Source of the DNA: an uncultured Dehalococcoidia bacterium
GTDB taxonomy: Bacteria; Chloroflexota; Dehalococcoidia; UBA2247; RBG-13-53-26
DNA length: 33,826 nt
Direction: 5' to 3'
NCBI GenBank assembly: GCA_964457045.1
Contig: CAYWDP010000005.1
Span: 1-33,826, forward strand
Shown piece by piece: positions 1 through 33,826 of the stretch. The notes under the pieces are model-generated. The model saw nothing but the letters and a program-made list of their open reading frames with translations. It made no database searches and was not told where the DNA came from. The translations under genes and the position numbers were made by a program. Each line of letters opens with the position of its first letter. The stretch's first letter is position 1.

Positions 1-55
1 CTAACATGCCACCCTGTCACGGTGGAGATCAGGGGTTCAAATCCCCTCGGGGTCG
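1..55 (+). tRNA. tRNA-Asp (anticodon GTC); the 5' acceptor/D-arm part lies outside the window
   Basis: Anticodon stem CCACC (9-13) pairs with GGTGG (21-25). Loop is CTGTCAC with anticodon GTC at 16-18. Variable loop AGATC, T-arm AGGGG-TTCAAAT-CCCCT (31-47), acceptor 3' strand CGGGGTC (48-54), discriminator G55. The gene continues CTT, so CCA is not fully encoded here. Confidence 0.8.
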
Positions 56-56
56 C
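32..56 (+). repeat. 25-nt direct repeat, copy 1 (T-arm plus acceptor 3' strand of the tRNA-Asp gene); putative att core
   Basis: GGGGTTCAAATCCCCTCGGGGTCGC is identical base for base to 2366-2390. Confidence 0.9.
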
Positions 57-472
57 TTAGGTAGATTTCATTCGATATACATACTCCGCTCTGCTCGACC
101 TCGGATAATAATGGGCTCTTGCCCTTTCGTGTTTGATTGCCCTCGCCCCGCAGCAAACGTGGCCTCCTAAAGGCATAGAATGGGCCAAAGTTGCCCGTAG
201 ACTATGAACCAAGAGGGATTTGGGGTATCGGTTGTTCTAGCAACCCTCTTGTTTTGCGTCTCAGTGAATTGCGCTACTTGTCGCCTTGAGCGGTTCCCTA
301 GTGCGTTGATTTCCTACCGACCCGAAGCCGATAAGCAGACACACTGACTGCCAGAATCAACCGGACCCCTCCCCAACCGCAGCACCCATTATCCACCAAG
401 CGAACTCTTCGCCAGGTACCACAGGAGTGTTCGCGTTCACCCCCTCCAACGTCTAGAAGTGGACTAGCGAAG

Positions 473-1108
473 TCAGTCGCTAAGCCTGAATGGCGGATAG
501 TGGTCAGTGGTCAACAAGAAAGCGTATGCCAGCACCCTCAAATACCATCGAAGAACACCAACCACGAAGTCAAATAGATCTTTCGGGTAGCGGGCGGTAA
601 GCAAAATAGCAAACCAGGCAACTATTACCACTACCAGAGCAGCGATGCCGAGGAACCAGAGAACGATATAGTGGGGAATTGCCAAGAACCATTTGACCAG
701 TGGCAACCAGCGATTAAGTCCCTCCTTGGCATCTGGATAGGGGATGTCAAGGTGAACTGCCTGCTCTTCGTCAGTTGAAGGATATTCATCCCTCAATAGC
801 GCAATATAGGCGGCAAAGCGAGTAAGAAACCTGGCTATTGCTAGATTCCAGTCAAACCACCACCTGGGGTACTTTTGCCGGAACAGGATCATTAGCACTG
901 TCGGTAGAAAGATAAATCCACCCAGGATATAGCCCTGGAACCTCCAGGGAGCCTCCTCCCAGGCGAATGTAGCACCGATAAGAAAGCCCAAGACGATCCA
1001 GATGGGAATTGCCGCGAAGGGCCTAAAGAACGTGGTTAGCTTGCTCAGATCTCTATCCGGGTAATCAATGGACAGGCTCGCTGGGTACTCGGTTGAAGTT
1101 TCCGTCAT
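473..1108 (-). CDS. Integral membrane protein, DUF4389-like (family assignment from memory of the family, not searched)
   Basis: 211-aa ORF. ATG at 1108 is preceded by AAGGAGGTG (reverse complement of 1114-1122) with a 5-nt spacer. Two pairs of hydrophobic helices, each followed by a W/Y/P-rich segment (KYPRWWFDWN, ARYPKDLFDF, DHYPPF). Confidence 0.6.
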   Translation of the reverse strand: MTETSTEYPASLSIDYPDRDLSKLTTFFRPFAAIPIWIVLGFLIGATFAWEEAPWRFQGYILGGFIFLPTVLMILFRQKYPRWWFDWNLAIARFLTRFAAYIALLRDEYPSTDEEQAVHLDIPYPDAKEGLNRWLPLVKWFLAIPHYIVLWFLGIAALVVVIVAWFAILLTARYPKDLFDFVVGVLRWYLRVLAYAFLLTTDHYPPFRLSD

Positions 1109-1355
1109 AATAGCACCTCCTTACTGCTTTGATTGCTTGGACTACGTCAGCAAACCGGGGCAGGTATCCACGGCCAAAGAATGAGCCTGACGATGGTAAG
1201 ATCGATCCAAATTACTTCGCCAAGCCACTGCAGATACCCTATACCATCCTCTCCTCTCTCCTACGATAGAGTCTTTTTGTCATGACCCCCTCCTCTTACG
1301 TCTTGTTCAGCGGATCGTTACCGTCGAGATGTCTTGAATCGAACCCGCCGTGTAC

Positions 1356-2048
1356 TCAAGACGAGACTGTGGATTGCTCTCTTCCTTCAGACCTGCGTAC
1401 CGCCAGGACGACCATGACAATACCAGCTACCAGCAGCACAGCCCCTCCGGCGACAAACCCCACACCTGTACCGAAGAGCCAGGGAAGCTTCACTCCAAGC
1501 ACCACGCTGAGATCGACGCTGGCAGAGCCGTCGTCATTCATCAACACGAGCACCCATCTGCCTGTCTCAAGTTCCAATTCTAGAGTCTGGGTTCCAGAAC
1601 CATGTGTTGACTCTGCCCAGAAAGTTTGAGTCGTGGGTGGCGCAGGCGTAGAGGTACCCGGCCGATTTCTATACTCCAACCTCAGAGGGTTGATCTCGAG
1701 ATCTATGACCTCGTCATGCTCAATGTCTGTCAGGTAGTCCCCCACATCTCCTTCTTCACCTAGCCCCATAAAAACGTTCTTCGAGGGATCATTGTTTAAA
1801 CCCTGCACCTTGAATTTCGCGAGATCGCTGAAATCCCATATCCACCATGAGCTGTGAATAATCGCAGGCTCAGAAATGACAGCATAGGAATCCTTCTCGA
1901 TCGAGAAGGTCTCTGTGTTATAGTAGCCCTCGTCATCTGTTAGGGCACCGTTTGCCCAGAGGGCAGCTCCACCGACACCGACAAGGACTAGTCCGCCAAT
2001 TACGGCGAGGGATCCGAAGATCAGGAGTAAAATCTTTCCTGTGCTCAT
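1356..2048 (-). CDS. Hypothetical membrane protein with N- and C-terminal TM helices flanking a ~150-aa acidic ectodomain
   Basis: ORF track gives 1356-2054 with a GTG start. The ATG at 2048 has better spacing, with GGAGG 7 nt upstream. TM1 is ILLLIFGSLAVIGGLVLVGVGGAALW and TM2 is GVGFVAGGAVLLVAGIVMVVLAV. I recognise no family. Confidence 0.55.
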   Translation of the reverse strand: MSTGKILLLIFGSLAVIGGLVLVGVGGAALWANGALTDDEGYYNTETFSIEKDSYAVISEPAIIHSSWWIWDFSDLAKFKVQGLNNDPSKNVFMGLGEEGDVGDYLTDIEHDEVIDLEINPLRLEYRNRPGTSTPAPPTTQTFWAESTHGSGTQTLELELETGRWVLVLMNDDGSASVDLSVVLGVKLPWLFGTGVGFVAGGAVLLVAGIVMVVLAVRRSEGREQSTVSS

Positions 2049-2161
2049 GACCACGCCTCCTCTCCTCTATGACATTTTGGGCAGAGTACCACACAAGTGA
2101 TGGTCTGTCAATACCCTAAGAGAGCAGTTCCAGCCAAATCGGAACATGAATCCTTCACGGG

Positions 2162-2374
2162 CTATGAACCAGTTGAGCTGAGCAGTGCCCTCCTCACCGC
2201 CTCATGCGATATGCCATATTCCTTGGCCAACTGGCGGAGGCTCTTGATCTTGTGTTGCTGAATGACGCCTGACCACGATGATGGAGGTAGCTTACACCGT
2301 GAGACAGTGATCTCCTTGACGTATGGGCATAGAAGGTCTACAATGTAGGCGGTGTATTGCACATGGGGGTTCAA
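2162..2374 (-). CDS. Small helix-turn-helix ORF, possibly a truncated remnant (sigma-70 region-4 / resolvase-type HTH)
   Basis: The C-terminal segment LPPSSWSGVIQQHKIKSLRQLAKEYGISHEAVRRAL looks like an HTH. The only long-ORF start is a TTG lying inside the tRNA-fragment repeat, which is suspicious. Confidence 0.3.
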   Translation of the reverse strand: MNPHVQYTAYIVDLLCPYVKEITVSRCKLPPSSWSGVIQQHKIKSLRQLAKEYGISHEAVRRALLSSTGS

Positions 2375-2390
2375 ATCCCCTCGGGGTCGC
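2366..2390 (+). repeat. 25-nt direct repeat, copy 2: orphan tRNA-Asp 3' fragment, putative att core
   Basis: Identical to 32-56. It is followed by CA (2391-2392), giving an encoded ...GTCGCCA end. The sequence upstream (2340-2365) has no anticodon arm, so this is a fragment and not a second tRNA. Confidence 0.9.
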
Positions 2391-2478
2391 CAACAATCGG
2401 CAACTTCTTGCTTTGGGTCGGTAAAGGTATATTAGATGGTCAGTTCCTCCTCGCTTAGTCTCATTCCTCTTAATACAT

Positions 2479-2573
2479 CACCTTGGCGGAGCCCTAACCA
2501 AGGTGGGATCGCCAAGGTTGTTCAGCAATCGAGAATTTATGTTACCCCTTCTCTTGGAAGAAGATTTCCAAGG
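2479..2573 (+). promoter_or_regulatory. Candidate structured leader or operator upstream of the trehalose cluster
   Basis: CACCTTGG (2479-2486) can pair with CCAAGGTG (2498-2505), or alternatively with GCCAAGGTT (2511-2519). A second hairpin is CTTGGAA (2553-2559) with TTCCAAG (2566-2572). The CCAAGG/CCTTGG hexamer occurs at 2481, 2498, 2512 and 2568. Confidence 0.25.
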
Positions 2574-2647
2574 GTCTTGTCGCCTCCATAAACAGTAGTG
2601 GAGTGCGATGAGGCAGTAAAGCAATTCATGGAAAGATTGAAGAGGCT

Positions 2648-3646
2648 GTGTCAGAACTAAGACAGGATTTTGCGACCAGGGAATGGGTAATAATTGCTAC
2701 CGAAAGAGCAAAGCGCCCCCATCTGTTTGCCTCTGTGAGAGGGGAGGGAGAGGTGCCAGCCTGGGATGAAAATTGCCCTTTCTGCCCTGGAAACGAATTG
2801 AGGACAGCGCCGGAGGTATTCAAAATAGAGGGAACTCAATCAAGCTGGAGGGTGAGAGTAGTGCCCAATAAATATCCAGCTCTGATCCCTGAAGGAAGCA
2901 CTACTAGGAAGGTGGAAGAGGAGTTTTTCAGGAAAATAGAAGGGGTAGGGGTACATGAAGTCATAATAGAAAGCCCCTTACACAATGGTCTCCTTGCTCT
3001 GTCGGACGAGGCACAAATAGAAGAGGTTCTTTTCACTTACCGCGCTAGATATAATGCTCTCAAACCCCTCCCTTTTATACGCTTCATCTCTATCTTCAGG
3101 AATCAGGGAGAACGCGCTGGCACCTCACTGAGACACCCCCATTCCCAGCTGGTGGGTACACCCATTGCTCCTCCCTATATTAGAAGGAAGTTAGAGATTG
3201 CCCTGCAGCATTATGATGATATGGATACCTGTCTCTACTGCGACCTTTTTCACCACGAACTGGAGGTGGGAAAAAGGATTGTAGTGGAAACAGAAAACTT
3301 CATGGTTTTTCATCCCTATGCTTCCCGATCCCCTTTCGAGACCTGGATCGCCCCTAAGAAGCACCAGACTTCCTTCGGTCTGATTTCAGATGAGGAACTT
3401 CCTGAGCTTGCTGGAGTATTGCAGGATATCCTGCTTCGCCTCTATAAGTCACTAAGTAACCCTGACTTCAATTATATGATTTGCAGCTCGCCTACAGAGG
3501 ATGAGCACAATCACTACTATGACTGGCATATGGTGATTATCCCTCGGCTGACTACACCTGCCGGGTTTGAGATGGGCTCAGGTATTTATATAAACACAGC
3601 CTTGCCAGAGGAGACGGCTGAATTTATGAAAGGAGTATGCCTATGA
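2648..3646 (+). CDS. Galactose-1-phosphate uridylyltransferase-like (class I GalT / NDP-hexose phosphorylase, HIT superfamily)
   Basis: 332 aa, GTG start after GAAGAGG. Zinc motif CPFCPGNE (C43, C46). VVPNKYPAL segment. Active-site motif H163-P-H165-S-Q167 (RHPHSQLVG). Overlaps otsA by 10 nt. Confidence 0.8.
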   Translation: MSELRQDFATREWVIIATERAKRPHLFASVRGEGEVPAWDENCPFCPGNELRTAPEVFKIEGTQSSWRVRVVPNKYPALIPEGSTTRKVEEEFFRKIEGVGVHEVIIESPLHNGLLALSDEAQIEEVLFTYRARYNALKPLPFIRFISIFRNQGERAGTSLRHPHSQLVGTPIAPPYIRRKLEIALQHYDDMDTCLYCDLFHHELEVGKRIVVETENFMVFHPYASRSPFETWIAPKKHQTSFGLISDEELPELAGVLQDILLRLYKSLSNPDFNYMICSSPTEDEHNHYYDWHMVIIPRLTTPAGFEMGSGIYINTALPEETAEFMKGVCL

Positions 3647-5121
3647 GGACAAGGGAGAGCCTACACGATTTGGTAAGGAACAAGCTGGCTGAGTACCGTT
3701 TCATTGTTGTCTCTAACCGAGAGCCCTACATCCATCAGTGGTTTGGCGACCAGATCGTGTGTGGGGTTCCTGCCAGTGGGCTGACGGTTGCCTTGGATCC
3801 GGTGATGCGTGCTTGCGGGGGCACTTGGATAGCCCACGGCAGCGGTGACGCCGACCGGGAGGTGGTGGATAGTCAAAATAAGGTCTCTGTTCCACCGCAA
3901 GAGCCGAAATATACCCTGAGGCGAATCTGGCTTACCAAAGAGGAGGAAGACGGCTATTACTATGGCTTCGCTAACGAAGCCATCTGGCCCTTGTGTCACT
4001 TCTGTTACACCCGCCCTATCTTTAACGAGTCGGACTGGAGCGTCTACAAAAGGGTGAATGAAATTTTTGCTCAAGTCGTGCTCGAAGAGGTAGGAAATGA
4101 AAAAGCCTTTGTCTTTGTGCAAGATTACCATCTAACATTGCTGCCTCGCCTCATTAAAGAGGGAAACCCCGATATTGTGGTAGTCCAGTTCTGGCATATT
4201 CCTTGGCCCAATCCGGAAGCTATCCGTATCTGCCCTTGGCATGAAGAGATCTTGCATGGGCTTTTGGGTAATGACCTCCTGGGATTTCAAGTTCGCTACT
4301 TCTGTAACAATTTCCTGGATACTATAGACTGGGCAATTGAAGCCAGGGTAGACCGGGAAAGGCATGAGGTGAGCCGAGGAGGGAAAAAAACAGTGGTGCA
4401 ACCCTTCCCCATCAGCATTGATTTTGCCCAACTTTCCCACCAGGCTCAGCAGCCGGAGGTAGATGAGGAGATGAATCGGCTCAGGAGGCAATTGGGGCTC
4501 AGCCGCGAATTCATTGGCATAGGAATAGACCGTGTTGACTATACCAAGGGTATCCCTGACCGCTTGAGGGCTATCGACCGCTTCTTTGAGAAGTATCCTG
4601 ATTACCGGGGACAACTGGTCTTTGTCCAGGTGGGGGTTCCTAGCCGCATTCACATAAGAGCCTACAAGAGCGTACACGCGGAGATAGAGACCCTGGTGGA
4701 AGAGATAAACTGGAAATATGCCTCTGGACACTGGAGGCCCATCATCTACCTTCGGAGGCACCATCTGCCTCTGACCATGATGGCTCTGCACAGGATGGCA
4801 CATTTCTGCATTGTATCTTCGCTTCATGACGGAATGAACCTGGTAGCCAAGGAGTTTGTCGCCAGTCGTTTTGACGAAGATGGAGTGCTCATCCTTAGCC
4901 CCTTTACCGGGGCTGCCCGGGAGCTCACCGATGCCTTGCTGGTAAATCCTTATGCCACTGATCACCTCGCTGAGGCTATAAGGCGAGCGCTTGAGATGCG
5001 CCCCAGGGAAAGGCGGAGGCGTATGAGACGGATGCGAAGTGTGCTTCAGGAGAACAATATATATAAGTGGGCGGAAGATATAATCTCAGAGCTGGTGAAG
5101 TTTGAATTCGGAGAGACTTGA
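3637..5121 (+). CDS. otsA: Alpha,alpha-trehalose-phosphate synthase (GT20)
   Basis: 494 aa, ATG after AAAGGAG. GT20 hallmarks are [47 protein letters not shown] and [10 protein letters not shown]. It is followed directly by a trehalose-phosphatase gene. Confidence 0.85.
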
Positions 5122-5907
5122 TTGATACACCTCTTCTCCGCTTGGCAGGAAGTTTACCCTCGGCTGAAATCAGCAGAGCATATTATATTGCTAAGCGACT
5201 TCGATGGGACTCTTACTCCCATTGTTGAGAGACCTGAGTTAGCATATCTTCCTGAGCGAACAAAGAGATTACTGCAGGATTTGACGCGCCGCCAGCACTA
5301 TACAGTGGGGATAATCAGCGGCAGGGCTCTGGGCGACCTAAAAGATAGAGTAGGGCTAAAGGGGATCGTCTACGCTGGAAACTATGGTATGGAAATCGAG
5401 TCCCCCTGGTTTAGCTTCGTAACCCCTGCTGCCGAGGAGAGTAAGCCGTTACTTCACTCGCTGTGTCAGGAGCTGAGCCTAGCCCTCGGGGCAATCAAAG
5501 GGGTGATTGTGGAGAACAAGGGGCTGAGCTTTAGCGTTCACTATCGGCAGGTGGCGGAGAGCCAAAGCGATCAGGTAAGAAGTATTGTCGGGCAAGTCAC
5601 CCGCACTGCCCGTATGCGAGGGGAGATTCAGATTACTTTCGGCAAGAAGGTCTATGAGGTCAGACCAGCGCTAGACTGGGATAAAGGGAAAGTGGTAGAC
5701 TTGCTTTTTCAGAAGAAGAGGGGGGAAAAGGAAAAGGTTCTGCCCCTTTTTCTGGGTGATGACCTGAGTGATGAAGAGGGGTTCAAGGCTATTGACAAAT
5801 ATGGTGGTATTGCTATTTTTATAGGGGAGGAAGGAGGGCAATATGGAGCTCATTATTTCCTTAGGTCTCCCGCTGAGGTGGACGAGTTCCTGGAGAAGCT
5901 GCCTTAA
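5122..5907 (+). CDS. otsB: Trehalose-6-phosphate phosphatase (HAD superfamily)
   Basis: 261 aa. TTG start abuts the otsA stop (TGA 5119-5121), with GGAGAG 8 nt upstream. HAD motif I is LLSDFDGTLTP. ISGR and GDDLSDEEGF (motif IV-like) are also present. Confidence 0.8.
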   Translation: MIHLFSAWQEVYPRLKSAEHIILLSDFDGTLTPIVERPELAYLPERTKRLLQDLTRRQHYTVGIISGRALGDLKDRVGLKGIVYAGNYGMEIESPWFSFVTPAAEESKPLLHSLCQELSLALGAIKGVIVENKGLSFSVHYRQVAESQSDQVRSIVGQVTRTARMRGEIQITFGKKVYEVRPALDWDKGKVVDLLFQKKRGEKEKVLPLFLGDDLSDEEGFKAIDKYGGIAIFIGEEGGQYGAHYFLRSPAEVDEFLEKLP

Positions 5908-6020
5908 GCTTGGTGAAGGCACTAATGAATCTGTGGGATATGCAGATTGAGATTATTGGATAATAGCATTATTCCTAACCCTATATAGAATAGGAGGCTG
6001 ATCCAGGTAGAGGTATCGTC

Positions 6021-6674
6021 TTGAAGAAAGCCACAGAACCCTTCCGTTTCTCCACCAGATTCCACCTCAAGGAACTGACCGGGCTCAAAGCAAAGAGCCT
6101 GCGCCAACTGGCTGATATGTTGCGGGAGGTTCCTGACTCTGTTATTTACTATCACACGCACCACTTTATCGAGGAGCATCATTACCTTATCCCAGAGCCG
6201 CCCAATGACTTTGCTGTATGGGTGAGGAATGCGCTAGGTGACGAGGTGCTGAGTGAGAGACTCGCCAGTATCGATACCTTCGAGTTTCCCACCTTGGAAT
6301 CCCTAAAAGAGGGGATCCTTAGCGTAATAGAAGAAAGCCTTGTCTCAAAGCGAGACCCACGGGATGCCCCTGAGGGGAGGGAATTCCACTTTGCTAAGTC
6401 GGTGAGTGTCATTCTACCCCTCCCCTATGTAGCATATGACCTTAGGGAGTTTGTGGAGGTCCTCAGAGAGGTGAGCACCCGCTGCCTCTATTTCCACATT
6501 TTTGAATCAAGGCTAAAGAATGGGCAAGGAATGAACGATTTTTCTATCTGGATGAGGGATACGCTGGGGGAAGCGGAGCTAGCGGATAAGATCTCGCACC
6601 TTGATCCATATAATTACACCTTGGAGGGACTGAGGTCGTTACTGATTCAGCTCATCGAAAAACACATCAAATAA
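6021..6674 (+). CDS. Uncharacterised protein made of two homologous ~100-aa halves (possibly DUF5752-like; from memory, unverified)
   Basis: 217 aa. The only in-frame start is TTG at 6021, because the frame opens at 5994 after a TAG. Residues ~8-106 align with ~122-216 and share FxF, LRxxxxxLREV, YxH, NDFxxWxRxxLG, LExL and IE. The gene lies between otsB and a TreT-like gene, 5 nt from the latter. Confidence 0.6.
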   Translation: MKKATEPFRFSTRFHLKELTGLKAKSLRQLADMLREVPDSVIYYHTHHFIEEHHYLIPEPPNDFAVWVRNALGDEVLSERLASIDTFEFPTLESLKEGILSVIEESLVSKRDPRDAPEGREFHFAKSVSVILPLPYVAYDLREFVEVLREVSTRCLYFHIFESRLKNGQGMNDFSIWMRDTLGEAELADKISHLDPYNYTLEGLRSLLIQLIEKHIK

Positions 6675-6679
6675 GGCTC

Positions 6680-7885
6680 TTGGACTACGAGCCTTTTGTG
6701 GGTCGTAGCGTCATCGAGGAACTCAACCTACTGGCTGAAAAGCTGTCCGGCAAGGTACTTCAGAATATTAACTCCACCCGTAGTGGTGGAGGTGTAGCCG
6801 AAGTTTTGAGCCGTATAGTGCCCCTGCTGCAGCAGGTGGGGGTAGATGCGCATTGGAACGTTATCCAGGGAGGCCAGAAGTTCTTTCAGGCCACTAAGAA
6901 AGTTCATAATGCCCTTCAGGGGAAGGAAGAAAGCATCTCCTCAGAGGAGTTCTCCCTGCTCCTTCAGCCCAGCCGAGGAAAGATAGAAGATTACCTTTAT
7001 GGAGACATTATCCTCGTCCACGATGCCCAACCCATTGCTTTGGTGGCGAAAAGGAGAGAGGCGGGGGAAAAGTGGGTATGGCGATGTCATGTAGATGTGT
7101 CCAATCCTTGCCCAGAGGCATGGGACCTTGTCCGAGAATTCGTTGTCCAGTATGATGCTGCTGTCTTTTCTGCCGCCAGCTTTTCTCAGGAACTCCCTAT
7201 TCGGCAGTTCCTTATCACCCCTTCCATAGACCCGCTCAGCGAGAAGAATAGGGAGCTTTCTGGTAATGAAATAGAGTCAGTCCTAGCAGAATATGGCATC
7301 CCTCAAGATAAACCCATCATCACCCAAGTCTCCCGTTTCGACCATCTGAAGGACCCCATCGGCGTGATTCGGGCTTTCGAGATGGTGAGAAAGAACATAG
7401 ATTGCAGATTGGTTCTTGCCGGAGGCACAGCTGCTGATGATCCTGAGGCGGACAAAGTGCTGGCGGAGGTGGAGGAGAGGGCTGCAGGGAGTAAGGATAT
7501 CCATGTGCTGCTGCTCCCACCGAAGAGTGGCATCGAGATAAATGCTCTTCAGAGAGCATCCACAGTGGTGCTCCAGAAATCACTCAAGGAAGGCTTTGGA
7601 CTTACTGTAAGCGAAGCACTATGGAAGGGGAAGCCAGTGGTAGCTTCTGCGGTGGGAGGGATGCTGCTTCAGGTAAAGAACGGGTTCAACGGGCTCCTCT
7701 GCCACGGTGTAGAAGGGGCTGCCTATGCCCTGAGGCTGCTTCTCTCCAATCCAGAATATGCACGGTGGCTAGGAGAAAATGGTAGAGAGCACGTGAGGCA
7801 GAATTTCCTCATTACCAGGCATCTGAAAGAATATCTACTGCTTTTCCTCTCCCTCTACCATCCTGAAGACATAATCTATCTTTAG
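6680..7885 (+). CDS. treT: Trehalose glycosyltransferring synthase (TreT-type, GT4)
   Basis: 401 aa, TTG start. Strong resemblance to archaeal TreT as I recall it: INSTRSGGGVAEVL, FFQATKKVHNALQG, WVWRCHVD, TPSIDPLSEKN, KPIITQVSRFD, ADDPEA, EGFGLTVSEALWKGKPVV, NFLITRH. Confidence 0.75.
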   Translation: MDYEPFVGRSVIEELNLLAEKLSGKVLQNINSTRSGGGVAEVLSRIVPLLQQVGVDAHWNVIQGGQKFFQATKKVHNALQGKEESISSEEFSLLLQPSRGKIEDYLYGDIILVHDAQPIALVAKRREAGEKWVWRCHVDVSNPCPEAWDLVREFVVQYDAAVFSAASFSQELPIRQFLITPSIDPLSEKNRELSGNEIESVLAEYGIPQDKPIITQVSRFDHLKDPIGVIRAFEMVRKNIDCRLVLAGGTAADDPEADKVLAEVEERAAGSKDIHVLLLPPKSGIEINALQRASTVVLQKSLKEGFGLTVSEALWKGKPVVASAVGGMLLQVKNGFNGLLCHGVEGAAYALRLLLSNPEYARWLGENGREHVRQNFLITRHLKEYLLLFLSLYHPEDIIYL

Positions 7886-7900
7886 AGGCAATTTGAAACT

Positions 7901-8296
7901 TTATCTCTTAGTATATTGAGGTGCCTTGCGGGCACGCTTAAGTCCGTATTTCTTACGCTCCTTTACCCTGGCATCCCTGGTAAGTAATCCATATTGACGC
8001 AATAAGGGCTTCAGTCCCTCATCAGCCTTTATTAGAGCACGAGCAATGCCATGACGAAGGGCTCCAGCTTGTCCTGAAATTCCTCCCCCCTCTACCTTTG
8101 CCACAGTATTGAATCTATCTAAAGTATCAGTAACTCGCAATGGCTCGAGTATTACCGCTTGAAGAGCAAGCTGAGGGAAAAGTTCTTCTAAAGGCTTGCC
8201 GTTGATGATGATAGTGCCACTGCCAGGTAGTAACCTTACCCTAGCGATAGCGGTCTTCCTTTTTCCTGTTCCGTAAGAATAGGCCTGATCAGTCAC
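7901..8296 (-). CDS. rpsI: 30S ribosomal protein S9
   Basis: 131 aa. GTG start after [19 protein letters not shown] motif and C-terminal ...RKAPQYTKR. Confidence 0.95.
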
Positions 8297-8725
8297 TTAG
8301 CCCCTCCTTTGGGCTTCCGTTTGGGCTTGATGTGGGTGAATATCTCCAGCATAAACCCTAAGCCTTCTCGCCATGGCACGCCCTTGGCGATTGTGGGGAA
8401 GCATCCCCTTTACCGCATGCTCAATAAGGCGAGTAGGATGAGTCTCCAGCATCTTGGCAAAAGTGATACTCTTCAATCCTCCAGGGTATTGAGAGTGTCG
8501 ATAGTAGATCTTCTCTTCTGCCTTCTTGCCTGTCACTCGAACCTTAGCTGCATTTATTACTACCACGAAGTCCCCGATATCAAGATGGGGGGAGTACATT
8601 GGTTTGTTCTTACCTTGGAGCAGCCGAGCTACCTCAGTAGCTATCCTGCCTAGACTTTTCCCCGAGGCATCAATAACCCGCCAACGGCGCTCAATGTCTG
8701 AAGCCTTCGTCACATAGGTCCTCAT
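8297..8725 (-). CDS. rplM: 50S ribosomal protein L13
   Basis: 142 aa, N-terminus [30 protein letters not shown]. Abuts rpsI. Confidence 0.95.
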
Positions 8726-8743
8726 TTTTGCATCCCCAATTTT

Positions 8744-9511
8744 CTAAGTGCTTTCAAAGAACAGTGGAAAATTAGGATAATTAACTCTCATCAAGCATAA
8801 ACCATGAGCTGGGGCAGTTGGCCCTATTGCCCCTGCTTTCCCTGAGCTAGCCATTTCCCAGAAGGTCTCTACCCCTATCCTGCCCAAGCCCACTTTGGTT
8901 AAGCCACCCACCGTATTGCGCACCTGATGTGGTAGAAAGGAGTTTGCTTCCATATCAAAGATTACTAAATCCTCCTGCTTACTGACTTCAGCCTTGTAAA
9001 CCCGACGGTGGGTTTGCCCACCTACCACCGAAGAGAAAGGGGCGAAATCATGCTCCCCAAGGAGGACTTGACAGGCATAATTCATGGCCTCGATATCGAG
9101 GGGTTGGGGAACAAGATAGGTAAACCTTCGCATTAATGGAGAGGGCGTAAAGCTATTTAAGATATAATAGCGATATTCTCGGCTCAGAGCAAAGTGTCGA
9201 ACATTAAAATCATTATCTACCTTATAGGCAGCCTTGATGGCAATGTCTCGAGGGAGGTAGAAGTTTAACGCCCTAACCCAAGTCTTTGGAGGGAAAGCCA
9301 CCTGAGTCTTGAAGCTTACTACCTGTCCTTTAGCATGAACCCCAGCATCGGTGCGACTAGAGGCAACAATTCGGATTTTCTCCCCAGTGAGTTGATACAA
9401 GGCACGCTCAATTTCCCCTTGAATAGTGGGGGCATTAATTTGATATTGAGAACCATGGTATCTGGTGCCGTCATACTCCATAATCAACACTACCCTAGTA
9501 ACCGCTCCCAA
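8744..9511 (-). CDS. truA: tRNA pseudouridine(38-40) synthase
   Basis: 255 aa. EYDGTRYHGSQYQ and SSRTDAGVHA (catalytic Asp motif). TTG start; the exact start is uncertain. Confidence 0.85.
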   Translation of the reverse strand: MGAVTRVVLIMEYDGTRYHGSQYQINAPTIQGEIERALYQLTGEKIRIVASSRTDAGVHAKGQVVSFKTQVAFPPKTWVRALNFYLPRDIAIKAAYKVDNDFNVRHFALSREYRYYILNSFTPSPLMRRFTYLVPQPLDIEAMNYACQVLLGEHDFAPFSSVVGGQTHRRVYKAEVSKQEDLVIFDMEANSFLPHQVRNTVGGLTKVGLGRIGVETFWEMASSGKAGAIGPTAPAHGLCLMRVNYPNFPLFFEST

Positions 9512-9539
9512 ATTAGAGATTTCATCCTCCTAAGCCACC

Positions 9540-9893
9540 CTATTTCACTAACTCGAGCAGTGCCATAAGGGCTCCATCACCCAGGCGAGGTCCCAGCTTA
9601 AGGACACGAGTATACCCACCGCTACGATCAGCATATCTTGGGGCAAGCTCATCGAAAACCTTCTCCACCACCTTTTTATCGTCTATCATAGCCAATGCCC
9701 GCCGCCGAGCGTGAAGGCTGCCAGCTTTCCCCAAGGTGATCACTTTCTCCGCTATGCCTCGAACCTCTTTCGCCTTAGCTTCTGTAGTAATAATCTTCTC
9801 GTGTTTCAAGAGTTCAGTGGTCAAGTTGTAATACATTGCCATTCTGTGCCCTGTAGGTCTAGAGAGTTTTCGCCCAGCTACTCTATGCCTCAT
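9540..9893 (-). CDS. rplQ: 50S ribosomal protein L17
   Basis: 117 aa, [17 protein letters not shown]... Canonical position after rpoA. Confidence 0.95.
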
Positions 9894-10830
9894 GATCCTC
9901 TTCCGACCTTAAAGCTAAGCCTCTTTCCTTAAGCCGCTGTTGTATCTCCTCCACGGATTTCCGCCCCAATTTCTTCAATGAAAGAAGCTCTTGCTCGCTC
10001 TTTTCTAACAATTGCCCTACTTTATTAATTTGGTTCCTTCTTAAGCAATTAAAGACACGAGGTGGAAGTCCAAGTTGCTCCAAAGGCATCTCAAGTTGCT
10101 CCGCCGGAATGGTAAGGGCAATGGGTTGTCCCTCACGTTCCTCAGCGGGAGCTAGAGCAGTGGGGGTAAAAAGGGAAAGCTGCTCCGTTAATATCTGGGC
10201 ACTTTGACTAACTGCCTCTGCCGCTGAAATAGTACCATCAGTCCAAACATCAAGAACGAGCTTCTCATACTCAGCATGCTCAGTAAACCCAGCCGGCTCA
10301 ATAAGGTAATTAACTTTGTGCACCGGGGTGAAGATAGCATCTACAGGGATTATCCCTATAGGTAGACCATTGGTATGAGTGGCTGGCAAATAACCCTTTC
10401 CTAGCATCACGTTGAACTCAACGTAAAGCTTGGCCTCAGCTGAATCCAAGGTAGCCAAATAGAGCTCAGGATTGGCAATCTCAAAATCCGCTGAGGGTTT
10501 AATATCCCGAGCATAAACCTTCCCCTCACCCTCTGCTTCAAGAAATAGCTTCCCAGCTCGTTTGGTTATGGGACGCAGCCGTAAAGCTCTAACATTTAGC
10601 AGGAATTCCGTAGCATCCTCTTTTACGTGGGGGATGGTAGAAAACTCATGCTGTATCCCTTCAATCTTTGCCCAAGTTACTGCTGCTCCTAGGAGAGAAC
10701 TAAGAAGAACCCTCCGCAAAGAATTCCCTAGGGTAATGCCAAAGCCCCTTTCTAAGGGCTCAGCAAGAAAACGCCCATAGTTATCTTTGCTTTCCACGCA
10801 TTCCACTTTTGGTGTCACAAGGTGGGACAA
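9883..10830 (-). CDS. rpoA: DNA-directed RNA polymerase subunit alpha
   Basis: [22 protein letters not shown] motif and a C-terminal domain with [17 protein letters not shown] track starts at 10848 (TTG). The TTG at 10830 has AAGGAGG 7 nt upstream and gives [13 protein letters not shown], a typical N-terminus. Confidence 0.9.
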
Positions 10831-10850
10831 GCTATCGCCTCCTTTCAAGG

Positions 10851-11480
10851 CTATCGAGAATAATGTTCCACAATCATCTTCCCATCGAACTTAGCGGCAA
10901 TTTCATCATGGATAGGGAGGGTTAACACTCGTCCAGAATTTTTTTCTTTATCTAAGCTCAGCCAGCTAGGAATGGCTTTAGAATCAACCCCCTGTAAGGC
11001 CTTTTTATAAGGCTCTTTTTTGATACTCTTCTCTCTCCAAGCAATTACATCACCCGGTTTAACCAGAAAGGAAGGAATATCGACTTTGCGTCCATTGACC
11101 ATGATATGACCATGCCGCACCAATTGCCGTGCCTGATTTCGAGAGTCAGCAAAACCCAAGCGATAGACTGTATTATCCAGCCGCCTCTCCAGCAATTGAG
11201 TCAGGTACTCCGCTGTCACGCCGGTGGCTTTTTCAGCCTTAGCGAAGAGTCGGCGGAACTGCTTCTCCAGTATCCCGTAGCTATATCTAGCCTTTTGTTT
11301 TTCTCGAAGTCGCAACGCGTAGTCAGACAGCTTGCGGGGGCGGCGAGTCGCATGCTGCCCTGGAGGCGTTGTTTTTCTTTCCAAAGAGCACTTGGGGGTG
11401 GCACATCTTTCCCCTTTGAGCATCAGCTTTTCACCTGCACGACGACACAGTCGACAAACGGGTCCAGTGTATCGAGCCAT
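10851..11480 (-). CDS. rpsD: 30S ribosomal protein S4 (Cys4 form)
   Basis: 209 aa, [14 protein letters not shown]...CATPKC. Has an S4 RNA-binding domain. Confidence 0.95.
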
Positions 11481-11486
11481 TGTCCC

Positions 11487-11885
11487 TTAAACCCTCCTTC
11501 TTTTTGGAGGGCGGCAACCATTATGTGGAATAGGGGTCACATCTCTAATACTGGTGACATTAAGACCAGCAATTTGGAGGGAACGGATAGCAGCCTCGCG
11601 ACCTCCGCCTGGACCCCTTACATAAACATCGACCTGGCGCAAGCCCTGCTCCATGGCTCGCCTTGCTGCTGCCCCAGCTGCCAGCTGGGCAGCATAAGGG
11701 GTACCTTTGCGTGAGCCCTTGAAACCAGCAGTGCCTGAGCTTCCCCAAGCAATGACGTTGCCCGTAGGATCAGTAAGGGTAACAATAACATTATTAAAGG
11801 TGGAATGGATGTAAGCCCTCCCTTGAGGGATGAACTTTTTCTCCTTCCTTTTAGCCCTAGGTCTCCCCTTTTTCTTCTCAGCCAT
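11487..11885 (-). CDS. rpsK: 30S ribosomal protein S11
   Basis: 132 aa. Contains [13 protein letters not shown] and ...[10 protein letters not shown]. Confidence 0.95.
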
Positions 11886-11898
11886 TGTTTTTTAAGCT

Positions 11899-12288
11899 TT
11901 ACTTCTTGGCTATGCCACGGCGTCTGCCTCTGCCAGCTACAGTCTGGCGAGGTCCCCGCTTAGTTCGAGCATTGGTTCGAGTGCGCTGTCCTCGAACAGG
12001 CAATCTATGACGGTGTCTGATACCTCGATAACAGCCAATCTCCGTAAGTCGACTAGTGTTGAGGCTCACCTCTTTTCTCAACTCCCCCTCCACCTTGCAT
12101 TCCCTATCAACAAATTCACGGAGACGTGTGACCTCTTCCTCAGTCAGATCCTTTGCTTTCCTATCGGGGTCAACGCCGGTTTGAGCTAAGACCCTTTTAC
12201 TTAAAGTGGAGCCAATTCCATAAATGTACTGCAGACCAATCTCTATTCGCTTATCTCCAGGGATGTCAACACCTGCTATACGTGCCAC
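11899..12288 (-). CDS. rpsM: 30S ribosomal protein S13
   Basis: 129 aa, GTG start, [14 protein letters not shown]. Confidence 0.95.
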
Positions 12289-12301
12289 TTGAACCTCCGC
12301 C

Positions 12302-12415
12302 TTATCCTTGCCTCTGCTTATGTTTAGGATTAGAACAGATAATCCTTACCACACCCTTGCGCTTTACCACCTTACATTTTTTACACCGACGCTTAACCGA
12401 AGCTCTAACTTTCAC
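12302..12415 (-). CDS. rpmJ: 50S ribosomal protein L36 (not in the ORF track, below its size cutoff)
   Basis: Hand translation of the reverse complement gives GTG-start [37 protein letters not shown] followed by stop (37 aa). Canonical slot between infA and rpsM. Confidence 0.9.
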
Positions 12416-12433
12416 CACCTGTCTCCAAGATAG

Positions 12434-12652
12434 CTACTTGAAGCGATAAGTAACCCTGCCCCGGCTCAAATCGTAGGGTGAAAGCTCTACCCGCACGACA
12501 TCACCGGGGAGAATCTTGATAAAGTGACGCCTCATGTTGCCTGAAATATGAGCTAGCACTTTATGTCCAGTAGGTAGCTCAACACGGAACATCGCATTGG
12601 GTAAACATTCCACAACCTTTCCTTCAACCTCTATCTTTTCCTTCTTAGCCAT
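12434..12652 (-). CDS. infA: Translation initiation factor IF-1
   Basis: 72 aa, [26 protein letters not shown]... Confidence 0.95.
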
Positions 12653-12661
12653 ACGCCTTAT

Positions 12662-13411
12662 TTATAGCATAGTGAGAATATCTGGCTCAGTATCGGTAAT
12701 AGCGATAGTATGTTCGAAGTGTGCTGAAAGGCTGCCATCAGCAGTGGTAACTGTCCACCCATCATCACTAAGCTTGGTGCTCCACCAGCCAGCATTTACC
12801 ATGGGCTCAATGGCTAAGGTCATCCCCTTCTGAAGTAAGGGGCCCTGTCCGGGAAACCCAAAATTAGGGATCTGAGGTTCCTCATGCATCTCTCGACCAA
12901 TACCGTGTCCAGTATACTCCCTTACTACTGAAAACCCTCTGGATTCCACATAGAGCTGGATAGCTGCTGACACATCCCCCAGACATGCTCCATGTTTTGC
13001 TGCAGCGATGCCAGCCCAAAGAGCACCCTGAGTAACTTCCAAAAGCCCTTTCGCCTCCGGGCTAATCTCCTCTACTCCTAATGTAATTGCAGCGTCGCCT
13101 TGAAAGCCCTTAAAGATTGCTCCCACATCCAGCGAGACTATGTCCCCTTCAAAAAGTACCCGCTCCCCAGGGATGCCATGCACTACTTCATTGTTGACTG
13201 AGATACAAAGATAAGCCGGAAATCCCCGGTAGCCCTTAAAGGAAGACTGTGCTTTATACTTGGCTAACTCTTGAGCACAAATAGAGTCTAGCTCCTTAGT
13301 CATTACCCCTGCTCTAATCTCCTTAGTCAATGTTTGCAGCACCTTAGCCACAATCTCTCCTGCTTCTCTCATAATGGCAATCTCCTCAGGAGATTTAATA
13401 ATTATACCCAT
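12662..13411 (-). CDS. map: Type I methionine aminopeptidase
   Basis: 249 aa. Contains VHGIP, DVGAIFKGFQGD, TGHGIG and EPM. Confidence 0.9.
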   Translation of the reverse strand: MGIIIKSPEEIAIMREAGEIVAKVLQTLTKEIRAGVMTKELDSICAQELAKYKAQSSFKGYRGFPAYLCISVNNEVVHGIPGERVLFEGDIVSLDVGAIFKGFQGDAAITLGVEEISPEAKGLLEVTQGALWAGIAAAKHGACLGDVSAAIQLYVESRGFSVVREYTGHGIGREMHEEPQIPNFGFPGQGPLLQKGMTLAIEPMVNAGWWSTKLSDDGWTVTTADGSLSAHFEHTIAITDTEPDILTML

Positions 13412-13418
13412 TTCCTCC

Positions 13419-14048
13419 CTAGTTGAGCAATGCCAATAGCTCCTTACTCACCTCTTCTATCGTTTTTTCGCCATTTATTTCTACTAACTTTCCCCTTTGC
13501 TGGTAGTAGCTAATAAGGGGGGTGGTCTGAGCAAAATAAACCTCTAATCGCTTCTGAACCGTTTCTTTATTATCATCTGGGCGCTGATAAAGCTCACCGC
13601 CACAAAGGTCACACTTGCCAGCCACCTTAGGTGGAGAGGAGACAAGGTTATAAGGTGTCTCACATTGTCGACAAATCCAGCGTTCACTGAGGCGGCGAAG
13701 AAGCTCTTTCTGAGGAACCTTGATATAGATTACCTTATCAATAGCCTCCTCTGCTAATGCCTTGTCTAAGGCTTGCGCCTGCTCCATATTTCTAGGGAAA
13801 CCATCTAGAATGAACCCCTGGCTGCTCTCAGCAATACGCTCCAAGATCATACCTATAGTCACTTCGTCAGGAACAAGCACCCCCTTCTCCATATAAGACT
13901 TAGCTAGCTTCCCTAGTTCTGTACCTTCCTTTTCAGCTTGACGGAAGAGATCACCGGAAGCTATATGCCCTAAACCAGTGGCTTGAGAAAGCCTTTCTGC
14001 CTGCGTCCCTTTACCTGAACCTGGGGCACCCAATAGAATAACCCGCAT
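13419..14048 (-). CDS. adk: Adenylate kinase (Cys4 zinc lid)
   Basis: 209 aa. P-loop GAPGSGKGT. Lid CRQC...CDLC. Confidence 0.95.
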   Translation of the reverse strand: MRVILLGAPGSGKGTQAERLSQATGLGHIASGDLFRQAEKEGTELGKLAKSYMEKGVLVPDEVTIGMILERIAESSQGFILDGFPRNMEQAQALDKALAEEAIDKVIYIKVPQKELLRRLSERWICRQCETPYNLVSSPPKVAGKCDLCGGELYQRPDDNKETVQKRLEVYFAQTTPLISYYQQRGKLVEINGEKTIEEVSKELLALLN

Positions 14049-14050
14049 TA

Positions 14051-15355
14051 TTACCTGAGGAAACCTTCATAGCGGCGCATTAGGAGTTGCGCCTCTAATT
14101 GCTTCATTGTATCTAAAGCTACACCTACCATAATCAACAAGGCAGTGCTGGAAAGCGCCACTACTTGAACACCCGTCGCCTGTCGAGCGATGAAGGGCAG
14201 CACTGCTACTAGGGCTAGGAAAAGGGCACCACCCCAGGTAATGCGAGTCATCACTTGGCTGAGATAGGTGGCAGTAGTCCGCCCAGGTCGGACCCCTGGT
14301 ATAAAACCACCCTGCTTTTGCAAAGTGTCAGCTAGATTCATCTGCTCAAATATGACCATAGTATAGAAAAAGGCGAAGGCAATTACAAGCAGGAAATAAA
14401 CCAGCCAGTAACTCCAATGGGCAGTCCAATCAACGAAAAAATTAGCTATACTACCACCGATTCCTGAAGCCTCGGTGAAGTAGCTGGCCAAGGTTCCAGG
14501 CAATATTACCAATGCCATAGCAAAAATGAGGGGTATCATCCCTGCTGAATTCACCCTCAAGGGGATATGGGTTGAACCTGACTGGCGATACATCCTTCTT
14601 CCTCGAAAGACACTCCGAGAGTAATGTACCGGAATGCGGCGGTGTGCTTCAGTAAAGATAACAATGAATAGCACGGTGGCCAGCCCCAGGATGGTAAAAG
14701 CAATCAGCCCCGCCATGTTTTCTCTTGCTGCAAACTGGCCTCGACCTATCATCTCCGGAAAGCCGGCAACGATGCCGCCAAAGATTATAATGGAAACGCC
14801 ATTGCCGATGCCTCGCTCGGTGATAAGTTCGCCCAACCAGACCAGAAACATGGTGCCGGCTGTCAAGGAAAAGATTATGGCTGCTGTAGGCAAGGCGCCT
14901 GTTTGGGTGACGGCTGCATCTGATCCTCGAGATAGAAGCACCAGTTGCCCATAACCCTGGAGAGCAGCTAGGGGTACCATCAACCAATGGGTATAAACGT
15001 TAATTTTATTTCTTCCCGCTTCCCCCTCCTGAGAGAGGGCCTGTAACCGAGGGATAACTGGCACCAAGAGTTGCATAATAATGGAGGCAGTAATGTAGGG
15101 GTAGACACCCATGGCCACAATGCTAAAGTTACGCATTGCCCCCCCACTGAATAGATCCAGCATTCCTAGCAATTGATTCCTCTCAAAAAGCTCTCCCAAA
15201 GCATCAAGATCCACTCCAGGGAGGGGTATGTGAGCTAAGAAACGAAAAACTACCAGGAGGCCTAGGGTGAAGAGGAGCCTTCGCCTTAGGTCGGGCAAGG
15301 TAAAGGCGTCTATCATTGCTTGAAGGAGCCGCGGCCTAGCTTGCCTTGGTTGCAC
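14051..15355 (-). CDS. secY: Preprotein translocase subunit SecY
   Basis: Multi-TM protein with LRRRLLFTLGLLVVFRFLAHIPLPGV. ORF track starts at TTG 15391. GTG 15355 has GGAGGAGG 6 nt upstream and is preferred. ATG 15316 is an alternative without an SD. Confidence 0.9.
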   Translation of the reverse strand: MQPRQARPRLLQAMIDAFTLPDLRRRLLFTLGLLVVFRFLAHIPLPGVDLDALGELFERNQLLGMLDLFSGGAMRNFSIVAMGVYPYITASIIMQLLVPVIPRLQALSQEGEAGRNKINVYTHWLMVPLAALQGYGQLVLLSRGSDAAVTQTGALPTAAIIFSLTAGTMFLVWLGELITERGIGNGVSIIIFGGIVAGFPEMIGRGQFAARENMAGLIAFTILGLATVLFIVIFTEAHRRIPVHYSRSVFRGRRMYRQSGSTHIPLRVNSAGMIPLIFAMALVILPGTLASYFTEASGIGGSIANFFVDWTAHWSYWLVYFLLVIAFAFFYTMVIFEQMNLADTLQKQGGFIPGVRPGRTTATYLSQVMTRITWGGALFLALVAVLPFIARQATGVQVVALSSTALLIMVGVALDTMKQLEAQLLMRRYEGFLR

Positions 15356-15803
15356 TTCCTGCCTCCTCCACTCTTCCCCCTGCTGCTTCAATCTTCCTCT
15401 TGGCAGCAGTGGAGAACTTATCAGCCTTTACTATTAGGGCTTGGTTCAGCTCACCCATGCTCAGAATCTTCACCGGTTTCTTAGCCGATTTGATAAGCCT
15501 TGCCTCGAGCAACTTATCTCGATCCACCACACTGCCGGGCTTAAATACATTGAGCTTGCCTAAATTGACCAGAGAATACTGCTCCTTAAAGATGTTAGTA
15601 AAACCACGCTTTGTGGGCAAACGCCTCACTAAAGGCAGTTGCCCTCCCTCAAAGTAAGGATGAATACCGGCACCGCTGCGTGCCTTTTGCCCCTTTATGC
15701 CTCTTCCTGAGTATCTGCCATGACCACTGCCCAACCCGCGACCAACACGCTTTTTTTTATGTCTTGAACCCGGGGGCGGAGCTAGCTCATTCTGCCTTAC
15801 CAC
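15336..15803 (-). CDS. rplO: 50S ribosomal protein L15
   Basis: 155 aa, GTG start. Contains PPPGSRHKKKRVGRGLGSGHG. Confidence 0.95.
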   Translation of the reverse strand: MVRQNELAPPPGSRHKKKRVGRGLGSGHGRYSGRGIKGQKARSGAGIHPYFEGGQLPLVRRLPTKRGFTNIFKEQYSLVNLGKLNVFKPGSVVDRDKLLEARLIKSAKKPVKILSMGELNQALIVKADKFSTAAKRKIEAAGGRVEEAGSATKAS

Positions 15804-15988
15804 TAATCTTTCCTCTCCTCCACTTCGACCAGATGTTTTACCTTGGCAATCATACCACGAACTGAGGGTGTATCCTCATGTTTTACACTGTGATGCAAGC
15901 GGTGTAGCCCCAAGGCTTTAATGGTCATCCTTTGGTCTTTAGCATAACCAATATCGCTCTTGATCCAGGTAATGTATAGTTTAGTCAC
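15803..15988 (-). CDS. rpmD: 50S ribosomal protein L30
   Basis: 61 aa between rpsE and rplO. Contains [13 protein letters not shown]. Confidence 0.9.
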
Positions 15989-16496
15989 TCCTCCCTCGCC
16001 CTTTTGTAATTGATGGTGCCTTCCGCTCTGCCAATACTTTCTCTGGATCCCTTAATTGGCTCAGAGCAAGCATGGTTGCTTTAACTACATTTATTGGATT
16101 AGAGCTGCCTAGAGATTTGGTAAGGATATCCTTCACTCCAGCTACCTCAAGCACAGCACGAATGCTGCCACCAGCGATAACCCCAGTGCCCGGCGTTGCT
16201 GGTTTAAGCAAGACCTTAGCTGCCCCAAACTTAACCATTATTTCATGGGGGATAGTTGTTCCTGCTAAGGGGATCTCAACCAGATTTTTCTTGGCAACAG
16301 TGCCAGCTTTCTGAATCGCCTGGGGAACTTCCTTTGCTTTGCCCATCCCAATACCTACCTGTCCATTACCATCGCCAACTACTACTAAAGCGCTAAACCT
16401 GAGGTGTTTCCCCCCTTTAACTACCTTGGCAACACGGTTTACATAGATCAGCTTCTCGGTTAGCTCTTCCTTGGCTTCTACTTCTTCCTGCTTCAT
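15981..16496 (-). CDS. rpsE: 30S ribosomal protein S5
   Basis: 171 aa. Contains [36 protein letters not shown]. Confidence 0.95.
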
Positions 16497-16509
16497 CTCT
16501 TCCCCAGGT

Positions 16510-16872
16510 TTAAAACTTCAGCCCTGACTCTCTAGCTGCCTCAGCCAAGGCTCTAACTCGACCATGATACTTATATCCATGTCGATCAAAGACAACCTGA
16601 GTTACCCCCTTCTCTGTAGCTCGCTTAGCAACTAATGAACCTACTAATGCAGCGGTTCTCGTTTTTCCTTGCCTTTCAGCTTTCAGCTCTGTATCAAGGC
16701 TAGAGGCACTAGCTATAGTGTGAGATTTCGCATCATCTATAACTTGAGCATAAATATGCTTTGAGCTGCGAAAAACACACAACCGAGGCCTTGTTTGCTT
16801 TCTCCTTATCTTTTCTCTAACCCGGACGCACCTTCTCTCTCGTAGTGCTCTAGGGCTACCTCTTCTACTCAT
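16510..16872 (-). CDS. rplR: 50S ribosomal protein L18
   Basis: 120 aa. Contains [20 protein letters not shown] and [16 protein letters not shown]. Confidence 0.95.
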
Positions 16873-16875
16873 GCT

Positions 16876-17427
16876 TTATTTCTTCCCTGCTGTCCTGCCG
16901 GCTTTGCCAGGCTTAAGGCGAACCCTCTCCCCCACATATCTAATCCCCTTACCCTTATAGTGATCGGGGGGATGCACCCGGCGAATCCTAGCAGCTACTT
17001 CTCCCACCAATTCCTTATCTATCCCAGAGACCTTAATTCGATTTGGACCCTCCGTTAGCAAAGATATACCTGGAGGAGGGGATATTTCTACCGGGTGAGT
17101 ATAGCCTACCTGGAGCACTAAATTATCACCCACCTTTTGAGCACGATAACCAACCCCGACAATCTCCAAAGACTTTTCAAAACCCTTTTCCACCCCTTCT
17201 ACCATATTAGCCAGCAGACTGCGTGTTAGACCGTGCAGGGCACGATAAATCTTTTGATCGCTGGGTCGAGAAACTACTAGGCTGCCATCCTTCAAAGCAA
17301 TAGACATCGCTGGGTGAAAGGAGCGATGCAATTCCCCCTTTGGTCCTTTTACAATCACCTCGCTCCCTTGGATGTCTACCATTACTCCTTTTGGTAATGG
17401 AATAGGAAGTTGCCCTATTCTAGACAT
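16876..17427 (-). CDS. rplF: 50S ribosomal protein L6
   Basis: 183 aa, MSRIGQLPIPLPKGV. Confidence 0.95.
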   Translation of the reverse strand: MSRIGQLPIPLPKGVMVDIQGSEVIVKGPKGELHRSFHPAMSIALKDGSLVVSRPSDQKIYRALHGLTRSLLANMVEGVEKGFEKSLEIVGVGYRAQKVGDNLVLQVGYTHPVEISPPPGISLLTEGPNRIKVSGIDKELVGEVAARIRRVHPPDHYKGKGIRYVGERVRLKPGKAGRTAGKK

Positions 17428-17445
17428 GGTCCATCCTCCTCTGGG

Positions 17446-17841
17446 TCACCACACGTAGCATAGCAATTCACCACCAAGATGCTGTTTCCACGCCCGCTGC
17501 CCGGTCATTACGCCTTTAGAGGTGGAAAGGATGGCAATGCCCACACCTCCATAGACTCGAGGGATTTCTGACCTACTCACATAGACTCTAAGTCCGGGCT
17601 TGCTTATCCGCTTCAGGCCCAAAATAACTGGCTGATTCTTGTCAGTATATTTGAGGTAGACCTTGACCATCCTTGCCGGTTTGCTCTTAAGTACCTCGTA
17701 ATTATCAATGAAGCCCTCTTCCTTCAGGGTCCTAACAATTGCAAGGTTCATCTTAGACCAAGGCAGCAAGACGAACTCATGCCTTACCATATTGGCGTTT
17801 CTTATTCTTGTTAGCATATCAGCAATAGGGTCAGTGGTCAT
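17446..17841 (-). CDS. rpsH: 30S ribosomal protein S8
   Basis: 131 aa. Contains [13 protein letters not shown]. Confidence 0.95.
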
Positions 17842-17846
17842 TTAGC

Positions 17847-18032
17847 TCACCAGCTCGATTTTCTCACTCCAGCGATTTCCCCCTTAAGGGCTAATTCTCG
17901 GAAGCAGATGCGACAAAGCCCAAACTTACGCATATAGGCACGAGGTCGGCCACACAATTGGCACCGATTGTGCTGCTGAACCTTATATTTAGGAGGTCGC
18001 CGCGACTTCACAATCTTAGATAGCTTTGCCAA
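17847..18032 (-). CDS. rpsN: 30S ribosomal protein S14, type Z (zinc ribbon)
   Basis: 61 aa, TTG start. Cys pairs CQLCGRP...CRIC. Confidence 0.95.
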
Positions 18033-18037
18033 TTTTC

Positions 18038-18595
18038 CTAGCCTCTCACAAAGGGCATCCCCAGGAGTTCCAAGAGACGCCTGCCTTCTTCATCTGAAAG
18101 AGCAGTGGTTACAATGGTAACTTCAAGCCCTCGAGCCCTATCCACTTTATCGTAGTCAATCTCAGGGAAGATCAACTGATCCCTCAGACCTAGACTATAG
18201 TTACCCCTTCCGTCGAAGGAATTCCTTGTCACACCACGGAAATCCCTGATGCGGGGTATGACTGCATTGAGCAACCTATCTAGAAATTCATACATCCGTC
18301 TGCCTCGCAACGTCACCTTCATCCCAATGGGCATACCAGTCCGCAGCTTAAAACCGGCAATAGATTTCTTGGCACGAGTGATGACCGGATGTTGTCCTGA
18401 GATAGTTGCCAAATCCCTCTCAGCGGATTCTAAAGCCTTTGGGTTTTGAATCGCTTCTCCTAGACCAATATTAATTGCAACCCTTTCTAATCTCGGTACC
18501 TGCATCACATTAGTGTAGCCAAAATCACCCATCAGGGCAGGTACAATCTCTCGGAGATATTTCTCCTTCAGTCTGGGTAAAACCTTCTTTTCCAT
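18038..18595 (-). CDS. rplE: 50S ribosomal protein L5
   Basis: 185 aa. Contains [20 protein letters not shown]. Confidence 0.95.
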
Positions 18596-18597
18596 AG

Positions 18598-18906
18598 CTA
18601 GTCAATCACCTCGTGACAGGAAGAGCAAACACGTACCCTCTTTTCCTCTAGAAAGTGGAAGCTTACTCGAGCGGGACGGTTGCACTTGTTGCAGATTAAC
18701 ATTACTTTGGATATATGAAGAGGAGCTTCTCGCTCGATGATACCTGCTTGCCTTGTCATAGCCCGAGCCCTGGTATGCCTTTTGATCATGTTGGCACCTT
18801 CTACTATTAGACGTTTCTCTTTGGGAAAGGCATACCGCACCTTGCCCTTTTTCCCTTTATCCTTGCCACTGATAACCAGCACGGTATCGTTTTTGCGAAT
18901 ATTCAC
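18598..18906 (-). CDS. rplX: 50S ribosomal protein L24 (with a CxxC...CxxC C-terminal segment)
   Basis: 102 aa, GTG start. KOW motif [13 protein letters not shown]. Cysteines at C72, C75, C94 and C97. Confidence 0.95.
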
Positions 18907-18909
18907 CCT

Positions 18910-19278
18910 TTACAATACCTCCGGTGCCAGGGAGATGATCTTAGTAAAATCCTTCTCTCGTAGTTCCCTAGCTACGGGACCAAAGATACGAGTGCCTTTT
19001 GGATTATTTTGATCAGTGAGGATTACAGCAGCGTTATCATCGAATCTGATATATGAGCCATCATGACGGCGATAGGTCTTGGCAGTGCGCACGATGACTG
19101 CCCTTACCACATCCCCTGCTCTCACTGACCCCCTGGGTACGGCCTGTTTCACCGCAGCAACAATGACATCGCCTACGCCAGCGTACCTTCGCCTTGTGCC
19201 TCCAGGCACGTTAATACACATAATGGTTTTCGCTCCACTATTATCAGCTACTTTAAGTCTACTATAAGGCTGAATCAT
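18910..19278 (-). CDS. rplN: 50S ribosomal protein L14
   Basis: 122 aa, [17 protein letters not shown]. Confidence 0.95.
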
Positions 19279-19546
19279 CGGGCTGAATCTCAGCTACCTC
19301 ACCTTTAGATACTATTTCTACCACCCGCCAATGCTTAGTTTTGGAAAGAGGGCGGCTTTCCACAATTCTTACTATGTCCCCCACTTGGCACGCATTGTTT
19401 TCATCATGAGCCTTGAGCTTAACCTGGCGTTTAATGATCTTCTTATACAAAGGGTGAGGTTTACGTGATTCCACAGCTACCACTACCGTCTTATTCATCT
19501 TATCACTCACCACATGTCCAACAAAGGTTTTGCGTTTCTTCTCCAT
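19262..19546 (-). CDS. rpsQ: 30S ribosomal protein S17
   Basis: ORF track starts at 19573, inside rpmC. ATG 19546 gives [20 protein letters not shown], a canonical N-terminus. The 3' end overlaps rplN by 17 nt. Confidence 0.9.
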
Positions 19547-19562
19547 AGAAATGGGCTCCCTA

Positions 19563-19760
19563 TTAAGTTCCAATCAGTTCCCTTTCTCGCATTATGGTCA
19601 TCATTCTAGCAATCTTCTTTTTTACCTTGCGAATCTCGCGATGATTCACCAGCTGTCTAGTAGCTAAGCGGAAGCGGAGATTAAATAACTCCTGGTGGGC
19701 TTCATCAAGCTGCTTTGTCAATTCCTCATCATTGAGGGCACGAATTTCCTCTGCTCTCAC
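19563..19760 (-). CDS. rpmC: 50S ribosomal protein L29
   Basis: 65 aa, GTG start. Contains [14 protein letters not shown]. Confidence 0.9.
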
Positions 19761-20170
19761 TCCATCCCCTTAGTTAAAAACTTAGTATCAATAGGGAGCT
19801 TGTGGGAGGCGAGGCGCATGGCTTCTCTAGCTGATTCCTCTGTAACCCCACTGATTTCAAAGAGCATCCTTCCTGGCTTAACCACTGCCACCCAGTGATC
19901 CAAGCTACCTTTACCGCTGCCCATGCGTGTCTCCGCTGGCTTTTTAGTCACTGGCTTATCAGGGAAAACACGAATCCACAGCTTGACCCCGCGGCGAAGG
20001 TAGTGAACAATAGCCCGGCGCGCTGCTTCAATCTGTCTGGCAGTGAGCCAGGCCTTTTCTAATGCCTGAAGCCCAAAATCCCCGAAAACAAGGGTATTTC
20101 CTGCCTGGGCTCCCCCTTTCAATTTGCCTCTATGTACTTTCCGATACTTCACTCTCTTCGGCTGTAACAT
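19757..20170 (-). CDS. rplP: 50S ribosomal protein L16
   Basis: 137 aa, canonical [20 protein letters not shown] lies 5 nt upstream of the ATG. Confidence 0.95.
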
Positions 20171-20972
20171 CTCCTACCTCGATTGGCTGTTCAATAGCCA
20201 CTTCTTCTCGCCCCTCCTCTACTTCACCCTCTTCGGCTGCAACGTCGCCTCCTACTTCGATTGGCTGTTCTATTCCCCCCTCTTCTTGCTGCTCCTCACC
20301 GGTTATAGCAATCGGCTGAGGGGTTTCCACCTCTAACTCCTCAGGCTCTGGAAGGATATCACCCTTGTAGATCCAGACCTTTACCCCAATACGCCCCAAT
20401 AGTGTATGTGCCTCGCAAAATCCATAATCGATGTCAGCACGCACTGTATGGAGGGGCACTCTCCCTTCATGGAAGGTTGCTTTGCGTGCTATTTCGGTAC
20501 CACCAAGCCTCCCAGAGCAGGTTATCTTTACCCCTTTGGCACCAGCTTGCATAGTGCGGAAAACTGCCCGCCTTATCGCCCTGCGAAAGGCAACCTGATG
20601 CTCAATTTGACTGGCCACATTCTTGGCTACCAGATAAGCATCAAGTTCAGGCTCCCGAATTTCCTGTATGTTCATCCGAACCCTTTTCCCACAAAGGTCT
20701 TCCAGAGAACGCCTTAATTGATCTACCCTTTGTCCCCCCCGCCCAATGACAATACCTGGTCTGGCAGTGTGAGCAGTTACTATTAGTTCATTTGACCAGC
20801 GCTCGATGTCCACCTTAGAGATGCCGGCTTCAGGGCTCTCTGTTTCAATTAGCTTACGGATGTGGAGGTCCTCTTGGAGAAACTCAGTATAATGCTTACG
20901 AGAATACCACTTTGAACGCCAGTCATTAATAATGCCAAGTCTGAAGCCTATAGGATGAACCTTATGTCCCAA
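20130..20972 (-). CDS. rpsC: 30S ribosomal protein S3 with a ~60-aa acidic repeat-containing C-terminal extension
   Basis: 280 aa, TTG start, [13 protein letters not shown]. Conserved core runs to ...[12 protein letters not shown]. This is followed by an E-rich tail containing IEQPIEVG twice. The tail overlaps rplP by 41 nt. Confidence 0.9.
20146..20277 (-). repeat. Imperfect tandem duplication (period 75 nt) in the rpsC 3' end / rplP 5' end
   Basis: Plus-strand 20146-20199 (ACTTCACTCTCTTCGGCTGTAACAT---CTCCTACCTCGATTGGCTGTTCAATAGCC) aligns with 20221-20277 (ACTTCACCCTCTTCGGCTGCAACGTCGCCTCCTACTTCGATTGGCTGTTCTATTCCC). About 47 of 54 aligned bases match, with one 3-nt indel. Confidence 0.85.
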
Positions 20973-21308
20973 TTACTCCTCCGTATCAACAATGGCAGTA
21001 ACATGACTTGAGTGCCTGAGGATAGGGTTTACGCGCCCTCGAGCCTGGGGGCGAGCTCTTTTCAAGGTAGCTCCTTGGTTGACAAAGAGCTTCACAATCT
21101 TAAGCTCGGAGAGAGGCATTTGATAGTTATTCTCCGCGTTAGCCGCAGCTGATTTTATTACTTTAGCTATCACCCGGGCTGCTGGGGTAGGGGAGAGATT
21201 AAGGAGAGCCAAAGCTTCGTCCACCTTTTTCCCTCTTGCTGTCTCTGCCACTAAGCATAGTCTCCGAGGGGATATGCCCACATATTTGGCTACTGCCTTT
21301 ACCTCCAT
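20973..21308 (-). CDS. rplV: 50S ribosomal protein L22
   Basis: About 111 aa. ATG 21308 forms an ATGA overlap with the rpsS stop. The ORF track uses GTG 21311. Confidence 0.95.
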   Translation of the reverse strand: MEVKAVAKYVGISPRRLCLVAETARGKKVDEALALLNLSPTPAARVIAKVIKSAAANAENNYQMPLSELKIVKLFVNQGATLKRARPQARGRVNPILRHSSHVTAIVDTEE

Positions 21309-21601
21309 CACTTTTTCCTCTGGCTAGCCCCTTCCTTTGTTACATGTGTTACATGTCCTCTAAAGGTCCGAGTAGGGGCAAACTCACCTAGCTTATGCCC
21401 TACCATATTCTCAGTGATAAAGATAGGTACATGCCTCCTTCCATCGTGCACAGCGATGTTATGTCCTACCATCTGGGGGAAAATAGTAGAGGCACGAGAC
21501 CATGTTTTTATCACTGCTTTCTCTCCCCCCCGGTTGATCGCCTCCACCTTCTTCATCAGCTTTGCATCAACAAAGGGACCTTTCTTTATCGACCTTCCCA
21601 C
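21308..21601 (-). CDS. rpsS: 30S ribosomal protein S19
   Basis: ORF track starts at 21625, inside rplB. GTG 21601 has GGAGGA about 8 nt upstream and gives canonical [12 protein letters not shown]. Confidence 0.9.
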
Positions 21602-21605
21602 TGCC

Positions 21606-22427
21606 TTACTTCCTCCGTTTGACAATCATTTTATCGCTTACTTTGTTCCTGCGGGTCTTATAGCCTAAGGCTGGCTTGCCCCATGGAGTTTTGGGATTCA
21701 TCCCCCTGGGAGATCTACCCTCCCCCCCGCCATGGGGGTGATCACGGGGGCTCATTGCTGAACCTCGGACAGTGGGGCGCCGACCTAGCCATCTCTTACG
21801 CCCTGCCTTACCTAACTTTATATTCTGATGATCTACATTCCCCACCTGACCAATAGTAGCCATGCAAACATTAAGGATTTTGCGCACTTCGCCGGAGGGC
21901 AACTTTACCAAGGTATATCTATCCTCCCGTCCCGTAACCTGGGCAGAGGTTCCAGCACTGCGCACTATTTGCCCCCCTTTGCCCGGCTGGAGCTCGATAT
22001 TGTGAATCATCATGCCTACAGGAATCTGTTTTAAAGGTAAGGCATTGCCTAGCTTCACCTCAGCATCAGGGCCTGAGGAGATAATATCCCCTGTGGTTAA
22101 ACCTAAAGGGGCAAGGATATAGCGTTTCTCCCCATCAGCATACTGAGTTAATGCAATGTGAGCTGAGCGGTTGGGATCATATTCAATAGCCAGTACCTCA
22201 GCAGGGACACCGGTCTTACCCCTTTTGAAATCGATAATGCGGAGCCTCCGCTTAGCTCCACCACCCCGATGTCTTACTGTTATCCTGCCTTGATTATTAC
22301 GCCCCCCTTTCCTTTTCAAAGGCAAAAGCAAAGACTTCTCCGGCCTTTTTTTAGTAATCTCCTCAAAGGTGGAGCCAGTCATGCCCCTCCTCCCCGGAGA
22401 GGTAGGTTTATATACCTTGAGTGCCAT
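21606..22427 (-). CDS. rplB: 50S ribosomal protein L2
   Basis: 273 aa. Contains [15 protein letters not shown] and [13 protein letters not shown]. Confidence 0.95.
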
Positions 22428-22429
22428 CT

Positions 22430-22714
22430 TTAAACACCCTCAAAAAACTCAATCTTTTGCCCTGCTTCGAGGGTAACCACTGCCTTCTTCCAAGGGGATG
22501 TCTTCACCTGACGTCTCCCCACTCTTCGTGTCTTGCCAGGAACGGTTAGCACATTCACTCCCACTACCTTCACCTTGAAAGCTTTCTCCACCGCCTGTTT
22601 AACTTGGTGCTTATTGGCTTTCTCTGCTACCTCAAAAGCATATTTGTTTTGCTCTTGAAGAGCGGTGTTCTTTTCAGTAATTATAGGGCGACGCAATACT
22701 TGGTATAGATGCAT
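22430..22714 (-). CDS. rplW: 50S ribosomal protein L23
   Basis: 94 aa. Contains PIITEKNT. Canonical position. Confidence 0.95.
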
Positions 22715-22721
22715 TTTCTAC

Positions 22722-23369
22722 TCAACCCTGTGGGGCAAGCTGCCTTCTACCCCAAATCTGCTCAACCTGGCGCAACCCCTCTGTGGTGATTACCAGGAAC
22801 TTATAAGAAAGGAGATCTACAACATTAAGTAAAGCAGCCGGCAGCGTCTTTATTTTTGGTAGATTGCTTGCTGACTTAACTACATTGGTCTCCGGCTCAG
22901 TGGTAACAATAAGAGCTGAGGAATCTGCTCCTAGTGCCTTTAGTATGCGTGCCATCTCTGCTGTCCTAGGCTTTGTAAGCCCAAATTGTTCCACTATCAT
23001 TATCTCCCCTGCGGAGGCTTTGGCTGAAAGAACACACTTCAGCGCTAAGCGGCGCATTTTCCTAGGCATACTTTGTCTATAGCTTCTAGGGTGGGGACCA
23101 AAGACTATGCCTCCGCCCCTGAGAAGGGGCGAGCGCCTCGTCCCCCGCCGTGCCCACCCAGTATGTTTTTGCCGATAAAGCTTCCTTGTACTTCCAGAGA
23201 CTTCTCCTCTTGTCTTGGTATCCGCTGTCCCCAGGCGAGCATTTGCTAGCTGCCTCACCATTGCCTGGTGCACCACGGCTTGGTTAAAAGGCACAGCGAA
23301 AATATTATCCTCTATTTCGATGTGGTTAACAACCTCACCTAAAGCATCATAAACGGGAAGCTGCATCAC
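22722..23369 (-). CDS. rplD: 50S ribosomal protein L4
   Basis: 215 aa. Contains KTRGEVSGSTRKLYRQKHTGWARRG. Confidence 0.95.
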   Translation of the reverse strand: MMQLPVYDALGEVVNHIEIEDNIFAVPFNQAVVHQAMVRQLANARLGTADTKTRGEVSGSTRKLYRQKHTGWARRGTRRSPLLRGGGIVFGPHPRSYRQSMPRKMRRLALKCVLSAKASAGEIMIVEQFGLTKPRTAEMARILKALGADSSALIVTTEPETNVVKSASNLPKIKTLPAALLNVVDLLSYKFLVITTEGLRQVEQIWGRRQLAPQG

Positions 23370-23371
23370 TA

Positions 23372-24004
23372 CTATTCGCCTTCACTAGATTTCATAATAA
23401 GCAAGAGCCCGTTTACAGCACCAGGCACTGCCCCCCCAATTAGGAGAAGATTACGACCTGGGTCTGCCTCAATCACCTTCAAATTACGCACGGTCACCCG
23501 TCTATCCCCCATATGCCCCGCCATGCGTGTCCCCTTAAGCACCCTCCCTGGAAAGGTAGTACCACCAATAGAGCCGGGGGCACGATGACGATCTGATTGA
23601 CCATGAGTCTTAGGTCCCCCACCAAAGTGATGTCGCTTTACCACCCCGGCGAAGCCCTTGCCCTTCGACGTTCCAATAACATCAACCTTATCACCCTTTT
23701 TAAAGATGCTCACATCCATCTTCTGACCTATCTTAACAGAGCTTGGTTCATTGACTCTAAATTCCCTGAGGTATTTGAGTTGACGCCCTACACCTTTAAG
23801 GTGTCCCTTTTCCGGAGAATTGAGCCGGCTGATTTCACCAAACCCAAGCTGTACTGCATTGTAGCCATCCTTGGCTTGGGTCTTGATCTGGGAAACAAAG
23901 CAAGGACCAGCCTCAATCGCGGTCACTGCCTCTAGATTTCCATCTTCATCAAATATTTGGGTCATGCCTAACTTTCGACCTAGAATCCCTTTAACCTCCG
24001 CCAT
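23372..24004 (-). CDS. rplC: 50S ribosomal protein L3
   Basis: 210 aa. Contains GILGRKLGMTQIF and GKGFAGVVKRHHFGGGPKTHG. Confidence 0.95.
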   Translation of the reverse strand: MAEVKGILGRKLGMTQIFDEDGNLEAVTAIEAGPCFVSQIKTQAKDGYNAVQLGFGEISRLNSPEKGHLKGVGRQLKYLREFRVNEPSSVKIGQKMDVSIFKKGDKVDVIGTSKGKGFAGVVKRHHFGGGPKTHGQSDRHRAPGSIGGTTFPGRVLKGTRMAGHMGDRRVTVRNLKVIEADPGRNLLLIGGAVPGAVNGLLLIMKSSEGE

Positions 24005-24024
24005 TATCTTTCCTCATAATTCCC

Positions 24025-24333
24025 TTATAACTTTATCTCTACATCTACCCCTGAGGGCAGGTTTAATCGAGTTAGAGCCTCGATAGTTTTGGAGGTGGGG
24101 TTAAGAATATCAATAAGGCGCTTATGAGTCCGGATCTCGAATTGTTCCCTGGAGTCTTTATCAATGAAAGGGGAGCGGATAACACAGAACTTCTGAATGC
24201 GTGTTGGCAAGGGTACTGGCCCAGCCACTCGGGCTCCAGTCTGCTCCGCTGTCTCCGTAATCTGGACCGCTGACTGATCTAGTATCTTATGGTCAAAGGA
24301 TCTCAACTTAATACGAATCTTCTGCTTGGGCAT
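24025..24333 (-). CDS. rpsJ: 30S ribosomal protein S10
   Basis: ORF track starts at 24354, inside fusA. ATG 24333 gives [21 protein letters not shown], a canonical N-terminus. Confidence 0.95.
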
Positions 24334-24334
24334 C

Positions 24335-26413
24335 TTACATCGCCCCTCCCCCAATAATAATCTGCTCCAGCAAAGCTGGAGGCAGTTCCTGATAATGATG
24401 AAACTCCATTGAATGGGTAGCCCTACCTTGGCTCAAGGATCGGAGCACGGTGGCATAACCAAAAGTCTCTCCTAACGGAATGAGAGCGTGAATCACTCTG
24501 GTATCTCCTTGAACTCCAATGCCTTCAATATGTGCCCTTCGGGCATCGATGTCCCCCAATATGTCACCTAGAAATTGCTCAGGAGTGAATACGTCTAATT
24601 TCATAATCGGCTCTAGAAGGGTAGGCTTGGCTCGGCGCACCCCTTCCTTCAGGGCAATCGACCCCGCCATCTTGAAAGCAAGCCCGGAGGAGTCTACTTC
24701 GTGAAAGCTACCATCATAAAGAGTCACCTTAATATCAACTATAGGATAGTTAGCTAATACCCCCCTCTCTAAGGTCTCCTTTACACCCGCTGCAACTGCT
24801 GGGATAAACTCCTTGGGTATAGACCCTGCCCGAATCTGGTTAGTAAAGGCAAAACCACTGCCTCTCTCCCCAGGCTCTAGTTTAAGCATGACATGACCAT
24901 ACTGTCCCCGCCCCCCGGACTGTTTGATGAATCTCCCCTCCGCTTGCGCTGGCTGAGTGATTGTCTCTTTATAAGCCACCTGGGGTTTGCCTGTCCTTGC
25001 TTCTACCCTAAACTCGCGCCACATGCGCTCTAGTAGAACCTCCAGGTGGAGCTCACCCATGCCTGAGATTATAGTTTGCCCTGTCTCCTGGTCATAACCT
25101 GTTTCAAAGGTGGGATCTTCTTCTGTTAGTTTTACCAGGGCATTCCCTATCCTGTCTTGATCGGCTTTAGTCTTCGGTTCAATAGCCACCGAGATTACCG
25201 GCTCTGGGAAACGGATAGCCTCAAGTAAGATAGGCTTAGCGGGATCACATAATGTATCACCGGTGAAGGTATTCTTTAAACCTAAAGCAGCAGCAATCCC
25301 GCCGGCGTAAACCTCATCCACCTCTTCCCGATGATTAGCATGCATTCGGAGTAATCTGCCAAGGCGCTCCTTCCGTTCCCTAGCAGAGTTGAGTACCTGG
25401 GCCTTGGCTTTCACTTTCCCTGAATAAACCCGAAAATACACCAGCCTGCCAACGAAGGGATCAGAGACTACCTTAAAGGCAAGGGCAGAGAAAGGTGCTG
25501 CTTCACTAGCTGGTCGGGTGGCTACCTTACCCGTTTTAGGATCAGTGCCCTCAACTGGAGGCACATCTAAAGGCGAGGGGAGATAGTTCACTATAGCATC
25601 CAGCAGTGGCTGGATGCCCTTGTTTTTCAAGGCGCTACCGCAAAGGACAGGCACCACCTTATTAGCCAGAGAGGCTCTTCGCAAGGCTGCCCTAATCTCC
25701 AAAGCAGTGATGGTATGCCCTTCTAAATAAGCTTCCATAAGCTGGACATCCTCTTCGGCTAATCTTTCCAGCAGGATCCTTCGTTGCTCCCCAGCCCTGT
25801 TTACATAATCCTGAGGGATGTCTGTCTCAACGGGTAAAGAATCGATGTCCTCTGGGAAAATCCAGGCTTTGTTTTCCACCAGATCGATGACCCCCTCAAA
25901 GGACTTCTCCTCCCCTAAGGGCAACTGAATAGGCACTGCCTTAGCCCGAAGGAGCTCACCCATCATAGCCACGGTGCGATGTAAATCAGCACCTACTCGA
26001 TCCATCTTGTTAACAAAGCAAATCCTGGGGACTCGGTAATTATTTGCTTGGCGCCATACGGTCTCAGACTGAGGCTGAACGCCAGCCACAGCATCAAAGA
26101 CCACTACCCCTCCATCGAGCACCCGCAGACTGCGTTCTACTTCAGCAGTGAAATCCACATGCCCTGGGGTATCAATAATATTAATGCGATGTCCCAGCCA
26201 ATAGCAGGTGGTAGCCGCAGCGGTGATAGTGATCCCTCGTTCCCGTTCCTGCTCCATCCAGTCCATTACCGCTGTTCCTTCATCCACTTCCCCAACCTTG
26301 TAGGTGCGACCAGTGTAGTAGAGCACCCTCTCGGTAATGGTAGTCTTACCGGCATCTATGTGGGCAATTATCCCGATGTTTCTTTTTTGATGTAAAGGGA
26401 GAGCTTCACCCAT
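24335..26413 (-). CDS. fusA: Translation elongation factor G
   Basis: GTPase motifs [14 protein letters not shown] and NKMD. ORF track starts at 26500, overlapping rpsG. ATG 26413 has GGAGGA upstream and gives [18 protein letters not shown], a typical N-terminal length. Confidence 0.95.
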
Positions 26414-26493
26414 TCCACCCGTCCTCCCCCTGGCTATCTCCAACTCAGGGTAGGCAGCTGATTCGATAAAGGACTCAGTAACCAACGACTTCT

Positions 26494-26964
26494 CTACCAT
26501 CGAAAGTGTGCAAAGGCTCTGTTTGCCTCAGCCATTTTATGAGTATCCTCACGCTTCTTGATTGTCGCCCCCTGCCCCCGGGCAGCATCCACAATCTCAG
26601 CAGCGAGTTTTTCCGCCATTGACTTGCCACTCCGCGCTCTAGCCGAACTTAACAGCCAACGGATGGCCGTTGAGGTGCCACGGTCACCTCTGACTTCTAC
26701 AGGCACCTGATAAGTAGCTCCAGCAACACGGCGGGGTTTAACTTGAAGGAGTGGTGTTGCATTCTTAATTACCTGCTCCAGGAGGTCAGCTGGCGGTTTC
26801 TTTATTTGCCCTGAAGCAAGCTCAAGGGCAGTATAAACGATCCTTTCCGCTTTCCTTTTCTTGCCCCATTTCATCACCTTATTAATAACTCTAGCTACCA
26901 GCAGGCTACCATATTTGGTGTCGGGGGGCACCTCTCTTTTTACTACCTTACCTCTTCTCGGCAT
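26494..26964 (-). CDS. rpsG: 30S ribosomal protein S7
   Basis: 156 aa, [16 protein letters not shown]-terminus ...[10 protein letters not shown]. Confidence 0.95.
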
Positions 26965-27043
26965 TTTTAAATCTCCAAATCACAAAAAAGGCTCGGGCAC
27001 TTCCCTCATTGTTGAATAGCCTCTTCCCTGGACAGTCCAGGAA

Positions 27044-27469
27044 CTAAGCTCCCGAGCCCTTGACTTGCTTTGTCCCGTATCTACTGCGAGCCTGTCGGCG
27101 GTCGACCACGCCACCTGTGTCCAAGGTGCCACGGACAATATGATAGCGCACCCCGGGCAGGTCTTTTACCCGACCTCCCTGAATCAAAACTACAGAGTGC
27201 TCTTGCAAGTTGTGTCCTTCGCCGGGGATATAGGCAGTTACCTCCATGCCATTGGTTAGCCGTACTCGGGCAATTTTGCGCAAGGCAGAATTAGGTTTCT
27301 TCGGGGTCATGGTCTTTACCTGAATGCAAACCCCTCTCTTCTGCGGAGAACTATTAGTTCGTATTGTCTGGCGCTTAAGTGCATTGAATCCAAGGCACAG
27401 CGCTGGAGCCTTGGTCCTCCGGGTAATCCTCTTTCGTCCCCGTCGGGCAAGCTGATTAACTGTAGGCAT
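27044..27469 (-). CDS. rpsL: 30S ribosomal protein S12
   Basis: 141 aa, [13 protein letters not shown]. Contains [10 protein letters not shown] and RGTLD. Confidence 0.95.
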
Positions 27470-27497
27470 TCCTCTCTTCTCCTAAAAGCACTAGAAT

Positions 27498-27527
27498 AAT
27501 TTACTATATAACTATAGTAAAAGTCAA
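27498..27527 (-). promoter_or_regulatory. Candidate sigma-70-type promoter for the rpsL supercluster
   Basis: On the minus strand, TTGACT (27527-27522) is followed after 17-18 nt by GTAAAT/TAAATT. This is the only AT-rich gap (135 nt) before rpsL. The -10 match is weak. Confidence 0.25.
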
Positions 27528-27604
27528 ACTATACCGTTTTTCGGGTCGTTTGGCAACCAAGAGTTTATCTTATCTCTTTTCTTTTTTCCTGTTTTTGAAC
27601 CGTT

Positions 27605-28663
27605 TCAAAACTCCGCAAGACGAGACTTCAGGTAATCTATAGAAGCCACCGGTGTGGGATCAATACTATTTAGTATGGCTAGGTAAAAGCTAACATAATC
27701 CCCTAAAAGAACCAAGCTCATCATTTGAGCTAAAGGGCTTTCTCCCATTGCCTCCGCCAATTCATAGCTAACCCCTGCTTTAGTAAGGATTTCGACGGTA
27801 AGGCGATAGCGAATCGAAATACGCGGATGGAGTAAGGAAGAGTGCAGTAATACCACCAGAATCCTTTCTCTCATCTCAGGGGGAAACTGATAGCCTACTA
27901 CAGCATTATGATTGAGTTCTGGGAAAACTTCGTAGAAAGCCCAAGCCTTGCTATTTTCATTAAGCTGGGTTTTCCAGCGCTGGGCTACCTCTGAGAGTAT
28001 CCCCGCTCCATAAATCACAGCCAACTTCCCTGAGAGCTTAGTCGCCAATTGCTTGGCTGGATTGGAGACAAGGGGCGTGCTTTCAACGAGTTCGGCTGTT
28101 AGTTTATTCAAAACCTGCATTGCTTCCTTTAAATCCGCCGATTTATCTTCAAGTAAACCAAGCTTGTGGAAAATACCTAGCAGGGAGATAAAGCTATGCG
28201 GGAAGGCAGCCCGTGGAGGCGCTTCATAATCTATAAGGAAAATAGGGATATCTTCTTTTTCAGCTAGCTCTTTCAGCCTGCCACCTCTGGTAAGCACTAG
28301 CTTCTTGGAGGGAATTTTCAGCGATTCAGCGAAGGAAGAAAGGGTCTCTTCGGTGTTCCCTGAGTAGCTTGAAGCAATAAGTAGAGTATTCTCGTTGAGG
28401 AAAGGGGGTGAATCATAACCCCGGTGCACCCAAGTGGGTAATCTGTTTTCCAGGAGAGTAAGGCGGTGCACTAGCTCGCCTCCAATAGCAGAGCCCCCCA
28501 TCCCCAGGATAATAGCCTTATCTACCCTGGCATAGTCTCGGGGTAGGTCAAACTTTAGGGCATTTTGCCAAGCTCGCTGGCACTGCTCGGGGAACTCGTG
28601 GAGATGCTTAAGCATCCCTGAGGGGTCAAGTTGTTGGTAAGTTTGAGGATTATCCAAGCTCAC
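27605..28663 (-). CDS. Bifunctional phosphoglucose/phosphomannose isomerase family (SIS domain)
   Basis: 352 aa, GTG start. Contains ILGMGGSAIGGEL and SYSGNTEET. Length and layout are typical of the archaeal-type PGI/PMI family. Lies 3 nt after the phosphohexomutase gene. Confidence 0.7.
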   Translation of the reverse strand: MSLDNPQTYQQLDPSGMLKHLHEFPEQCQRAWQNALKFDLPRDYARVDKAIILGMGGSAIGGELVHRLTLLENRLPTWVHRGYDSPPFLNENTLLIASSYSGNTEETLSSFAESLKIPSKKLVLTRGGRLKELAEKEDIPIFLIDYEAPPRAAFPHSFISLLGIFHKLGLLEDKSADLKEAMQVLNKLTAELVESTPLVSNPAKQLATKLSGKLAVIYGAGILSEVAQRWKTQLNENSKAWAFYEVFPELNHNAVVGYQFPPEMRERILVVLLHSSLLHPRISIRYRLTVEILTKAGVSYELAEAMGESPLAQMMSLVLLGDYVSFYLAILNSIDPTPVASIDYLKSRLAEF

Positions 28664-28666
28664 TGC

Positions 28667-30091
28667 CTAAACCCTCAATATCTTCCTTCCCTCTGCTATC
28701 AATTCTCCAGCTCTAGTTAAACTGTCAGCTTCAGCATAGATGCGAAGCATCGGCTCTGTTCCGGAGAAGCGGATCAACAACCAGGAGTCATCCGCCAGCG
28801 AGAAGTGAAAGCCATCAATGGTATTCACTCTTATTACTTCGCTCTGAGCAATGTGAGCTGGCATTTTGCTGGTGAGGCGGTGGAGGATTTTCTCTCGCTC
28901 CACGAGAGGAAATTCCAAGTCGACGCGCTGATAATGATGTGGTCCTACTTTCCTATAAAGGTAATCAATAAGCTCTGAGGGCGTTTTTCTTAGCTTAGTC
29001 ATGAAGTCGAGGAAGTAGATGCCGGCGAGAATACCATCGCGCTCAGGGATGTGACCTCGAAAGCCGAAGCCGCTACTTTCCTCCCCCCCGATAAGGGCAT
29101 TCTCGGCAATCATTACCGGGGCTACATATTTGAAGCCCACCGGTGTTTCGTAGACTGGCACATCATAAAGCTTGCCCAATTTATATAGCATACTGGTGGT
29201 AGTCAGTGTCTTAACAATAGCACCGCGCTCCCCTTTTACCTCTAGCAGGTAAAGAGCGAGCAAGGCAAAAATCTGTAAAGGAGTGAGAGGATTTCCCTTC
29301 TCATCTATAATGCCAAGGCGGTCAGCATCACCATCTGTAGCCAGTCCCACGTTGGCTTCGCTTTCTCTAACCAAAGTGGAAAGCTTTGATAGGTGAGGGG
29401 CAATGGGCTCAGGTTTAATCCCCGGGAAGAGGGGATTTCGCTCTCCATTAATCTCCACCACCTCAGTTTTACCACCCTGGAGGAGTTTTTTGAAGTAGCC
29501 AGCCCCTGCCCCGAACATGGAATCTACCACTATCTTCAAACCAGCTTGGTGTAGGTTTTCCAAGTCAATAAGCTGAGCCATGTGATGAAGATAGGCTGGG
29601 GCTAAATCGAGGTATTCAATGAGCCCCTGTGACAGCCCCTCATTCAGAGGTAGACGCTTCACCCTGTCTTGGGCAATGATTTCTGGCAATCGAGATTCAA
29701 TATCGGCTTCCACCTCGGTTGGAGCGGTAGTCCCCTCTTCAGATTTGACCTTGAAACCATTCCAGAGGGCGGGATTGTGGCTGGCAGTGATGATGATCGC
29801 CCCAGCGGATTTCCGATGTAGAATCCCGTAGCTTATCACCGGAGTGGGGGTAGGGGTGGGGCAAAGGGATACCTTGATTTGGTTAGCCGCCACTACTTCG
29901 CTAGCCGCAGCAGCAAAGTGCTCCGAGGCAAAGCGGGTGTCATAGCCTACAATTAGACCTCGGGAGGCGAGACCTTTATCCTGAAGATACTCAGCTACGC
30001 TTTGGGCACAAAGACGCACATTATCGAAGGTGAAATCTTGAGCAATAATGCCTCGCCAACCGTCAGTGCCAAACTTAATCGCCGTGCTCAT
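28667..30091 (-). CDS. Phosphoglucomutase/phosphomannomutase (alpha-D-phosphohexomutase)
   Basis: FGTDGWRG, active-site TASHNP, metal loop DGDADR and GEESSG. ATG 30091 (MSTAIKFGTDGWRG) is preferred over TTG 30100. Confidence 0.85.
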   Translation of the reverse strand: MSTAIKFGTDGWRGIIAQDFTFDNVRLCAQSVAEYLQDKGLASRGLIVGYDTRFASEHFAAAASEVVAANQIKVSLCPTPTPTPVISYGILHRKSAGAIIITASHNPALWNGFKVKSEEGTTAPTEVEADIESRLPEIIAQDRVKRLPLNEGLSQGLIEYLDLAPAYLHHMAQLIDLENLHQAGLKIVVDSMFGAGAGYFKKLLQGGKTEVVEINGERNPLFPGIKPEPIAPHLSKLSTLVRESEANVGLATDGDADRLGIIDEKGNPLTPLQIFALLALYLLEVKGERGAIVKTLTTTSMLYKLGKLYDVPVYETPVGFKYVAPVMIAENALIGGEESSGFGFRGHIPERDGILAGIYFLDFMTKLRKTPSELIDYLYRKVGPHHYQRVDLEFPLVEREKILHRLTSKMPAHIAQSEVIRVNTIDGFHFSLADDSWLLIRFSGTEPMLRIYAEADSLTRAGELIAEGRKILRV

Positions 30092-30104
30092 AACCCCCAA
30101 AAAC

Positions 30105-31325
30105 CTACTTACACTTGTGGTTAAAAAAGCAGTCCTTTACATCGGGGTGGCAAAGGCGAGCATGGCAAAAGGGGCAGGAAAGGGAGTGACTCTCACAGGC
30201 TGGACTTTGGCATACCTGGCAAATGGCTAGAGTTTCCTTTCCACAATATCCGCAGCCAGTCTCTTGAACAACAATAGCTCTCCTCTTTAGCTCCTTCTTT
30301 TCAAACCAGCAGCTATCATCTGCCTTGGTGAGGGAGCGGGTCTTCTCGAAAACAACACACCGCGCCCCGCCGCAAAGTTGCCGATAGGCACACTTACCGC
30401 ACTTGCCCTCCAAATTGTCTCGGTCTCTTAGCTTCCCGAAGACCTCAGACTCTTGCCAGATTTCCTGGAAGCTCTTTTCCCGAATATTCCCTGCTCTCCT
30501 TTGCAACACCATACAGGGATAGACTGTACCTTCATAAAATACACAGCAGTAGCGTGAAGCTGCTCCACAACAGGACCTGATGAATCTGCTCATCGCTTCT
30601 TTATGGGTAACCCTCTTCTCCACCTCCACCCAGAATTGGGGGATGCCAACGCATCGGTAAACCATATTTTGGTCGTGTAGTTGGTGCTGGATAATCTGGC
30701 TAACGAGCCACTGTTGCTCCTCAGAGGTCAGCGCTAAATCAGGCTGTTCCTTCCCTCTGCCTGCGGGTACATAGTGGAATATTTCGATGGCTAATGCTCT
30801 TAAGTTTCTTGCCAAGTTGATAATGGCATCAAATTGGGCAAGGTTATGGCGGTAGATACAGGTATTTATCTGGAAAGGGATACCGGCTGTGGCGACATTA
30901 TGGATGCCCGCCATAGCTCTTTCCCAGCTCCCTTCCATGCCACAGAAATCATCGTGGGATTTGGCATCTGCACCGTAGAGGCTGATAGAGAGGGATCTGA
31001 TGCCAGCCTTCTTCATTCTTTCTGCTGCTTCAGTGCTGAGGAGAGTTGCATTGGTGCCCAGCGTAGGTTGTAAGCCAACACTTTGGGCATGAGCAATAAG
31101 TTGGTAGATATCATCCCGCATCAAAGGCTCACCGCCATCAAAGATAAGGAGACGAGCCCCAGCCCCAGCAATCTCAGTGATCACTCGTTTTGCCTCATCC
31201 GTGGTCAATTCATCTGGGTGGGGGGAATCAGTAGCTTCACTGTAACAATGTTTACACCTTAAGTTGCATTCCCTGGTAACTGCAAAGCTAACCATTAATG
31301 GTGGCAGGATCTTATCTTTTTCCAT
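30105..31325 (-). CDS. Radical SAM / SPASM-domain protein with a C-terminal Cys/His-rich extension
   Basis: CNLRCKHC (CxxxCxxC) near the N-terminus and FDGGEPLMR. SPASM-like C...GTVYPC...CGKCAYRQLCGGARC. The last 53 aa contain 11 Cys and 4 His. ATG 31325 is used; the track uses TTG 31328. Confidence 0.8.
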   Translation of the reverse strand: MEKDKILPPLMVSFAVTRECNLRCKHCYSEATDSPHPDELTTDEAKRVITEIAGAGARLLIFDGGEPLMRDDIYQLIAHAQSVGLQPTLGTNATLLSTEAAERMKKAGIRSLSISLYGADAKSHDDFCGMEGSWERAMAGIHNVATAGIPFQINTCIYRHNLAQFDAIINLARNLRALAIEIFHYVPAGRGKEQPDLALTSEEQQWLVSQIIQHQLHDQNMVYRCVGIPQFWVEVEKRVTHKEAMSRFIRSCCGAASRYCCVFYEGTVYPCMVLQRRAGNIREKSFQEIWQESEVFGKLRDRDNLEGKCGKCAYRQLCGGARCVVFEKTRSLTKADDSCWFEKKELKRRAIVVQETGCGYCGKETLAICQVCQSPACESHSLSCPFCHARLCHPDVKDCFFNHKCK

Positions 31326-31349
31326 CAAGTTTCCCTTTCAACTCATCCG

Positions 31350-32594
31350 CTACGGCTGCTTTGACACCGAACCCTTTGCCTTGGCTATTCCAGCATCAGC
31401 CTGAAGCACCGCTACCTTGTCTGTTTTTTCCCAGGGGAGGTCAAGGTCATCCCGACCAAAGTGCCCGTAGGCAGCAGTAGGTCGATAAATAGGGCGGCGT
31501 AAATCAAAGGTTCTTATGATGGCTTCGGGGCGAAGGTCGAAGTGTTCCTTAATTAACTTGAGGATAATCTCTTCGTCCACCTTAGCTGTGCCAAAGGTTT
31601 CGATGGAGATAGCCAGGGGACGAGCTACACCAATGGAGTAGCATACTTGAATCTCCAAGCGGTCGGCTAATCCTGCTGCCACTAGGTTTTTGGCTATATA
31701 TCGAGTGGCATAGGTTGCGGAGCGGTCAACCTTAGTAGGGTCCTTGCCTGAGAAGCATCCACCACCATGCCTGGCTATACCCCCATAGGTATCCACCAAG
31801 TTCTTACGCCCGGTGAGCCCGGAATCCGCTACCGGACCCCCAACAACAAAACGCCCAGTGGGATTAACATAATACTTTGTTTTTTTATCCAGCAGGGATG
31901 AGGGGATGGTCGCTTTGATTACTTGCTCAATGATGTCGCGCTCGATTACATTGTGGCTAACTACGGGGTCATGCTGAGCTCCTATTATCACGCTGTCTAC
32001 TCGTCGGGGGACACCTCGGTGGTATTCCACGGTTACCTGAGATTTCCCATCAGGGCGGAGATAAGGTAGGAGTTTGCTTTTCCTCACTTTTGCCAGGCGG
32101 CGGCATAACTTATTGGCTAAAGAGATGGGCAAAGGCATAAGCTCTGGCGTTTCGTTGCAAGCAAAGCCAAACATTATCCCTTGGTCACCAGCACCGAGCT
32201 TATCCAAAACATCATTGTTTGCTATCCCCTTTCGTATCTCGAGGGATTCATCTACCCCCATAGCAATGTCTGGAGATTGTTCCTTAATGGAAACCATAAC
32301 CCCGCAACTCTGATAATCGAAGCCATATTCAGGGTGGGTATAGCCTATATCTCGAATTACCTCTCGCGCAACGTCAGGAATTTCCACATAGCAATCAGTG
32401 GTGATCTCACCCATAATTATCACCAGCCCGGTAGTTGTGGCTACTTCACAAGCTACCCGAGCATAAGGGTCTTTAGCCAGGATGGCATCGAGAACACCAT
32501 CTGAGATTTGGTCGCAGAGCTTATCGGGATGCCCTTCGGTGACTGATTCAGAGGCAAGCAAGTGTAAAGGGGATTTCATAAAGGTGGTGCTCAT
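31350..32594 (-). CDS. metK: S-adenosylmethionine synthetase
   Basis: 414 aa. Contains [30 protein letters not shown] and [16 protein letters not shown]. Confidence 0.95.
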
Positions 32595-32626
32595 TGGTCT
32601 TTTCTCCTTTTCTCGTCAAATTAAAT

Positions 32627-33826
32627 CTAAGTTCCCCACTCCCAACTCTCCAGGTATTGTCTCTGTTCTTTGGTTAGCTTGTCAATAGTAATGCCCATAG
32701 AGAGGAGCTTCAGCCGACCTACCTCCCAATCAATCTTTTGAGGCACGGGATAAACCCCGGGGGCAAGCCTCTTCTTAAGGTTGAACATATATTCGGCACA
32801 GAGAGCCTGGTTAGCGAAGCTCATGTCCATCACGCTAGCTGGGTGTCCCTCAGCAGCAGAAAGATTGATCAATCTCCCCTCGGCTAGCAGGAAGAGGCGT
32901 CGTCCATCCTGCAAAGTATACTCTTCAACAAAGGGACGTATTTTCCTTTTCTGGGTTGCTAGACTTTCTAAGGCAGGGATATTGATCTCCACATTGAAAT
33001 GGCCGCTGTTTGCCAAGATAGCCCCGTCTTTCATCAACTGGAAATGGGATTTGTCAATAGCGTTCAGCCCGCCGGTAACGGTGATAAAAATATCTCCTAT
33101 CCTAGCTGCCTCAAGCAATGGCGTTACCTGATATCCCTCCATTACTGCTTCCAGAGCGTGGACAGGGTTGACCTCAGTCACTATTACCTGGGCACCCAAG
33201 CCACGGGCACGCATGGCTATCCCCCGCCCGCACCAGCCATATCCGCAAACTACCACCTTCTTTCCAGCCCAAAGGATATTAGTCGCCCGAGTGATGCCAT
33301 CGATAGTGCTCTGTCCGGTGCCATAGCGATTATCAAAGAAGTGCTTTGTCTCTGCCTCGTTTACCGCAATAATAGGATATTTTAGCTTCCCCTCTTTCTC
33401 CATGCTGCGCAGTCGGACGATGCCTGTAGTGGTCTCTTCCATACCTCCAATAACCTTTCCGATGAGCTCAGTTTTTTCCTTATGCAGGGTACTAACTAAA
33501 TCAGCACCGTCATCTAGAGTAATATGAGGCTGCTGGGCAAGAGCAGCACGGATATGCTTGTAGTAGGTTTCATTATCCTCTCCCTTAATAGCATTGACAG
33601 GGATACCGTATTCGGTCAATAGAGCAGCAGCCACATCATCTTGAGTGCTGAGGGGATTGGAGGCGCAGAGGGCTACCTCAGCGCCACCAGCCTTGAGGGT
33701 GAGGGCGAGGTTGGCTGTCTCGGTGGTGATATGTAGGCAGGCAGAAATTCTGGCTCCTTTAAGGGGTTTTTCTTTAGCAAACCTCTCCCTGATCAGTTGT
33801 AGCACTGGCATCTCGCGGGATGCCCA
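32627..33826 (-). CDS. ahcY: Adenosylhomocysteinase, 5'-partial (the start lies beyond the window end)
   Basis: [29 protein letters not shown] and NAD-binding [12 protein letters not shown]. The reading frame stays open to 33826 (...[10 protein letters not shown]), matching the conserved region upstream of the listed Met. Confidence 0.9.

Follow-up and report, generated by a model that had tools for sequence, protein, structure and literature searches.

The 33,826-nt stretch of DNA analysed here (the window) harbours a trehalose cluster in which a GalT-like enzyme appears to act together with the glycosyltransferring synthase TreT. The functional coupling of the two is well supported by the recurrent linkage of GalT-like genes to TreT, trehalose and NDP-glucose genes. 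Our leading explanation, which we hold tentatively and rate at somewhat less than even odds, is that the cluster represents an osmotic-stress trehalose module, whose GalT-like and TreT enzymes recycle trehalose to Glc-1-P.

According to a mechanical ORF list, the cluster comprises five plus-strand ORFs, in the order GalT-like, OtsA, OtsB, OrfY and TreT (Table 1); the five co-directional genes of the preliminary description match this list exactly, coordinates included, and its family assignments for GalT-like, OtsA, OtsB and TreT were upheld by Pfam and NCBIfam. OtsA contains the Glyco_transf_20 domain (E 1.5e-123), scores 442 bits against TIGR02400 OtsA and has the OtsA of M. thermoresistibile as its best PDB match (282 bits). 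OtsB exhibits the Trehalose_PPase domain (E 1.6e-41), the DFDGT motif and a TIGR00685 T6PP score of 170.5 bits, the cut-off being 68. Together, OtsA and OtsB carry out an irreversible synthesis of trehalose, with NDP-glucose and Glc-6-P as substrates. TreT combines TreT_GT1 (E 6.5e-47) with Glycos_transf_1, and matches 6ZJ4 (E 2.9e-114) and the TreT of P. horikoshii, 2X6Q (1.4e-93), in the PDB. Enzymes of this type convert NDP-glucose and glucose to trehalose and NDP, a reaction that is reversible in some characterised homologues.

Table 1. Features of the trehalose cluster and of the peripheral sugar phosphate genes
Feature	Position	Strand	Remarks
GalT-like class I HIT nucleotidyltransferase, ADP-glucose phosphorylase type	2648..3646	+	332 aa, GTG start
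Shine-Dalgarno-like AAAGGAG	3629..3635	+	read off the sequence; favours otsA ATG 3643
OtsA, GT20 trehalose-6-phosphate synthase	3637..5121	+	494 aa as listed; start probably 3643
OtsB, trehalose-6-phosphate phosphatase, HAD-IIB type	5122..5907	+	261 aa, TTG start
OrfY/DUF5752, stand-alone protein	6021..6674	+	217 aa, TTG start
TreT, GT4 trehalose glycosyltransferring synthase	6680..7885	+	401 aa, TTG start
Bifunctional phosphoglucose/phosphomannose isomerase	27605..28663	-	NF006425, 389 bits; outside the cluster
Phosphohexomutase, PGM/PMM family	28667..30100	-	PGM/GlmM family models, all below equivalog cut-offs; peripheral

Two gene junctions noted previously can be read directly in the sequence: the otsA stop codon TGA (5119-5121) abuts the TTG of otsB, and the TTG of treT follows the end of the orfY stop codon after 5 nt. 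The 10-nt overlap described for the GalT-like gene and otsA holds for the ORFs as listed, but an overlap of 4 nt (ATGA, shared with the GalT-like stop) is more likely, since the Shine-Dalgarno-like motif lies 7 nt ahead of the second otsA ATG (3643) and only 1 nt ahead of the first (3637). The identical 4-nt overlap is found in the related locus L081. Heading the operon and overlapping the gene of a synthetic enzyme, the GalT-like gene is, as read from the sequence, translationally coupled to otsA, not to treT. The order GalT-like-otsA-otsB-treT recurs in the clade of the window (L081 and L083-85; GalT-like identity 62-69%), so the arrangement is not a product of chance, and in L081 and L083 the GalT-like gene overlaps otsA as well.

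The GalT-like protein possesses both the N- and C-terminal GalP_UDP_transf domains (Pfam). Its best sequence match in the PDB is At5g18200 of Arabidopsis (1Z84, E 8.6e-68), with E. coli GalT reaching only 5.9e-25, and its bit scores are 232 against this ADP-glucose phosphorylase and 91-118 against GalTs. The AF2 model likewise is best matched by 1Z84/2H39 (TM 0.83/0.89). Throughout the family the catalytic HxHxQ motif (H163, H165, Q167) is invariant; so too are C43, C46 and H103, putative zinc ligands by analogy with E. coli GalT. Hence, the earlier suggestion of an NDP-glucose phosphorylase gains ground: by both sequence and model the protein is closest to the Arabidopsis enzyme, not to classical GalT, and it probably exchanges ADP-glucose and Pi for Glc-1-P and ADP. 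That it is an ordinary Leloir Gal-1-P uridylyltransferase, placed beside trehalose genes by accident, seems very improbable. Although its score against NCBIfam TIGR00209 galT lies above the cut-off (121.5 vs 102.1 bits) and its relatives are labelled GalT in the source databases, such an identity is at odds with the much better score against the ADP-glucose phosphorylase than against any GalT, and with independent, repeated adjacency to treT, otsAB, glgC and PGM far above chance. Moreover, galK, galE and galM are absent from the 25 commonest families among the 107 ORFs flanking GalT-like genes, and the trehalose-linked GalT-like loci (L081, L083-86, L167-L171) contain none of the three; the neighbourhood of the GalT-like gene in the window is likewise free of Leloir genes.

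The fourth protein of the cluster, previously called unknown, turned out to belong to the DUF5752/OrfY family (PF19027, E 1.2e-66), a treT neighbour with a solved homologue structure. It matches OrfY of Thermoproteus tenax (PDB 4CSO) at E 2e-29, and its AF2 model fits the same structure with a TM of 0.83, no other PDB structure being matched by the model. In 62 of 63 related loci orfY lies directly upstream of treT, while in 68 of 70 loci the OrfY domain forms the C-terminal part of an MscS-type membrane channel. The OrfY of the window is the soluble version of a domain that usually makes up the cytoplasmic tail of such a channel. This channel association and the adjacency to treT point to osmotic regulation rather than to the recycling chemistry proposed for the cluster. 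The PDB entry 4CSO carries a transcription factor label; the prevalence of MscS fusions among bacterial relatives of OrfY, however, argues against a DNA-binding role.

The widely kept core, otsA-otsB-orfY-treT with orfY either alone or fused to mscS, resides in osmotic-stress islands and is flanked by genes for MscS, TetR, CLC-CBS, Na+/H+ exchangers and cation ATPases. A GalT-like gene within 10 kb was seen in none of 80 orfY-treT loci from metagenomes. Thus, of the gene association assumed previously, the three-way set including OrfY is rare, whereas the pairing of GalT-like with TreT stands: a tight GalT-like-TreT unit occurs in 8 Chloroflexota loci (L017, L024, L053, L167-L171), with a spacing of 20-45 nt in the five with called genes, and was present in all five relatives sampled (L167-L171). 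The flanks of these pairs are unrelated between loci and lack glgC. In two further MAGs the GalT-like gene is found near orfY-treT, adjoining it in Binatia (L036) and at a distance of 8 kb in Nitrospira (L029). Recurrent linkage to NDP-glucose and trehalose genes characterises one part of the GalT-like tree; in other phyla the genes mostly have no sugar context.

A further arrangement, that of Dehalococcoidales, places glgC (ADP-glucose pyrophosphorylase, 445 bits) directly ahead of the GalT-like gene; it is seen in 11 Dehalococcoidia loci, most of them with otsAB alongside, and suggests ADP-glucose as the shared metabolite. These loci would also suit a phosphate-responsive drain on excess ADP-glucose made by GlgC. 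Such a drain would adjust the synthesis of trehalose and glycogen to the energy and phosphate state of the cell, and would not be specially coupled to TreT running in reverse. GH57 adjoining the GalT-like gene in L086, two alpha-amylase/CBM48 proteins among the ORFs flanking other GalT-like genes, and the wide distribution of the family without trehalose genes close by are in keeping with such pool control. We nevertheless consider it improbable, as it leaves unexplained the GalT-like-TreT unit found without glgC across varying flanks in 8 loci, and GlgC plus a phosphorylase would, short of tight regulation, form a futile cycle (ATP -> ADP + PPi).

In the phosphorolytic recycling that we favour, this lineage would have added an ADP-glucose-phosphorylase-type HIT enzyme to the front of the otsA-otsB-orfY-treT core. 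The enzyme would catalyse ADP-glucose + Pi <-> Glc-1-P + ADP via a His165-AMP intermediate and, together with TreT, would form a two-step equivalent of retaining trehalose phosphorylase (GT4, EC 2.4.1.231), with ADP as the recycled carrier. The net reaction, trehalose + Pi <-> Glc-1-P + glucose, would be near equilibrium and should be pushed to Glc-1-P by a large OtsAB-built trehalose pool, the solute being recycled at no ATP cost; PGM and PGI could then send the carbon back into glycolysis, and OrfY would serve as a sensor or regulator, not as a catalyst. ADP-glucose phosphorolysis is thermodynamically favoured, and a catabolic hint is provided by the neighbours of the GalT-like gene in L017 (ackA-phosphoketolase-GalT-like-treT), L036 (GalT-like-phosphoketolase), and L043 and L055 (adjoining ackA). 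The conserved GalT-like/TreT neighbourhood in many Chloroflexota suggests a previously undescribed two-enzyme route between trehalose and Glc-1-P; that it was undescribed had been surmised before, and our literature search found no paper on a route combining TreT with an NDP-glucose phosphorylase.

Several observations count against this recycling. Identity to At5g18200 is 37%, and in an NJ tree that protein branches outside the bacterial GalT-like clade; TreT of Thermoproteus, the closest characterised group, is reported to be unidirectional (PMC3634074); a single operon for synthesis and breakdown would be futile without extra regulation; and the 80 GalT-free orfY-treT loci weigh in the same direction. 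So do the leading, otsA-overlapping position of the GalT-like gene in the window, L081 and L083, and the location of GalT-like-TreT pairs among ion transporters (Na+/H+ exchangers, cation ATPases) in islands of the osmolyte-synthesis type (L167, L168, L171). The latter two features are in keeping with an NTP-free donor supply, in which the GalT-like enzyme would make ADP-glucose (Glc-1-P + ADP -> ADP-glucose + Pi) for OtsA and TreT. Trehalose would then arise from Glc-1-P and Glc-6-P (-> trehalose + 2 Pi), or from Glc-1-P and glucose, with no ATP or UTP, which would suit energy-limited anaerobes. The gene order of L081, PGM-PGI-GalT-like-otsA-otsB, resembles a pathway of biosynthesis, and its cluster contains no pyrophosphorylase gene; glgC and galU are missing from the window and L083 clusters, and an estimate from textbook free energies makes the net reaction through OtsAB exergonic. 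On the other hand, the equilibrium of ADP-glucose phosphorylase favours phosphorolysis: with a Keq of ~5-40, the steady-state level of ADP-glucose would stay below the micromolar range at the Pi and ADP concentrations of the cell, too low to serve OtsA or TreT well. The TreT-only variant (Glc-1-P + glucose) would be unable to sustain high trehalose, and a second supplier would be redundant in the 11 loci where a bona fide glgC adjoins the GalT-like gene. Donor supply is thus regarded as possible but rather unlikely.

The suggestion that a phosphohexomutase, which interconverts Glc-1-P and Glc-6-P, could take up the product of phosphorolytic recycling found some support in related loci. PGM or PGI adjoins the GalT-like gene in L081, where PGI sits directly upstream of it, and in L171, where PGM follows the GalT-like-TreT pair, and is close by in L015 and L045; the isomerase and phosphohexomutase of the window are 73% and 76% identical to their L081 counterparts. 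In the window itself the link is less convincing, as the phosphohexomutase gene lies 20 kb from the cluster, on the opposite strand and past the ribosomal operon.

Among known systems, the window pair has its best structural homologues in TreT and OrfY of Thermoproteus tenax and T. uzoniensis (6ZJ4, 4CSO); in both cases the two proteins occur together with a TPS/TPP route and in connection with stress. In T. tenax orfY reportedly adjoins treT; to our knowledge, no GalT-like partner exists in the archaeal system. The T. tenax tpsp operon includes an MS channel, and the Thermoproteus system differs in its reportedly unidirectional TreT (PMC3634074) and in the transcription factor label of OrfY, among whose bacterial relatives MscS fusions predominate. 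For Thermococcus litoralis and Thermogutta terrifontis, TreT acting in reverse has been put forward as the sole means of breaking down trehalose; as far as the available part of that source goes (PMC5673643), the fate of NDP-glucose is left open and no dedicated phosphorylase partner is named. At5g18200, which belongs to the class I GalT family within the HIT superfamily and is the best match of the GalT-like protein in both sequence and structure, has the fold, length and HxHxQ motif in common with it, yet shares only 37% identity, branches outside the bacterial clade and, as a plant gene, has no operon context tying it to TreT or OtsA. The net chemistry proposed here is identical to that of retaining trehalose phosphorylase (disaccharide + Pi -> Glc-1-P + hexose) and the same as that of plant and cyanobacterial sucrose synthase followed by conversion of NDP-glucose to Glc-1-P, where a GT4 Leloir enzyme also runs in reverse and the energy of the glycosidic bond is conserved. 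The proposed route would differ in that two proteins share the reaction, recycled ADP serving as the carrier, and in that its second enzyme would use Pi, not PPi.

The trehalose cluster of the window consists of five co-directional genes on the forward strand, and the ORF list agrees to the nucleotide with the preliminary description. Reading of the sequence likewise bore out the gene junctions reported there, with one amendment. The overlap between the GalT-like gene and otsA, previously given as 10 nt, is more likely 4 nt (ATGA), since the AAAGGAG motif at 3629-3635 favours the second ATG (3643) as the otsA start. The same 4-nt overlap is present in the related locus L081. The otsB and orfY genes are separated by 113 nt. 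Promoter-like and terminator-like matches within the cluster did not exceed the frequency in shuffled sequence, and the Rfam scan for regulatory RNAs returned a cut tRNA at 1-55 as its sole match.

Genes of the trehalose cluster, with coordinates in the window and the basis of each assignment
Product	Coordinates	Strand	Basis
GalT-like (class I GalT-type HIT enzyme)	2648-3646	+	Pfam/NCBIfam
OtsA (GT20)	3637-5121	+	Pfam/NCBIfam, E 1.5e-123
OtsB (trehalose-6-phosphate phosphatase)	5122-5907	+	exceeds T6PP cut-off
OrfY/DUF5752	6021-6674	+	Pfam, E 1.2e-66
TreT-type GT4 enzyme	6680-7885	+	TreT_GT1 (PF21269), E 6.5e-47

The 5' end of the window falls within that tRNA gene, and the 25-nt tRNA 3' end (32-56, GGGGTTCAAATCCCCTCGGGGTCGC) is repeated exactly at 2366-2390. 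The two copies flank a 2.3-kb segment that lies shortly before the GalT-like gene and contains two membrane-protein ORFs on the minus strand (473-1108, with DUF4389, and 1356-2054); they look like attL and attR of a small integrated element or its remnant. Downstream of the cluster, the minus strand carries rpsI, rplM, truA, rplQ and rpoA, followed by the ribosomal superoperon. Upstream of the block of ribosomal-protein and EF-G genes lies a run of minus-strand genes (27605-33811) coding for PGI/PMI, a phosphohexomutase, a radical SAM/SPASM protein (30105-31328), SAM synthetase and SAH hydrolase. The PGM-PGI pair of this run is the one that immediately precedes the GalT-like gene in L081.

The GalT-like protein has the two-domain GalP_UDP_transf architecture (matches to PF01087 and PF02744) and belongs to the class I GalT family of the HIT superfamily (IPR001937). 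Residues H163, H165 and Q167 of the HxHxQ motif, as well as C43, C46 and H103, are invariant across 22 homologues, the latter three being putative zinc ligands by analogy with E. coli GalT. The AlphaFold model (pLDDT 81.5) superimposes on the E. coli, human and Arabidopsis structures with TM scores of 0.80-0.85. By sequence, the protein is considerably closer to the Arabidopsis ADP-glucose phosphorylase At5g18200 (232 bits, E 8.6e-68) than to the bona fide uridylyltransferases of P. aerophilum (118 bits) and E. coli (91 bits), and the Foldseek search with the model gave the same ranking (E 1e-29 to 2e-30 for At5g18200-like structures vs ~1e-22 for uridylyltransferases), which places it with the ADP-glucose phosphorylase subgroup. 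Because the protein shares only 37% identity with At5g18200, which branches outside the bacterial clade in an unbootstrapped neighbour-joining (NJ) tree, we infer rather than assign the activity: the enzyme would convert ADP-glucose and Pi to Glc-1-P and ADP and would be devoid of GalT activity. The gene context, in which glgC, otsA, treT and PGM adjoin and galK and galE do not, is consistent with such a function. The protein does exceed the NCBIfam galT cut-off, and its relatives are therefore named GalT in the databases. A Leloir-pathway identity was nevertheless rejected in view of the weaker match to GalTs and the lack of galK and galE nearby; galK, galE and galM were found neither among the 25 commonest families of 107 flanking ORFs nor in the annotated loci. 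A classical GalT role is thus regarded as very improbable.

OtsA is a full-length GT20 protein, PF00982 spanning residues 21-486, with an equivalog score below the cut-off (442 vs 565), and OtsB is a HAD-IIB trehalose-phosphatase with the DxDGT motif (TIGR00685, 170.5 bits vs cut-off of 68). In the mycobacterial OtsA, which prefers ADP-glucose, the adenine pocket is shaped by Leu319, Val363 and Glu367 (PMC6879718). The aligned residues are Val, Leu and Thr in OtsA of the window and Ile, Phe and Leu in E. coli, so that the former matches neither enzyme and the three positions are not diagnostic of its donor preference. TreT possesses the N-terminal TreT domain and a GT1-type C-terminal domain; it is closest to TreT of Thermoproteus (6ZJ4, E 2.9e-114), followed by that of P. 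horikoshii (2X6Q, E 1.4e-93), both matches being full-length, and scores 340 against the Thermococcales equivalog, below its cut-off of 775. The catabolic use of TreT in reverse has already been proposed (PMC5673643), whereas the Thermoproteus enzyme has been reported as unidirectional (PMC3634074).

The family of the GalT-like protein is large, with 7,519 matches at E<1e-20 in the protein search and more than 593 loci from many phyla in the GTDB genome scan. Each locus scan was read at the 80 loci with the highest similarity to its query, and ORFs of all retrieved loci were called by a simple greedy script. In Acidobacteria, Elusimicrobia and most deltaproteobacterial loci, its gene has non-sugar neighbours (aspartate kinase, AI-2E transporter, shikimate kinase). 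One part of the NJ tree, however, displays repeated linkage to NDP-glucose and trehalose genes, and is divided here into clades A to D. Clade A (loci L017, L024 and L053 and all five sampled relatives, L167-L171) is characterized by a GalT-like gene followed by treT in variable flanks. In L167-L171, the two genes are 20-45 nt apart and the GalT-like proteins are 71-85% identical to that of L017. Clade B, which comprises the window, L081, L083-85 and L086, has the order GalT-like-otsA-otsB-(orfY)-treT, preceded by PGM-PGI in L081; in L086, a GH57 gene adjoins the GalT-like gene. In clade C (Dehalococcoidales), glgC (445 bits to NF003670) lies immediately 5' of the GalT-like gene in 11 loci, most of which have otsA-otsB alongside, usually convergent. 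Clade D shows mixed arrangements: in L036 (Binatia) an orfY-treT pair is divergent from a GalT-like-phosphoketolase pair, in L029 (Nitrospira) orfY-treT lies 8 kb from the GalT-like gene, and in L043 (Nitrospirae) the GalT-like gene is followed by ackA. Hence the association extends beyond close relatives and takes in treT, otsAB, glgC and PGM. From the tree position of its GalT-like protein, the organism of the window probably belongs to the Chloroflexota.

The co-directional glgC-GalT-like loci are L007, L012, L013, L015, L018, L020-L023, L026 and L027. If both enzymes were active, GlgC and the putative phosphorylase acting on the same nucleotide sugar would amount to a cycle converting ATP and Pi to ADP and PPi. 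In different phyla, the GalT-like gene is adjoined by XFP in two loci (L017, L036) and by AckA in three (L017, L043, L055), the regions concerned being L017:3475-9674, L036:2545-8097, L043:1927-4190 and L055:5762-8023, with the order ackA-phosphoketolase-like-GalT-like-treT in L017. These neighbours are a hint only that trehalose may be broken down to acetyl-phosphate in a phosphate-dependent catabolic chain; a general link was discarded, as neither gene occurs in the five further GalT-like-TreT loci (L167-L171).

The recurrent neighbours have ADP-/NDP-glucose and Glc-1-P in common, and the GalT-like enzyme is most economically explained as equilibrating ADP-glucose and Pi with Glc-1-P and ADP. 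Together with TreT, it would then amount to a retaining trehalose phosphorylase in two steps, with ADP as the carrier. The bicistronic pair makes sense in only two ways: either TreT runs in reverse and phosphorolysis follows (recycling of trehalose), or reverse phosphorolysis provides ADP-glucose to TreT (supply). The Keq of ADP-glucose phosphorolysis is ~5-40, and, according to textbook free energies, trehalose plus Pi and Glc-1-P plus glucose are near equilibrium. Provided that these values apply, the net reaction should run toward Glc-1-P when trehalose is present at solute levels, whereas ADP-glucose made from ADP and Glc-1-P would be held at sub-micromolar concentrations. It is because of these thermodynamic arguments that recycling is preferred to NTP-free supply. 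The phosphoketolase and acetate kinase neighbours were also counted in its favour, and so was glgC, since a second supplier of ADP-glucose beside it would be redundant. Supply, in turn, would agree with the overlap of the GalT-like gene with otsA, the gene order of L081 and the ion-transporter flanks in clade A, and coupling to OtsAB would, on the same free energies, make the overall synthesis exergonic as well as NTP-free. Given the predicted low level of the intermediate and, in clade C, a glgC gene already adjoining, this reading appears rather unlikely; a pool-control role of the GalT-like enzyme is less likely still. Recycling by reverse TreT action and phosphorolysis is therefore tentatively favoured, at not quite an even chance.

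The fourth protein of the cluster, described previously as unknown, belongs in fact to a known family, OrfY/DUF5752: PF19027 is aligned over positions 2-208 of the 208 in the profile, and T. tenax OrfY (PDB 4CSO) is matched with an E value of 2e-29. The model (pLDDT 87.5) superimposes on 4CSO with a TM score of 0.83 at 33% identity; 4CSO was the sole match in the fold search of the PDB, which yielded no functional lead. The protein is composed of two repeats, each predicted to form a long beta-hairpin followed by five helices. The duplication is visible in the sequence as well (YYHTHHF...NDFAVW...LGD in repeat 1 and LYFHIFESR...NDFSIW...LGE in repeat 2), and several His residues are invariant in DUF5752.

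A metagenome scan with the OrfY alignment provided the 80 loci most similar to the query, on contigs that carry no taxonomy. Of 70 such loci, 68 code for DUF5752 as the C-terminus of a longer protein, whose N-terminal extension of 225-269 aa (typically ~240 aa) contains 4-6 hydrophobic segments; homologues in the protein database have matches to the MscS-type domain PF00924. Examples of the resulting ~460-aa membrane protein (loci L088-L166) are L089:5280-6655 and the database proteins P0162, P0180 and P0193. The stand-alone OrfY is thus the exception, common to the window and its closest relative, L087. As the domain is the C-terminus of a membrane protein encoded upstream of treT in most loci, the PDB label "transcription factor" is doubtful, and no DNA-binding Pfam domain was found either.

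In the same set of the best 80 loci, treT lies directly 3' of orfY in 62 of the 63 with enough sequence, while otsA and otsB were found in 42 and 51 of the 80, respectively; where at least 5 kb was available on both sides, otsA was present in 16 of 17. No GalT-like gene lies within 10 kb in any of the 80, and the trio of GalT-like gene, orfY and treT suggested earlier is consequently not the conserved unit. The orfY-treT flanks code for a full MscS channel, a TetR regulator, a CLC channel with CBS domains, a Na+/H+ exchanger with a CBS domain and a cation ATPase, and the surroundings of otsA-otsB-orfY-treT are an osmotic-stress island. Examples from the flanks of L089-L166 are L095:5566-6909, L141:3697-4302, L103:3608-5407 and L146:13475-15091; glgA, glgC and GH57 occur occasionally in the island.

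Taken as a whole, it is possible, if somewhat less than evenly probable, that TreT and a HIT enzyme of the ADP-glucose phosphorylase type work as a dedicated "split trehalose phosphorylase" encoded by two genes (trehalose + Pi <-> Glc-1-P + glucose, with ADP as catalytic carrier), present in a large group of Chloroflexota and sporadically in Nitrospirota and Binatota; that this HIT enzyme, when coupled to OtsAB, makes NTP-less trehalose synthesis possible; and that DUF5752/OrfY is a channel-tethered sensor coupling an MscS-type valve to TreT and not a transcription factor. If so, the known trehalose pathways would be joined by an ATP-neutral connection of trehalose to Glc-1-P, which is relevant to energy-starved subsurface Chloroflexota, and the bacterial GalT-like family, of which more than 7,500 database proteins are annotated as GalT, would gain a physiological role. 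A biocatalytic cascade producing trehalose or its analogues from Glc-1-P may also be envisaged. For DUF5752, whose structure is solved, its usual position as the tail of an MscS-like channel beside treT allows a testable function to be proposed, namely the linking of solute synthesis to mechanosensitive release.

The search of the accessible literature retrieved no paper linking DUF5752, TreT together with a GalT-like protein, or bacterial ADP-glucose phosphorylase to trehalose. Neither the conserved association of an enzyme of the ADP-glucose-phosphorylase type with TreT or OtsA nor the usual occurrence of DUF5752/OrfY as an MscS-channel tail appears to have been described. All proteins of the cluster come from known families, and the net reaction proposed here is one that trehalose phosphorylase catalyses, while the logic of the orfY-treT island is analogous to that of the tpsp-gt-msc operon of T. 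tenax (PMC3634074).
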